Shown piece by piece: positions 1 through 64,000 of a stretch of DNA of 64,000 nt; position 1 is the first letter of the stretch, and every line of letters begins with the position of its first letter. Position numbers and translations under genes: made by a program. Source of the stretch: Methanobacteriota archaeon (lineage in GTDB: Archaea; Halobacteriota; Bog-38; Methanoflorentales; Methanoflorentaceae); the NCBI GenBank assembly GCA_963719035.1, contig CAVRAO010000002.1, positions 160,001-224,000 of the forward strand, in the 5' to 3' direction. The notes below the pieces were generated by a model. That model did not search any database, had not been told where the DNA came from, and was given only the letters and a program-made list of their open reading frames with translations.

Positions 1-250
1 ATATGACGCTGCCAAGTCCTGCGAGCGAATTCGCTGTGGTGGATACGTAAAAGCTTCCATTAGTAAAATTCGCGCTATTAAAGACGGGCGTTTGCAACGG
101 ATTGGCGAAAACTGACGCAATAATGCCCGCAATAATGACATCGATAAGAAGAGCTACGAATCTGACACCGACGCTACGGTACTGCAGCGGTGCTGGAGTC
201 ATTTCTGGAGCTGCGGCCATTTCAGGCGTTGGGGTCATTTCATTTGCCAT
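1..250 (-). CDS. RDD family membrane protein (5' part, runs off window)
   Basis: Manual translation from ATG 250: MANEMTPTPEMAAAPEMTPAPLQYRSVGVRFVALLIDVIIAGII..., with an RDD-type 'Y.S.G.RF.ALLID' motif; GGAGGTGA SD upstream. Confidence 0.8.
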   Translation of the reverse strand, partial: MANEMTPTPEMAAAPEMTPAPLQYRSVGVRFVALLIDVIIAGIIASVFANPLQTPVFNSANFTNGSFYVSTTANSLAGLGSVI

Positions 251-610
251 TCGTTCACCTCCTTGTGGCTTTGTTGCCTAATTGTGTGTTTGGTAGGTAA
301 AAACCTATGGATGGGATACGGTACCTGAACGAGTGTCCGTTCTTTTCAAATTTTGATAACGAAGAGAAGGGCACCGCGGAGCTAGGCTTTGCGACTATCT
401 GTGCCCCCTTGCCTTTCGATAATCGTACCTAGCACCAGGCGCTTACGTAGGGGGCTAAAATACGAGTGACGTAGTCCTTTTTCCTACCCAACATTCACAG
501 CGCTTCTGAAGCACGAAACGAGCTCATCGAGTGCCTGCGCATCCCCAGGCTAGCTTTATGCTCGAGAAGTACTGTAAGAAACAGGTTACGGAAGCTGAGG
601 AACATATGAA

Positions 611-1114
611 ATGAGTATCCTTGTAAATGTAACAATAAGCATAATTGTTCTGGTAGTAGCATACATCATAGCTTCTCTTTACTATCCTATGCTGGCAGGA
701 GGCGCAGCATATGGTCGTACTCCGAGGAAGATTGTAGCTGAGGCTCTTAAACTGGCAGACCTTAAAAAAGATGAAGTCTTCTACGACCTTGGATGTGGGA
801 CAGGAGAAGCCCTTATAGAAGCCTCAAAGTTATGCGATCATGTGAAGGGAGTTAAGATAGGGCCTATTCGATGGTTTATAGCCAAGCTTAGAGCAAGAAA
901 AGCCAAAGTCATTCTAGGAAACCTTTTCAAGCAAGACATTTCTGACGCTGATGTTATATTCATATTCCAGTACCAAGGAAGGATAAACAACAGAATCGTG
1001 ATGAAAATAAAGGCTGAAACACGAAGCGAAACAAGGATCATAAGTTATTTGCACCCAATAGAAGATATGAAGTTCGTCAAAAGCCAAAACGAGATTTTCA
1101 TTTACAAGACATGA
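611..1114 (+). CDS. SAM-dependent methyltransferase with N-terminal TM helix
   Basis: FYDLGCGTG motif I and GNLF..DISDADVIF; AT-rich codons. Confidence 0.8.
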   Translation: MSILVNVTISIIVLVVAYIIASLYYPMLAGGAAYGRTPRKIVAEALKLADLKKDEVFYDLGCGTGEALIEASKLCDHVKGVKIGPIRWFIAKLRARKAKVILGNLFKQDISDADVIFIFQYQGRINNRIVMKIKAETRSETRIISYLHPIEDMKFVKSQNEIFIYKT

Positions 1115-1389
1115 AAGGATCTGTCAACTCTTTAACAAGGCGTCTGCTGCCACCGGAGGGCATCTGTTGTTTCTGCTACGGTAGGGGCGTTGGTCGTAGC
1201 CTGTATTAGGCTCCGGTTGCTGTGTTGAATTAGTTCGTCAGAGCGTTCAGAAATAGGTCGGAGCTCAATAGGCCTCCACTGACGTGGAATTTTGCAAATA
1301 GTCTGAAAGAAAAAACATAATGTAAACTAAATTACGAGATTATTCTGATGCACAAAAAAATGAAAGAAAATACATTAAATTGTGGTAAA

Positions 1390-2143
1390 ATGCAAGAAAC
1401 AGACCTCTATCTTACCATATTCCAACGGAAGTCCGTTAGAAAGTACGATTTAGACCCCTTCGATGAAGATACATTAAAGGAGCTCAGAGAGCATCTTCAA
1501 ACTTTAAAACCGTTGCATAAGGACATTAAAATTGAATTTAAGATTTTATCTCCCGATGCTGTTATAAGAAGGACGATGAGAAAAGCACCGCACTATATAG
1601 CTGTTTTTGCAGAGGTAAAAGAGGGGTATCTAAGCAACATAGGGTTCATGCTACAGCAGATGGATCTATTATTTTCTGCTAACGGATTGGGTAGTTGCTG
1701 GCAGGGGATCCCTACTCTCAAAAAAGAAGGTTTGGCAAGTTCACGTCTGAAATTTATCATGTTAATGTACCTTTGGAAAGCCCCAGGAAACATTACACCG
1801 AACAAAAACTTCCCAATTCAAAAGAAAATCGCTCCAGGAAATAAGTGACATTAAAGGTGCAGATGATTTACTGGAAACAGCTCGTCTTGCTCCTTCTGCA
1901 CGTAATGCACAGGGGTGGTTTTTCACTGGTGATAAAGATTTAATTCATGCATATTACCGTAAACCAAGCTTCATTGCGGGACTTTTAACCAAAAAATATC
2001 CTCCCATGGATGTGGGAATCAGTCTTTATCACTTGAAACTTGGTGCAGAACATTTTGGCAAGGAAACTGAGGTTATATTTGATAATCCGGATGGCAATAC
2101 TCTCAATGATTATGAGTATGTTGCCAGTTTGCGCTTAACATAA
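1390..2143 (+). pseudogene. Nitroreductase family protein, split by a 1-nt insertion near 1768
   Basis: RKSVRKY and GLGSCW in the first frame; removing T1768 continues TFGKP...ARLAPSARNAQGW to TAA 2143 (about 250 aa). May be a sequencing error. Confidence 0.75.
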
Positions 2144-2343
2144 TCAAATGCCCCATTTGTTCTCCGGTGGTTTCTACCAATCTTTCGGCTCCGGTCAATG
2201 TCTCGAATTTGGACGAAAAAACGTCCTGATGTGAGTCAGTCAGAGTCCCCACCAGGAAAGTAATTCTCACTGTAGTTTTCCGGCCGATTTTGAAGCGAAA
2301 ATCTCCGAATACGTTTTTCTAAGTTGAATACCGATAATCGTGC

Positions 2344-3054
2344 ATGGACCTGCCAGGGATCCTTTCCTGTAGAGTGGAGCGCCTGAAGTTCAAAGCGACC
2401 AACCTCGACCTCGGTCTGGCGCTCATCGCCACCTTCCTCCTGCCCATCGCCTGCTGGCTGCTGCTGGATTGGGGCGGAGCCCTCCTGCCTCTAATCCTGT
2501 ACTATGGGGTGTTCTGCGTGGCCATCGTGCTCTGGCGCAAGAAGAGCCTCGACTATGTTAGACCGGTCAGTTGGTCCTTCAAGCTCTTCATTGGGCTGTT
2601 GGCTCTCCAGATCTTCATCCAGACGATCGCCTACCTGACCATCATACCCGTCAACGATCCCTTGGAGGGGGTCCTGCTCACACTGCTCATCTGGGTCCCC
2701 ATCAACGCGGCCATGGAACAGCTGCTTTGGGTCTACATATTCGATGCCTTCGAGACGCGCTGGACGGAAAGGCGAAAGCGCTTCATAGGAGGGGTGATCG
2801 GGATGTTGATGGCGGTAATATTCGTAGGCCTTATACACGTCCTGTTCTGGAGTAAGTTCCTGCCTTCCTTCGAATCCATCACGCCTTGGTCTCAGATCTT
2901 CCTCATCGCCCAGTTCCTGATCACGCCCGGTTACCTGCTCCTTTACCGCAGGACCGGCTCGATGTGGCCGGTATTCGCCATCCACATCATCGCCGATGCG
3001 GTGCTAGTGTTGGGCGCGATGTATTCCATCTGGCCAGCCCTTTGGACCTTGTAA
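2344..3054 (+). CDS. CPBP/CAAX protease (Abi)-like membrane protein
   Basis: Multi-TM; EQLLW (EExxxR-like), FVGLIH and YRRTGSMWP..IHIIAD motifs; strongly GC-ending codons. Confidence 0.7.
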   Translation: MDLPGILSCRVERLKFKATNLDLGLALIATFLLPIACWLLLDWGGALLPLILYYGVFCVAIVLWRKKSLDYVRPVSWSFKLFIGLLALQIFIQTIAYLTIIPVNDPLEGVLLTLLIWVPINAAMEQLLWVYIFDAFETRWTERRKRFIGGVIGMLMAVIFVGLIHVLFWSKFLPSFESITPWSQIFLIAQFLITPGYLLLYRRTGSMWPVFAIHIIADAVLVLGAMYSIWPALWTL

Positions 3055-3377
3055 GGCGATCAGAAGATGGGGCTCTGGCGGAGCATGTCCATGTCGGTGA
3101 CGTAGCGAGCTGCCTCTCCACGATGAGGTCTTGCCTGCCCTTCAGCTGCAGCAGGACCGCCTGAGGAAGCTCTGGGATTCATTCTATAAGTTGCTTAAAT
3201 CTCACTTCTGCCCAATACTGCATATAAACATCATAGACGTTTTCAGGCAACGGATGTTTATAATGCTTCCAATCGATTCCACTCACTCCGTGCGTCATAA
3301 TATACGCTCGGTTTGAATGATCTCACTGAATACCGTCGCCATATTGTTCGTATCTTAGCGACTTTTAGCAGTTACAA

Positions 3378-3564
3378 AGCTTTATCGTAGTTCGTAGTGA
3401 TTTACTATGGCTGCTAAGCATGCCACAGCCGACACGGCATGCTGCGAGTTCATAAGCTATTCATTTTTGTGTAGGGCTTCCCTACGGGTGATCCCCGTAG
3501 CCTGTCGCGCTTGCGCTGAGGCGGGCATGCAATTCTCAAAAAGAGATAAGGAGGCGAAGCTAAG
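3378..3564 (+). promoter_or_regulatory. Promoter plus structured leader/uORF upstream of ORF 3565
   Basis: TATA-like CTTTATCG 3380-3387; several alternative hairpins 3409-3526; SD AAGGAGG 3548-3554. Confidence 0.45.
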
Positions 3565-3918
3565 ATGGTGACATTTGTAGCGATTTCAAGGCATAACGCC
3601 GAAGTGTGTGCGTTCCACGAAGAGAAATCTGCAAAGACAATGATGGACTGGCTGAAGAAGGCTGGGGAGCTCGAAGCGAAACACGGAGTGAAAGTAGTTG
3701 CCGCTGCGAACGTGATTCAAGAGCATTTGTCAGTTCAGGTGCTCGAAGCTCCGACTTTTGAGGCGTTCCAAGCGTATTCAAAAGAACCGGAAATGATGGC
3801 CATGATGAATTGGAACATGATTGAAATCAAATCGGCAATGACGAACGAAGAAGTTGCCCAAATGATGCAGCAGATGATGAGGCCTGATGACCTGCATTTT
3901 TCTTTTTTAAGTCAATAA
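3565..3918 (+). CDS. Small hypothetical protein, DUF3303/GYD-like
   Basis: Strong SD; 'H...C' N-terminus and 'GVKVV....EH....VLEAP' pattern. Confidence 0.65.
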   Translation: MVTFVAISRHNAEVCAFHEEKSAKTMMDWLKKAGELEAKHGVKVVAAANVIQEHLSVQVLEAPTFEAFQAYSKEPEMMAMMNWNMIEIKSAMTNEEVAQMMQQMMRPDDLHFSFLSQ

Positions 3919-4067
3919 GAAACGGCGTTCACTACCACCGCCGCACCAACATCAAGAGAGCGAGCAAATAGATTGGAATCCATTGCTACCCCCCAAAATC
4001 TATGATGAGCGGCAGTGGATAAACATCAAGTCAAGAAAGTACACGCCCTATTTCTGGCCCAAAAAAT

Positions 4068-4550
4068 TTAATCTGCGTTCTTCGCGCCTACTATCTTCAC
4101 CTCTTTCCCCGGCCGGTCCATAGCGCCAGTCTTCACTTTGCCCATCTTCTCCACCACATCCATCCCCTCAACAACTTTGCCGAAGACCGGATGAGCTTTG
4201 TCCAGGTAGTTGTTGTTTACCAGGTTGATGAAGAACTGGCTGCCGCCCGTGTTCGGACCGGCGTTGGCCATGGCAATGGTCCCCCGATCGTTGCGGTTGT
4301 GATCAGTGAACTCATCCTTGATAGCGTAACCCGGTCCACCCCGGCCAGTGCCCGTGGGGTCCCCGCCCTGGATCATGAAGCCGTCGATGATGCGGTGGAA
4401 GACGGTGCCGTCGTAGAATCCCTTCTCCACCAGCTTTCGGAAGTTGCCCGCGGTAATGGGCATATCATCAAAAAGCTCCAGGGTGATGTCCCCCATGCTG
4501 GTGTTCAATAATATCTTGGTCCTGCCTGTATGCGAAGTACTTTCTGCCAT
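4068..4550 (-). CDS. Cyclophilin-type peptidyl-prolyl cis-trans isomerase
   Basis: FYDGTVFHRII.GFMIQGGDPTGTGRGGPG, AMANAGPNTGGSQFFI, HPVFGKV. Confidence 0.97.
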   Translation of the reverse strand: MAESTSHTGRTKILLNTSMGDITLELFDDMPITAGNFRKLVEKGFYDGTVFHRIIDGFMIQGGDPTGTGRGGPGYAIKDEFTDHNRNDRGTIAMANAGPNTGGSQFFINLVNNNYLDKAHPVFGKVVEGMDVVEKMGKVKTGAMDRPGKEVKIVGAKNAD

Positions 4551-4721
4551 GTCCTCATCCCTCAATGATGTATCTTGGATTCTCTATTTCTGGTTGATGC
4601 ATCGTCATTCGGATTGTCTATATAAAAAACTAAGGGACGACTGCAGGATAGAATACAAGCCTTTAAGCTATTGCATTATAGTAATGTCTAGCATTACAAT
4701 ATTGTAAAGGCTGGTAAAACT

Positions 4722-4826
4722 ATGGTCACTGTTGAAGATAAAACAACTATTACTGTCTCTAAGGACACAAAAGAATGGTTAATAATGCTCAAGCTCGACA
4801 TACAAGCAGCCAAGTATTTCAAATAG
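4722..4826 (+). CDS. 34-aa RHH/antitoxin-like microprotein (possibly truncated)
   Basis: MVTVEDKTTITVSKDTKEWLIMLKLDIQAAKYFK; 'TTITVS.DTK..L..LK' resembles archaeal RHH N-termini; palindromes upstream. Confidence 0.5.
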   Translation: MVTVEDKTTITVSKDTKEWLIMLKLDIQAAKYFK

Positions 4827-4991
4827 ACATCAAGCATGCGCTCTGGCAGCGGATTCTGGCATTACTTCTCAGACTCTTAACGCCCTCAGTCGCAGCCTAA
4901 AGGAGGCTTCTGCTGTCACTAGGTCAACTTAGGTTGCCTAGGTAAAAGAATAAAAAAACCGGCTTTGTGACCGGTGTCAAGGATTTTCTGT

Positions 4992-5447
4992 CTACCAGAC
5001 TTCGGGGAAGGACATTTCCGTGTAAAGATCCTCGAGCCGGGCTTTATGGCCCCTCTCCATACTTGCCAGCTGGGAGAAGAGGAGCTCCTGTTCGGCATCG
5101 ATGGAAAGCGTGGCAAGCTGCGTGTACATCTGCATTGCCTGCAGTTCTTTCTTTATCGCGATCACGAGACCTTCGAGCGGTTTTAAGTCATCAGTCAGTT
5201 TCGGAGTTGGCAGGTTGTCGCCGACCTTGTAGTCTTTCGTTGCCGTGAAGTTGAGGTTGGCGGTGTCCTTCGTGAGGACGTTCTCGAGGAACTCCCGGTG
5301 TTTCTTCTCTTCACCTGCAAGTTCTTCAAAAAGTTTCTTTAGCGCCGAGTCATGTGCCCTTTCGGAGACGCCCTTATAGTATGAATAGGCCTCTACTTCG
5401 CCGTCGATTGCGTCGGAAATTATCTTCTTTGCTCCTTCTGCATCCAT
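4992..5447 (-). CDS. Ferritin-like/rubrerythrin family protein
   Basis: Two E...EExxH di-iron repeats (LAGEEKKH, LASMERGH). Confidence 0.9.
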   Translation of the reverse strand: MDAEGAKKIISDAIDGEVEAYSYYKGVSERAHDSALKKLFEELAGEEKKHREFLENVLTKDTANLNFTATKDYKVGDNLPTPKLTDDLKPLEGLVIAIKKELQAMQMYTQLATLSIDAEQELLFSQLASMERGHKARLEDLYTEMSFPEVW

Positions 5448-5669
5448 GGTTATAACATCCCTCTATTTTTTTTAACGCTTTTTAGTATTGCCGATTACCG
5501 TATTTAAGTCCATTGACTGGTCAGGAAATGAGTTGCCACGCCAGCGAGCATTAGAAGCAACTGCCGAAATATTTAGGCTGAGAGTAGGAGGAGTTAATAA
5601 TAAAAAATATAATATCTGAGCAAAATACGGCTCTAGTCAAAAACGATTAGCAATTAACCGCAGTTATGC

Positions 5670-5942
5670 TTAGATCATCATAAATTCCGAATAGGTATTG
5701 TCTCGGTCTTGGCACGCCGCTTTAACATCCTTAACGATTGCCATTCGCGGTCCTTCTCGCAACTTTTCGATGAAAGATGCGAGATCGGCTTCATCGCCTG
5801 ATGCTATAACCTTCACTGAGCCATCAGCTTGGTTTTGTACAAAGCCGGTAATGTGGAAATGGTCAGCATATCTTTTGGTAAATAGACGGTAACCCACTGC
5901 TTGCACATAGCCTAACACTAAAATTTCTACAGTTTTGTGCAT
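5670..5942 (-). CDS. acyP: Acylphosphatase
   Basis: G.VQAVGYR, GFVQN..DGSV, GP..A.V. Confidence 0.92.
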   Translation of the reverse strand: MHKTVEILVLGYVQAVGYRLFTKRYADHFHITGFVQNQADGSVKVIASGDEADLASFIEKLREGPRMAIVKDVKAACQDRDNTYSEFMMI

Positions 5943-6011
5943 ATAAACAGATAAATAAGCAATTTAATTAATGCTTTGCTCAATAGTGACCTACACTAGT
6001 GAGGCTTCAAG

Positions 6012-6698
6012 ATGTCACGAGCCGTTGTTTTGTTGTCAGCAGGCTTAGATTCTGTTGTATCGTTCAAGATAGCCCATGACACGTTTGATGAAATCATGTG
6101 TTTGACGTTTGATTACGTGCAGAAAGCGCTCCGTATAGAAATCGAATACGCTGCCAAAATTTGCGCGATGTACCGGGTCAACCATCAGATCATTAAACTA
6201 CCGTGGTACGCGAGTTTTGTCGGTGCTCTTACTAATCAAACTACACCTCCACGCGTGAGCGCCTATGCGCTAAACGATCTTGCGGTGATGCGTGAAACAG
6301 CAAGGGCGGTTTGGGTACCTGCACGCAACGCAGTCTTCCTTTCTATAGCAGCTGCTTTTTGCGAGAATTATGGTTTTAACACTGTTGTCGTCGGATTTAA
6401 CAAAGAAGAGGCAATGACCTTCCCCGATAACTCAACCGATTTTGTAGCTTCCTTCAACGAAGCATTAAAATATGCGACCCTAGATAAAGTCGAGGTGTTT
6501 GCGCCACTCATAGAATACGACAAAACTGAGATCGCCGCACTAGGATTGCGCATCGGAGCGCCCCTTGAATGGTCGTGGTCTTGCTACGCTGCTGAGGGCG
6601 CCCCATGTGGCATTTGCGAATCGTGTCTTCGCAGACGGCGAGCATTCCAGGCGATTTGCAAGGATGACCCTTTGTTAAAAAGGCTAAGAAGCCGGTGA
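6012..6698 (+). CDS. queC: 7-cyano-7-deazaguanine synthase
   Basis: SAGLDS, VPARN, FPD, WSCY....CG.CESC..R. Confidence 0.95.
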   Translation: MSRAVVLLSAGLDSVVSFKIAHDTFDEIMCLTFDYVQKALRIEIEYAAKICAMYRVNHQIIKLPWYASFVGALTNQTTPPRVSAYALNDLAVMRETARAVWVPARNAVFLSIAAAFCENYGFNTVVVGFNKEEAMTFPDNSTDFVASFNEALKYATLDKVEVFAPLIEYDKTEIAALGLRIGAPLEWSWSCYAAEGAPCGICESCLRRRRAFQAICKDDPLLKRLRSR

Positions 6699-6711
6699 TC
6701 AGAACCGAAAA

Positions 6712-7452
6712 ATGGCTGCTAAAGCAAACGTTAACGAAGTATTTAACTCTATACAAGGGGAAGGGCCCTACGCAGGAACCCGCCAAGTTTTTGTTAGATT
6801 TCAGGGATGCCCACTAAGTTGCGTCTACTGCGATTCAACGAGTGCGAAGCCCTTTCAAAGCCCCAATGAAGTTATATGTAATTCTACGCGTGCGTTTCGT
6901 AACCCAGTTTCAACAAAGGATCTCGCTGGACTCGTCGAAAGCCTGTGGACTCCTTCAACGCAACATTTAAGCCTGACAGGCGGTGAACCGTTGTTGTATG
7001 CCAAGTTCATCGTAGAACTTGCACAAGCAATCTGCGTACCGCTGTACCTTGAGACTAATGCGATGTTTTCACGCGACGCCCAACAGCTCAAGAACGTGGT
7101 GCATATTGTTGCGTGTGACATCAAGCTGCCAGAGCATAGGGCCACTGCCACGTACGATTTGTTGCTAAATGAGGAGCTGCGCACCGTTAAATGTTTTAGC
7201 GACTCTCCAGCTTACGTTTTTGCTAAAGTGGTGGTGCTTAAGGAGACGTCGAGCGAAATGATTGAGCTCGTGGCTCAACGCCTCGCGACAATTGACAACA
7301 ATCTACTGCTTGTGCTCCAGCCCGTCACGCCTATTTCCCAAACTGCCCAACCAGATAACAGTCAGCTCTTGCGGCTCATGGATAGTGCTGCTGCGCATTT
7401 AAGTCAGGTAAGGGTCATACCGCAGATGCATGTGCAGTTAGGGATTGCGTGA
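6712..7452 (+). CDS. queE: 7-carboxy-7-deazaguanine synthase (radical SAM)
   Basis: EVFNSIQGEG, CPLSCVYCD, LTGGEP, VRVIPQMH. Confidence 0.95.
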   Translation: MAAKANVNEVFNSIQGEGPYAGTRQVFVRFQGCPLSCVYCDSTSAKPFQSPNEVICNSTRAFRNPVSTKDLAGLVESLWTPSTQHLSLTGGEPLLYAKFIVELAQAICVPLYLETNAMFSRDAQQLKNVVHIVACDIKLPEHRATATYDLLLNEELRTVKCFSDSPAYVFAKVVVLKETSSEMIELVAQRLATIDNNLLLVLQPVTPISQTAQPDNSQLLRLMDSAAAHLSQVRVIPQMHVQLGIA

Positions 7453-7456
7453 ATGC

Positions 7457-8461
7457 ATGAGTGGTTACAGCAGAGATTATTGGGATTATCCGCGCGAAAT
7501 AAACGGCGCTAATGGGGAGTCGCCCACACTTGAGTTTGCTACTGCGGTACGCGCTCTAGATCGACTTAGCGAAAAAGTGAGACGTTTTTATCAATCGGGG
7601 GACTTTGAAGAAGTCGTTCTAAACGCGCACCAGATCAAAGAATTGTACCAGCTGTGCCTACGAGATGAATACAGAAGGCAAGGACGCAATACGTTCCGCC
7701 CAGAATTACGTGCGCATATTGAAAGGAATTTAGATTCGTTGGACTACTGGTGGGAAGCAGGTGTTGTCGCTTTTCAGAAGATAAAGATTGGCCCCGAAAT
7801 TGCTAAGACGGCCTTGACGCTCTCAGAGGAGATGCGTGATTATCTGATGAGTTACGGCGGATACCGCGGCGACGATATGCTACGTGCATCACAGGCCACT
7901 AGCAATCGCGCATCATATGAAGCCCAATTAAGAAAAAAAACAGTCGTTCCGCTTTCTTCCTATCCAGTCAGCAAAGGTGGATTGAAAATCGAGGATGAGG
8001 GGCTTTTATATCTAGGTAGACCGAGTATCGTAGGTTGTACGCTGGCGTACAAGTGGATTTTGCTGCTCGTGGTAGCCCTTCTCTTTGGGTCTTTTTTTGT
8101 GAACAGCATTCCTGAAATCAGTTTGATCGCGGCGCTTTTTAGGGGGCTATCAGTCTTGCTTTTTCTCTTTGTTGTTGGAAGAACCGGCATAGCTGTTTAT
8201 TCAGAACGATATGCAATTACAGATCAAGACGTATACATTGAAAAAGGCCTGTTTTTCAAGAGCACTGCGACAATACCACTAATTCGAATCGCGGCTCAAA
8301 TGATACAACAGAGCTTTTTAGGTAAGCTTTTAAAGACGGGAAATCTTATCATTAAGACACACAGTGGACACGTAATGGCATTCAAAGGGATCTATGATCC
8401 TGGAGAGGTATTTGAACTAGTGGCCGAGCTGCGCAAAAGCAACGCGGTTCATCAAGACTGA
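7457..8461 (+). CDS. Membrane protein: unknown N-terminal helical domain, 2 TM, bacterial PH (bPH_2) domain
   Basis: Two TMs, then YAITDQ.VYIEKGLF...IPL.RI.....QS.LG.LL..GNL.I. Confidence 0.7.
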   Translation: MSGYSRDYWDYPREINGANGESPTLEFATAVRALDRLSEKVRRFYQSGDFEEVVLNAHQIKELYQLCLRDEYRRQGRNTFRPELRAHIERNLDSLDYWWEAGVVAFQKIKIGPEIAKTALTLSEEMRDYLMSYGGYRGDDMLRASQATSNRASYEAQLRKKTVVPLSSYPVSKGGLKIEDEGLLYLGRPSIVGCTLAYKWILLLVVALLFGSFFVNSIPEISLIAALFRGLSVLLFLFVVGRTGIAVYSERYAITDQDVYIEKGLFFKSTATIPLIRIAAQMIQQSFLGKLLKTGNLIIKTHSGHVMAFKGIYDPGEVFELVAELRKSNAVHQD

Positions 8462-9405
8462 TCGAACCGCGAAGCTGCCTCAATGAGCTCACGTACCTTT
8501 TTGACACGATATGCGAATAATCGAAATCCTATTCGCTCAGCGATCGTAAAACGGAGATTGCCTCCAGCAGCGTGTGGGTGTCCTCCTCCGCCAAACAACA
8601 TAGCAATTTGATTACTTACCGGAGCAACCGTTCTTACGGAAAAAATGCCATTAGCTCGCAATACTAACTCTGTTCTTGAATTATATCTCTGCCTCAACTT
8701 CGCAGCGACATCACTCGTGTAACCATCACTTATCGTGACCGCAGTATGATTAAAAAGAGCAGAAGTGCGCAACGCGTTGTTTATGGACGTATTTTTCTGA
8801 GCTGTTTGCACAGCATACAAGTGCTCGATCTCGGGATCTGTGAAAATTCCTTGCGCCAGCTTCGAAGCAACCTTCTCTCTCACCGCATAATCACTTACCA
8901 CGGTCGACAGCACTTCTGAGCGGTGGTCTTTGTTAATCCAGAGGTCCCTATCCCTCCCTATTGCTGCAATTTCTTGGGCGATCGGATCGCTTTTTAGCAG
9001 ATCCTGATACACTATCTCGCACCCGCATAAATCGCGATTGACACTCAAATAATCGATAGTGTTCGTAACATCCTCTAAAGTCTGAGTGTCCCATATGTGA
9101 TGATCCCGCCACTCAACATCCCATCCATTGCGCTTTAGCGTTGCAACGGACTCGACAGCGTTCTGTCTACCGCCAAGATCAGACATGCATAGCGTGAGGC
9201 TCCTAGTTCTTGGGACTTGAGTAAAGAGGTCTAAATATGTGCCGTAATCTTGCACAGAAGAAAAAACTGTCAGCACATTTCCATATTTTCTTCTAAAAAT
9301 AGCATCACAACAAACAGCATCTAAATCAGTATGCGTCAAGTGAATTATATTTCCATTAAATCTGTTCAACCTGCCAAGAACCCCTTTGCCGGCGTTTCTG
9401 CGCAT
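8452..9405 (-). CDS. DHH/DHHA1 phosphoesterase
   Basis: HTDLD, SDLG, DHH and GGGHPHAAG motifs. Confidence 0.9.
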   Translation of the reverse strand: MRRNAGKGVLGRLNRFNGNIIHLTHTDLDAVCCDAIFRRKYGNVLTVFSSVQDYGTYLDLFTQVPRTRSLTLCMSDLGGRQNAVESVATLKRNGWDVEWRDHHIWDTQTLEDVTNTIDYLSVNRDLCGCEIVYQDLLKSDPIAQEIAAIGRDRDLWINKDHRSEVLSTVVSDYAVREKVASKLAQGIFTDPEIEHLYAVQTAQKNTSINNALRTSALFNHTAVTISDGYTSDVAAKLRQRYNSRTELVLRANGIFSVRTVAPVSNQIAMLFGGGGHPHAAGGNLRFTIAERIGFRLFAYRVKKVRELIEAASRFDQS

Positions 9406-9486
9406 CTTGCTTAAGCTCCAATCTTTCCCCGAGCATCCGTAGATGGGTCGAACGACGTCAAACTCATTTTAGCGCTTCTCATCTTG

Positions 9487-10743
9487 TTATCTGCTTGGGA
9501 ATACAGCGTACCCTTGATTACGCCTCCTGATGAGCGGTTCTGCGAGATGCCGTCTCGCTGATGGCGTGACTTCATATGCCCCGAGCATAACACCCCTTCT
9601 TTCGGACGTTTGGCTTGTGTGTCGCGCTCTCTTAACAGTTTTGCACTTGTCGCATCTAAATCCCTGTTCACGCCCGAGCGACTTCATGCTCTTATTACAA
9701 CAAATAGGATTTGCTTTTTTGTATTGATCGCTCAGGTTTACAATTTGTAGCTTCTCCAAGTGAAGGCAGTTATTCACGTAGCTTCCTTGCACGATCACGG
9801 CATCATCAAAGCGTAATTTGCGAACTGTTGCCCTGAATTGTTTAGTCGGCTCGAACGCAGCGCACAACAATGTACCACTATTATCTTTTACTTCGAAGAA
9901 CGTATGGCCGCCAGTTATTGTATGTGGTTCGCTTATGACTGTTGCAGTCACGATGTACGAGCAGCCTTGTTGCAAGTCTCGAATTTGAGCGTTTCGAACG
10001 TGCGCATCTGTTCCTTGATTAGTCTTGTAAAGCGTTAGATGCTCAAATGGTTCTGAAATAATTTTGCTATGCGCTTTTAGCATTTGAAAAGGATCCTCTC
10101 CCCTAATCCCATATAATATCGGATCGGAAGAGTGAGGAGCGAAGATTATCTCTTTATTTTTTCGATCAACAGTATCCCACGTGTACGGGTAAGTGGACAA
10201 ATCCGCGCGCCTTACCGAGCCTGCGTTTATGTATCGTTTTTTTGCAAAGTTGGCCTCAAAACGATACGCGATAAGCTCAAAAGTCGATTCCTCACCAAGT
10301 GTTGCACCTATTGCCGCAAGTGCCCCGATCAAACCTCGTCCGTTCTTAAATGATAAAAAATCTAACCCATGTTTCTCGATAAGTTCGGTTGCCTCACTTA
10401 TACATAGTTCGGCGTGCATGGCATCGTTCGCGAAGGACTGTATATCTGATGGAACTGTTTCATTGTCAAAAAATACAGCTCCTGGATGCGTGCCCTCGTC
10501 CTCGAGATGCGCCATTCGTTCAATGTGCTTGCGCACGATATCCAAGACGTCATACGACTGTTCAATTGAGATACATATAGAAGCATTTCCCCTCGTCTTG
10601 AATCGTATTGTCGGATTAAGTCGTATCAAGCGAAGCTCTATGTTTTCGTCCAATTCTTGCTGAAGTGCTTTTTTTAAGATAGTCCCCAAATAAGTCGTAC
10701 ACATTCCGCGCGGTGAATCGGTATCATCAATGCCAATAAGCAT
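9487..10743 (-). CDS. tiaS: tRNA(Ile2) 2-agmatinylcytidine synthetase
   Basis: IGIDDTDS..GMCTT, RLNP..FKTRGN, TNQGTD, AFEPT, Zn ribbon, RRHL.EP. Confidence 0.96.
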   Translation of the reverse strand: MLIGIDDTDSPRGMCTTYLGTILKKALQQELDENIELRLIRLNPTIRFKTRGNASICISIEQSYDVLDIVRKHIERMAHLEDEGTHPGAVFFDNETVPSDIQSFANDAMHAELCISEATELIEKHGLDFLSFKNGRGLIGALAAIGATLGEESTFELIAYRFEANFAKKRYINAGSVRRADLSTYPYTWDTVDRKNKEIIFAPHSSDPILYGIRGEDPFQMLKAHSKIISEPFEHLTLYKTNQGTDAHVRNAQIRDLQQGCSYIVTATVISEPHTITGGHTFFEVKDNSGTLLCAAFEPTKQFRATVRKLRFDDAVIVQGSYVNNCLHLEKLQIVNLSDQYKKANPICCNKSMKSLGREQGFRCDKCKTVKRARHTSQTSERRGVMLGAYEVTPSARRHLAEPLIRRRNQGYAVFPSR

Positions 10744-10860
10744 GCTAGTGAGGGCGCCTCATTTTTTTATCGATAGAAGTATATAAATAGCTTTTTGAAC
10801 ATATAATGCGAGGTAGAATAGCCTGCGCGCTCAAATGGCTTAAAAAGGAGAGCGACAGTA

Positions 10861-11802
10861 ATGCGCCAAGACCTGTTGGTGGATCAAACCACAGAAGTGT
10901 TACATACGGCTGGATTCGTCACATCGAAGAGATGTGATGTTCGATCCAGGTGTTTCGATATCACCGCCAGAAGGGGCTCAATTCTGCTTTTCCTAAAAAT
11001 GCTTTCAAATATCGATGGGTTAAGCGAAGACACCGCTCTAGAACTCAAGAAGCTAGCCGAGTACTTCTTTGCATCACCGTTGTTAATTGGCGAAAAAGCT
11101 CGAAATCACGAACTCCAGGCAGGCGCCGTCTATGCGCGGTATGGAATTCCTGCAGTTAACGTCGATACGCTTTCAGATTTTTTTGTCGATGAGCTGCCGC
11201 CACTCATCTATGCTGCTCCCGGAGGGCTTTACGTTAAACTAGATGGACGGGCGCTCAACGCTGCTCGCACTGACATGAATCTCTCTTTGGGTGCAATAGC
11301 CTCGCAACTAGGGGTTTCAAGAAGAAGCATTCGCAAATACGAAGAGGGAATGGATGCTAAGGTTGAAATAGCTGTTAGACTTGAGGCAGTTCTCGACGCG
11401 CCGTTTGCTGTGCCGATAAGTCTTCTTACTCGACATGTTTTTAATCCGGAATCAGCAAAACCTGAAACGTTGCCACCCATCGAACGAAAGGCCATATCAC
11501 TGCTTGTTGACTTAGGCTTTACTGTGTTGCCCATGTTTCAAGCCCCATTTGATATGTTGTCACAAACTAAAGAGGACACCCTCCTCACCGGAATCAGCAA
11601 AAATGCGAGCTTAATGGCAAAAAGGGCTGAACTGATGAGCAGCATATCGCGGGTCGTTTCAGCTCATTCATTGTACATAACCGACGAAGAGCCCAAGTCT
11701 CTCCGAATTTTTGACACCGTTATCGTGCGCATGCAAGAGCTAAAAGACTTGGATAGCTCGACCGAGCTGGTACACCTCGTGCGAGAAAGATCTGAAGAGT
11801 AG
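10861..11802 (+). CDS. Conserved archaeal Cro/C1-HTH transcriptional regulator
   Basis: [38 protein letters not shown]; usual position before the thermosome gene. Confidence 0.9.
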
Positions 11803-11914
11803 TCGCGCTTCAGGTTGGCCCTTATTTTCGACACAACGCTTTTATAGAACTTTATGCATAGTTAAGTCCGAACCTGTACACGTTGAAACTAATTACAGTA
11901 TTTGGAGGGAAAAA

Positions 11915-13606
11915 ATGGCAGGACAACTGGGTGGACAAATTGGACAACTGGGTGGACAACCCATACTTATTCTGAAGGAAGGCAGTCAGAGGACTAGAGG
12001 AAAAGAAGCCCAAGGCATGAATATTACCGCAGCTAAGGCGGTTGCTTCTGCAGTAAGAACAACGCTAGGTCCCAAAGGAATGGACAAGATGTTGGTTGAT
12101 ACGCTGGGCGACGTTGTCATTACGAACGACGGGGTTACGATTCTGAAGGAGATGGACATCGAACACCCTGCAGCAAAGATGATAGTCGAGGTAGCTCGTA
12201 CCCAAGACGATGAGGTTGGAGATGGGACTACAACGGCCGTAATCCTTACTGGCGAACTGCTCCGAAAAGCCGAAAACCTTTTGGAACAAGATGTGCACCC
12301 AACCGTCATAGCATCTGGATTCAGACTTGCAGCAGTAAAAGCGCGCGAGATCCTTGACGATGTGGCAATCTCTGTCTCACCTGAAGATGAGGGGCTTTTG
12401 ACAAAAGTCGCAATTACGGCGATGACCGGCAAGGGCGCTGAAGCATCTAAGGAAAAGCTCGCAAGCTTGTGCGTAAAAGCGGTCAAAGCTGTCGTCGAAA
12501 TTGAAAATGGGAAGAACACTTTTGACATCGACAACATCAAGATTGAAAAGAAAGTCGGCGGCAGCATCGACTCATCCGAACTCGTTGAAGGTATGATCAT
12601 AGATAAGGAACGTGTCTCCACTGGAATGCCAAAACGCGTGACAAAAGCAAAGATTGCTTTGATAAATGGTGCGATCGAGCTGAAGGACACCGAGGTTGAC
12701 GCTGAAATATCCATTACGTCGCCTGACCAGCTGCAGGCATTCCTCAGTCAAGAGGAAGAGATGATTAAGGGCATGGTTGACAAGATCAAGAGCAAGGGTG
12801 CTAACGTCGTATTCTGTCAAAAGGGGATTGACGACTTAGCTCAACACTACCTTTCAAAAGCTGGGATCCTCGCAGCAAGGCGCGTTAAGAAGAGCGATAT
12901 GGAGAAACTCGCTAGAGCTACGGATGCAAAAGTCGCCTCGAGCGTAGACGAACTTGAAAAAGACGACCTCGGTCGCGCAGGACTTGTTGAAGAGCGCAAA
13001 GTCGGCGGCGATGAAATGATTTTTGTTGAGAAGTGCGAAAATCCGAAAGCAGTGTCGATCATGCTTCACGGTGGTACCGAACACGTCGTTGATGACATAG
13101 AGAGAGCAGTCACAGATGCGTTGCGAGTAGTCGGTGTCACGATCGAGGACGAAAAGCTTGTAGCCGGCGGCGGTGCAACGGAAGTCGAACTTGCGCTAAA
13201 ACTTCGAGACTATGCGTCTACAGTTGGTGGCCGCGAGCAACTCGCCATTAACGCGTTTGCAGATGCGTTAGAAGTCATTCCAAAGACACTTGCAGAAAAC
13301 GCCGGTCTTGATACAATAGACACGCTCGTTGAGCTAAGATCAAAACACGAGCAAGGCAAAAAGACTGCCGGATTGAACGTTTTCACCGGCGAAGCGATAG
13401 ATATGGTCAAGGCAGGAGTTGTTGAGCCACTTCGGATAAAGACACAAGCAGTCGGTTCAGCGTCAGAATCCGCGATAATGATTCTGCGAATTGATGACGT
13501 TATAGCAGCGAGCAAGCTTTCAGCACCACCAATGCCTGAAGGTGGCATGGGTGGCATGGGCGGAATGGGCGGAATGGGTGGTATGGGCGGCATGCCGCCA
13601 ATGTAA
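11915..13606 (+). CDS. ths: Thermosome (group II chaperonin) subunit
   Basis: [18 protein letters not shown]-repeat tail. Confidence 0.98.
11921..11959 (+). repeat. In-frame direct repeat GGACAACTGGGTGGACAA x2 (GQLGGQ)
   Basis: Copies at 11921 and 11942. Confidence 0.8.
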
Positions 13607-13634
13607 AAGCGGTACTCCCGCTTTTCTTTTTTTT
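13605..13634 (+). terminator. Hairpin plus T-tract after thermosome
   Basis: AAAAGCGG-tactc-CCGCTTTT followed by CTTTTTTT. Confidence 0.7.
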
Positions 13635-13717
13635 ACAACAGCCCGGAGTTAACCAAGCTTGACGTGCTACGTAGCTTTAAATAGTTGAGAAGATAGAGAA
13701 AAATATAGGAGTTTGAA

Positions 13718-14041
13718 ATGATCGCAGTTACAGAAATTGCAGCAAAAGAGTTAAAAGACCTACTAGTAAAAGAAGGCAAGTCCGAGTATGGTTTGAGGAT
13801 ATCATACGGCGGAATGGGCTGCGGAGGACCGCAGTATACAATGTCTCTTGACGAAAACCCCACGACAGGAGAAGATGTACAAGAGTCAAACGGGGTTAAA
13901 ATGTACGTTGAAAAGAATGTAGAAGACGCACTAGATGGCGCAGAAATCGATTTTGTGGACGACCCAGTATTCGGTAAGGGATTTACTATTAAACATCCGA
14001 GCCTTACAGGATGCGGCTCGTGCGGCGGCGGTTGTGGCTAG
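13718..14041 (+). CDS. HesB/IscA-type Fe-S carrier protein
   Basis: GCGGPQY.MSLD, GAEIDF, C-terminal GCGSCGGGC. Confidence 0.93.
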   Translation: MIAVTEIAAKELKDLLVKEGKSEYGLRISYGGMGCGGPQYTMSLDENPTTGEDVQESNGVKMYVEKNVEDALDGAEIDFVDDPVFGKGFTIKHPSLTGCGSCGGGCG

Positions 14042-14215
14042 TTAAACTCCCCCATCCCTCTTTTTCCTTTTTACTTTTTTTCTTATCATTCAACCCGCGC
14101 AGGCGGCAAGCTATTTTTACAGTTCTTTTTGAGCCTTGATCTATTCAGCGTAAAACATCGCTACCACTCAGCGATAGAAAAACTAAAGTTGGCGAACGAC
14201 TAACTGAATAGCTAT

Positions 14216-15211
14216 ATGATAGGCATGATCCTCTGCGGCGGGTATGGTAAACGACTTAAACCTTATACCGAAGATATTCCGAAGCCACTCATAGACATCA
14301 CGGACGATTACACAATTCTAGACCGACAGCTCTATGACATGGCTAACAGTGATATCGAGAGCGTCATACTGCTCACCGGTTACTTAAGTGAGAAGATCGA
14401 GGAGCGCTATGGCGATCGATATCGTGGCATGAGGATTCAGTACTCCGTAGAAGACAAACCGTTAGGTACGCTTAATGCAATAAAACTCGGAATAAATTTG
14501 ATAGACGACAAGGAGACCGTGTTGATCCGTAACGGAGACGTTGTTTCCGACATCAATCTTAAGAAGATGATAAAAAAGTACGAGGCCAGCGATTTCAAAG
14601 CTATGATGTTTGTAACGAAAATGCGCAGCCCCTACGGGATTGTTGAGCTGGGCGAAGATCATATACGTTCTTTTAAGGAAAAGCCGCTTCTGGAGTATTA
14701 CATTAATGGAGGAATTTACCTCCTCGACTCAGATGTCCCGTTCAGCGATTTTGAAACGGGGGAAATCGAGAAAACCGTGTTTCCTGTCCTAGCTGATACT
14801 AACCAACTCGGATACTACAAGGAAAATACGTTTTGGATGTCAATCGATACAACGAAAGATCTTGAAGAGATTAAAAAAGAATACGCGAACAGGACTGACA
14901 AACCGTGGGGGTATGAAAAGGTACTCATCAGCACAGAGAATTATCTCACTACAGAGATATATATAAAGGAAGGTTACACGACTTCGTATCATTATCACAA
15001 AGAAAAGGACGAATCACTTTTCATGCTTGAAGGCTCGTGCTACGTGCAATTTGAACATAAAAAAGAAGCCTTCGGAAGAAATGATACTATTCATATCCCA
15101 AGTGGAACTATACACAAAATTGTGGCGACGGAAAATTCTCTGATGCACAGTATTTCTACACCATTTGTTGACGACATCGTACGAGTAGAAGACTATTATC
15201 CTGGACGGTAG
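14216..15211 (+). CDS. Sugar-phosphate nucleotidyltransferase with C-terminal cupin
   Basis: GGYGKRL.P.T..PKPL, PLGT, INGGIY; KPWGYE...SYHYH..KDE cupin. Confidence 0.9.
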
Positions 15212-15344
15212 TCAACAAAGCGTTACCTATGCGTGCTTGTCTGATTTAAACAGAAGGGATGTTTGGACCCCTCCCTAGAATTGAATTGCCTAAAAATAAG
15301 CAGCATGCACTTATTAGTTCTATAAAATTTCTCTACAACTTTTT

Positions 15345-16093
15345 ATGAAGGTTGGATTTAGTGCACTTGCGTTGTTTGACGTTTCTTTTGACAAGATCGT
15401 GCAAAGGGCTTCCATAGACGGGTTTGATGTTGTCGAAGTGCTTTGCGAGGGGCCGTACCTTCCACGTTTCGCTTTAAAAGATATCGCCCAGTTTGAGATT
15501 TTGTCCCAATATGACATTGAGCTGACCATTCTTCTCCTACTGTTGATCTCAATCCTGCTAGCGTAAACGTTGGAATCCGTGAAGAGACTATGAAACAACT
15601 CAATGAGACAGTAGATCTTGCAGCTTCAATAGACGCTTCAACTGTAACTACACACCCGGGTTATGTCAAGAGAATAAATGAAAGACTCACGAAGCAATCA
15701 CTTGAATTAGCGCTGAAAAGCCTGGAAAACTGGGCACAATACGCCGAAGATGTTGGTGTAGAACCCTCTATTGAGAACATGCCATGTAACTCGAAATACT
15801 TCTGCACTGATGTGGCCCAACACAAGTTGTTCGTCGAAACTTGCGGGACCTCAGCAACGATCGACGTCGGGCACGCACATACAAACGATGCCATAAGGGA
15901 GTTTTTGCAAGCGGATTTTCACGTAGCGTACTTCCATGTGAGCGATAATGATGGCCGGCGAGACCAACATCTTCCTATCGGTAAGGGAACGATCGATTGG
16001 GATCAGCTTCGTGGGATAACTAAAGCGATACTTGAATTAAACGATTATGAAGCGGTGAAGGAAAGTCGTGATGCGCTGACCGGTGTAAGCTAA
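15345..16093 (+). pseudogene. Sugar phosphate isomerase/epimerase (AP endonuclease 2 TIM barrel), split by a 1-nt deletion near 15531
   Basis: Adding A after C15531 restores LTIHSPTVDLNPAS; also TTHPG, IENMP, DVGHA, HVSDN.G.DQH. Confidence 0.8.
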
Positions 16094-16168
16094 AGCGTTG
16101 AATTCAGCAACGCTCATCAGAAAAAACACGGAAAATACGTCTTTTCGATTTAAGGAGTATACAATTAC

Positions 16169-16708
16169 TTAACGCAGCATAGAATCACGACAATTAAGAT
16201 GATGTCGTGTTATTTCAAGCACGTTGCGCCAGTGTTGCCCCTTCCAAAATACCTTTTTGCAACTGTTGCATTTATAATAATCACCGTGCTTTTTAATGAA
16301 TTTCTCAATGTCGACACCCTTTGCACGAAGCTTCGCAATCTCCTGCGATTGTAGGACCTCTGAAATCGAGGCTGAATTAAGCATGCCATTGCAGATACTG
16401 CATCGAACAGCTTCTGGTTGTTCAGGGAATACCAAACTAAATTCATCTCGCACCTGGTTCAATTGATGGAGCACATTGCCATCGTCAACAAGGAGTGTCG
16501 GTATGCTATACTTCTCCATTGCTCGCATATGGAGCTGTGCATCCCTGGTCAGCAATGTTCGCCGTTCAAGCCCGGAAATCTCGAGCATATAGGTGTCCTC
16601 TGCTGCATTCGACAAACCGAAAAATGAATTCGCACTCAGAGTATCGTACCCTAAAATTCTGAGCCAGGAAGAAAGCCTACCTAGCATTCGATCAGCTAAA
16701 AACTTCAT
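16169..16708 (-). CDS. Mut7-C RNase (PIN plus Zn ribbon)
   Basis: FLADRMLGRL..WLR.LGYD, LLTRD, RC..CNG, C..C.KVFW.G.HW. Confidence 0.92.
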   Translation of the reverse strand: MKFLADRMLGRLSSWLRILGYDTLSANSFFGLSNAAEDTYMLEISGLERRTLLTRDAQLHMRAMEKYSIPTLLVDDGNVLHQLNQVRDEFSLVFPEQPEAVRCSICNGMLNSASISEVLQSQEIAKLRAKGVDIEKFIKKHGDYYKCNSCKKVFWKGQHWRNVLEITRHHLNCRDSMLR

Positions 16709-16727
16709 AGATGTCCATTATCTTGAA

Positions 16728-17510
16728 CTATTTACCATCAATTGAGTTTTTAGACAGATATGCCTCCCACAGCGCTCGTTTTCGCTTGAAAGTTGAATAG
16801 CTCACACCAAGTTCTTCCGCAAAATCCTTTGAGGTCTTTCTGGTAGCCTTGGGCGTCGAAAGCCACTTCAAGAACTTGTCGCGATCGAAGTTGATCTTTA
16901 CATCATGCTCTGTTAAAAGTCGAAGCAAAACCCGCGCACCTTGAATCTTCCTTTTGTCTATGCCAACACGTTTTCCGATTTCAGCATCACTTGGGTAGCC
17001 TTCATAAAAAAAATCGGGGTTGCCGGATGTCATTATACTTTGATACTCACGTCCGATCTGAAGCAGCTGCTTTGGCGTAACCTTGATATGACTGCTCTCA
17101 AGGAGGGGGGCCATCTTATCTAACTGATTATCAACCTCGGGTTGGTAATCAGACTCGTATCGCCGTGACCTTCGAGAGATCGAATCCAGTTTATTTTCAG
17201 GGATAGTTATTGGAGGAAATCTATTTAAAAAACGGTTTTTTGAGGGTTCTACCACCAATCCTTCTTTTGCTAGTTGTTGAAGTATGCCTATAACACTCTC
17301 GGGGTAGATACCGAGAGATTCGCTATAGCTCACAATATCATCAATGGGAACTCCTTTCAATCTGCTAGAAGGACTTAGCGAGTTAATAACATGCATAATA
17401 GTCTTTCGAGCTTGAAGTAACTCTGAACCTTGTATCAGATTTGCTGTATTGCTCAACTGAAAAAACCCCGTATCGGCTCTTAAAACATTCTGAGCCCCTC
17501 TTACCAACAA
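16728..17510 (-). CDS. Hypothetical multi-HTH protein
   Basis: wHTH-like GVPIDDI...EGLVVEP; HTH-like SDAEIGKRVGI and FAEELGVSYSTFKR; start uncertain. Confidence 0.6.
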   Translation of the reverse strand: MLVRGAQNVLRADTGFFQLSNTANLIQGSELLQARKTIMHVINSLSPSSRLKGVPIDDIVSYSESLGIYPESVIGILQQLAKEGLVVEPSKNRFLNRFPPITIPENKLDSISRRSRRYESDYQPEVDNQLDKMAPLLESSHIKVTPKQLLQIGREYQSIMTSGNPDFFYEGYPSDAEIGKRVGIDKRKIQGARVLLRLLTEHDVKINFDRDKFLKWLSTPKATRKTSKDFAEELGVSYSTFKRKRALWEAYLSKNSIDGK

Positions 17511-17926
17511 ATAGTAAGGCGTCGCAGCATTTATATTTTTTTAGACGCTAGTAATCTCAAGCGACTAGAGTGTTTAAAACAGATATCAGAGCTGTAAAGC
17601 TCTGAGCGCACTGCTACTTCGATAATCACTGGATCTACCCCTAGCCACACAAACGAGACCGTGACGCCACGCAGCGACTGGAGTCATGAGAGCAGCGCAA
17701 AACCGCAAAATTTACAGAGAGAGGCGTGTGAGTAATTACAGGTCTAAAGTGTAATAAATAGATACAACAGAAGACGAAACAAGCCTACAAACGGGAAATA
17801 GCACTTTTTAAGTGCTCCAGCTATGTGGTACGCATCACTAGCATACAATTTATATAAACAGTGTAACCTTTACGCTGATTAGCAATCATTATAATTCTTG
17901 CTTATTGCGCCAAACAGGGATATTTG

Positions 17927-18388
17927 ATGGAAGACGAACTGATGAGAATAGGGGTTTCAATACCTTCACGACTCCTTTCTGCATTTGATCAAGTCATTAA
18001 CAAGAGGGGCTACTCTTCACGATCAGAGGCAATTAGAGATGCAATTAGGGGTTATCTGCTAGATTATGAGTCGTTGGGTCAAACAGAAGGAGAACAGATT
18101 GGCGTAATTACACTAGTTTATAATCATGAGCAGCGAGGCCTTATTTCGCTTTTAACTGACATCCAACACGAAAATGCTAGCATCATTACATCGACCATTC
18201 ATATCCATTTAGATGCAATTAATTGTCTCGAGATCGATGTAGTTCGCGGGAGCGCGGCAGAAATTAGCGGGTTTGCTGAACGAATGAAGGTTCAAAGCGG
18301 AGTTTTTCAAGTGCGGACGTTTGTTATTCCCGCGCTCAGCCTTGAAAGTTCAGACCAATGTAAGAACAACAGTGTTAATGTTGGTTAA
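17927..18388 (+). CDS. nikR: Nickel-responsive regulator
   Basis: RIGVS...FD....RGY.SRSEAIRDAIR, YNH, QH, HIHLD..CLE. Confidence 0.93.
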   Translation: MEDELMRIGVSIPSRLLSAFDQVINKRGYSSRSEAIRDAIRGYLLDYESLGQTEGEQIGVITLVYNHEQRGLISLLTDIQHENASIITSTIHIHLDAINCLEIDVVRGSAAEISGFAERMKVQSGVFQVRTFVIPALSLESSDQCKNNSVNVG

Positions 18389-18612
18389 CCAAAGACGCCC
18401 CCGATTCACGAGTTAGCCAACATAGAACGTTAAAAAGCGGATCGAAAGCCATTTAGACTTCTTAGGATGGACGAAAATACTCGACTTATTGGTGGACCAA
18501 GGATAAATTACCGTCTGAGAGATATTCACCTCGCCCGTCAAAACTGACCTTTAGAAATGGGAGCAAACCGCAGATTAAGGCCGCGTCAAAACTAAACCCA
18601 AGTGAAGCAACA

Positions 18613-21600
18613 ATGTCATATTCTCAGCAAGATTCCAACTTCGTCGCCATGGAAAAAAACATCCTTAAAGACTGGGATGATAACAACATCATAGCAAAGA
18701 GTTTAAGCGCAAACAAGGGAGCAGAACTGTTTAGATTTATTGAAGGGCCGCCAACCGCGAACGGATCTCCTGGCGTTCACCACGTTTACGCTCGAGTCGT
18801 AAAAGATCTCTTTCTTCGTTATAAAACGATGCGAGGCTATTATGTCCCCCGTATTAGCGGTTGGGATTGCCACGGACTTCCAGTTGAGATTTCTGTCGAG
18901 AAGGAACTTGAGTTTCAGAATAAAGCAAGCATAGAGACCTATGGGGTTGAACAGTTCAACAACGTCTGCCGAAGCTCTGTATTTAGCCACATCGATGAGT
19001 GGGCAGAAATGACCAAGCGAGTGGGTTTCTTGATTGATCTGACCACGCCGTATACTACGATGGACCCACACTATATCGAATCAGTTTGGTGGTCCCTTAA
19101 ACGCCTGTGGGAGCGAGATCTTATCTATGAGGGTCATAATGTCGTTCCGTTTTGTCCCCGTTGCGGGACTGCATTAAGCAGTCACGAAGTAGCCCAAGGT
19201 TACGCTATCGTAAACGAGGAGGCCGCTTTTGTGAAGTTTCCTCTTTCCGACCAAAGCAAAACCTTTTTTTTAGCCTGGACAACAACCCCTTGGACCCTCC
19301 TTTCGAATGTAGCACTTGCAGTTAATCCCGACATTCCTTATGTCAAGGTAAAAGTCAGGGACCAGTTTCTCGTTTTTGCTAAAGATTTACTGGACACAGT
19401 ATTACGTGACGAGCAACATTTTGAGGTGGCAACGGAGTGTCTTGGAAGAGAACTCAACGGAAAACGATATCAGTCCTTGTTTACTGATGGCGAGTTTAGC
19501 GTTGTGATTGCAGATTTCGTCAGTACCAGTGAGGGCACTGGCATCGTACATATCGCTCCGGCGTTCGGTGAGGATGACTTCAACGTAGCAAAGGTTGAAG
19601 GCCTCCCCCTCGTCCAACTCGTTAAACCCGATGGACGGTTTGAGGATCATGTCGATTTGGTAGGTGGACTCTTCTTCATTGAAGCTAACGCCGTTATTAG
19701 GGAAGATCTTGCAGCCCGAGGCTTGCTATTTAAAAGCGAGATGTACGAACACAGCTATCCGTTCTGTTGGCGTTGCGAGACTCCACTTATGTACTACGCT
19801 CGGAAGGCGTGGTTTATCCGGATGAGTTCCTTGCGTGATGTGCTGATCCGAAATAACGAACTGGTTCAATGGCATCCAAAAGCGCTGAAACACGGACGCT
19901 TCGGCAACTTTATCGAAAATGTACGTGACTGGGCGCTGAGTCGAGAGCGCTATTGGGGAACGCCGTTACCCATTTGGAAATGTCCCAACGGCCACCTTTT
20001 GTTTGTCGGAAGCATTAATGAGCTAAATCAGCGAATGGATTCTGAAGCCTTTCTTAGTGATGTCCATAAACCATATATTGACCGCGTTGTTTTTCGTTGC
20101 GACGAATGCGGAAAGGAAATGCACCGTATCCCTGACGTGATTGACTGCTGGTATGACTCGGGTTGCGCACCCTTCGCATCGCTTCACTATCCTTTTGAGC
20201 ACAGCGACGAGTGCAAGGTACCGGTGGACTTTATAGCAGAAGGCGTCGATCAGACGCGCGGTTGGTTCTACAGCTTGCACGCAATAGCGAGTGCAGTATT
20301 CGGGTCAAATGCTTATAACAACGTAATAAGCCTCGGTCACATCGTAGACGAACATGGTCGCAAAATGTCAAAAAGCAAAGGTAACACTGTTGATCCGTGG
20401 CAAATTCTGAATAGCGAGGGAGCCGACAGCCTGCGTTGGTATCTTTTCAGCGCCGGGAATCCGGGGACTGCAAAGAAATTCTATAAAGAAGCAATCGTCG
20501 AGTCTCAGCGTAAGACGATCTCTACGCTTTGGAATGTACTCTCCTTTTTCACGACGTATGCTGAGATAGACAAGTTCGATGCGGGGTGGAACCTCGCTGA
20601 TGAACAGAGAAACCTTATCGACCGGTGGCTGCTTTCACGTTTAAACGGCTTGATTTCGAACGTAGTCGTGCACATGGATAGGTACGACTACTACGGGGCT
20701 ACTATCGAGATCGACTTATTTATCGAAGAGCTGAGCAACTGGTTTGTCAGGACGTCTAGGAGACGTTTCTGGAAGAATGAACGGGATGCGGACAAAGTCT
20801 CTGCTTATATCTCGCTTTTCGAGACTTTGTGGACTTTAAGCAAATTAATTGCTCCCTTTACGCCATTTATTTCAGAGCATATGTTCAAAACCCTTTCGCG
20901 CTTTGCTCAAGGAGCCAAAGATAGCGTTCACTTAGAGTCATACCCCAACGTTACAGTCAATCGAGTGATTCCTGAAGCAGAACAAGAGATGGCTTATACC
21001 ATGCAAATCGTCGAAGCAGGAAGAGCTGCTCGATCGTCCGCAAACATCAAAACACGACAGCCGCTCAAAGAAATGATCTGCATTGGACCTGAACTCAAGC
21101 GCAATGAGCTTAAAGCAATCGTGAAGAATGAGCTCAATCTAAAGGCTATCAATTTTAAAAAAGACGAAAAGGATCTCATTGAGTACGATGTTGGACTGAA
21201 TTTCGCAAAAGTCGGACCGAAATATAAAGATTTGGCCCCCAAAATCAAACAAGCTCTCAGCAACTTAGCGCCGGATGAGGTCTTAGAAAAACTGGATGAT
21301 AGCATCGAATTAGAGGTTGCCAAAAAAACAATTATTTTGTCAAAGGAAGATGTAACAATCTCGAAAAAAACAAAACCAGGCCTAATAAAAAGTGAGAACC
21401 GAGGCCTTAGCGTCTTTTTAAACACAGAATTGACAGTCGAACTTCGCCGAGAATTGCTCGTTCGAGAGATAATCAGGAGAATACAGGTCATGCGCAAAGA
21501 GCTGGATTTAGCGTATACCGCTCGAATTAAGGTCGGTTACCGTTGCTCGAGTGAAGTCTCACAGGCCATTCAAACTTTTAAATCGTATGTCAAAGATGAG

Positions 21601-21702
21601 ACGCTTTCAACGTCTATTGAAGAAGGGGAAGTTGCAAACGCTCAGCTTAGCAAAGAGTGGGTGATCGACGGCCATAAAGTCGCAATTTCACTTGCAAGAT
21701 AG
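18613..21702 (+). CDS. ileS: Isoleucine-tRNA ligase
   Basis: GPPTANG, GWDCHGLP, WTTTPWT, SRERYWG, KMSKS. Confidence 0.98.
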   Translation: MSYSQQDSNFVAMEKNILKDWDDNNIIAKSLSANKGAELFRFIEGPPTANGSPGVHHVYARVVKDLFLRYKTMRGYYVPRISGWDCHGLPVEISVEKELEFQNKASIETYGVEQFNNVCRSSVFSHIDEWAEMTKRVGFLIDLTTPYTTMDPHYIESVWWSLKRLWERDLIYEGHNVVPFCPRCGTALSSHEVAQGYAIVNEEAAFVKFPLSDQSKTFFLAWTTTPWTLLSNVALAVNPDIPYVKVKVRDQFLVFAKDLLDTVLRDEQHFEVATECLGRELNGKRYQSLFTDGEFSVVIADFVSTSEGTGIVHIAPAFGEDDFNVAKVEGLPLVQLVKPDGRFEDHVDLVGGLFFIEANAVIREDLAARGLLFKSEMYEHSYPFCWRCETPLMYYARKAWFIRMSSLRDVLIRNNELVQWHPKALKHGRFGNFIENVRDWALSRERYWGTPLPIWKCPNGHLLFVGSINELNQRMDSEAFLSDVHKPYIDRVVFRCDECGKEMHRIPDVIDCWYDSGCAPFASLHYPFEHSDECKVPVDFIAEGVDQTRGWFYSLHAIASAVFGSNAYNNVISLGHIVDEHGRKMSKSKGNTVDPWQILNSEGADSLRWYLFSAGNPGTAKKFYKEAIVESQRKTISTLWNVLSFFTTYAEIDKFDAGWNLADEQRNLIDRWLLSRLNGLISNVVVHMDRYDYYGATIEIDLFIEELSNWFVRTSRRRFWKNERDADKVSAYISLFETLWTLSKLIAPFTPFISEHMFKTLSRFAQGAKDSVHLESYPNVTVNRVIPEAEQEMAYTMQIVEAGRAARSSANIKTRQPLKEMICIGPELKRNELKAIVKNELNLKAINFKKDEKDLIEYDVGLNFAKVGPKYKDLAPKIKQALSNLAPDEVLEKLDDSIELEVAKKTIILSKEDVTISKKTKPGLIKSENRGLSVFLNTELTVELRRELLVREIIRRIQVMRKELDLAYTARIKVGYRCSSEVSQAIQTFKSYVKDETLSTSIEEGEVANAQLSKEWVIDGHKVAISLAR

Positions 21703-21705
21703 CAT

Positions 21706-22353
21706 ATGGACCTGAGAAAGTGGGATATTATCTATCAACAGATAGTACGTGATTTTGGATTTGACACCGCTAAAGATGAACGTTCAGCTCTGATCTTATC
21801 CTCCTTGTTGACCTTAAAAGGATGTTTCGAGGAGACACAAAGCAAACTCCGCCATATCATCAGGGAACGCGAAGTTCTTGTTTGCGGCAAAGCGCCAACC
21901 TTAGTTGGAGATATTAAAAACGGCAAAATTGAGACGCGGGAGACGATCATTGCAGCAGATGGTGCTACCTCAGTGCTGTTGGCGCAAGGAGTCATCCCCC
22001 ATATAATTGTATCCGATCTAGACGGAAGCATCAACGATCTGAAGCGAGCAAATGCGATGTGTGCGATCATGGTTATTCACGCACACGGAGACAACATCGA
22101 CGCTATTAAAACACATGTCCCGTCACTAAGCGCCGTGCTTGGGACGACGCAGGCAAAACCACTGAACAACGTACTCAATATAGGTGGTTTCACAGATGGA
22201 GATAGGGCGGTTTTTTTGGCGAAAGAGTTTGGGGCCCGCACAGTTAGTGCGATCGGATTTGATTTTTCCGATAACAACGTCAGCCCCACAAAGAAGAAAA
22301 AGCTGCTGTGGGCAAAACGGTTGCTTGAGGGAGCTGATGTAAACTTTAAATGA
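21706..22353 (+). CDS. mptE: 6-hydroxymethyl-7,8-dihydropterin pyrophosphokinase
   Basis: AADGA, SDLDG, HAHGDN, GGFTDGDRA, KKKKL.WA. Confidence 0.9.
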   Translation: MDLRKWDIIYQQIVRDFGFDTAKDERSALILSSLLTLKGCFEETQSKLRHIIREREVLVCGKAPTLVGDIKNGKIETRETIIAADGATSVLLAQGVIPHIIVSDLDGSINDLKRANAMCAIMVIHAHGDNIDAIKTHVPSLSAVLGTTQAKPLNNVLNIGGFTDGDRAVFLAKEFGARTVSAIGFDFSDNNVSPTKKKKLLWAKRLLEGADVNFK

Positions 22354-23531
22354 GCTTGTCAATCGCTCTTGCTGGTAAGCCAAATACTGGCAAATCAACC
22401 TTTTTTAAAGCTGCAACACTTGTAAATGTTGAGATAGCAAACTATCCTTTTACGACTATAAGCGCTAATCGAGGAACGTCTTATGTGCGTGTGCCTTGCC
22501 CGTGCAGACAGCTCAACGCCCGGTGTGGTCACTGCGTGGATGGGGTGCGATTTGTCCCTATCGAGCTCGTTGATGTTGCGGGCTTGGTACCCGAGGCTCA
22601 CAAAGGGCGTGGACTCGGGAATACTTTCCTCGACAACCTCCGTCAGTCGGAGGCGATCATAAACGTGATTGACGCCTCAGGTGGTACTGACTTAGAGGGC
22701 AACGTTCTCGGCGCGCCCTCGCACGATCCGTTGGAGGACATCACATTACTCGAAAGTGAGATATCGTTGTGGATGACTGGCATCATCGAAAAGAATTGGC
22801 AAAGACTTGCAAAGAAAGCGCAGCTTGAGCACAACATCGCGAACGTGATCGCTATTCAGCTAGCAGGACTCAACATAGGGGCACGTCAAATCAAAAACGC
22901 AATGCAAAAGCTAGGACTTTTCGACACGCCACCAGAAAGCTGGGAGCGCGAGGATCTAATTAATTTATCACAACTAATTAGAAAGATCGCAAAACCCATT
23001 GTGATAGCAGCAAATAAAAAAGATGTCGCGTCGTCAGACAACCTTTCGCGTATTGCTGACGCATATGAAGATGTCGTGGCAACAAGTGGCGAAGCTGAAC
23101 TTGCACTTCGACTTGCTCAACAGAAGGGACTTATAGGTTACGTTCCAGGTGATACGCATTTCACGATAGTCACATCGCTTAATCAGCAACAAAAAACAGC
23201 GCTTGAGCGCTTACAAAAGTTTGTTAGTGGGGAGGGCACTGGGGTCCAAAAGTGTCTTAACACGACGGTGTTCGACGTGCTTAGGTACATCGTTGTGTAT
23301 CCAGTCGAAGACGAACACAAATGGTCAGATAAGCGAGGAAGAGTTTTACCAGACGCATTGTTAATAAAAGCAGGCGGGACTGCGAAAGACCTCGCGTTCA
23401 AAGTCCATTCTGATATCGGAAGCGGTTTTATATACGCTTTAGACGCACGCACGAAAAAGCGACTTGGTGAGCACCATGAATTAAAAAATGGCGATATAAT
23501 CAAGATAGTCTCGACTTCACGTGCCAAGTAG
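22350..23531 (+). CDS. ychF: YchF/Obg-family translation-associated GTPase/ATPase
   Basis: GKPNTGKST, NYPFTT, DVAGLV, ANK.D, TGS domain. Confidence 0.93.
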   Translation: MSLSIALAGKPNTGKSTFFKAATLVNVEIANYPFTTISANRGTSYVRVPCPCRQLNARCGHCVDGVRFVPIELVDVAGLVPEAHKGRGLGNTFLDNLRQSEAIINVIDASGGTDLEGNVLGAPSHDPLEDITLLESEISLWMTGIIEKNWQRLAKKAQLEHNIANVIAIQLAGLNIGARQIKNAMQKLGLFDTPPESWEREDLINLSQLIRKIAKPIVIAANKKDVASSDNLSRIADAYEDVVATSGEAELALRLAQQKGLIGYVPGDTHFTIVTSLNQQQKTALERLQKFVSGEGTGVQKCLNTTVFDVLRYIVVYPVEDEHKWSDKRGRVLPDALLIKAGGTAKDLAFKVHSDIGSGFIYALDARTKKRLGEHHELKNGDIIKIVSTSRAK

Positions 23532-23564
23532 GAAAGATATATGTTCTATAATCTTCTTTTGTAA

Positions 23565-23642
23565 ATAGCTTCCAATCGGAGCACGATTTGGATCCTAAGG
23601 GATGTGGCATGAAATGCTGAACCGATCACTAGAGGATGAAAA
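23565..23642 (+). ncRNA. Candidate eL15 ribosomal-protein leader RNA
   Basis: ATCGG(23575)/CCGAT(23622) stem enclosing ATCC-taag-GGAT and GCAT-gaa-ATGC hairpins, directly 5' of rpl15e. Confidence 0.5.
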
Positions 23643-24224
23643 ATGAAATCGATGTATGGATTCATACGGGATGCATGGAAAAGGCCCGAACGCAGTTACG
23701 TTAAAAGCCTCATGTGGCAGCGACTGCAAACGTGGCGGCGCGAACCGTCAGTTGTTCGCATCGAACGGCCAACGCGACTTGATCGAGCAAGAAATCTAGG
23801 ATATAAAGCGAAACAAGGTGTCATTACCGCTCGAGTTAGAACATGGCGCGGGGGTAGAAGGAAACAGCGCCCACGTGGAGGCCGCCGAACAAAGCATCTC
23901 GGAGTGAATAGGCTGACCGCCCGAAAAAGCTCACAGCGCATTGCAGAGGAACGTGCTTCGCGTAAATTCCCAAACTTAGAGGTGTTAAACTCTTACTGGG
24001 TAGGACAAGACGGTAAATCGAAGTGGTATGAAATCATACTTGTTGATCCAAACCACCCCCGTATCCTTAGCGACCGAAGTTTTAACTGGATGGCGTCTTC
24101 ACCGAGGCGTGCTTTGCGAGGCAAAACTAGTGCAGGTCAAAAAGGCCGCGGTCTAAGGAAAAAAGGTCGAGGCGCCGAAAAAACGGGGCCCTCTCTTAGC
24201 GCTCACGGACGAAGGGGAACGTAA
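23643..24224 (+). CDS. rpl15e: 50S ribosomal protein eL15
   Basis: [27 protein letters not shown]. Confidence 0.98.
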
Positions 24225-24260
24225 GCCCTTTCCTACACGTTGATCTGCTTCTTATCGTGA

Positions 24261-24731
24261 ATGGCAACGACTCACCGCGTCCGGCGAAAAAAAACAATAC
24301 ACAGCATAGCCGTTAACGTTTTTGTCCATGCCACTGAGGATGAGAGCAAGGTTCTTGCAGGGCTCCGCTTGATCGTGCCAGAAAATGTACGAATCGACCG
24401 CCAACCAGTCACAGGTCACTTCGGAAACGCTATAGTTATTCTTACGGCCCGAACAGAACAAGCTCAAGCGATACGCCTAATTATTGACGCGATTAGGAAT
24501 AAGCTTCCCAAACGTGACTTAATACGGTTGCAGGGGCAAATTCCTCAACTTCTCAGCGAAAGATGCACACTCGTTATGAAATTCGACAAACAGGCAGCTG
24601 TAAGTAGGGTCCTAGAGCTAGGGAAAGATGACCCAATAGTTGTTCGAGCAAAGATAGCGGCATACCCAGCTTGTCTAGGAACAGCAGCCGAGATTGCGCG
24701 CGATGTCTTGAACAATGCATGCATATGTTGA
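24261..24731 (+). CDS. DUF54 RNA-binding protein
   Basis: HATEDE.KV, GHFGN.I, FDKQAA, YPA. Confidence 0.88.
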   Translation: MATTHRVRRKKTIHSIAVNVFVHATEDESKVLAGLRLIVPENVRIDRQPVTGHFGNAIVILTARTEQAQAIRLIIDAIRNKLPKRDLIRLQGQIPQLLSERCTLVMKFDKQAAVSRVLELGKDDPIVVRAKIAAYPACLGTAAEIARDVLNNACIC

Positions 24732-25371
24732 TATAGGCGTTCACGCCTTTCCCGAAGGGGCAGATACGCCAAAAAGGCTCAACCTCGCAGCTTACCGTCT
24801 CGGCTTTTCTCAAATCGTATTAACAGCCCATTCGCCGTATTGGTCGCAGTTTCCAGATTCGAGTTTACCCTCGGGAGTGGAAATTGTCGCGACTACAGTT
24901 CGCGATTTACGTAAGAAAATTGCTTTTTTTAGAGATATATCGACAATCTTAAGCGTGCACGGCGGAGATGAGCAGATTAACAGGGCAGCGTGCAAGGACG
25001 ATCGAGTCGATGTTCTTATGCACCCCGAAAGAGGGAAATACAGCGGCATAAACCAAGTAACGGCAAAACTCGCCGAGAAAAACGAGGTCGCGCTAGGGTT
25101 GAACTTGGATTATTTTTGGAAAACAGAAGAACTGCAGAGATCTCGCTTGCTTGCGTTCCAGCGCAGAAACGTCTCTTTGTGCCAGAAGTTTGGAGTGCAG
25201 GTCATTATTACAAGCGATGCGTATTCACACTTGGATTTGCGAGCTCCGCGTCAACTTAAAGCACTTGCAGGGCTTTTGCTTTTAAGTGATTGGGAAGCAG
25301 ACATCGCTTTGTCTATAGCACCACTAAGCATTATAAAACGCAGAGGGCAGAAAAAAGAGGCGAACTTATGA
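24715..25371 (+). CDS. rnp3: RNase P protein Rpp30
   Basis: VHGGD..NRAAC....VDVL.HP, SDA.S.LDLRAPR. Confidence 0.92.
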   Translation: MHAYVDIGVHAFPEGADTPKRLNLAAYRLGFSQIVLTAHSPYWSQFPDSSLPSGVEIVATTVRDLRKKIAFFRDISTILSVHGGDEQINRAACKDDRVDVLMHPERGKYSGINQVTAKLAEKNEVALGLNLDYFWKTEELQRSRLLAFQRRNVSLCQKFGVQVIITSDAYSHLDLRAPRQLKALAGLLLLSDWEADIALSIAPLSIIKRRGQKKEANL

Positions 25372-25871
25372 AGCCACTTTCACCTACTTTGCGAGATAAC
25401 TATCGCTACATTGCCTTCAGGCTGAGCTTTGAAGAACCGATAAGCGCTAGGGATCTGCAAACAGAGATAGCAAGAACCGCAAAAAGCCTTTTTGGAGATG
25501 TTGGCGTGAGCAAGCTGAACGTCAGAGTCGTCGCGTTTGACGGAACACAAGGACTTGTACGATGTAACATCCGACACGTTCCAGAATTACAAGCGGTATT
25601 AGCAAGCATAGGCAAAATCAAGAGCAATCGGGTATGCGTGACGACTATAGGCACTTCAGGAACGATAAAGGCTGCTATAGAAAAGTATTTACAAATTGAA
25701 GAGAAAACACGTCGTAATATATCTTCTTATGTGACAGTGCCTGTATCCGGGAAAGCAGTAAGGATATGCGGCGAGGAAATTGACATAGTTCCAGAAGATA
25801 GGAAAACTGTTGATCGCGCTGATGTCCAATTTATAGGCATAACGATCGACGATAACGAGAGGTTGATATAA
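25368..25871 (+). CDS. rnp2: RNase P protein Pop5
   Basis: MKPLSPTLR..RYIAF, LFGD.G, GTSGTIK; ATGA overlap with rnp3. Confidence 0.92.
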   Translation: MKPLSPTLRDNYRYIAFRLSFEEPISARDLQTEIARTAKSLFGDVGVSKLNVRVVAFDGTQGLVRCNIRHVPELQAVLASIGKIKSNRVCVTTIGTSGTIKAAIEKYLQIEEKTRRNISSYVTVPVSGKAVRICGEEIDIVPEDRKTVDRADVQFIGITIDDNERLI

Positions 25872-26608
25872 TGCAGATGGCACCACAAATGGGGTACGAT
25901 AGAGCGATCACCGTTTTTTCCCCAGACGGTAGGCTATTTCAAGTAGAATATGCGCGCGAAGCTGTGAAACGGGGTACCACGTCTGTTGGAATAAAAGCAA
26001 AGGATGGCGTGGCCCTGCTCGTGGATAAACGTATCTCAAGTAGGCTCCTTGAGCCCCAATCCACCGAGAAGATCTTCCAGGTAGATGATCATATTGGCGC
26101 CGTGACGTCTGGCCTCGTGGCTGATGCTCGCGCATTGGTCGACCGTGCTCGAGTCGATGCGCAGATAAATCGTGTCGTGTATAATGAACCTATTGGCATT
26201 GAAACACTTGCGAAAAAAATTGCTGACCACAAACAAACATTCACACAGTACGGCGGTGTCAGACCCTATGGAACCGCATTACTTATAGGTGGTATCGATG
26301 ATTCGGGCCCGCGTCTTTTTGAAACAGACCCGAGCGGTGCCCTTTTGATGGTCAAGGCCACTGGAATCGGCTCAGGAAGAAACGCGGTTATGGAGTTTCT
26401 CGAAGAGAAGTACAACGAAGACGTTGATATTGATAACGCCATAAGACTCGGGCTTGAAGCGCTCTACAAGGCAACTGAAGGTAAACTCACAGTCGACACC
26501 ATCGAAATCGCTGCAATAAACGCGAAAGATAACCGTTTCCAGAAGCTAGGGACGGATGAGCTCGAAGCGTACGTAAAGAGCGTACTTGATTCGATGCCAA
26601 AAGAGTGA
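25871..26608 (+). CDS. psmA: Proteasome subunit alpha
   Basis: YDRAITVFSPDGRLFQVEYA. Confidence 0.98.
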   Translation: MQMAPQMGYDRAITVFSPDGRLFQVEYAREAVKRGTTSVGIKAKDGVALLVDKRISSRLLEPQSTEKIFQVDDHIGAVTSGLVADARALVDRARVDAQINRVVYNEPIGIETLAKKIADHKQTFTQYGGVRPYGTALLIGGIDDSGPRLFETDPSGALLMVKATGIGSGRNAVMEFLEEKYNEDVDIDNAIRLGLEALYKATEGKLTVDTIEIAAINAKDNRFQKLGTDELEAYVKSVLDSMPKE

Positions 26609-26663
26609 TGATCTCAGGTTTTTGATGCCTTTTTGAGCGAACGGCACTGAGAGGAGTACGCAG

Positions 26664-27374
26664 ATGGTATCTCTCGATAAAGCAGTTGTCGCTCGATTTG
26701 CGAGAGGAGGGGAACACTTTGAAGTGCTTGTTGACCCCGAAAATGCGTTATCAATGCGAGAAGGTCGTGATATTGACATGGATGCTGTTCTAGCGATTGA
26801 AGAGATTTTTAAGGACGCATCTAAAGGTGAAAAAGCGTCTGATGACGGCCTCAAAAACGTGTTTGGCACGACAGAGCCCTCAGCAATTGCCAAACGCATA
26901 ATTATTGAAGGAGAGCTGCATCTTACCGCACAACAGAGGCACAAGATCCAAGAGCACAAACGGAAGGAGCTAATAGCCACTATCGCTGCGAATGCGATAA
27001 ATCCCCAAACGGGCCTGCCTCATCCACCACAGCGAATAGAAAAGGCCATTGAAGAAGCAAAAGTGAACGTAGACCCATTTAAAAGCGTCGACGAACTAGT
27101 AAATATTGCGTTAAAAGCAATCCGGCCACTCATACCTATAAGGTTTGAGGAGGTAGATGTCGCTGTCAAGATACCCGCCAACTATGCTGCAAAATCACAA
27201 GGGGCTATTCAACGATTTGGCAAAGTCATTAGACAGGAGTGGCAGCAGGACGGTGCGTGGATCGGTGTGGTCCGGTTTCCTGCAGGACTCCAAAACGATT
27301 TCTATGAGCTTGTGAATCGATTATCTAGAGGAGAAGCCGAAACGCGAATCATTACCCGGCAAGGACAAAAATGA
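26664..27374 (+). CDS. Ribosome maturation protein SBDS
   Basis: FEVLVDP, LTAQQR, NPQT..PHPP.RIE. Confidence 0.96.
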   Translation: MVSLDKAVVARFARGGEHFEVLVDPENALSMREGRDIDMDAVLAIEEIFKDASKGEKASDDGLKNVFGTTEPSAIAKRIIIEGELHLTAQQRHKIQEHKRKELIATIAANAINPQTGLPHPPQRIEKAIEEAKVNVDPFKSVDELVNIALKAIRPLIPIRFEEVDVAVKIPANYAAKSQGAIQRFGKVIRQEWQQDGAWIGVVRFPAGLQNDFYELVNRLSRGEAETRIITRQGQK

Positions 27375-28063
27375 GGAAAAAAGAAAAAGTCGACAAGACG
27401 ATCGTCGTTCCAGGAGACCTACTTTCTGATGATGCCGACAAAGCTGCGGAAGGAACCTACACCGAAAATGGGAAAGTTTATTCATTGATATTCGGGCTAG
27501 CAGATGATAGGGAGAAAATACGCGTAATCCCTCTTTCTGGAAAATACCTACCAACGGTTGGGGACATAGTTATTGGGATGGTATCAGACATCAGCTTTTC
27601 AAATTGGAAAGTAAACATCAACTCACCCTACGAGGCACTTATGCATATCTCAGAATACCCGCGCCGTATTGAATCAAGCGAGATGGCGAAGATTATGCGT
27701 GTGGGTGACCTTGCGATCTTTAAGGTGGTAGATGTAGATCAGTCAATGAAAATAGAGCTTGCGCCTCGAGAAGGCCAATTGCGCGTATTGCGAAGCGGCA
27801 GGGTGGTCGAGGTATCATATACAAAAGTCCCGCGGGTTATTGGACGAGCAGGATCAATGGTAAGCTTACTCAAGGATAAACTCGACGTCAATATTTTTGT
27901 TGGAAAAAATGGCCGGATTTGGATCAATGGAAAAGCAGAAGACGAAGAGCTAGCTATAAAAGCGATTAAACGGATTGAGCAAGAGGCCCATACGTCCGGA
28001 CTTACAGATAGGATAACTAAATTTCTAGAGGAAGAAAAGCATGGAATTTATGAAGAACGGTAA
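27371..28063 (+). CDS. rrp4: Exosome RNA-binding subunit Rrp4
   Basis: VVPGD, S1 plus KH domains ([18 protein letters not shown]). Confidence 0.96.
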
Positions 28064-28751
28064 GAGAATAGACGATCGTCTTCCTAACGAGTTGCGTCCA
28101 GTCAAATTTGAAGTCGGCGTGCTCGAACGGGCTGATGGTTCATGTTACGTCGAACACGGTGGGAATAAGGTGATTGCCGCCGTTTACGGGCCGAGGGCAG
28201 TGCACCCAAGGCACTTGCAGGAAGCGAATCGCGCAATAATCAGGTACCGCTATAACATGGCATCTTTTTCGGTGGAAGAGCGAAAAAGACCAGGTCCAGA
28301 CCGAAGGAGTGTAGAAATCTCAAAAGTGAGCAGAGAAGCGATAGATCCAGTCATAATCAAAGAGTTCTATCCAAGGTCTACAATTGACATCTTCGTAGAG
28401 ATTCTACAGGCGGATGCTGGCACACGATCAGCTGGGATAAACGCGGCATCCGTCGCGTTAGCCGATGCAGGAGTACCGATGCGTGGTCTTATATCCTCGT
28501 GCGCTGTGGGCAAAGTAGATGACACTGTTGTTCTAGATCTCGTTAAGGAGGAGGACAATTACGGTCAAGCAGACATGCCAATCGCTATGGACGTGCGGAC
28601 AGGAGAAGTCACGCTTCTCCAAATGGATGGTCATCTAACATTGGAAGAATTTGAACAAGCGTTAGAACTAGCGAAAACCGGGTGTGCGCGCATAGCCGAA
28701 ATGCAAAGAGAGGCCCTAATTCAAAAATACCGAGGAGAAGAAAATGAATGA
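28041..28751 (+). CDS. rrp41: Exosome exonuclease Rrp41
   Basis: ADGS, YGPR, DRRS.EIS, QADAGTR. Confidence 0.97.
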
Positions 28752-29529
28752 CGTTATTGCCGAGATAAGAAAAGATTACATTTACGGGCTTGCTAAAAGA
28801 AGTGAACGAGCAGACGGGCGCGCGTTCGATGAATATCGTCCAATTCAGGTCGAGGTTGGATTCATAGACAAAGCTGAAGGATCGGCAAGAGTTAGGATAG
28901 GAAACACGCAGGTGCTCGTCGGCGTCAAGCTGCAACCTGGTGAGCCTTTTGCCGACTCGCCTGAGACTGGCGTTATAATTACCAACGTTGAGCTCGTGCC
29001 GCTAGCTTCTCCGTCCTTTGAACCTGGTCCGCCTAATGAAAAGGCGATAGAGCTTGCGCGCGTGGTAGATCGCGGCGTTCGTGAATCGGGCGCTATTGAC
29101 TTATCTCAATTGACCTTGCCAGACGGTAAAGTATGGCTCATTTTTATTGACGTGCACGTCTTAGACTACGATGGAAACCTTATAGATGCCTCGGCATTAG
29201 GGGCACTTGCAGCGCTTATAAATGCAAAAATGCCGTCTGAGCGATACGGCTACGGGCCCGATGCAGCGCTTCCAATCAAAGAATATCCGATTGCCGTGAC
29301 CGCCGTTGACCTTGACGGTGAGATTATGCTAGATCCATCTTTGGATGAAGAAACCATCGCATCTTCTCGACTAACAGTCATATCCGGCCTACAGGGAACT
29401 TTAGCAGGAATGCAAAAAAGCGGAACAGGCACACTTTCGGTAGATGAGATAGTTCGTGTCGTAAAGTTAGCAAGCAGTAAAGCGATGCAGATCAGAGATG
29501 ATCTTTTTGGTGGTTCTACGAATGGCTAA
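28744..29529 (+). CDS. rrp42: Exosome subunit Rrp42
   Basis: [31 protein letters not shown]. Confidence 0.97.
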
Positions 29530-29836
29530 AAAGAGCGCTCACAAGAAGGGAAGGAAGACTCGTTCTGCAGGCCGCTTCGGCCCGAGATATGGTCGTAAGA
29601 TCCGCAAGCGAATTGCCGATGTGGAATCGGTGATGAACCAAGCGCATAAGTGTCCAGCGTGTGGGCGGAAGGCGGTTTCCCGAAAAGGAACGGGTATATG
29701 GACGTGCGCTAAATGCGACGCAACGTTTGCAGGCGGCGCTTATGTACCTGAGACCGCTGTTGGAAAAACAGTCGCCCGCTCTATTCGCCGTGCGAGCGAG
29801 GAACAAGAACAGCTTTTAACGAGATCCGTGAGGTGA
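29522..29836 (+). CDS. rpl37ae: 50S ribosomal protein eL43 (L37Ae)
   Basis: [22 protein letters not shown]. Confidence 0.97.
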
Positions 29837-29840
29837 TTTC

Positions 29841-29978
29841 ACGGTTTATAAATGTATACGCTGTAAGCGCGAGGTCGAAGTAGAATCTGAATACGGCGGT
29901 ATCAGGTGTCCCTACTGCGGTCATCGCATATTGATAAAAGAGCGGCCCACGATCATAAAAAAGGTGAAGGTGCTGTAG
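29841..29978 (+). CDS. rpoP: RNA polymerase subunit Rpo12/P (ACG start; not in the ORF track)
   Basis: (M)[44 protein letters not shown]; canonical position after eL43. Confidence 0.93.
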
Positions 29979-30082
29979 AAAAACGCCCTTACAAGGCTCG
30001 CAATAGATCTTCGTAAAACAGGAAACGAGCAGTACTGTGAATAACATACAGAATCACAAAACAGTGAGTTCAACTGTACCTC

Positions 30083-30322
30083 ATGGAAGCAAACAGTATT
30101 GATTATCTGTACCGATCAATCACGCCTGAGCTAAAGACTATTGGTATAGCCGGAGGACGGGCGTCGGTAAGAGTCCACAAAACCACTAAGAGGCTAGTTA
30201 TCAACATTAAAGCCTCTGACATCACTTCGTGCCGAGCTGCAACTAATTCTTGGCTGAGGCTAGCGCTCATTGCTACTGATGTGGACGAACTTGTTGCCGA
30301 TACGTTAGAACAGAGCCCATAA
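30083..30322 (+). CDS. pcc1: KEOPS complex subunit Pcc1
   Basis: SI.PE, RA.V, I.ASD..RAA.NSWLRL; synteny; N-terminus may be short. Confidence 0.85.
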   Translation: MEANSIDYLYRSITPELKTIGIAGGRASVRVHKTTKRLVINIKASDITSCRAATNSWLRLALIATDVDELVADTLEQSP

Positions 30323-30372
30323 CTATTCCTTTAAATTGGATTACTGAATGATATACTTAGGAGAAAGCTTAA

Positions 30373-30738
30373 ATGAGTGCCGAATTACCACCGCAAATAC
30401 AAAATCAAGTTGCACAATTGCAGCAACTTCAACAGCAAGCACAAGCGCTTGCCGTTCAACGAAGTCAACTCGAGCTCTCGTTAAACGAGGCTAACCAAAC
30501 TCTAGCAGAGCTTGACAAGCTTGACGAAAAAGCGGTAATCTTCAAGACCGTTGGAACGATCCTCGTTCGCTCGAACAAGGACCAAGTTAAAGAGGAACTC
30601 GCCGAAAAAAAAGAAACGTTTGACGTGCGTTTGAAAAGCCTCCAAAGGCAGGAAGAGCGCGTCCAAACGCGTTTCCAACAGCTACAACAGCAGCTACAAA
30701 AAGCACTCGGCGGTGGAACGGTACCACAAGGCTCGTAA
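30373..30738 (+). CDS. pfdB: Prefoldin beta subunit
   Basis: LPPQ.Q...AQLQQLQQQ, FK.VG.IL coiled coils. Confidence 0.96.
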   Translation: MSAELPPQIQNQVAQLQQLQQQAQALAVQRSQLELSLNEANQTLAELDKLDEKAVIFKTVGTILVRSNKDQVKEELAEKKETFDVRLKSLQRQEERVQTRFQQLQQQLQKALGGGTVPQGS

Positions 30739-30769
30739 TGCAGCAATTTGTCTTAAAGGAGAAGCTATC

Positions 30770-31327
30770 TCACGTTGGCTTTGAATAGACTTCCTCTTCT
30801 TCTTTTTGTACAAATTTTTCCGGTCTAGCAACTCCAGCGTCACTCGATTCGCTTAATATCACGACGACGTCAGCGAGATTCTTTAGTGCAGTCGAGAAGC
30901 CAGGCTCTGCCCCGAAAATTATAGTCTCTTTACCGTGCTCCATCGCTTTCGACAGGACCGGCTTAAAATCAGCATCACGAGTGACTATCGCGATAATATC
31001 GATATTAGGGTTAAATATAAGCTCAGTAGCTTCAACTGCAAGTCGAACATCTACGTCGCTTGAGCTGACTACTGGTTCCAATCCTTGGTTCTCGATTGCT
31101 TCTACAAGTTTCTCAGACGCATACTGATTAAGGTAGACTCTACCTACTTTGATGTCGCCAAATTCCTTCAAGGTGTTTCGTATTTCCTCAAGGTCAATCT
31201 GAAATTCCTTGCGCAGCATATTAGGCCCATCAACCAGCAGTCCAATACCCTTATGGGCTTTTTCCCTCCTGCTGATTATCGTCCGAATCTTGTATATATC
31301 TTTTATATGTGGAATATGTCGGGGCAT
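30770..31327 (-). CDS. NYN domain protein (TIGR00288-like)
   Basis: LVDGPNMLRKE, DVDV.LA, TRDADF.P, GFS.AL. Confidence 0.92.
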   Translation of the reverse strand: MPRHIPHIKDIYKIRTIISRREKAHKGIGLLVDGPNMLRKEFQIDLEEIRNTLKEFGDIKVGRVYLNQYASEKLVEAIENQGLEPVVSSSDVDVRLAVEATELIFNPNIDIIAIVTRDADFKPVLSKAMEHGKETIIFGAEPGFSTALKNLADVVVILSESSDAGVARPEKFVQKEEEEVYSKPT

Positions 31328-31427
31328 AAGGACAAAAACTCCTGCTATTGCAAAAATGGTAACATATAAAATGAATTTACAGCGGCGTATTATATATCTT
31401 TTTCTTTATGCGTTCAAAATGACCGTT

Positions 31428-32177
31428 TTAAACAAGATTAAAAGCCCTACAGGTGTTTTTAATGATTATGGAGGCCGTATCTTCAAAGGTCATATCCCAT
31501 ATCCGCGATATGGCAACGACCGCATCTCCGACCAACGCAGGTTCGTTCCGACCACGATGAGCTGCTTGATATGGGCTATCGGTTTCCACTAAGATTGCTT
31601 CTCGCGGAGCACCCTCCACAAGCTTCTGGTGGTGTGGCGATTTACAAACCCGAGTTGGAATTGAAATATAGTGTCCGCAGCCAACTATAGCATTAAGCAA
31701 CTCGGTGTTGCCACCGTAGCAATGATATACTGCTTGGTCAACCCGGTGTGCGAGCTTAAAAACGCGTTCTTCAGCATCTCGACTGTGGATCACAAGCGGC
31801 AGGTTGAGCTCCTCGCTTAGTCGAATAAATATGCGAAACGTATCCTCTTGCTCCGCTCGTTGATGTTCCTCCGTAGCGTGATAAAAGTCTAATCCCACTT
31901 CACCAATCGCTATTGCAGAATCGGCATTTTGTCGAATGAATTCTTCGACGTGTTTTTTTTCGTCTAAGTTTAGCGGGCTTAACCCATACGCTGCATAAAT
32001 GTTTTCATGCTGAAGCAAGTCTTTGGTTGCCTGGTTCGATCTGAGATTAATACCCGAATTAATTAGAGCGATCCGTGCATCGAACGCTCTGTTAATGACC
32101 GATTGACGATCTAGGTCAAACGCAGGCATATCGATGTGGCAGTGGGTGTCTAAAAGATGCCATCGCAAACTACGCAC
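31428..32177 (-). CDS. tatD: TatD family hydrolase
   Basis: DTHCH, IGEVGLD, IHSRDA, HCY, ETDSPY. Confidence 0.95.
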   Translation of the reverse strand: MRSLRWHLLDTHCHIDMPAFDLDRQSVINRAFDARIALINSGINLRSNQATKDLLQHENIYAAYGLSPLNLDEKKHVEEFIRQNADSAIAIGEVGLDFYHATEEHQRAEQEDTFRIFIRLSEELNLPLVIHSRDAEERVFKLAHRVDQAVYHCYGGNTELLNAIVGCGHYISIPTRVCKSPHHQKLVEGAPREAILVETDSPYQAAHRGRNEPALVGDAVVAISRIWDMTFEDTASIIIKNTCRAFNLV

Positions 32178-33667
32178 CGTCTCTTGCCTTCAGTCGGTTT
32201 ATTGCGCTGATCATTGCTTCAACTGATGCAATAACAATGTCACCCCTGGCTGCCCGAGCTGTTACGAAGTTACCTTTCGAGTCTTCAACACCTATGACGA
32301 CGTCAGCAAGTGCGTCACTCCCTCCACTAATAGAGTCGATCCGAAACGTTCGTAATTGCACGTCTGCCCCCCCAAGGATATCATGTACTGCGTTGATAGC
32401 AGCATCGACAGGACCAATGCCGACTCGGGCCCCGATTTTGGTTTTCCCATCAACAATTGCTTTCACCGTAGCGGTTGGCGTAACGCGATTGCCAGTCATA
32501 ACCGATAGCTCTTCAAGTAAGATTGTGGGTTTCAACACCTCATTTGTCACGGCTTCTGCGATAGCATACAGGTCTACGTCCGTAACTCGTCGACCTTTGT
32601 CGCCAATTTCCTTAACGCGGCCCATTATACGAATTAGCTCTTCTTCGCTAACGTCAAAGCGTGCATCTTTAAGCATCTGGCGCACCGCGTGTTTACCAGC
32701 GTGCTTACCTGCTACGAGTCTACGGCGTTGACCTACCATTTCTGGCGTCATGATTCCAGGTTCAAACGTATCCGCACGTTCTATTACCCCGCGCGAATGA
32801 ATTCCGGATTCGTGCGAAAATGCGTTTTCCCCAACAATTGGCGCTGTAGGGGGTAGATTTATTCTCGTGAATCGTTCGACCAGTCGCGAGGTCTCGAGAA
32901 GGTACTGTGAGTTGATGTTCAACTTTAGTCCAAAAATACTTGACAAGCTCATTGCCGTTTGAGCGAGGTCAGCGTTCCCCGCCCTCTCACCAATGCCATT
33001 AATCGTTACTTGGACTTGGTTGGCACCTGCTTCGACTGCTGACAAGCTATTCGCCACTGCCAATCCGAAATCATTATGGCAGTGCACGTCGATGGGGACT
33101 TTCACGACTTCCCTAATTTCCTTAACAAAGTTAAACATTCGCAAGGGGGCCATAATTCCTACCGTGTCAGGTATATTGATGACATCAGCTCCTGCAGATT
33201 CTACCCCTCGACAGATGTGTCGGAGAAAGTCCATTTCAGTCCTGGTAGCATCCATTGCAGAAAAGAGGCACTTCGGTACCGTGATCTTGTACGTATTCGA
33301 CTGCGTCAATTGACAGATCGTACACTTCCTGTCTCGTCTTTTTCATTGAATATTCGAGCTGCACGTCTGACGTTGAGGCGAAAACGTGAATAAGTCCAAC
33401 ACCGGCACCTAAGCACGCATCAATATCCGGTTTTACGACGCGTGCAAGACCGCACACAGTTGCTTGTAGACCCTCGTCTACGATGCTCTTCACCGCGTTG
33501 TATTCCCCTTTTGAGGAAATAGGAAACCCCGCTTCTATAACGTCGACGCCTAGCTTGTCTAGGGCTTTAGCGATGGTAAGTTTCTGGTCATCAGTGAGCG
33601 AAACGTTCGGTGTTTGCTCTCCGTCACGTAGTGTTGTGTCAAAAAAAGTGATTATTTCTTTATTCAT
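32170..33667 (-). CDS. leuA: 2-isopropylmalate/citramalate synthase family, frameshifted near 33277
   Basis: DTTLRDGEQ in the 5' ORF; FSAMDATR, HCHNDFG, GIGERAGN, HESGIH and the regulatory domain in the 3' ORF; removing one base gives about 498 aa. leuA versus cimA not resolved. Confidence 0.85.
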
Positions 33668-33710
33668 TCTCGAATTGACGAAGAAGACTATCCCTCAAAT
33701 ATATACGCAT
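33660..33710 (-). promoter_or_regulatory. Leu-Leu uORF MRIYLRDSLLRQFENE overlapping the leuA start
   Basis: ATG 33710 to TAA 33660; BRE/TATA AAAGCG-TTTTATAG at 33750-33737. Confidence 0.55.
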
Positions 33711-33831
33711 GTTTACAACAATTATTGAAGAGCTACCTATAAAACGCTTTCTTTAGGAGGCACGCGCATTTCAGCATTTTCAGCTTGCTTATCTAAAGTT
33801 TGAAATAAACGTTACTTTGATGCCAGTTTTC

Positions 33832-34554
33832 TTAGGCAAAACGTTTTTGGATCCAACTGATTAAACGTACGTTTTCTACGAAAATCACGTCGATAGTTAC
33901 AGCGAGAACCCCCACCAAAAAAATCGCATCAAAAACACCGGCACCGCCAATCGATGCAAAAGCAAAGCCACTTGGATAATAAGATAGGATATTACCAATA
34001 CGAACGACGTCAGCACCGAGCAGTACACCTAATGAACCCGAGACATAGGCAATTGGACCGACGCTTGCCCACTGCTTTTTTGAAAGCGCAATACCAACAA
34101 TGCTGGCTGCAATTGCAATAGCGTAGATGTTCTGGATAATGACCCCTTCTCCAGCCACATACCCCGAACTGAGGTAAGAGAAGATGGCAATGACAGAAAC
34201 TCCAATGAGGCTTGCTTTAATAGGGCTTCTGTGATCGATCATCATCTTGAGCGAAATTAAGAAAGGTATAAGGAAACCTGCCAAATCGAAACCAATGGCA
34301 AGTCCATTTCTTGGTCCAACGGTTAGGAAATCGCGGAACAGCAGGAACCCTAGCGGCACATCGATAATGCCAAAACCAAGTGAACCTCGAAAATATAGCA
34401 ATATCGAAGGAAATGAAGTAAGAAAAAGAACTGTTGAACCGATAAAGATCAAGAGTGCTTCTGACAGTTTGAAGCCCACCGTCTCGAATCCGAACACAAG
34501 TAGCAAGAGTATGAGAGAAGCGAGCAACAAAAAGGTGACTGATTCAATAAGCAT
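33832..34554 (-). CDS. DUF1614 membrane protein
   Basis: AYVSGSLGVLLGAD, SIGGAGVFDAIF. Confidence 0.88.
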   Translation of the reverse strand: MLIESVTFLLLASLILLLLVFGFETVGFKLSEALLIFIGSTVLFLTSFPSILLYFRGSLGFGIIDVPLGFLLFRDFLTVGPRNGLAIGFDLAGFLIPFLISLKMMIDHRSPIKASLIGVSVIAIFSYLSSGYVAGEGVIIQNIYAIAIAASIVGIALSKKQWASVGPIAYVSGSLGVLLGADVVRIGNILSYYPSGFAFASIGGAGVFDAIFLVGVLAVTIDVIFVENVRLISWIQKRFA

Positions 34555-34743
34555 GGTTCGTTAGTTAAAATCTGATTTAATGAGTGGCGAGTGTTACATG
34601 ACTATATGGAAAAACAGTGCCTTTAACGCCTGTCATATTACTGCTACTTTTTGCGACTTTTTTCAACAAGAGATCTTAATACAACAACACCAGCTCCGAG
34701 AACTCTGCAAACACTAGAATTGTGGCCGAGAAGGATACTTTTG

Positions 34744-35787
34744 TTACACCATTAAAACCCTCTTGATCAACTCTCTAAAGATCGTACTCGCTGTTTCCAC
34801 CTCGCGAAGGTCTATCCATTCGTCAGTGGTGTGCGCTTGGGCAATTCCGCCAGGCCCAAAGACGACGGTAGGTATTCCTGCCTCGTTAAAACGCGAAGCG
34901 TCAGTACTCGCATCCATCGTCACTATCTGTGGGTTTTGCCCGCTATAGCGAATAGATTCGCTTAAAAGCGTAATAATCTCGTGATTTTGTAAATAAAAGG
35001 GGTGCGAAAAATCTTTTGGATCTTCCGCAAATTCGATCTTCGCTTCAGGTAGTTTCGCTCTGAACATCTCTAGAACACTTAATGCATCGTGAGGTGGCAC
35101 ATAGCGATAATCGACAGCGATTCGGCATCGGTCAGGAACTATATTAGGTGTGTCACCTCCATATATTGTGCTCACGGTCATAGTTTCTCTGCCAAGCACT
35201 GGATGTTTTATTAATAACATTTTGTCGATTAGCACCACAAGCTTTGCCATTTCGACAATGGCATTCTTGCCGAGCTCTGGTTTGCTAGCGTGCGCTGATC
35301 TTCCGATGGTTTCAATATAAAAGGTCATACGACCTTTGTGTCCGTTTGCTATCTTGAGACTAGTTGGCTCGCATACGACGCAGAAATCTGCATCTATATA
35401 AGGCATAATGTCTTGAGCCCCTTGACTTTTAAGCTCTTCATCGACGACGAACGTCGCGAGCAACGTGCCCCTAAGCTTGCTTTGTTCGATACCAGCAATC
35501 GCATTGATGACTGCGGCGAGACCCCCTTTATCATCAGCTGCACCTCTACCAAACAATCTCTTCCCTTTAATTTGGGGCGGAAAGAAAGGCGGCACGGTAT
35601 CAAGGTGACCGCACAACATTAAAGTAGGTCGTCCTCGGCCAAGTTTGCCGATGAGGCTGTTACCAGAGCGCGTGATTTCCATTCCCAGATCCACGAGTTT
35701 ATTTTCGATAAAAATGCTAATTTCATGCTCGTTAGTACTGGTACTTGGAATTTTCACCAACTCATACAGGAGTTCTGTGCTCGACAT
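34744..35787 (-). CDS. M20 metallohydrolase (ArgE/DapE/LysK-like)
   Basis: GHLDTV, GRGAADDKGG, DEE, EPT, GPG...AH..DE. Confidence 0.92.
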   Translation of the reverse strand: MSSTELLYELVKIPSTSTNEHEISIFIENKLVDLGMEITRSGNSLIGKLGRGRPTLMLCGHLDTVPPFFPPQIKGKRLFGRGAADDKGGLAAVINAIAGIEQSKLRGTLLATFVVDEELKSQGAQDIMPYIDADFCVVCEPTSLKIANGHKGRMTFYIETIGRSAHASKPELGKNAIVEMAKLVVLIDKMLLIKHPVLGRETMTVSTIYGGDTPNIVPDRCRIAVDYRYVPPHDALSVLEMFRAKLPEAKIEFAEDPKDFSHPFYLQNHEIITLLSESIRYSGQNPQIVTMDASTDASRFNEAGIPTVVFGPGGIAQAHTTDEWIDLREVETASTIFRELIKRVLMV

Positions 35788-35796
35788 AAGACCATC

Positions 35797-37695
35797 CTAC
35801 TGAAGGACAGACAGAACCTTAGCCCGGAGCACTTTATTTACGAGTCTACCGTCCGCTTTTCCCCGGACTTCTTTCATGACGACACCCATTAGGGGACCTA
35901 TAGCTCCCACGCCCCTTGCCTTAATGAAATCGAGCTGAGACTTAACCACTTCATCAACAATCGCTTTAAGCTCGCGCTCACTTAACATGATAAATCCCAG
36001 TTCTATCGCAGCCTCATCAGCAGTTCTCGTATCACATTCAGCCAGCACTCGAAGAACCTCGGGCACTCCTTCTTTGGAGATGGTCTTAGATCTCACGAGC
36101 TGGAAAACATCAAGGATGTGTTTACGCTTCAGTCTATCAACGGGCACGCCATCTCTCTTAAGTTCCGCGATGACTCCTTCAAGTGTGCGGACCACAAGTG
36201 TTGCAGCATCCTTCATTTCGCCTTTTGTTATGTCGCTGTTTTTCTCGCGCCAAAGGCTCATAACTTGTTCAAAAAGTCTATTATTCTCAGACCACGCGAT
36301 TTGATGGGCCAATTCATCGTTTAAAAAAAAGTCACGCTGATATCTCTGCGTCCTATCTTCAAGCTTTTCTGGCAAGTGCAGCTTAACACGTTCGATAACC
36401 TCTTTCGGGAGAGAGATAGGGGAGACGTCCGTCTCTGGGTACATGCGGGCGGCACCGGGTAGGGGTCGTAGATATTCGGAGCACCCGTCGTCCAAAACGC
36501 GGCGCGTCTCTTCAGGCACGCCCTCAGTAGCTTCTCTCGCTCGCTTTATAACTGCAGAAATCGCTTCAATACATGTCTTAGCACTCTCGTCAGCAAGTAT
36601 GACAGCTGCGTCGTGCTCTCCAGCTTCTAAGAACTGTAGCAGAGCATCTTTTTCTTTGCTTGAGATTCCAAAGCGTGGCAACTCATCAGTGTGAAATATG
36701 CCTGCAACACCCTTCTTTTTTGCCCGATCCGCGAATTCGGAACCCAATCGGCGACCCGGTTGTATCTCTTTTCCCACGAGGCCGGCAAAACCAGGAAGTA
36801 AAACGCCCCAAACACGTTTCTTCTTAAGAATTTTTGATCCGGTCTGGGTGAATATCGAGGTGACCTCAATGGGGTTTCCTACGCGCGCCCCTCGGGCTTG
36901 TAGCTCATCCCTGATCTTGAGCAAGTTGAGCTGCCTCGAGACTTCAACATGTACGATATCCTCAACTAATTCAAGCGCTTGTACGCCTTTTATTTCGACC
37001 CGCGCACCCCCTACAATGGAGATATTTATATCCTGCCTGATCGTCCCCAGCCCTCGCTTAACAGTACAAGCGCGCAAGATCGTTCCGATTGTAAGAGCGA
37101 GCTCTTTTACCATCTTAGGTGTTTTCAAATCAGGGGCACTGCCGATTTCAACAAGCGGAATGCCGAGCCGATCGAGCGAATAGACGTCCTTGTAGACGAT
37201 TTGCGCTGCCTCCTCCTCAACGGAAAGCGAGTCGATCTTAACGGGGCCGTTTCTAAGCGATACTTGTCCGTCTACTGCTAAAAGCGCCGTTCGTTGGAAG
37301 CCACTTGTGTTCGACCCGTCGATTACCAGTTTCCGCATAGTATGGACTTGTTCGAACGGTTGCATCTGAAGCAAAAGGGCTATTTGAAGTGCAATTTTGA
37401 GGGCTTCTACGTTCATTTCCATCGGCGGCTCATCGTCATTTTCCACAAGACCTGTACTCGCGTATGCCTTGTAAGTAAACCGCCTGGTCCCAACACCCTC
37501 TTCCAACGCAGCTCGGTCAATTTCACCCAATTCACTCTTTGAAGGGCGCAAGTAGCGATAAAACTCATAAGTCGCATCTTTAGTGTCTTTCAACTCAGCC
37601 GGACTACTGCAAAAAAGCTTAGACGTGGTGTTGAGTTGTTGATGGATTTCCAAGCCGGCCTTTAGACCAATTTTCATATAGTCGTGATCCTTCAC
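35797..37695 (-). CDS. gatE: Glu-tRNA(Gln) amidotransferase subunit E
   Basis: GLEIHQQL, DGSNTSGFQRT, GTIRQD.N, PGAARMYPETD. Confidence 0.98.
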   Translation of the reverse strand: MKDHDYMKIGLKAGLEIHQQLNTTSKLFCSSPAELKDTKDATYEFYRYLRPSKSELGEIDRAALEEGVGTRRFTYKAYASTGLVENDDEPPMEMNVEALKIALQIALLLQMQPFEQVHTMRKLVIDGSNTSGFQRTALLAVDGQVSLRNGPVKIDSLSVEEEAAQIVYKDVYSLDRLGIPLVEIGSAPDLKTPKMVKELALTIGTILRACTVKRGLGTIRQDINISIVGGARVEIKGVQALELVEDIVHVEVSRQLNLLKIRDELQARGARVGNPIEVTSIFTQTGSKILKKKRVWGVLLPGFAGLVGKEIQPGRRLGSEFADRAKKKGVAGIFHTDELPRFGISSKEKDALLQFLEAGEHDAAVILADESAKTCIEAISAVIKRAREATEGVPEETRRVLDDGCSEYLRPLPGAARMYPETDVSPISLPKEVIERVKLHLPEKLEDRTQRYQRDFFLNDELAHQIAWSENNRLFEQVMSLWREKNSDITKGEMKDAATLVVRTLEGVIAELKRDGVPVDRLKRKHILDVFQLVRSKTISKEGVPEVLRVLAECDTRTADEAAIELGFIMLSERELKAIVDEVVKSQLDFIKARGVGAIGPLMGVVMKEVRGKADGRLVNKVLRAKVLSVLQ

Positions 37696-38966
37696 GGTAA
37701 CTCCTCAAACGCACGCCACGTCCTGCTCTCGTCAACGGTTATTTCGCCAGCAATGTTAGTTTTCATGAGCTGTCGAATCTCTTCGCGATCAGACGTCTGG
37801 CCAAGCACCCACATTAGTTTAACAAGCGCTGTTTCACTGAGCATATCGTCACCTTCAATTATCCCGGCTTTCAAGAGGTCACGACCAGTGTCGTAGACCC
37901 TATCGCACACGGTGCCGTAGACACACTGAGAGGTCATCACAACCGGGATAGCCTCCGTTGTTTCTTTCACGTATGGGACCCATTCGCTCGTAACGTGACC
38001 GAGGCCGGTTCCTTCAATAACTAAGCCCTTGTATCCTTGCGTCAAATAGAAGTTCATAATATCGGGATTTGCTCCTGGGAAGAATTTTATAAGAGCGCAT
38101 TTTGGCTCGATCTTTGGACGAACGGAGAGTTCGCAATCTCCTCGACCAATCCGATCAGTTAAGAATTGTAGCGATCTTTCCTGATATTTAACGCGTGCCA
38201 CTGGTTCTGCATTGACTGATCGAAACGCGTCGCGTCGTGACGTGTGCATCTTCTTCGTACGAGTTCCCAGATGAACGAGACAGGTGTCATCTGATGCATC
38301 TTCATGCATCACAGTAAAAACGCCTGCAAGGTCACTTGTAGCTGCTACAGCTGCACAGGTCGCATTAACGACGTTGTCACTGCTCGGACGATCGGCAGAT
38401 CTCTGCGAGCCGACAAGCATGACTGGCACGGGTACCTGCAGCATGAATGATAAAGCTGCAGCGCTATATCCTAAGGTGTCTGTCCCGTGCGTCACAAGCA
38501 CTCCATACGCTCCTGCACGGACTTGATTGTAAACGCATAAGGCAAGCTCTGACCACAACTCTGGGAGCATGTTTTCGCTTAGAATGTTGTAAAGCACCAT
38601 ACCTTCGATGTTAGCGATTTCAGCTAAGCTGGGAATTGCGTCTATTATATCATCAGCGTCGAACTGACTCGTTACCGCTCCTGTTCGGTAGTCAATTTTA
38701 CTTGCTATGGTGCCTCCAGTCGAGACAATGCTCAACCGCGGCAACTCAGGACGTATGGGCCTAGACAGTCTTTTAGCCGTCACAGGTTTTCCTTTTTCAA
38801 CGAGGGAAATCTTTAGGCCCTCAGGCGCAAAACCGACGTTATAACCGCTGTATAGCTTAATTACTATATAGGTAGTAGCACTCGGCATAAGCACGCCAAA
38901 AAACTCTTTCGCATCTTTGACCACTTTGACGTGATCACCGTGTCGTATGTCGTCCATTTTAGACAT
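37692..38966 (-). CDS. gatD: Glu-tRNA(Gln) amidotransferase subunit D
   Basis: TGGTIAS..DYRTG, HGTDT, GSQRS.DRPSSD, HTSRRDAF. Confidence 0.98.
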   Translation of the reverse strand: MSKMDDIRHGDHVKVVKDAKEFFGVLMPSATTYIVIKLYSGYNVGFAPEGLKISLVEKGKPVTAKRLSRPIRPELPRLSIVSTGGTIASKIDYRTGAVTSQFDADDIIDAIPSLAEIANIEGMVLYNILSENMLPELWSELALCVYNQVRAGAYGVLVTHGTDTLGYSAAALSFMLQVPVPVMLVGSQRSADRPSSDNVVNATCAAVAATSDLAGVFTVMHEDASDDTCLVHLGTRTKKMHTSRRDAFRSVNAEPVARVKYQERSLQFLTDRIGRGDCELSVRPKIEPKCALIKFFPGANPDIMNFYLTQGYKGLVIEGTGLGHVTSEWVPYVKETTEAIPVVMTSQCVYGTVCDRVYDTGRDLLKAGIIEGDDMLSETALVKLMWVLGQTSDREEIRQLMKTNIAGEITVDESRTWRAFEELP

Positions 38967-40419
38967 CAGAGTGGTGCAACAGGTCCTTTTCCACCATTTG
39001 AAGGGCGTTCTGTTGTAGCGCGAGGTGCCGCCGTTGAGATCCCAAACGCTTGCGTCGTGCCTTTATCATACGGGCTACCTCACTTGCTGCAGGCCCGCCC
39101 TTCACGCCCCTTTTAGCAATGTTTTGACTGACGTCGAGAGCTTCTCTAACATCACTAGCTGTCAAACCAAGGAGTGACAAGGACTTTCCAACATGTTTTT
39201 TTCCTACATTATCGATTGTATCAAAATCGCAGTTACCGATTCGCACGACTTCGCCAACAATGGTGTGTGCGGTTCGAAAAGGAACGCTCGTCGTACGAGC
39301 AATAGTATCGGCCAGCTCGGTTGCCGTTGTGAAACCTACGGAACTCATATCAGCTAGCCTCTCCCTGTTAATGATAAGCGTTTTTAGAATAGCTTGAACA
39401 ATCTGGGCACAGTCGATTGCGGCACTTATGGCTTGGTGCAAATGCTGCGTAATTTCCTGCAAATCGAGATTGTAGCTATATGGGAGCGCCTTACATATTA
39501 CCAAGCTCGCCATTAGCGCTCCGATAACCGTACCTGTTTTTGCGCGCGTCAATTCAAGCGGGTCAGGGTTCTTCTTCTGTGGCATAATAGAACTTGTCGA
39601 AGCAAACTTGTCATCCAGTTCCACGTAGCCAAACTCGGATGTGCTCCAGAGTATGAGCTCTTCGGAAAGGCGGCTGAGTGTGATCATGAAATTTGAGGCA
39701 GTGGCTAGCACCTCTATGACAAAGTCGCGGGTGCTCACTGCGTCCATCGAGTTCTCAATAATCCCGTCGAAACCGAGAGCTGATGCGGTCGAATCACGAT
39801 CGATCGGCCAGCCAGTAGAGGCAAAAGCTGCTGCCCCCAATGGCGATTTGTTTGTTCGATCATAGCAGTCCCCCGAGCGTGCAAAGTCTCGCTCTAAGGC
39901 ATCATAATGTGCGAGCAAATGGTGCCCTAGCGTTGTAGGCTGAGCGTGTTGCAAATGTGTAAAGCCAGGCATTATGGTGGACAGGTTTTCAGCTGACCGT
40001 TCCAATAGGGTGCTTTGCAGTGCAAGAATGGCATCCTTGAGTGAAAGCAACTTATCACGCACGGCCATGCGAATGCACGCTGCAACCTCATCATTCCTCG
40101 ACCGACCTAGGTGCAGCCAACCAGCTTGCGCAGGCCCCACCTCATCCGTTAGCGCTGTCTCAATCGCAACATGGACATCGTCAACGTCTTTCTGTAAAAA
40201 AGCGTAACCGCGTTTATTTATGTTAAGCAATGATTGTTTAAGCGCGTTATAGGTCGTTTGTGAGATTATCGCCTGTTTATTGAGCATTCTCACGTGCGCG
40301 AGATCGACGAGAATGTCATAACGAAAAAGCCACGCGTCTGCAGCGATGGAGGTGGTAAACTGCGATGCGCGCTTATTGGACTCCATTAGACGGCCCTTCC
40401 GAATAATGTTCTGCGTCAT
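38959..40419 (-). CDS. argH: Argininosuccinate lyase
   Basis: GRSRND, PGFTHLQ.AQP, SSIMPQKKNPD. Confidence 0.97.
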   Translation of the reverse strand: MTQNIIRKGRLMESNKRASQFTTSIAADAWLFRYDILVDLAHVRMLNKQAIISQTTYNALKQSLLNINKRGYAFLQKDVDDVHVAIETALTDEVGPAQAGWLHLGRSRNDEVAACIRMAVRDKLLSLKDAILALQSTLLERSAENLSTIMPGFTHLQHAQPTTLGHHLLAHYDALERDFARSGDCYDRTNKSPLGAAAFASTGWPIDRDSTASALGFDGIIENSMDAVSTRDFVIEVLATASNFMITLSRLSEELILWSTSEFGYVELDDKFASTSSIMPQKKNPDPLELTRAKTGTVIGALMASLVICKALPYSYNLDLQEITQHLHQAISAAIDCAQIVQAILKTLIINRERLADMSSVGFTTATELADTIARTTSVPFRTAHTIVGEVVRIGNCDFDTIDNVGKKHVGKSLSLLGLTASDVREALDVSQNIAKRGVKGGPAASEVARMIKARRKRLGSQRRHLALQQNALQMVEKDLLHHSDV

Positions 40420-40633
40420 TACATTCTCAGACGAACGGACGGGTATTATGTATTTCGCTTGATAGCATTCAGAGAGGACTTTCTACTTCTATCACAGTGA
40501 GCACGGTGCCATCGCGTTTGATCTTAGTAATGTTCGTCAGATGTGAGCGCGCAATGTACTCTTATAGTTCGATGCAAAAGTTAATCTTTGAACCAAGCAG
40601 ACTCTAAAGTATAACACAACCACTTATTCGAAT

Positions 40634-41788
40634 ATGAAGAGCTTAGAAGGTAAAACCGTCATCTTAGGTGTCACAGGCAGTATCGCGGCAATAGAGACTG
40701 TTAAGCTGATCCGAGAGCTCAAGCGCAAGGGCGCAATAGTGCACGTCGTTACGACACCAGCAGCACGGCAGGTACTACACCCAAACGCGTTGGAATACGC
40801 CTCACAGAACCCTGTGATAAATGAACTCACGGGAAAGGTTGAGCACGTCGCTTTTCTAGGGAAGGACGGGTCGGCAGACATGCTTTTAATTGCGCCTTGC
40901 ACAGCAAATACGATAGGCAAGGTCGCACATGGCATTGACGATACTCCTGTAACGACGTGTGCGGTCACAGCCATTGGATCGGACAAACCTGTTATAGTTG
41001 TTCCTGCAATGCACTTGTCTATGTATTCTCAGCCACTTGTAAGAGAGAACATCAATCGCCTAAGAGAGCTAGTTCATTTTGTTTGGCCACGCATCGAAGA
41101 AGACAGAGCAAAACTCGCCCATACTAGCGAAATCGTGCTCACAGTCGAGCGGCTTCTCTCCCAAAGGGATCTAGCAAAAAAGAAAGTGTTGATCACAAGC
41201 GGTGCGACGATAGAGGCCGTCGATCCGATTCGCATTCTCACGACAAGAAGCTCAGGGAGAACTGGCAGGGAAATTGCTTATGAAGCTTTTAGGAGGGGAG
41301 CTGACGTTACTATCGTGCACGATAGCACCGCACAGCTCGTGAATCAGATACGTGTGGAAAGTGCAGCAGAGATGAGCGGTGCAGTACTTATGGAGCTGGA
41401 GAAAGGATACGACATATTTATCAATGCGGCGGCTATCTCCGACTTTACCGTTGATAAACACGATAAAAAGATTAGGTCTGGCCAAGCGCTTCATCTCGAG
41501 TTGAAGAATGTGCCAAAACTCACCGACATTGTTCGAGCGAAGTACCCGCATCTTTTTATCGTCTGTTTCAAAGCGGAAACTAATACAACTCCGGATGAAC
41601 TCATAGAATGTGCCCGCTCTATTCCCGTTGATTTAGTGGTTGCAAACGACGTGACAGTGCGAGGTATGGGCACTAAAGACAACGAAATTTACATAGTAAA
41701 TTCGCACGTCGAACGGTATCAAGGCGATAAAGCGTATCTCGCTGTGAAGATTATCGACGCTGTTGTTCAGAGAATAAACCACAAATGA
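40634..41788 (+). CDS. coaBC: Bifunctional PPC decarboxylase/synthetase
   Basis: GVTGSIAA, APCTANT, PAMH, DPIR..T.RSSG, AAISDF, VVAND. Confidence 0.96.
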   Translation: MKSLEGKTVILGVTGSIAAIETVKLIRELKRKGAIVHVVTTPAARQVLHPNALEYASQNPVINELTGKVEHVAFLGKDGSADMLLIAPCTANTIGKVAHGIDDTPVTTCAVTAIGSDKPVIVVPAMHLSMYSQPLVRENINRLRELVHFVWPRIEEDRAKLAHTSEIVLTVERLLSQRDLAKKKVLITSGATIEAVDPIRILTTRSSGRTGREIAYEAFRRGADVTIVHDSTAQLVNQIRVESAAEMSGAVLMELEKGYDIFINAAAISDFTVDKHDKKIRSGQALHLELKNVPKLTDIVRAKYPHLFIVCFKAETNTTPDELIECARSIPVDLVVANDVTVRGMGTKDNEIYIVNSHVERYQGDKAYLAVKIIDAVVQRINHK

Positions 41789-42591
41789 AAGCGTTTTGCC
41801 CTTTTCATATTACAGGGTTTTTCGCACTGAAGTCTGACGAGAAAACTGTTTCCTCGATTGGGGGCGGCATTGTTATTGCCGATGGCGCCGTGACTGAAGC
41901 CTCCGAAGGACACGGTAGCGTTTATATCAACCGACAACAGGATTCAGCACCCACCACAAAAACGGTCGCAGCATTGCTGTCTGATAGAATCGCTGATGTT
42001 AGGACCGAGCTAGCGGGGCCGATGGGCTGCGGACTTGGGACTAGTGGCGCCGGCGCTTTAAGCACCGCCCTTGCCTTAAACGAATTGTGGGGACTTAAAC
42101 GCAGCTTTAATGCCCTCTGTGATGTTGCACAACGGGCAGAAATTACAAACAAAACTGGAGTTGGCGACGTTGTCGCCCAAGCAGTAGGAGGTTTCGTCGT
42201 TCGTCAACAAAATGCGGTTTATCAAATTCCTACGCCCCCGCTCGAGATTTCTTATGTCGTCTTTGGTCCCCTCCAAACTCCGGAAATCTTGGCAGACCGA
42301 GACAAAATCGCCGTTATTAACAAGTTTGGATCGGTCGCGTTACAGAGGCTCTTACAGAAGCCAACTTTTGACGAATTTATGCGCTTATCGAAGCAATTTG
42401 CCTGCGACACTGAGCTCATAAGTCCAAAAGCGCAAGATACGGTCGAAGCGGTTGAAGCAAGCGGTGGACTAGCATCAATGGCGATGCTCGGAGACGCTGT
42501 TTATGCTATAGATCCTGCCAACGCGCTCAACGCTTTTGGAAAAGTTCGAAAGACAATGATATACAATCATGGCGCTCACCTTGTCTTCTAA
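41785..42591 (+). CDS. Pantoate kinase (GHMP family)
   Basis: HITGFF, P.G.GLG.SGA, TG.GDV, SMAMLG. Confidence 0.9.
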   Translation: MKAFCPFHITGFFALKSDEKTVSSIGGGIVIADGAVTEASEGHGSVYINRQQDSAPTTKTVAALLSDRIADVRTELAGPMGCGLGTSGAGALSTALALNELWGLKRSFNALCDVAQRAEITNKTGVGDVVAQAVGGFVVRQQNAVYQIPTPPLEISYVVFGPLQTPEILADRDKIAVINKFGSVALQRLLQKPTFDEFMRLSKQFACDTELISPKAQDTVEAVEASGGLASMAMLGDAVYAIDPANALNAFGKVRKTMIYNHGAHLVF

Positions 42592-42769
42592 ACGCACTAA
42601 AAAAGACGTAACTTAGAACAAGAAACGGGCATCAGCACACTGAGCGTAAAAAACCAATCAAAAAGGTAGATGGAAGAACAACATATTAGTCAAGGCGCGC
42701 AGCGCAAACTTCTAACAATAATGTAGTTAATCCATCAATTCAGTCTATTTCGTAGTTCAACAAGCTAGG

Positions 42770-43024
42770 TTACTCTTCGACTATTTCAGCAAAAGCGAAG
42801 TTGCGCTTCACAGCCTTGATTTCAATCTTAACTTCGTCACCGATCTTGGTGTGTGGAATGAAAATCACGAAACCACTAATACGAGCTATGCCATCGCCCT
42901 GTTTGGCAATATCTTCGATTTTAACGTCATATTGCTTTCCGACATCTACAGGGGCAGCCTTTGGTTTACTGTCATAACTCTTATAACCGCCGCCGAAATT
43001 GTTTCTAGTATTTGCTCTATACAC
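42770..43024 (-). CDS. Single TRAM-domain RNA chaperone
   Basis: PV..G..YDV.IEDI..QGDGIAR..GFVIF; GGAGGTGA SD. Confidence 0.93.
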   Translation of the reverse strand: MYRANTRNNFGGGYKSYDSKPKAAPVDVGKQYDVKIEDIAKQGDGIARISGFVIFIPHTKIGDEVKIEIKAVKRNFAFAEIVEE

Positions 43025-43658
43025 TACGTCACCTCCTTTTTGTTTAGATAACTACCTGTATGCAGATATCATATATAGTTTCGCGCAAGACGTGCATTTT
43101 TTTTCCACATCAAAGACATAAATACGGGTCTTAAGATGGTTGGTCGAACGGTGCTAAGCTGAATTATAGGCTTGTTTTGCTAAAACTCTGCTATTTAGCA
43201 GCGTTGTTAGATGCAGTAGAACTGTGCTCTTGTTCCAACAAGTTAAAATAGTACTTCGTTTGTGGCTAAAGCAGTTGGGAAAAGGCATCCAAAGCCGTGT
43301 GTCTCGCATAGAGCGTGACTACCTCATTTTTGGAGATACGCAGCGCCGCCCCCAACAGTATTCGTTGACAAGCGTAAATAGTGAGGCGGCGACTCTGCGA
43401 GGGGTGCTATTAAGTTATATATTGTTTATCCTATTTAGAAAGACCCATCAGCATCTCAGGCCAACAACACATCGTGGCCATGCTCGTTAAAAGGATTTGA
43501 AGAGAGTCAAGAGGGGCTGAAAGAGAGACGGGTGGTTGAGATAGGATTGCTAAAAGCGAGGAGAGCGCGTGAGCAACGAAATAACCGCAATTGCCAACAG
43601 ATCTAGATGTTAGCAGCAAACGCTAGACTTTTAAGCTCCGTCTCTGACTAAACTAAAG

Positions 43659-44504
43659 ATGAAATGTGAAGTTGGCGATCTACACTTCCAATACGAAATA
43701 CGTGGCGAGGGAATGCCTGTACTGATGATCCACGGCTTTGGCATTGACCGTCACGTTATGACCGGCTGTATGGAGCCTGTTTTTGAAAGCCGCTCTGGAT
43801 GGAAACGCATCTACTTCGACTTACCTGGAATGGGTCGTACGCCGGCGCCTCGCTGGTTAAATAATGCAGATCAGATGCTTGAAGTGATCTTGGCGTTTGT
43901 AAATAAAGTCGTAAATTGTGACTCGTTCTTGGTTGCTGGTGAATCCTATGGAGGTTATCTCGCCAGAGCAATCATTAAATTGATGCCTGAACGTCTCAAA
44001 GGTGCCCTTCTCATTTGCCCTGTCATTGTAGCTGATCGAAAGCGACGCGAACTGCCAAGGCAACAGATATTCGTGAGAGACGAATCTTTCCTAGCAGGTG
44101 TTGAAAATACCGAGTGCAAAAACTTGTTTGAGCGCGTGCTCGTTGTGCAAGATCAAAAGCGCTGGAATCGGTTTACGCAGGACATCATCCCAGGGATGCG
44201 CACAAAAGATCGAGCGTTTCTTGCACAGTTTCAAAAGCATGGGTACAGCCTCTCCTTTGATGTAGACCAACTTGAGCACCCCTTTGATCGACCGTCACTT
44301 ATCCTCTCTGGACGTCAAGATACCTCAGTTGGGTATATTGACTCACTCAAACTAGTTGACAACTTCTCCCGCGGAACGTTTGCAATATTGGATAGAGCCG
44401 GACATGGGCTAGAAGTCGAGCAGGAGACTGTTTTCAACTGCTTAGTCAATGAATGGCTCAATCGTGTAGAAGAAGAAGATCGGGGTTTGTCTGGCTCATC
44501 ATGA
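43659..44504 (+). CDS. Alpha/beta hydrolase
   Basis: HGF, DLPGMG, GESYGG nucleophile, GRQD, AGH. Confidence 0.92.
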   Translation: MKCEVGDLHFQYEIRGEGMPVLMIHGFGIDRHVMTGCMEPVFESRSGWKRIYFDLPGMGRTPAPRWLNNADQMLEVILAFVNKVVNCDSFLVAGESYGGYLARAIIKLMPERLKGALLICPVIVADRKRRELPRQQIFVRDESFLAGVENTECKNLFERVLVVQDQKRWNRFTQDIIPGMRTKDRAFLAQFQKHGYSLSFDVDQLEHPFDRPSLILSGRQDTSVGYIDSLKLVDNFSRGTFAILDRAGHGLEVEQETVFNCLVNEWLNRVEEEDRGLSGSS

Positions 44505-44899
44505 TCTGTTCCCACCTTGTCGCCTCTTGGCGTCAAGTTGTCCTCGTTCGATCGCTTGCGTATTTCAGTGAATAAAGTATAATGAACAAAGTTGCCAAAG
44601 CTCAAGAGGATAACACGAAAATGCAAAGCGTCAAGCAAAGCAACAACGATTTTGGGTCTCCCACACCGGAAAAAAGACCAGCTTAGTGGGTCACTACAGA
44701 GCGTCAGCCCGCCGCAACAAATATGGTTCGAGGTAGCCCATTGGGCGGGCCCTCGCTCTCCAGCATCGACATATTCAAATATGGACGGTTGTATTTAATG
44801 CTCTTCTGCGCGGTATGAAAGTGTTTCTAAGCGCGAATTAGATATACTCGTAGCTCTCAGGAACGTTCCTAGCAGGATTAGCAGAATCCAACACTCACG

Positions 44900-45264
44900 T
44901 TATTGGGCCGAAGGATCTTGTTGCATAATCCCGAAAAGGTTTCCTTCCGTGTCGGCACAATAAGCGTGGTATCCAACCCCAGGGACGACCGACTTGGTTA
45001 CAACAATGCGCCCTCCCGCGCTGACTACCCTCTGCGTGAACTCATCGATAGAGGGAACGTCCACGGTATTGACTGTCGTTTCGTTCCTCATCCGCTGCCT
45101 TATCGCTCCATTAATGCTGGTCTGGTCGCGATCATCAGTACTGACAAGCCAGTAGTCAACTGGCCCCCCCATTTGTTGATGCGCCAGTCAAAGACGCTCT
45201 CATAAAACGCAGATGCTCTCGTCGGATCGTCCGCGGAGATTTCAAAATGAATAATTTTAGGCAT
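44900..45264 (-). pseudogene. VOC/glyoxalase family protein, 1-nt deletion at a G7 run
   Basis: [19 protein letters not shown] joins GGPVDYW...DTEGN.FG if one base is added at 45164-45170. Confidence 0.82.
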
Positions 45265-45552
45265 AGTCTCTCAATTGAAGTTGATAAGTAACTCCATAAA
45301 TATATAGGTCTAGATCTTGCGCAAGTCAAGCTAAGCTTCGCATGGCTCCAATGCTGCAAGCAGTTCGCAACTATCATGCTTGATGAGCTTGCATGCGTCA
45401 GACACTGACGGTTGTGTTGTTCATACAATACTCGCCACAGAGCAAGCATGAGGCGGCTCAAATCAAAAAAAAGATCATGAACATTTGTGCGGTTTTTTCG
45501 AAACCTTGAAGTAGAACAAAGAGACTCGTAGGCATTATTAATAGATTATACT

Positions 45553-45672
45553 ATGGATGAACTGATACTTGGTTTAGTTGTTGGCTCTGTTGTCGCTTTA
45601 TGCCTTGGCATCATCCTTAAGATGGTAGGACAAAACAGGGAACGAAAAAGCAAGACCAAAACACAAAAATGA
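45553..45672 (+). CDS. 39-aa single-TM microprotein
   Basis: MDELILGLVVGSVVALCLGIILKMVGQNRERKSKTKTQK; TM followed by a basic tail. Confidence 0.55.
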   Translation: MDELILGLVVGSVVALCLGIILKMVGQNRERKSKTKTQK

Positions 45673-45761
45673 CTGCAAACGAGCGATGGATAATCGTAGT
45701 TTCGCTGTTTTTGATGGCCTTCGCTCTAATAGCTGGAATCGGAGCTTTTTGCGCTTTTTAG
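45669..45761 (+). CDS. 30-aa single-TM microprotein
   Basis: MTANERWIIVVSLFLMAFALIAGIGAFCAF; ATGA overlap with the previous ORF. Confidence 0.5.
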   Translation: MTANERWIIVVSLFLMAFALIAGIGAFCAF

Positions 45762-45943
45762 TTCTTGAATATTATAAAGTAACCTTGATCTCTTAAAAAC
45801 CGTGCAATTCGAGAAATCGCAACATAGGAAACGTTAAGTCAAAAACAGAATTCAGGTCGTTGTGATTTGGCTAGTTGATGTGGTCAAAAACCCCTCAGTA
45901 CTAAAGCTACTTATGTTGTCCCAGCACACGATGAGTGTTTCTT

Positions 45944-46609
45944 TCACCCAAGACAAGAAAAGGCAGATTCGTGACCGTGGATAATCTTCCAAGTGCGCCC
46001 TTTTTTGTGGAGCACAAGAGTCACACGTTTGCATCCAGGAATATTCGCGTAGGCATCCCACAATCGTGCGACACGAACTTCATAAAAGGCATAAACGAGA
46101 TTGGCATCATCTTCGCTGTGCTCGACCAACGCATACGTCATGTAGCTGTAGTTAGACGCTGCATATTTAAGAGCGTCTTGGATCTCGCGATAGCCTTTGC
46201 GGACTGCATTGTGATCTGTTGAGACATATGTGAGATTCACGCTCGATTCGTCCCACATTGATATTGCCGCATCAGCATCTCCAGCAATAAGCGCTTTACC
46301 GTACAATTGAAGGATTGCTTCGACGCTTTCACACCCATCGGCTGAAGGGTGCAAGTTTGAGCGCTCTCCCTCTGTAATGACGTCCGCAACATCGCTCAAC
46401 GCGGGTCTTTTGCGCGAATTTTCCATTTCGATGAGCTCAAGCACAGTGGCCTTCATATCTAGCAATTCTTTGTTACCAGGATCAATTTTGAGCGCTTTCT
46501 CAACGGCGTCCCGTGCCGCCCTGTAGTCGTTGTTTTGAGTTGCTCGTTGAAATTCTTCGACGTATATGAAAATACGTTGCGAAGTGGAATCTTTTTTGAA
46601 GAGCTTCAT
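45944..46609 (-). CDS. TPR plus SnoaL/NTF2-like fusion protein
   Basis: AA...EKALKIDP.N TPR; 'RVTLVL...G..WKIIH.HES' SnoaL_3-type end. Confidence 0.75.
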   Translation of the reverse strand: MKLFKKDSTSQRIFIYVEEFQRATQNNDYRAARDAVEKALKIDPGNKELLDMKATVLELIEMENSRKRPALSDVADVITEGERSNLHPSADGCESVEAILQLYGKALIAGDADAAISMWDESSVNLTYVSTDHNAVRKGYREIQDALKYAASNYSYMTYALVEHSEDDANLVYAFYEVRVARLWDAYANIPGCKRVTLVLHKKGRTWKIIHGHESAFSCLG

Positions 46610-46959
46610 GGTTAGCAGAGAATGTCATTCCCATCGCGCGTAGTTATACTTTAGCTTTGCCGTAAACAAAAGCCTTTTTGTTTGTTAATTAGCGTTTGTT
46701 TAGAGCTTGAGCTACGACAAGCAATATCAAGAAATATCAAAACTATACCAAAACTCTGCCAAAATTACGCCCTTTTGCACCACGATAGGAATGCCAAACA
46801 AAAGGAGATCTGTATATCAAGGGATGTGGGTCTTAGTTTAAACGCAGTAGCCGCATGCGCATGCGTTATTCGAGCTGCTATAATTAGCGTCGATCAATGC
46901 AAGCTTAGCATCGTTTAGCACAATGACAGTTGGACAGTTCGTAGGTTACTACAATCGGA

Positions 46960-48195
46960 TTATGTCACAGAAGGATAGCTCACTCCCGTAAGTTCGCTTG
47001 TTTCGCGCGTGAGAGCGATTAAATCATGTGCATCCAGCCTGTGTACGTCCTCTTTACCCAACGCTCTTGAAATATCGGCAAGTTCTAACGTTGAGACTCG
47101 AATGAAATTTGCGAGCTTCTGGGCCCCCCTTTCAACGTTAAAACGTTTTATAAGCTCGGGATCGTGAGTTGTCGTTCCGGTCGGACACTGGTTAGTCTCA
47201 CAAATGCGATAGTACTCACACGACATTGCCCAAAGTGCAGACGTAGCAATATAGACTGCGTCTGCTCCGAGCGCTAAACATTTGGCGAAATCCCCTGACG
47301 TGCGTAATCCTCCAGCCGCGATGAGATCGACATGCTCGCGATATCCAATCTCGTCAAGATATCGGTGCGCTCGAGGGAGGAAATTAATGATGGGAAGTCC
47401 AAAGTTGTCCCTAATGTGACTTGGGGGGGCCCCACTTCCTCCTCCAAACCCGTCAACGACGAGATAGTCAGGTTCAGCGTAGACAATGATGTCGAGGTCT
47501 TTCTCAATTTGTCCCGCGGCAAACTTGATTCCGATGGGCCGGCCTTCAGTAATATCTCGCAAGGTTTCGATCTTGTGTTTGAGATCTTCAGCGCTATGAA
47601 TATCCGGATGCCGAGCAGGACTTCGAGCATCGCTACCAACAGGAATGCCGCGCGTCTTGGCAATGAGTTCGGTAACTTTTTTAGCAGGAACCAGACTACC
47701 AGTGCTAGGATATGCTGATTGACTTATCCGAAACTCAACCATGTCGGCTTCTTTGAGTCGCTCATTCCAGACGCCGAAGTGTCCGGTCGAATACTGCAGC
47801 GTGACATACTTTGCAAACTCGCGTTCTTCATTGAGCATCCCACCTTCTCCGGTATTCGTCGCTGTTCCTGCGAGCGTTGACGCCTTTGCGAGCGCAATTT
47901 TTTGTTCTTTGTTCAATGCGCCAAAACTCATGCCAGAGATCATAATAGGTGTCTCGAGGTGAATTGGCCTCTTCGAGCTTTTTCCTACAGTGGTGATTGT
48001 TTTGACTGGTTCTTCAGCGTTTAAGGGGAAGTGATGCAGTTGCGCTGGAAGGAAATTGAGCATGTCCAAGCTAGCCGGGACACGCTTCAGTGATCCCATG
48101 CCCTCTCTAAGTGACTTGTTGAGTGCTGCTGTCTTCTTAACATCCAGAATTTTTTTGTAGTCAAAAGGACGCTCGTAATATTCAATCTCTCGCAT
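46960..48195 (-). CDS. FMN-binding glutamate synthase family protein
   Basis: GMSFGAL, NTGEGG, SPARH, DG.GGG.GA, AAGGLR, C.....C....CP.G. Confidence 0.93.
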   Translation of the reverse strand: MREIEYYERPFDYKKILDVKKTAALNKSLREGMGSLKRVPASLDMLNFLPAQLHHFPLNAEEPVKTITTVGKSSKRPIHLETPIMISGMSFGALNKEQKIALAKASTLAGTATNTGEGGMLNEEREFAKYVTLQYSTGHFGVWNERLKEADMVEFRISQSAYPSTGSLVPAKKVTELIAKTRGIPVGSDARSPARHPDIHSAEDLKHKIETLRDITEGRPIGIKFAAGQIEKDLDIIVYAEPDYLVVDGFGGGSGAPPSHIRDNFGLPIINFLPRAHRYLDEIGYREHVDLIAAGGLRTSGDFAKCLALGADAVYIATSALWAMSCEYYRICETNQCPTGTTTHDPELIKRFNVERGAQKLANFIRVSTLELADISRALGKEDVHRLDAHDLIALTRETSELTGVSYPSVT

Positions 48196-48351
48196 AAAAA
48201 CCCCCAGTTTAAACGCTTTTATCACTGAAGCTGAGTTATATTTATTCATTTCTAAACGCTATAAACACAGCAACTCTGAGGGGATCGAAGATAGGGAAGT
48301 TTTGAGTCAACGCAGGCACAATTGGCAAGCGGTATCTAGGCATGGCTAGGC

Positions 48352-48768
48352 ATGGCTACACACAGCACGAGACAAAAACGGCTCACTGAGAGCAAACGTC
48401 AGCTCACCAAGCTGCTGGTGGTAGCAGCGCTGATTGAGTACGGACTTCGAATCGATGACATTGATATCGGTGTAGTCACGAAAGACGAGATCGACGAGGC
48501 GGCGGATCTAGCACGACATGGGTCGCTGCACGTGCCTAAAGTCTTGATAAATGTCAAACAGTTAGATCGCTATGAACGCTACGTCGCGGCTTGGTCGCGC
48601 CTATCAATTGAAACGGGCGTTTTAGATGTTCTTGATGAATCTGAAAGCGGTGAGATTTTAGTAGGCTTGCCTCAGGGCGCAGCTAAACGATGCATCGTTT
48701 TTCCGAGCGCGATTGAGAGAGAGTTTCAAGAGCTACAGCGATTTTTATCTCAAGCAGTAGGCGGGTAG
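48352..48768 (+). CDS. Hypothetical protein
   Basis: 138-aa ORF with protein-like composition; no family recognised. Confidence 0.55.
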   Translation: MATHSTRQKRLTESKRQLTKLLVVAALIEYGLRIDDIDIGVVTKDEIDEAADLARHGSLHVPKVLINVKQLDRYERYVAAWSRLSIETGVLDVLDESESGEILVGLPQGAAKRCIVFPSAIEREFQELQRFLSQAVGG

Positions 48769-48914
48769 TTGCGCTGTATTAGCTTTGATGTCGATCTGAA
48801 GACTATCGAGCTCTCACAATTTTGCAGCTCTCTATATTTACGACGGTGCATATGTAAGGTTGCCCGGCTTTGATTACAGAAAGCTTTATCTCAATCGCAC
48901 TCTTCGTAGCGAGC

Positions 48915-49370
48915 GTGCGGAAGACGATTACATTGACGCTTTGCATAGTGCTATTCTGTTGCTTCGTCAGTGGCTGCGTGGGCAACACGTCCAATCAGAA
49001 TGGAAGCAGCCAAGGATCGAGCAGTTTGAAAGCGTCGGAAATCTCATTGGATTCGGCATCGGCCGCGTTGGGTGAGCCAGTTTCATCAAAAGCGGTCTTG
49101 AAGGACAGTGGTGGAAGTGCATTAAACGGTAAGGTCGTCGAATGGTTTATAGATGGAAAATCGGTGGGCAAAAGTCAAATGAAAAACGACGCTACAACGC
49201 TCAGCTTGACCGGAGAGTACACCGATAACTTGGGCCTTAAAACCCATCAGCTGCAGGTGAATTTTTACGGCGACGCCACCTATAAGAGCAGCACAGCGAC
49301 TTCTTTTCTAAATATTACAGCGACTGGTGTGTCATATGAATCTGTTGTAACCGCTTCCGTTGAGCGCTAG
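48915..49370 (+). CDS. Putative lipoprotein with Ig-like domain
   Basis: MRK..hydrophobic..VSGC lipobox; 'F.GD..Y..S' Big_3-like motif. Confidence 0.7.
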   Translation: MRKTITLTLCIVLFCCFVSGCVGNTSNQNGSSQGSSSLKASEISLDSASAALGEPVSSKAVLKDSGGSALNGKVVEWFIDGKSVGKSQMKNDATTLSLTGEYTDNLGLKTHQLQVNFYGDATYKSSTATSFLNITATGVSYESVVTASVER

Positions 49371-49616
49371 CTACGATTCCAAGTTCAGAGGAGGAGTGAC
49401 TCTATACTTTGACTTTAATAAGCTCTCCACTTTAATCAAAGCAATTTATAAAGCGCCATTGCAAAAGAAACGGTTTTTGCAGTGGAAAAAGCAGATATTG
49501 ATATAATCAAAACACTGTTAGTCGACAATCGGTGAACAAAAGCTTAAAAAAGTAAAGATCAATGCCCAGTCAAGCTACTAAGTGTCACACGGATAATCTC
49601 CGCGCATCGTCGACCT

Positions 49617-49754
49617 TTAATCGATCTTAGTCTCGTTTACGTACCTGGAAAAGTTTGGGTTCTTAAGGTCGATAATATCGAGGAAATTTTCAAAATCTTC
49701 TTCTTGTTCAAGCCCAAAGAGCTCGGTCTCAAAGGTCGATGCTTGACAGTTCAT
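49617..49754 (-). CDS. 45-aa acidic microprotein
   Basis: MNCQASTFETELFGLEQEEDFENFLDIIDLKNPNFSRYVNETKID; TTTAAATA about 25 nt upstream. Confidence 0.5.
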   Translation of the reverse strand: MNCQASTFETELFGLEQEEDFENFLDIIDLKNPNFSRYVNETKID

Positions 49755-50009
49755 TTCTCGTAATAGACTTGTAGCTCCTATTTAAACCTTGTCTTTTGCG
49801 CTGTAAACAAAAAAAGGCGCTGAAGTCTCTACATCGACTTAGTCTGCGTTAGAGCGAGCCAATAGTACCTAGTCTTGCTCCAATGGAAACCCTGCGATAG
49901 GGGATAAAAAGCAGCTCACACGTGCAGAAGCAGTTTAAAATGTAAGAGCAACAGTTTCCGGCCAGCTTTTGTGCAGAGTGTTATATACAAAGCGCATAGG
50001 TCTTGCTTG

Positions 50010-50300
50010 ATGAACCCTGAGATTGACCTTAATCAACTACTCGAAGAGTTTTTAAGCTTTGAAAAATATGTAGAGGATTCTAGACAGTTCGAAAGCGCAG
50101 TCGCCGCACCATCGCTCTCAGACGATAGGCTACTTTTAGAGCGAGACTGGCAAAGATTCGTCATCTACAAGTACCATAAAGCAGGGGTACAGGACGGTTT
50201 GCAGGATGCGATGCGTGACGGTTACATCTTACTGCTCGAAAGGCTAAAGGCGGTGGCTCAGCAAGCCGGTATAGACGTAAGTGGGCCCGATAGCGATTGA
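50010..50300 (+). CDS. Hypothetical helical protein
   Basis: ATG about 25 nt after TTATATAC; no family recognised. Confidence 0.55.
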   Translation: MNPEIDLNQLLEEFLSFEKYVEDSRQFESAVAAPSLSDDRLLLERDWQRFVIYKYHKAGVQDGLQDAMRDGYILLLERLKAVAQQAGIDVSGPDSD

Positions 50301-50484
50301 CACGATAAGTAGCCGCACTTTATGATATTAGGAATGGATTTGATGTGCCGCTTTTTTTGAGCTTTTGCAAGTGCGAGCTCGCGCTATCCCGGGTTTTGCT
50401 TCGGTTGTTTATGCTAGAATTGGCTTACAGCTAAATACATAACGATTCTATGACGTACAACGATTTTCGATCGAGGCAAACCGA

Positions 50485-50847
50485 ATGAATATAAAAAGAG
50501 TCCACTCTAGCTTCAAGGCTGTCGTTTCGGAAGCGAAAAGTGAGCTGAAGAGTCACGCGTCGCTCTTTTGTGCCGATCGTGGCTATTATGTCGATGATTT
50601 AACGCTTTTTTTCGACGATACTGGGCTTATGCCTGGAGTTCGCGTTGCGTTGCAGCCTACGTTAAGCTATGATCAGCAAGCGCTTACAGAGCTCGAAGTG
50701 GCGCTCGAGGATGACCTTAACAACATCGTTTTCGATTATGCGTACAACGCTCGACATAAAATAAGTGCTGAGGATTCGATAACGGTTTGGGCCATTGCGC
50801 ATATTAGCGAGTGTATGCCGCAGCTTGTGACCGCGTCTCAAAATTAA
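50485..50847 (+). CDS. Hypothetical protein
   Basis: 120-aa ORF with GAGG SD. Confidence 0.55.
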   Translation: MNIKRVHSSFKAVVSEAKSELKSHASLFCADRGYYVDDLTLFFDDTGLMPGVRVALQPTLSYDQQALTELEVALEDDLNNIVFDYAYNARHKISAEDSITVWAIAHISECMPQLVTASQN

Positions 50848-51061
50848 TGGCTTCCGGTGTGAAATCAAAAGCTACGCGACGCGATCTAAGCGTATCAGTT
50901 AACAAATTCAAACATTGCTTACATTTTTTATTTCACACCGCGTTTTCAGATTTTAGTGCGCTGGCCAGCGTGACAAGCTACGGTCATTTGGACGGTCAAA
51001 ATAAGATACAAAGATTTTGCAATGCAGTGATTAGCGGTCAAAGTATGTAGCACCCACTCTG

Positions 51062-51481
51062 CTACTTCGCTAGCGCTTCAGTATCAAAGTTGCTTGATCG
51101 GTCGACGATATCAACTGGCTTTAGCACCCAAACGCCGTCGAGATCAACATAACGGGCCCGTAACTCGTCGAGAAACTTCTCGTAGAGGGGGCCGGAGGTT
51201 TGAAATTCTCTGACGCTGCAGACAATTTGATAGGCGGTTCGCTGCTCTTCTTTTACTGAGACACAGAGGATCGATACTAAGCTACCTTTGTCCATATGGC
51301 CGAGGAGCTCTTTGTTTAGTTGTTTTGCTTCAACTTGTGCAAGAACTATAATGCTTGACTTCGGCACCTTAATAGCTTTAACGTTCGTTAAACTCGTTTT
51401 TCCGTCAGCGGCAACGGTTACGAGTGTCTTTTCGGTGTCGCTATCGTTGAGCAACCCTATTACGATGTCAGGAAGATCCAT
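51062..51481 (-). CDS. Pyridoxamine 5'-phosphate oxidase-like split-barrel protein
   Basis: K.L.TV..DG, AYQI...V..FQTSGPLYE pattern. Confidence 0.65.
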   Translation of the reverse strand: MDLPDIVIGLLNDSDTEKTLVTVAADGKTSLTNVKAIKVPKSSIIVLAQVEAKQLNKELLGHMDKGSLVSILCVSVKEEQRTAYQIVCSVREFQTSGPLYEKFLDELRARYVDLDGVWVLKPVDIVDRSSNFDTEALAK

Positions 51482-51514
51482 ATTATTAGGGGGTGCAGAG
51501 AGCGTTAACTAACG

Positions 51515-51748
51515 CTAGTCGCGGTCTAATTCAGAAACGAATAACACGTTGTTTCCACGGAGTATAAGTTTTCCAAGCGGCACGCGCCTATGGTTCCTAC
51601 ATTCCTCAGCTTCAGCAAGCGATATGTTCCAGTGAGGGTCATAACCTAAAAACGTCCCTTTGACCACTTGTGCGCCTTTTAAGCGTATGGAAACGTTCTT
51701 CCCTATATTGCGGGACAATACGTCAAAAGGTCGTTTGGTTTGTGTCAT
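51515..51748 (-). CDS. Sm/LSm-like protein (SmAP)
   Basis: RPFDVL, G..LGYD.H.N..L, ILRGNNVLFVS. Confidence 0.92.
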   Translation of the reverse strand: MTQTKRPFDVLSRNIGKNVSIRLKGAQVVKGTFLGYDPHWNISLAEAEECRNHRRVPLGKLILRGNNVLFVSELDRD

Positions 51749-51887
51749 ACTTGTTTAAAACTGCTTGTCGTTCCAGGCTATGCCGGCTCATTTAGCCAAC
51801 TACAACTCGGTGTTCACCTAGATAAAGGATATGACTTATAAGAAATTTCACAATCTTTATCATTTGAAAATAAGACTATAGTACGTA

Positions 51888-52643
51888 ATGCGCAAACTCT
51901 TAGCCGTCGTAGCTGTAATTTTAATTGCAACTATTACAGTAGGATGCTTAGATCAAGCGCGTGAGAATCCCACGGTCTCTGCTGCTGCCACCAGTACGCT
52001 TAAATTGACTGCTCCAGCCGTGGTAAATCGCAGCGAGTACGCGACATTTACATGCCAACTTAACATGACGCGTGGTTCGGGTTTGGATAACAAAGAGATC
52101 CGCTGGGCGATCGACAACGTTTACAAAGAGACTTCGCAAACCATTTGGGGATTTGCAGCGCTTAACTTGACACTGAATCAGACCCAAGATATGACAATTG
52201 GCAAACATGTGATAACTGCTACCTTTGCTGGCGATTATGATTTTGCCGGCTCGAATGCAACAACGACGTTCTCGGTACAGACCGCAGCTACGCCAACTCC
52301 GAGAACCGCGACCGCCCGTCCGGACGCAGAAAAACCCTCAATATCGCTCAGCGTACCCGTCAACGGTGTGAGTATGGGCAGCGCGCACCTTACCGGCACG
52401 TTTTCGGGACTATTAAGTAACCAGAACCCCTACGTCTTGGTGAGACAAGCCGGGGCCGACAAGTGGACTGTATACGCTCCCCTGCTTGAGGCTAGCGGAA
52501 AGTACAGCGTTGACGTGAGCTTCACGGCAAAAGGTAACGCTGATCTGGTCGCAATTATCACGACAAACACGCTTAACTTGGGGGACGTGAAGGATCTCCC
52601 GAAGACGCTTGCAGAAAGTCGCGTTTCAACGACGGTAAAGTGA
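51888..52643 (+). CDS. Putative lipoprotein with two Ig-like domains
   Basis: TVGC lipobox, FAGD.DF..S motif, TPTP linker. Confidence 0.7.
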   Translation: MRKLLAVVAVILIATITVGCLDQARENPTVSAAATSTLKLTAPAVVNRSEYATFTCQLNMTRGSGLDNKEIRWAIDNVYKETSQTIWGFAALNLTLNQTQDMTIGKHVITATFAGDYDFAGSNATTTFSVQTAATPTPRTATARPDAEKPSISLSVPVNGVSMGSAHLTGTFSGLLSNQNPYVLVRQAGADKWTVYAPLLEASGKYSVDVSFTAKGNADLVAIITTNTLNLGDVKDLPKTLAESRVSTTVK

Positions 52644-52880
52644 AGCTACTCGCTGCTTTAGCTGCTTGGGCTCTCTTCTTAAAGGCACAGCAGTTTGTGC
52701 GGCTGTGGCTCCCGCCCATTTTGCTGACGCTGCGGGCTCCTTGTCTTTTCTAGCGACTACTTTCAACATCACAAAATATAAGTAAAAACAGCGCGAGCAT
52801 AGGACATCATTAATAATGATAATTGTATAGTTAGACCCTTTGTGGCTGACTGAAGGTGGTCGTTAAAAGAGGTGTATGCA

Positions 52881-54656
52881 TTGACAAACCAAGCGGAGTA
52901 CGGATGGACTGTAAAGACCGTGGGCGAACGCGAGATCATTGAGAAGCACTGGCCGGGCAACATGATGGACTACGAGCAAACATTTGCTGAATTTCGCTTC
53001 GAAGATGTCGAAAAGGAGTTCACCTGGCACGAGACCGGTCGGGTGAATGTGGCGCATGAAGCGATCGACAGACACGCCGATGGGTGGAGAAAGAACAAAG
53101 TAGCCCTCTACGCTGACGGTCCTGACGGAGCACGCAAGTACACGTTTCTTGACCTAAAGCTTCTTTCGAACAAATTCGCAAATGTACTAAAGAGCCTTGG
53201 CGTTGCCCGTGGGGATCGCGTCTTTACGTACATGGGTCGTTACCCTGAACTCTATATCGCAGCGATTGGTGCAGTCAAGAACGGTTCCGTTTGGGGGCCA
53301 CTGTTCGGGGGATTTAGGGCAGAGGCCGTCTTGGACCGGCTTTTGGACAGCGGCGCGAAGGCCTTGGTCACCACTCCCGATCTCAAGACGTCGAGCGTCG
53401 ACGAGATCCTCGATGACCTTCCCGATCTCGAACACGTGATCGTCGTGAAGTCCGACGGTGTCGAACGGACCGGAGCCACGCACACGGTCAGCTTCGAAGC
53501 GGAGATGAAAAACGCTTCGACTGCGCATCAAACGGAGTGGATGGATCGCGAAGACCCCGTAATGATGCACTATACGTCCGGAACGACGGGTAAGGCGAAA
53601 GGTGTCGTCCACGTCCACAATGCGATGATCGGACATTACATCACGACGAAGTACGTACAAGACGTCACAGAAAACGACATCTACTGGTGCACAGCAGATC
53701 CGGGTTGGGTCACAGGTACTTCTTACGCATGCTGGGGTCCGTGGTTAAACGGCACGTCGCAGGTCTCGTATAGCGGACGATTTGACTCTGCGACGTGGTA
53801 CGGCATCATCGATCAGTATCAGGTAACCATCTGGTACACCGCGCCGACGGCGCTCAGGCTCCTCATGAAGGACGGGCTCGGCGTTGCGAGCAAGTTCGAT
53901 TTCGGGAGCTTGCGCTATATAACAAGCGTCGGTGAGCCGCTCAACCCCGAGGTCATACGCTGGGGACTTAAGGCCTTCAAGCTGCCCATCCACGACAACT
54001 GGTGGATGACCGAAACAGGCCAGATACTCATCGCGAACTATCCGTGCATGTCTATTCGGGAAGGCTCAATGGGGCGCCCGTTTCCGAGCATCACGGCATC
54101 GATCGTCGATGACTCGGGCAAGGAGCTTCCCCCGAACACACCGGGCAACCTCGTCATCAAACCGCCGTGGCCCGCACTAATGCGTGCCATCTGGAAAAAC
54201 GAGGAGAAGTACAAGAGCTACTTCGAAATTCCGGGATGGTATAAGACGGGCGACAGCGCGTTTCGCGACGAGGACGGCTACTTCTGGTTCATGGGGCGTG
54301 TTGACGACGTTATAAAGACATCAGGAGAGCGTGTGGGCCCGTTCGAAGTCGAAAGCGCACTCGTTGAGCACCCCGCGGTCGCCGAGGCCGGCGTTATCGG
54401 AAAGCCCGATGCGCTTCGAGGCGAGATCATAAAGGCGTTCGTAAGTCTACGGGCGGGACATGAACCTTCTGAATCCCTGAAACAGGATATCGCGCAGTTT
54501 GTCAAAAAGCACCTGGCAGCGCACGCTTTTCCGCGCGAGATTGAGTTTATGGACAAGCTCCCGAAGACGCGTAGCGGTAAGATCATGCGCCGCGTGCTCA
54601 AAGCGCAGGAGCTTGGACTGCCGATGGGAGATCTCGCCTCACTTGATGAGGAGTGA
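52881..54656 (+). CDS. acs: Acetate-CoA ligase (AMP-forming)
   Basis: YTSGTTG.AKG, ADPGWVTG, SVGEPLNP, WWMTETG, LPKTRSGKIMRR; GAGGTG SD before TTG. Confidence 0.95.
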   Translation: MTNQAEYGWTVKTVGEREIIEKHWPGNMMDYEQTFAEFRFEDVEKEFTWHETGRVNVAHEAIDRHADGWRKNKVALYADGPDGARKYTFLDLKLLSNKFANVLKSLGVARGDRVFTYMGRYPELYIAAIGAVKNGSVWGPLFGGFRAEAVLDRLLDSGAKALVTTPDLKTSSVDEILDDLPDLEHVIVVKSDGVERTGATHTVSFEAEMKNASTAHQTEWMDREDPVMMHYTSGTTGKAKGVVHVHNAMIGHYITTKYVQDVTENDIYWCTADPGWVTGTSYACWGPWLNGTSQVSYSGRFDSATWYGIIDQYQVTIWYTAPTALRLLMKDGLGVASKFDFGSLRYITSVGEPLNPEVIRWGLKAFKLPIHDNWWMTETGQILIANYPCMSIREGSMGRPFPSITASIVDDSGKELPPNTPGNLVIKPPWPALMRAIWKNEEKYKSYFEIPGWYKTGDSAFRDEDGYFWFMGRVDDVIKTSGERVGPFEVESALVEHPAVAEAGVIGKPDALRGEIIKAFVSLRAGHEPSESLKQDIAQFVKKHLAAHAFPREIEFMDKLPKTRSGKIMRRVLKAQELGLPMGDLASLDEE

Positions 54657-54718
54657 GTTCCTCCCACTTTTCTTTTCTTATTTGTAAGCTAAGCGTTTTT
54701 CAAAAGGAGAGATCAAAT

Positions 54719-55267
54719 ATTAACAGAAGATATTTGGCTGCGTTGCTTGCGGCCCTGATGCTCGGGACCGTATTCGTGGCCGGATGCACGTCTCCGACAA
54801 CGACGTCGCCGACTCCATCAACAGCGATTTCAGAGGCGACGTCAACTGCACGGACTCGTGACGCATTCCTTGAGCAGTATGTTATTTCGCTTGAGCGAGA
54901 GCTCAGGAACGATACTACCGTTTCTGCCTGGGTTGCTAAGTGGCAGAACGAATCAGCAGTCAGCATACAAACGCAGTTCAGAAATGTAACGTCAAGCCAG
55001 AACCTAAACTGGAATGTCACAGTTATTCGTTTTATATCGATAGACGACGCGACAAACTACACGAATAGCAACACTGCAGGACTTATCACCACAAATTTGA
55101 CGAAGGTGATTTCACTCCCGTATAGAGCGTATGAACTTACGAAAGGGAGCGCGCCGAATGTTTATAATGCGTGGATTAACTTCGAGATTCGAGATCGTCG
55201 ATTGGACACAATCCAGCAGATCGATGATATAGTAATTATAGACTCGTGGCGAACAAGTTCGAGCTAG
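54719..55267 (+). CDS. Putative lipoprotein (apparent ATT start)
   Basis: (M)NRRYLAALLAALMLGTVFVAGC signal/lipobox, then a T/S/P linker. Confidence 0.65.
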   Translation: MNRRYLAALLAALMLGTVFVAGCTSPTTTSPTPSTAISEATSTARTRDAFLEQYVISLERELRNDTTVSAWVAKWQNESAVSIQTQFRNVTSSQNLNWNVTVIRFISIDDATNYTNSNTAGLITTNLTKVISLPYRAYELTKGSAPNVYNAWINFEIRDRRLDTIQQIDDIVIIDSWRTSSS

Positions 55268-55453
55268 AAACAAGCCGATTGGCTCAACGTAGAGCGCGCT
55301 ACCTTTAAGCTTTATCTTGGGTCTGCGAAAGTTGCTTTCAGCCCCCTTGTAAGACTAAAGATGCAGCGTTGGGGAGAATTACGCGATTGCGCATCCCCTC
55401 TTTTTTTATTCTCATATCCTTAAGTAGGTGCTGTGTTCTTTGGTGTACACAAT

Positions 55454-56029
55454 ATGGAGGAAGTTGAAACTAGGATCACTGAGTTTCGCATTTTGTTTCG
55501 CGACCGTGAGCGTTTACAGCCTAAGTTTGTTGGAGTACACGAGCTGCTCGAGGACAGTATCCACCAGTCGGCCGATCTCAGCGACATATATTACGCTCCT
55601 TCTGACGTCTACGCTGAATTGGAAGCGACGTGGCCAGCTGCTGAAGGAACGCTCAGAGCTATAAAGGCGATCCCGGCAGACTCCGTTGCGGTGCTCCATT
55701 GCAGCACATACGTGAAGCGCTTCGATTACGTGAAGGAAGAGCTAAACATCAAGTCGATCATATTGAGTAAAGGTTACGACATTGGCATTTGCACGGGGCG
55801 AAGTTTCGTTAAGTTCTTCTGTAGCGACCTTATCTATGCCGATCGCTTTTTCAGCTATCGTTTTGATGACAGGAAATACTGGTTTATCTGTTACTTGAGG
55901 TCAATTGATGATACCGAGCTTATCAGCGACAAGTTTGTTGAGCTCTTTGGTCCTAGCCGTGGACCTAACGTGTTTGCATGGCTTGAAGAGACGCTTCTTT
56001 GCGAAAGAGCTGGAACGAACCCAGTTTGA
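55454..56029 (+). CDS. Hypothetical protein
   Basis: 191-aa ORF; no family recognised. Confidence 0.55.
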   Translation: MEEVETRITEFRILFRDRERLQPKFVGVHELLEDSIHQSADLSDIYYAPSDVYAELEATWPAAEGTLRAIKAIPADSVAVLHCSTYVKRFDYVKEELNIKSIILSKGYDIGICTGRSFVKFFCSDLIYADRFFSYRFDDRKYWFICYLRSIDDTELISDKFVELFGPSRGPNVFAWLEETLLCERAGTNPV

Positions 56030-56113
56030 ATATTCACCTAGGATGATCTATTGTGACGGGTGTTTCAAGTGAATCAAACTTGTCCTGTGATTATACGTTA
56101 AGGATTGAGATTT

Positions 56114-57798
56114 ATGACTTATGCTATCTCTCTTAACATGCCCCTTGACGACGAAACGAAAGAGCACATCGCCAATGCGCTCTGGATGCTCACATTTGAG
56201 CCCGAAAAAATAGCAGAAGACGTGGTGGTGAAGCTTCAAGATGCCAAGAACAGCGCGCAGTCCTTTGGCACGCGTATGAACGCGTACCTTGATTGGCTCC
56301 TTGCACACCCGCAATCCCACAACCCAAGTTACAAGCTGCGTTATTCTACTCTCAAGCCATTATGTAATGAACTAACGCCTCATCAAGCGTACGTGATAGT
56401 AAACAAGTTCCTAGGCCTTAACGCAAGCAGGGATTCGGTCGATTGCCCGAAAAGGCCGATCTGCAGTTTCCTCGCGACCACCTGCCTCAGCTGAAAACCC
56501 AAGTTGGCTGGCACTTCTTTGTTGGCAGCTGTTGGGACGTAGAGGGGCGTGAATTCGGTGTTGAGTGCATGTTATTCCGTGCCCCTCTACTTAATCCCGT
56601 ATTGGCAACGCAATTCAACCTTACTGATATTGAAAATCAAGTCATCGAACTCCAACTGGGCATCAGTGAAGCGGGCGATAGACATTATCAGGCGGATCCT
56701 GTGGTGATTGCAGGCACGACAGGCCTCGTAACGTGTGGGCTTACACCTTTTCACTACGTCGTTGGTCGTAACCGGATTGAGAGCTCTAACAGCGCGTCGT
56801 TTTTCCCGCTTCATCTAGCTGCATGGGGGGTCGAAAAAAGCGGTCCAGAAGCAAAAGAACTGGGAATCGATCTCACGTTCACTTCAGGTAAGGAGTACCT
56901 GCTGCAGGGTGCTAATGGTTGCATGCCGTGCGTCGATGGGATGGGAACGCTCTATTACTCCATCCCAAACATGGTAGTTGCTCCAAAAAGTTCCCTTAAG
57001 GTCGGTGATGAAACAATTACGCTTGCACGCGGCACGTTTTGGTTTGATCATCAATGGGGTTATCTGTCTGGCAATCCTCAATCCTCCGTCTTGCGCGCCG
57101 CTAATAACACCAAGCAGCCCGAACCGCCAGGATGGGATTGGTTTATGACACAATTTAACGGAGATCGTCGGCTTACGATGTTTGCCCCGCACACGAACGC
57201 ATATATGGGATATTACTATCAGACTGGGCCGCAGTCACCCAAAGACTTGCAGGTCAATGTTGTCGGAAAGTACATGGACGAGCAAAAAAACCTTACAAAT
57301 ACGGTCGGCACACTTACGGTGTCTCAATGGCTGAAAAGCGAGTACTCGCCAAACCCGGTGCGATATCCCAAGACAAATACGTGGCACCCGAATCGATGGG
57401 AGTTTTCGTTCAACGAGATCGTTCCTGAGGATATCAGATCATTTACACTCGTTCCCATCGTCGAATCAGGGCAGATGAATTATTTTGCAAACGGCAGTCA
57501 ATACGCTGAAGGGGCAGTCTACGTGCGCGCGGCAAACGGAGACGATATCGGCCGTGGCTTTGCTGAGTCAGTGCAATACGCTGATACGACGGACACGATG
57601 CTCACGCTTGGGGGCATCACTGATGCACAAGCACGTCGCATCTTGCGCAATCCTGAGATAAGTTCAGGGATACGACGCATACAAAGTCTTTTTTACGTGG
57701 CGCTACATCGGTCTGATTTAACTCGCATCCTCAAATCACAGCAAGGACTCGAGATGTTTGCAGGGCTCTCGCAGTCGAAAGGTCAAAGCCGACATTAA
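56114..57798 (+). pseudogene. AttH/CrtC lipocalin-like hydrolase family, 1-nt deletion at G run 56430-56432
   Basis: Adding a G joins NASRGFGRLPEKADLQFPRDH; GW.F, YYS.P, WFDHQWG, GWDWF, YAEG, GRGFAE motifs. Confidence 0.75.
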
Positions 57799-57949
57799 CG
57801 TAGCAATTACCGCACTCGCTGTTCAGTTAGACTCGCAAATTACATCAGTTCTCAAAAGATATTAACCTGCTTTGTTTTTGTTCGACGACCCAGCAAAAGT
57901 AGCGCTTAGAGAAGTTAGTTATTTACCTGTAGTCGCTGTTTGTTACGTA

Positions 57950-58120
57950 ATGGGCCTACTTTCAGATCTTCTAGTTTTAATGTAAATTCTCGTAATCGTG
58001 CTCTTGGCTCTCACAATCTTTATTCAGTTGCTGCCGTATTTGATACTTGTCGCTTTAGTAATTTTTGTGATATGGTTTCTGTTTTATCGACAGGGTCCAC
58101 GACGATCAGTCGCTTATTAA
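57950..58120 (+). pseudogene. Small 2-TM protein with internal TAA
   Basis: MGLLSDLLVLM*ILVIVLLALTIFIQLLPYLILVALVIFVIWFLFYRQGPRRSVAY; TATA-like box about 25 nt upstream. Confidence 0.55.
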
Positions 58121-58440
58121 TTGCACGTAAGTCTTTGCTTAAACTGCAAGGCCAGACGCTCAAGAGCCAGACTTGGCAGCTCAACCTGACACTCAAATCT
58201 ATTTTCCTGCGAGTTATTGGGGTTTAGAGCCTACAATAGTGCGTGTTTAAAAACTGTTTCTAAAACGCGAGCAGAGTCATTTAATCAACTGTCGCTTGAG
58301 ACAGTTATTGTGTGTGAGCAAATATTAAGTGTGCAAGTTTAAGCGGTTTTTTAAAAGTGTGGCATTCAAAGCTTGCGCTTGTGGCTATTTTAGCAAGAGA
58401 AGAAACACTTAAAATTAACTCCTGCGTTGAAACGTATGAA

Positions 58441-58605
58441 ATGAATGTACTTAACTCCGTGATCTTACTCATCGCTTTTCTCTTCTTGATATTCACATTC
58501 CCCCTAGGAGCCCTCGCAGTAGTTATCGTATGGCTGCTCTTGCAGCTCATAAAAAAGCGTCGACGTTTAAACGAAATGAAGGGCAGTAGCAAAACGCAAC
58601 AATAG
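58441..58605 (+). CDS. Small membrane protein with basic tail
   Basis: MNVLNSVILLIAFLFLIFTFPLGALAVVIVWLLLQLIKKRRR... Confidence 0.55.
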   Translation: MNVLNSVILLIAFLFLIFTFPLGALAVVIVWLLLQLIKKRRRLNEMKGSSKTQQ

Positions 58606-58935
58606 ATTCCTATTGAACGCGAGCACGAGGCGCTACGAGGAATAAAATTACCTGTAGATCTTAAATTCGAACCTAGCTTTATTATTGAGTGTTGTTATTC
58701 TCAAAATCTGTCATTATCGAAACTTAGCCTCATTAAAGCGAGATAAAAATTATATATAAGTTAATCAATAAAAATTACTGTTAAATTTTTTTTTTGCTAA
58801 CGCCTCACACGCTGCTTATTGATGTGATAGAAGCGAGACAATTTGGTCTAGTAGCCTACAAGAGTGGCAAGAAAGAGATCCAGAACGGAAGCCTTAAATC
58901 TAGTGTATTTCATGTGAAGTGGAGTGAGTGATAAG

Positions 58936-59082
58936 ATGATCGAGCTGAATACGATGCCAAAGAAAATAGCTTACTGCGAACGGTGCGGCAGTCCAATTAT
59001 AGTTAAGACGTGGTTCGCTAATTTGTGCCACGAGTGCTCACGTGTTGAATTCAATGAGCACTTTAACTCACTCGCGTCGTAG
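58936..59082 (+). CDS. 48-aa CxxC..CxxC zinc-finger microprotein
   Basis: MIELNTMPKKIAYCERCGSPIIVKTWFANLCHECSRVEF...; SD-like GGAGTGAGTGA; terminator follows. Confidence 0.7.
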   Translation: MIELNTMPKKIAYCERCGSPIIVKTWFANLCHECSRVEFNEHFNSLAS

Positions 59083-59112
59083 TCGGAAGTCGAAAAACCG
59101 ACTCCTTTTTTT
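59081..59112 (+). terminator. Hairpin plus T-tract
   Basis: AGTCGG...CCGACT-CC-TTTTTTT. Confidence 0.65.
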
Positions 59113-59256
59113 GCTTGGCTGGTGAGGGATGGCGACAGCGCCGGCCACATTTTGTGCGTGTGCGGTTACGAGTTGCGTGAAAAATGCAAAAACGCTTTTA
59201 ATCACCGCGTCGTTTCACTCGATGAGTATCAACGAGACTCGATGAGAGGTGAAAAA

Positions 59257-59700
59257 ATGCGAATAGAACATGGTAAAAAAGCGAACCTGAAGGAGCTTGA
59301 TGAGGATCTGTACTTAGAAGCAAATGCCCAGCTCTACCCTGCCGACAAAGACGCGACGATCAACGTATATGGTATTTTGACAACTGAGAGCAATGTCATC
59401 ATAAACGGCTCTATTGAGTGCTCTGAAGCTTTTTTCGGAGACGATTGTCACGTCACGGGCTCAGTAATTACCGGCGGGATCAAAACAGGGAGCGGCTTCA
59501 AGGCGCGCCACATCAAAGCCGGAGAGTTCGTGAATATCGGTAGCAACTCACAAGTCACTAAGATTGATGCTGTCAACGACGTGACGATCGGTAGCAACTC
59601 ACGTGTTCGGCACGCGATCAGTGAGCGTGGCACGATTATTCTCGCTGCTGGAGCCGTCGCAGACGTTGCAGAAGCGGCGCAAGGCACGAAAACAGCGTAG
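59257..59700 (+). CDS. Beta-helix (bactofilin/polymer-forming-like) protein
   Basis: GAGGTGA SD; repeated I.G.I / V.IGSNS.V rungs. Confidence 0.6.
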   Translation: MRIEHGKKANLKELDEDLYLEANAQLYPADKDATINVYGILTTESNVIINGSIECSEAFFGDDCHVTGSVITGGIKTGSGFKARHIKAGEFVNIGSNSQVTKIDAVNDVTIGSNSRVRHAISERGTIILAAGAVADVAEAAQGTKTA

Positions 59701-59706
59701 CTCGCT

Positions 59707-60468
59707 TCAGAGATAGATCTTCATCAGGTCATACGCGATGTCAACCCTTCCAGGGAACCTCTCCTTGACGACGTCGACCATGGCGTCCTCTTGTCCGCTC
59801 GTGTGCGGGTAGAGGTGGGTAAGCACGATCCGGTCAATCTGCCGGTCAAATATAAGGTCGCGCAACTTCGCCGGCGTCGTATGGTTCGAGATCGAAGCGT
59901 ACGAATCTGGGAATGAGCATTCGTGGATTAACACGTCAACTTCTCCGTGACACAGATCATATACTCCTTCACTAGGTTCTGTATCGCCTGAATATACGAG
60001 AGTCGACGTCGGTGTTTGCATCCGATACGCGATTGACGGAACGCTGTGTTTGGTCGCGCGAACTGAAACAACTCCGTTTCCAACGCGAATGCTATCTCCA
60101 TCTTCAAGCTCAGTAATGGTGACTTCGACTGTAAGGTAATTATAAAGATCAAGCAACTGCTCGACGTGGCGTTGCGTGCCAGCAGGGCCAAACACGTTCA
60201 TTGTCTGCACTGGAATGTTTGAATCTAGAGCTGCGAGTTGCTGAGCCTTAAGAAGCGCCAGAAAGTCCGAATTATGATCCAAGTGGTTATGAGTAAAGAA
60301 CACCTTATGTATCTTTAGGTAGTCGTACCCGCTTTGCACGATGCGGCCCAGGATGCCCGCCCCACAGTCAAAGAGCACCAGTTCTTCTGGGGTTTTTACA
60401 AGTATACCAGACTGAGCCTTTTCAAGCTGTGGAATCGCGACGCCCGTCCCGAGGAGAATAATGTTCAT
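59707..60468 (-). CDS. MBL-fold hydrolase (RNase Z-like)
   Basis: LGTG, FDCGAG, THNHLDH, YSGDT, IHEC, LTHLYP. Confidence 0.92.
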   Translation of the reverse strand: MNIILLGTGVAIPQLEKAQSGILVKTPEELVLFDCGAGILGRIVQSGYDYLKIHKVFFTHNHLDHNSDFLALLKAQQLAALDSNIPVQTMNVFGPAGTQRHVEQLLDLYNYLTVEVTITELEDGDSIRVGNGVVSVRATKHSVPSIAYRMQTPTSTLVYSGDTEPSEGVYDLCHGEVDVLIHECSFPDSYASISNHTTPAKLRDLIFDRQIDRIVLTHLYPHTSGQEDAMVDVVKERFPGRVDIAYDLMKIYL

Positions 60469-60512
60469 GGAAATCTGATATCCTATGAAGGCTTCATCTA
60501 CATAGCGTTTGC

Positions 60513-60986
60513 TCAGTCTTCACAGCAAAGATGCAGCGCCGTCTCGACTGCAGTTTCTGGAGAGTTTGCTAGAATCGTCCCCTCAATTTTCCATTTAGAG
60601 GCAAGTGTTACAACCGGCTTTGCCATTTGGAGTGCAAGGGCAATTTCAGAAAGCGTCCCGTATTCACCAGCAATTGCGATTAGACAATCAGCCGCTCGCG
60701 CAATTATTGCGTTTCGAGCGTGGCCCATGTCCGTGGGTATCTTTACGTCAATAAAAGGATTTGCTTCGTTTTTTGAAGGGCCTGGAAGAATACCGACAGT
60801 GAGCCCTCCTGCAGCTTGTGCACCGCGTGCAGCAGCCTCCATTACCCCCTCTCTCCCCCCACAAATGAGGATTGCCTCGTGCGACGCTATGAGGCTTCCC
60901 GTTCGCTCGGCAATGCTCGCGATCTCGTTCGAGCAGCTCCTACTGCCAATTATACCAATTTGCGGACAGCTTTTCACTCTCACCAC
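60513..60986 (-). CDS. TIGR00725/LOG family protein
   Basis: CGGR.GVMEAA, GILP, ARN, GEYGTLSEI. Confidence 0.92.
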   Translation of the reverse strand: MVRVKSCPQIGIIGSRSCSNEIASIAERTGSLIASHEAILICGGREGVMEAAARGAQAAGGLTVGILPGPSKNEANPFIDVKIPTDMGHARNAIIARAADCLIAIAGEYGTLSEIALALQMAKPVVTLASKWKIEGTILANSPETAVETALHLCCED

Positions 60987-61168
60987 TTCCTTAATGCACT
61001 AGCTTCATGTTGACGCAAGATGAAGCTTTCCTTCGCTTATCTTATGTTTCACGAATGTTATTTTGACTCTCAAATCCTTTTTTATTGTAGAATATTACCC
61101 TAAAATCGAAAAAATACCGAAAAAGTATATATATGTTGAAAATCTCAGTATAGCTCGAGGTAATTCAA

Positions 61169-61381
61169 ATGGCAGAATTACAAGCAGCAGGAGTAAGTAG
61201 AATCATCAGAAAGGCTGGAGCAGAGCGTGTAAGCGCTGAAGCTACAGAACAGTTTAGAGAATACCTAGAAATGTATGGCAAGGAACTCGCCGAAGAAGCA
61301 ATCGAAATGGCAAAGCACGCAGGCCGGAAGACGGTCAAAGCGGAAGACATCAAACTCGCCTATACTAGACTTAACCGATAA
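61169..61381 (+). CDS. Archaeal histone (HMf family)
   Basis: [28 protein letters not shown]; TATATATA promoter upstream. Confidence 0.96.
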
Positions 61382-61440
61382 TCCCGGGATTTTCTCTTTG
61401 ATAGCATCTCGTTTAACAAGAGATGCTATTGCTTATTTTT

Positions 61441-61584
61441 TTAAATTTTTTGTCTGTTCTTAACGTCCATAACAAGCCATTTTCCGGTAGTATGGCACTT
61501 TTCGCAGGTTAGTTTGTCTAGCTCAATGAAATCAGTCCAGATTTCTGTGCTGCAGACGCGACACCGATAAAGATAGGTTCTCAT
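61441..61584 (-). CDS. 47-aa zinc-ribbon microprotein
   Basis: MRTYLYRCRVCSTEIWTDFIELDKLTCEKCHTTGKWLVMDVKNRQKI; GAGGAAGTG upstream. Confidence 0.65.
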   Translation of the reverse strand: MRTYLYRCRVCSTEIWTDFIELDKLTCEKCHTTGKWLVMDVKNRQKI

Positions 61585-61706
61585 GTCACTTCCTCGAGTG
61601 GGATCAACCTTCTAGCGCAAAACGTATTAACTCTTCTTATGCTTTAGCAGCACCTTGTATCATAGGTTCGAGCTATTGCTCCGTCGTAAGCTTGCTAGAA
61701 TCTATG

Positions 61707-62369
61707 CTAATTGACGTCCAACCCCCTGACTCTAGCTTGCCGCGCTTTGATGTGAGCTAAACGCAGTGGCTCGGGTAATCTGTGGTTTGTTACGCATCGT
61801 TGGACGACCCGCAGCGCGCATTTCTGCGAAATGTGGTGGCCTGGACTTATAAAGATCGGTTTGGTTCCAATCATCGTTGTTAAGACGAAACCGAGCTGTC
61901 GGCTCTTGAAATTCAATGGAACGTAGCGATAAACTTTATCGGGTGCGACGTATTCTCCGCAGAGTCTTGTCTTGGATACGCCGATTGTTGGTATGTTGAG
62001 AACGACACCGAGATGTGACGCAAATCCTGCAAAGCGTGGATGGTTGATGCCACATCCGTGCACGATTAAAACGTCAGGTTTCGTGCGCAGCTTCTTCAGA
62101 GCAGCTATTGCAGCAGGCCCCTCACGAAAGAAGAGCAGTCCAGCGATGTAGGGCATTGTTATTCTTGCGCTCGCAATTGATTCGTCAATGACATTCATCA
62201 ATGCGTCGACTATTATGGCTGACGAAAAAACAACGTCATTCGAAAAAGATTGGGCAACGGCCCCAATCGACTCAAAATTTCCAAGAGGGTCATCCAGAAC
62301 TACCTGCGCAGCGACGTCTGTTTGAATCCTAAGCAAATCCAGAAACTGAGTCGCGTCTCGTGCGACCAT
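61707..62369 (-). CDS. nfi: Endonuclease V homolog with degenerate active site
   Basis: PYI.GLL.FRE.P, G.G..HPR..G.ASHLG, PTIGV.K, P.FISPGH, RLPEP.RLAH. Confidence 0.88.
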   Translation of the reverse strand: MVARDATQFLDLLRIQTDVAAQVVLDDPLGNFESIGAVAQSFSNDVVFSSAIIVDALMNVIDESIASARITMPYIAGLLFFREGPAAIAALKKLRTKPDVLIVHGCGINHPRFAGFASHLGVVLNIPTIGVSKTRLCGEYVAPDKVYRYVPLNFKSRQLGFVLTTMIGTKPIFISPGHHISQKCALRVVQRCVTNHRLPEPLRLAHIKARQARVRGLDVN

Positions 62370-62491
62370 CGCCTACTAGTAAGCCCCCTAGCTCAAAGTT
62401 TCCGCGAGATGTGCAAATGACCTATAAAGCTTACGTCTGACACTTATAGTCATTTCGAATCAGTCCCATTTAGCCAGAATCACAGTTCGAT

Positions 62492-63757
62492 TTACGAAGT
62501 ACCGGCATCGCGCTTGTACGTTGGGAAGTCAGTTTTGCTGTACCCTCGTTTGACATAATGCGTTGAAAAGAGTTCCTTATACCTTCTCGCTACCTCTTTC
62601 CACGTGATTGAGCGTCCGTACATATACGTTCTAATCTCCATCTCCCTTCTCAGACGATCGTTACGCATCAACGTAGTAACTGCTTCTGCTATCTCATATG
62701 AAGAGCCTGATTCGAGAATCACGCCTCGTTCGTCAGCCAACGCATCTAAAGCGTGTAAGTAGGGTGTTGCTATAATGGCTTTTCCACAACCAACCGCTTG
62801 AGAGAGCACGCCGCTAACGATCTGATCCCTAGCGAGATAGGGCATTACGCAGATATCCGTCGCGAGGAAGTGTAAGATTAGGTTCCGGTTGGTGAGGTAT
62901 CTATCGACAAACTTTACGTTTTGCTCTAACTCCAGATTAGTAATGAGCTCCTTTAAACGTGCGCGATAGCTTTCTCCTTCGTTTTTTACCACGTTCGGAT
63001 GGGTCTCTCCAACGATTAAATAGAGGACATTCATCGCTGGATTATCGGCGATCACCTTGGGCAGCGCTTCAAGGACGAACTCTATGCCCTTTGCGGGGTG
63101 AAGCAACCCGAAGGAGCCTAACACAAACCTGCGAGAAAAACCGAGCTTCTTCTTAGGCCGCTCCGAGCTGATGAACGGAACGTCTGGAACGCCGTGAGGG
63201 ATAACCTTTACTTTTTCAGGGTTAAGGTCAAACGCCTTTTTCAAGATGTCGACGCCAACATGTCCAGGTACAACGACTTCTGCCGAAAGACGATATATCT
63301 CGCGCATTACCGCTTTGGCCTCTTCAGGCGGCTTAGGCATAACCGTGTGTAGTGTAGTCACGATCGGTTTTTCGAGGACATCCATAAAATCAAGGATGTA
63401 CCGGCCCCATGAGCCACCGTACAGTCCATATTCGTGTTGTATATTTACCACGTCAGTGCGCGATGCGTTTATCTTATGTGCTGACTCGACGAAGCTGATT
63501 TGATCGGTATCTTTAATGATGTAAGCAACCCTCGATTTCGGATAAATGAGTGGACTCAAACATCCATAAGCACTCGAATCCTTGTTTCCATCGATGGCGC
63601 ATACATTTGCCTTTATTTCCGGATTCTCGTTTATGATATTGAAAAGCAGATCTTGCGTGAAAGTAGCTATACCACATTCTCGAGGTGGAAACGTACTAAC
63701 GAACGTAAGGCCCAGCCGGTCGCGCAGCATCAGGCTGTATATTGGAGTCCGACTCAC
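62492..63757 (-). CDS. Glycosyltransferase family 4
   Basis: PPRECGIATF, QHEYGLYGG, TTLHTV, IPHG, FGLL.P.KG.E. Confidence 0.93.
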   Translation of the reverse strand: MSRTPIYSLMLRDRLGLTFVSTFPPRECGIATFTQDLLFNIINENPEIKANVCAIDGNKDSSAYGCLSPLIYPKSRVAYIIKDTDQISFVESAHKINASRTDVVNIQHEYGLYGGSWGRYILDFMDVLEKPIVTTLHTVMPKPPEEAKAVMREIYRLSAEVVVPGHVGVDILKKAFDLNPEKVKVIPHGVPDVPFISSERPKKKLGFSRRFVLGSFGLLHPAKGIEFVLEALPKVIADNPAMNVLYLIVGETHPNVVKNEGESYRARLKELITNLELEQNVKFVDRYLTNRNLILHFLATDICVMPYLARDQIVSGVLSQAVGCGKAIIATPYLHALDALADERGVILESGSSYEIAEAVTTLMRNDRLRREMEIRTYMYGRSITWKEVARRYKELFSTHYVKRGYSKTDFPTYKRDAGTS

Positions 63758-64000
63758 TTAAAACTATTGAACTGCGCTCGTGAACCCATCAGCGGAAGCA
63801 AACGAAACATTTAAAGGTTTTTTGAGATTCCTAGCTAAGAAATATGTCAATTTCGGGCTTATTCAGTTGACGTGTTCCAAGTCGTTCGAAGCGCCAAAGC
63901 TATGAATAAACAGGTTTATTGCGATGCAACAAGCAAACTTGCCATTCAGATAAAAGTTCATCGATTGAATTTGTTGGAGCGACTTTGATGTGGGCAGAAC

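Follow-up and report, generated by a model that had tools for sequence, protein, structure and literature searches.

In bacteria, the gene of release factor 2, prfB, is autoregulated by a +1 frameshift with a Leu codon of the CUU type in the P site and a G-rich, rRNA-complementary element upstream. Leader-peptide attenuation is found in the bacterial leu, ilv and phe operons, where the cognate codons of a short ORF indicate whether the tRNA belonging to the pathway is charged. In yeast, Ty1 and ABP140 shift +1 at CUU_AGG_C, an NUU codon in the P site slipping to UUN with a slow sense codon in the A site, as described in a 2016 frameshifting review; on starvation-driven 'hungry codon' shifts that could make useful trans-frame proteins, the same review states that 'no examples are known' (PMC5009743). 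A 2021 review on archaeal recoding treats the +1 frameshift of antizyme, which responds to polyamines and in which frameshifting is both sensor and effector of a metabolic feedback. For Archaea it gives a single demonstrated case, the only one reported, namely the -1 frameshift of Saccharolobus solfataricus fucA1 (A-AAA-AAT), for which no sensor is known; a cellular shift in the +1 direction is not among its entries (PMC8211752). In the literature searched, neither leuA nor cimA was connected with frameshifting.

The window analysed here, a stretch of 64,000 nucleotides taken at its full length, carries on its minus strand an archaeal 2-isopropylmalate synthase gene, which matches NCBIfam NF002085 with 183 and 496 bits over two ORF pieces (profile positions 12-142 and 140-501) and has the features of the LeuA family, that is, an HMGL-like catalytic domain with DTTLRDGEQ and a C-terminal LeuA_dimer region. 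The assignment of paralogues to LeuA or CimA is based throughout on database names and gene context, and a PDB sequence search did not separate the two. The split of the ORF near 33275, which had been overlooked in the sequence-only reading of the window, is an assembly indel and not biology: a surplus base at 33275/33276 breaks the synthase into two ORFs, this base is absent from the contigs of three DNA runs and one RNA run, and the orthologues of the genus are unsplit, with about 507 aa. The RNA contigs, which belong to a related organism, cover the gene to about 33684 and none reaches past 33714; since contigs cannot show a transcript start, they are no evidence on this point.

Upstream of the gene, a promoter-like element, a short ORF and, in the +1 frame of the latter, the synthase had been described, and when the minus strand was read again this arrangement proved correct as written (Table 1). 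The codons of the short ORF, which set frame 0, are ATG CGT ATA TAT TTG AGG GAT AGT CTT CTT CGT CAA TTC GAG AAT GAA TAA, and the frame-0 peptides of relatives include MNLRDNLLRQFDNE, MYSRDRLLCQFENE, MTSRDCLLN and MNKSKQRDRFLQH. Closed by its TGA, the +1 frame is open from GGG 33694 (GGG ATA GTC TTC TTC GTC AAT TCG AGA ATG). Across the genus the BRE/TATA-like string is kept (GAAAGCGTTTTATAGGTAGCTC), as is its spacing.

Table 1. Features of the leuA leader and gene in the window.
Feature	Position	Strand	Remarks
BRE/TATA-like promoter element AAAGCG-TTTTATAG (as AAAGCGTTTTATAG)	33750-33737	minus	Read from sequence
Frame-0 ATG, presumed leaderless start	33710-33708	minus	26 nt after TATA element
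Frame-0 short ORF MRIYLRDSLLRQFENE and stop TAA (33662-33660)	33710-33660	minus	
TGAGGGAT: +1-frame stop TGA (33697-33695), then G-rich element complementary to 16S rRNA 3' tail	33690-33697	minus	
Spacer codon AGT	33687-33689	minus	Mostly CGT/CGC/TGT/TGC in relatives (codon counts)
CTT, proposed P-site slip codon (NTT; CTT to TTC on +1 slip)	33684-33686	minus	
CTT, proposed A-site sensor codon (Leu)	33681-33683	minus	Leu in 59/59 LeuA-type, Ile in 37/38 true CimA-type pattern hits
Synthase in-frame ATG, overlapping the short-ORF end (ATGAATAA)	33667-33665	minus	+1 frame of short ORF; opens MNKEIITFFDTTLRDGEQ
LeuA-type 2-isopropylmalate synthase gene	32170-33667	minus	Two ORFs in window: 33667-33236 and 33309-32170

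On comparative grounds, we regard it as probable that the 5' end of leuA carries a programmed +1 ribosomal frameshift cassette, of the kind seen in prfB or Ty1, in which the A site would be occupied by a cognate "hungry" codon. Transcription would start about 25 nt past the TATA box, placing the beginning of the mRNA at or next to ATG 33710, and ribosomes would read frame 0 for eight codons, until the CTT at 33686-33684 lies in the P site and the next codon, the Leu codon CTT at 33683-81, awaits filling. With charged tRNA-Leu plentiful, translation would go on in frame 0 to the TAA and no LeuA would be made by this route. With Leu-tRNA scarce, the A site would stay empty and the P-site tRNA could re-pair one base forward (CUU to UUC), the slip being aided by pairing between the 3' tail of 16S rRNA and the GAGGGAU element located 3 nt upstream, after which the ribosome would proceed in the LeuA frame. 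The outcome would be an end-product feedback requiring no terminator hairpin, and the cimA-type paralogue would work alike, an Ile codon taking the place of Leu. The shift would be the sole way into the LeuA frame in many lineages; in the genus of the window, ATG 33667, overlapping the stop of the short ORF, would provide a second route, probably for a basal level.

The conservation of this arrangement was assessed by a detection that used the upstream motif and the NTT codon only, the codon following it being ignored. The cassette, with LeuA in the +1 phase, was found in 59 of 89 LeuA orthologue loci, distributed over 19 of the 25 families of the phylum, although related genomes are not independent, so that fewer separate events underlie these loci than their number suggests. 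The same detection gave 2/89 and 4/89 for the other two phases, and the arrangement is therefore more than chance. The cassette opens with an upstream ATG, which is followed by a G-rich GGGAT-like element and, after a spacer of 3 nt, by an NTT codon; the codon next to NTT encodes Leu without exception. In all 59 cassette loci LeuA lies in the +1 phase of frame 0, no stop interrupts the +1 frame between the NTT codon and DTTLRDGEQ, a frame-0 ATG precedes the cassette with no intervening stop, and a frame-0 stop follows 1-10 codons past the NTT codon, the spacing from NTT to the D being 37, 40, 43, 46, 49, 52 or 55 nt. In addition, the NTT codon is preceded in 14 loci, at a distance of 3 codons, by a +1-frame stop, and in four the frame-0 stop comes immediately after the Leu codon. 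As read from these frames, the stretch open to a shift is narrow, and within it only NTT-Y allows re-pairing. The sequence-only reading had proposed to test whether the out-of-frame ATG, the +1 phase and a CTTCTTC heptamer are conserved in orthologues; the first two are (59/59; 19/25 families), whereas in place of the heptamer the conserved unit is NTT plus any Leu codon after the GGGAT-like element. Both Methanosarcina and Haloferax carry the cassette, and outside the phylum it was seen in one Odinarchaeia MAG and one Bathyarchaeota MAG. To judge from this distribution, the cassette is ancient and widespread in the archaeal phylum of the window.

Within the window's own genome, 291 motif hits were obtained, and the whole arrangement occurs in three of them, of which two belong to leuA and a cimA-type paralogue, while the third, in front of a ribosomal protein gene, is probably due to chance. 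Two other members of the synthase family have ordinary ATG starts and no cassette. These counts bear on the simplest alternative, namely that an ordinary gene starts at ATG 33667 and that the short ORF is a uORF present in its 5' UTR by chance. From this ATG it is 9 codons to the catalytic motif, a normal length for the family, and two families (f4 and f10) start 7-11 codons before the D; nevertheless, a chance uORF is at odds with the conservation, the phase and the cognate codons, and with the restriction of the arrangement to leuA and cimA in the genome, and we consider it hardly credible.

The identity of the codon following NTT is what ties the proposed frameshift cassette to the pathway. 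It encodes Leu in every LeuA-type cassette (CTT 30, TTA 19, CTA 7, CTC 2, TTG 1), and the tandem Leu-Leu pair invoked by the sequence-only reading is not needed, since the pair is often Phe-Leu or Val-Leu. The cimA-type paralogue has the same cassette with an Ile codon in 37 of the 38 true pattern hits (ATT 35, ATC 2), and also in four cassettes missed by the pattern (L321, L323, L344, L347), the exception being one locus (L340) with CTT in place of an Ile codon. This paralogue lies directly upstream of ilvB in the window's genome and is called citramalate synthase in about 30 of the 38 database records naming it. Thus, as in a leader peptide, a short upstream ORF carries codons of the end product (Leu for LeuA, Ile for the CimA type), and the presence of Ile in cimA-type genes where leuA has Leu constitutes strong and unforeseen support for amino-acid sensing. 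The Leu identity is partly forced, because the F-[FYW] pair of the +1 frame leaves Leu in 5/6 of the possible frame-0 codons; the changes that are synonymous in frame 0 (CTC, ATC) replace F by S in the +1 frame. Among the Leu codons of the window's genome, which has a tRNA-Leu(GAG) gene, CTT accounts for 21.7%; since CTT is not rare there, any scarcity must be conditional, and an A-site codon read by a constitutively rare tRNA, as in the Ty1 type, was not found in this genome.

A second line of evidence comes from the start codons. Between the last in-frame stop and DTTLRDGEQ, in-frame ATG, GTG and TTG codons are all missing from 19/59 cassette loci, against 0/30 lacking a canonical in-frame start among the LeuA loci without cassette; the same absence was noted in 25 of 39 haloarchaeal leuA loci, within the available DNA, and in 24 of 39 CimA-type pattern hits. 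In such lineages the frames overlap with no independent entry, as is general for +1 frameshifts, which is not so in the window (ATG 33667). In fact, all 15 loci of the window's genus have an in-frame ATG (9 codons before the D in 14 of them, 8 codons in one), and the shift is therefore not obligatory there. In four of the 15 the cassette is degenerate: one keeps a single Leu (L007), two are without the ATG (L008 and L018) and one differs in its upstream part (L019). Within this genus, then, the shift may be dispensable or decaying. The leucine-sensing +1 slip put forward from the single sequence passes the comparative test, with the out-of-frame ATG, the +1 phase and the NTT-Leu pair present in 19/25 families and in 39 haloarchaeal genomes, but in the genus from which it was proposed the shift is only optional.

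The annotation of these genes reflects the same situation. An 'FF' before DTTLRDGEQ and uncertain starts had been mentioned in the sequence-only reading, and both are real: 120 haloarchaeal database proteins show 92 N-terminal versions, and 112 of these proteins have EFF[QK]G in the main frame. As for the CimA-type database proteins, 25/120 have their annotated start only after the catalytic motif and 65/120 begin with MRGI or MCGI, from a main-frame start. In one haloarchaeal record (P0214), the upstream ATG and the protein share one frame.

These observations allow the weighing of a leader ORF without any frameshift, in which ribosomes would stall at the Leu or Ile codon and LeuA would be started separately, by re-initiation past the stop of the short ORF or at a nearby codon, non-canonical where ATG, GTG and TTG are all absent. 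The overlap of the short-ORF stop with the in-frame ATG of the window (ATGAATAA) suits termination-reinitiation and recurs in Methanosarcina-like loci (L127, L131), while in several families the CimA type has a main-frame GTG 4 nt after the frame-0 ATG (ATGAGTG); furthermore, the cognate codon pattern would fit any stalling sensor. Yet the loci without a canonical start just mentioned (19/59 LeuA, 24/39 CimA-type, 25/39 haloarchaeal) offer none for re-initiation, which would, moreover, need neither the strict +1 phase nor the +1 frame that is always open (59/59). Also, a ribosome stalled at 33686-81 would presumably cover ATG 33667, so that starvation would be expected to lower, not raise, expression. 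We consider this explanation unlikely.

Regarding the site of the putative slip, the NTT codon is followed by C or T in 59/59 LeuA cassettes, which permits re-pairing in the +1 frame (CTT/TTT to TTC/TTT). Re-pairing would be imperfect for GUU to UUC in haloarchaea, for UUU to UUA in the CimA type and for AUU AUU in the Methanosarcinaceae CimA type. Although we infer the slip itself, and NTT as its exact place, the join could lie upstream of this codon, because the variation just before it falls on third positions of the +1 frame (GGN ATH GTN), and because of the MRGI/MCGI main-frame starts and the P0214 record. At two codons the synonymous share is 0.35-0.44 for the +1 frame vs 0.04-0.05 for frame 0; as a locator of the slip, the patterns of synonymous and non-synonymous change are ambiguous. 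Two other general causes were considered and rejected: transcriptional slippage, since T runs (TTTTTTA) exist in some lineages and none in CTTCTTC or GTTCTTC, and a slip at AGG-G, which other lineages replace by GCG-G, GGT-G, GCA-G or AGT-G. In the main text and part of the supplements of Ribo-seq papers on Methanosarcina mazei and Haloferax volcanii, leuA, short peptides and frameshift were not found.

The third-position variation, with its conservative I/V exchanges, would also be expected if LeuA began in the main frame at a non-canonical codon (ATC, ATT, ATA or CTG), GGG ATH GTN TTY TTY being N-terminal coding sequence (G-I-V-F-F) and the frame-0 ORF incidental. In-frame variants retain G-I-A-L-F, and such starts are already called by annotation pipelines. 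Nevertheless, this explanation, quite improbable in our view, accounts neither for a frame-0 ATG at promoter or Shine-Dalgarno distance in 59/59, nor for the TGA that immediately precedes GGG in the +1 frame of 14 loci, nor for the split between Leu and Ile in the paralogues, which is kept despite changes of the +1 residue. In addition, Natrinema-type loci have GTC, not ATH, at the position concerned, and the haloarchaeal upstream sequence is without +1 coding periodicity, its summed entropies by frame-0 codon position being 15.2 / 16.8 / 15.4 vs 17.8 / 8.8 / 10.0 downstream.

As to the frame-0 start, a TATA-like hexamer begins 24-38 nt before the ATG in 44 of the 59 cassette loci, by a loose test with no shuffle control, and in several families the CimA type has a GGTG/GGAG Shine-Dalgarno sequence 6-9 nt before it. 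From the TATA spacing in the LeuA type and the Shine-Dalgarno in the CimA type, this start looks real. The 16S rRNA 3' end of the window's genome is GGATCACCTCCT, and with this tail assumed for all genomes the predicted duplex has -8.1 kcal/mol in the window and a mean of -8.9 over the 59 cassettes, against -4.0 +/- 2.45 in control windows; in 35/59 loci it falls in the top 5%. The mean of the CimA control energies was discarded as an artefact of short loci. Haloferax is reported not to use a Shine-Dalgarno mechanism at 5' UTRs (PMC3986360), which makes an SD-like role of the G-rich element less likely in haloarchaea.

Complementarity to 16S rRNA, together with strong nucleotide conservation (an exact 20-mer of the site in 43 stretches, nearly all of them Methanosarcina or Methanosarcinaceae records, and an exact 18-mer pattern at the site in 39 haloarchaeal loci), could also indicate a motif that works as RNA or DNA, either as a cis-regulatory RNA or by binding protein, frame-0 translation being irrelevant; the leuA-Halobacteria motif named in the sequence-only reading would be an example. 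RNAalifold, applied to 24 diverse cassettes, predicted 0 pairs, so that neither the terminator/antiterminator structures of an attenuator nor the hairpins visible by eye in single lineages, which did not generalise, were recovered. Rfam gave 4 hits over window positions 33000-34500, all with E >= 1.8, none near the gathering score and none at the site, and only rRNA, tRNA and one weak miRNA hit in 10 loci. The leuA-Halobacteria motif, which may be absent from the Rfam library, had no match at E <= 1 in five haloarchaeal and five other loci or at E <= 10 in the window, and the term was not found in the searched literature. A motif of this kind would leave the missing starts, the phase and the cognate codons unexplained, and we hold it highly improbable.

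Returning to the +1 frameshift cassette, the stronger proposition that in methanogens, haloarchaea and their kin LeuA and CimA, as the first enzymes of leucine and isoleucine synthesis, are made only by a +1 slip from a short leader frame into the frame of the enzyme, at one sensor codon awaiting its matching charged tRNA, has, in our estimation, a little better than an even chance of being right. If the frameshift reading is true, cells would have a new means of sensing an amino acid, a counterpart of bacterial attenuation at the level of translation, in which the archaeal sensor consists of one codon together with a slip site. This would also be the first natural frameshift of the 'hungry-codon' type from which a useful protein results, as well as the first +1 frameshift in a cellular gene of Archaea, in a mechanism that may extend beyond the phylum (Odinarchaeia and Bathyarchaeota MAGs). 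The unstable or truncated start annotations of hundreds of archaeal leuA and cimA genes would be explained, and a compact, swappable regulatory part would be at hand, its Leu and Ile versions already natural. The cassette can be tested in Methanosarcina and Haloferax, both genetically tractable carriers.

In comparison with the known systems, the proposed cassette is like prfB in its short frame-0 reading, in a CUU-type P-site codon that would re-pair +1, and in a G-rich element a few nt upstream, predicted to pair with rRNA; as in prfB, slow filling of the A site would decide between stop and shift, giving end-product feedback. Unlike in prfB, the A-site codon is a sense codon (Leu 59/59 or Ile 37/38), with a stop directly after it in only four LeuA loci, the proposed sensor is an aminoacyl-tRNA and not a release factor, the host is archaeal, and the shift would take place 4-24 codons from a mostly leaderless start. 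The similarity to Ty1 is closest in the CimA type, where UUU AUU needs the same NUU-to-UUA move; however, the A-site tRNA of Ty1 is constitutively scarce, whereas here scarcity would come from starvation and the purpose would be the regulation of a biosynthetic enzyme. The cassette would resemble antizyme in that frameshifting both senses the metabolic signal and carries out the feedback, but antizyme is eukaryotic, responds to a polyamine signal, has a stop codon at the site and yields a negative regulator. Like fucA1, leuA would be an archaeal cellular gene read across two frames, although the shift of fucA1 is -1, in contrast to the +1 proposed here, and without known sensor. Finally, the paralogue-specific codons (Leu in leuA, Ile in cimA) mirror leuL and ilvL in leader-peptide attenuation; here, in contrast, only one or two cognate codons are present, terminator and antiterminator hairpins are absent, and the output would be a change of frame into the enzyme itself, which often has no start codon of its own.

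The sequence-only reading had placed at the start of leuA, at 33655..33750, a candidate leucine-sensing switch built from a short upstream ORF and a +1 frameshift, and had proposed a comparison with relatives. On rechecking the minus strand of the window all of its coordinates were correct, and the features are collected in the table below together with the corresponding site of a second enzyme. The window gene is an archaeal 2-isopropylmalate synthase (NCBIfam NF002085 match), and the +1 frame ahead of it is closed by a TGA at 33697-33695 and then open from GGG ATA GTC TTC TTC on. The synthase itself is read as two ORFs (33667-33236 and 33309-32170), and same-genus LeuA orthologues are unbroken, with about 507 aa. 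The break comes from an assembly indel and has no bearing on the cassette: three DNA runs and one RNA run give contigs that lack an extra base present here at 33275/33276 (minus strand ggtaCCgaag), without which the protein is continuous (..VQDHGTKCLFSAMDATRTE..). The variants listed from the sequencing runs include none within the cassette; just upstream of the frame-0 ATG are two population variants, 33712 T>C (plus strand), shared by the three DNA runs, and 33716 C>A, seen in a single run. A 240-aa ORF (33832-34554, minus strand) immediately precedes the leuA promoter and had no NCBIfam match.

Features of the leuA site in the window and of the CimA-type site in the same genome (G000)
Feature	Position	Strand	Remarks
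BRE/TATA-like element AAAGCGTTTTATAG	33750-33737	minus	
Frame-0 short ORF MRIYLRDSLLRQFENE, 16 codons	ATG 33710, stop TAA 33662-33660	minus	ATG 26 nt after AAAGCGTTTTATAG
Synthase ATG	33667	minus	in +1 frame relative to the short ORF
CimA-type cassette	locus L003 (G000:C6:16091-19657), about 1090-1125		frame 0 GTG AGG GAT CGC TTT ATT TAA (TTT ATT TAA = Phe-Ile-stop)

The LeuA sample covered 89 genomes, the window's family being represented by 19 species and the rest of the phylum by a single genome from each genus; named records were added. The peptide of the short frame is conserved far outside the genus (MNLRDNLLRQFDNE, MYSRDRLLCQFENE, MTSRDCLLN, MNKSKQRDRFLQH, MTQSSAGGRLLLHQFD and MKPTNAEAPGNAEAYCLLHR), and its core is composed of a G-rich element (mostly (A/G)GG GAT or GGG AAT), a single spacer codon (mostly CGT, CGC, TGT or TGC), an NTT codon (CTT, TTT or GTT) and a Leu codon. 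The cassette was found with LeuA in the +1 phase in 59 of 89 loci, related genomes not being independent in such counts, and in the other two phases in 2/89 and 4/89. Of the phylum's 25 families 19 have it, the exceptions being f4 (0/12), f10 (0/8), f13 (0/2), f7, f17 and f25. All 59 loci have an upstream frame-0 ATG without any intervening stop, a frame-0 stop 1-10 codons past the cassette and a +1 frame open from the NTT codon to the catalytic motif DTTLRDGEQ, the distance from NTT to the D codon being 37, 40, 43, 46, 49, 52 or 55 nt. Moreover, in 19 of these 59 loci no in-frame ATG, GTG or TTG follows the last in-frame stop ahead of the motif; a canonical start is present in all 30 cassette-less loci, mostly as an ATG 7-11 codons before D. 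Outside the phylum, cassette-like arrangements were seen in an Odinarchaeia MAG (L052, ..W R N I F L L stop, without an in-frame start) and in a Bathyarchaeota MAG (L070, M G Y R F I E R Q R stop), the remaining non-Halobacteriota archaeal loci examined having ordinary starts.

The haloarchaeal loci were found by an exact 18-mer cassette pattern, present in at least 39 of them among the 80 matches listed and spanning Halorubrum, Natrinema, Haloarcula, Haloferax, Haloplanus, Natronomonas, Halorhabdus and others. In these 39 listed loci the NTT codon lies 55 nt from D (58 nt in one), and the frame-0 ATG ORF ends in ...R-V-L-[PR]-G in 38, the remaining one being cut by the contig end. The available DNA of 25 of the 39 holds no canonical in-frame start, and in 3 a TTG stands 13 codons before D. 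As a consequence of such missing starts, the N-termini of the database proteins vary widely: 120 haloarchaeal orthologues show 92 distinct N-terminal versions, with 2-78 residues ahead of DTTLRDGEQ, many of them called, according to the DNA, from CTG, ATT, ATC or ATA. The haloarchaeal LeuA-type proteins (P0121-P0240), of about 400-430 aa, lack the LeuA_dimer domain (PF08502) according to precomputed Pfam annotation, so that allosteric feedback may be absent and the cassette relied on instead.

Although cassette detection used only the upstream motif and NTT, and was thus blind to the next codon, in the LeuA type that codon was Leu in 59/59 loci (CTT 30, TTA 19, CTA 7, CTC 2, TTG 1). An aromatic pair in the +1 frame leaves six possible frame-0 codons, five of which are Leu, which makes this result alone weaker than it looks; it is the contrast between Leu and Ile that carries the argument. 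The paralogue, of 494 aa, is called (R)- or D-citramalate synthase by most sources naming it, and was sampled in 48 loci (G000 and 47 more genomes). The cassette pattern appeared in the +1 phase in 39 of the 48 and in no other phase, one match (L344) being spurious. In the 38 true matches the codon after NTT was Ile in 37 (ATT 35, ATC 2) and Leu in one, and four cassettes missed by the pattern (L321, L323, L344, L347) also have Ile. The sole CimA-type cassette with Leu (TTT CTT; L340, genome G127, family f24) has a divergently oriented LeuA-type gene beside it. In addition, changes silent in frame 0 (CTC, ATC) alter the +1 residue, so that it is the frame-0 reading, specifying the pathway's own amino acid, that is conserved.

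In G000, the enzyme frame of the paralogue is again +1, without a canonical in-frame start, and the gene lies directly upstream of ilvB. Its sequence, too, is broken into two overlapping ORFs (L003 1093-2112 and 1892-2584; 339 and 230 codons), probably owing to another assembly indel. The other two family members lack the cassette and begin at an ordinary ATG; in a scan of the whole genome, leuA and cimA were the only sites with the complete arrangement apart from one that is probably due to chance. At G000:C8, about 213898 (minus strand), AGGGATC stands 3 nt ahead of the probable TTG/GTG start of a ribosomal protein gene (N-terminus ..SSGQPRKQRKARF), which suggests that this string can also act as a ribosome-binding site.

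Regarding the position of the frame change, a +1-frame stop lies three codons ahead of NTT in 14 loci (recurrent TGAGGGAT) and a frame-0 stop directly after the Leu codon in 4, and the change must therefore fall in a stretch of about 14 nt that starts with GGG and reaches the Leu codon. Within this stretch, +1 re-pairing in the P site is possible only at NTT followed by C or T (CUU->UUC, UUU->UUU), and a tRNA-Leu(GAG) gene is present in G000; re-pairing is imperfect for GUU (haloarchaea), UUU-A and AUU AUU (Methanosarcinaceae cimA). The variable nucleotides upstream of NTT sit at third positions of the +1 frame. Some lineages with fused frames keep G-I-A-L-F: 65/120 CimA-type database proteins start with MRGI or MCGI, and these include Methanothrix records with MRGIALF at their main-frame start; in the haloarchaeal record P0214 the upstream ATG frame is joined in frame to VEFFQG. 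The two frames might thus be joined a few codons upstream of the NTT codon.

As for the surrounding anatomy, the LeuA-type frame-0 ATG lies about 25 nt past a TATA-like box (44/59 in a loose test without control), and in several families the CimA-type one follows a GGTG or GGAG at a distance of 6-9 nt. The 14 nt before NTT gave a mean predicted pairing of -8.9 kcal/mol with the 16S 3' tail of G000 (GGATCACCTCCT), compared with -4.0 +/- 2.45 for control windows of the same genes. No conserved RNA structure was predicted across 24 diverse cassettes, and scans of the window and of 10 loci gave no Rfam match that fits the site.

In the mechanism proposed, ribosomes would initiate at the frame-0 ATG and, with NUU in the P site, wait for Leu-tRNA (Ile-tRNA at cimA). 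Arrival of the cognate tRNA would lead frame 0 into the nearby stop, while its failure to arrive would let the P-site tRNA slip +1, so that the enzyme is made and end-product feedback results. The slip and the base at which it would occur are inferred, as are the part played by the G-rich element and the response to the amino acid. In the window's genus, where an in-frame ATG is present at each of the 15 loci and the cassette of 4/15 is degenerate, the shift is optional, and the ATGAATAA overlap may permit re-initiation. On the whole, the comparison with relatives supports the interpretation as a leucine-sensing frameshift, which extends to a second enzyme whose codon fits its own pathway.

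A literature search outside subscription journals, where an earlier report may exist, brought up no account of frameshifting at either leuA or cimA. In the text examined of their 2016 review, Atkins and colleagues state that natural useful hungry-codon frameshifting has no known example, and leuA/cimA are not mentioned there (PMC5009743); a 2021 review on recoding in archaea names, in the portion consulted, no cases other than fucA1 (-1) and viral ones (PMC8211752). The proposed system would share end-product feedback with bacterial attenuation, but, having no hairpins, it is not of the attenuator type. Its anatomy resembles that of prfB and of Ty1, but it belongs to neither type: unlike prfB it has no stop in the A site, and unlike Ty1 no constitutively rare codon. 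It would best be filed as a new, attenuator-like variant of programmed +1 frameshifting.
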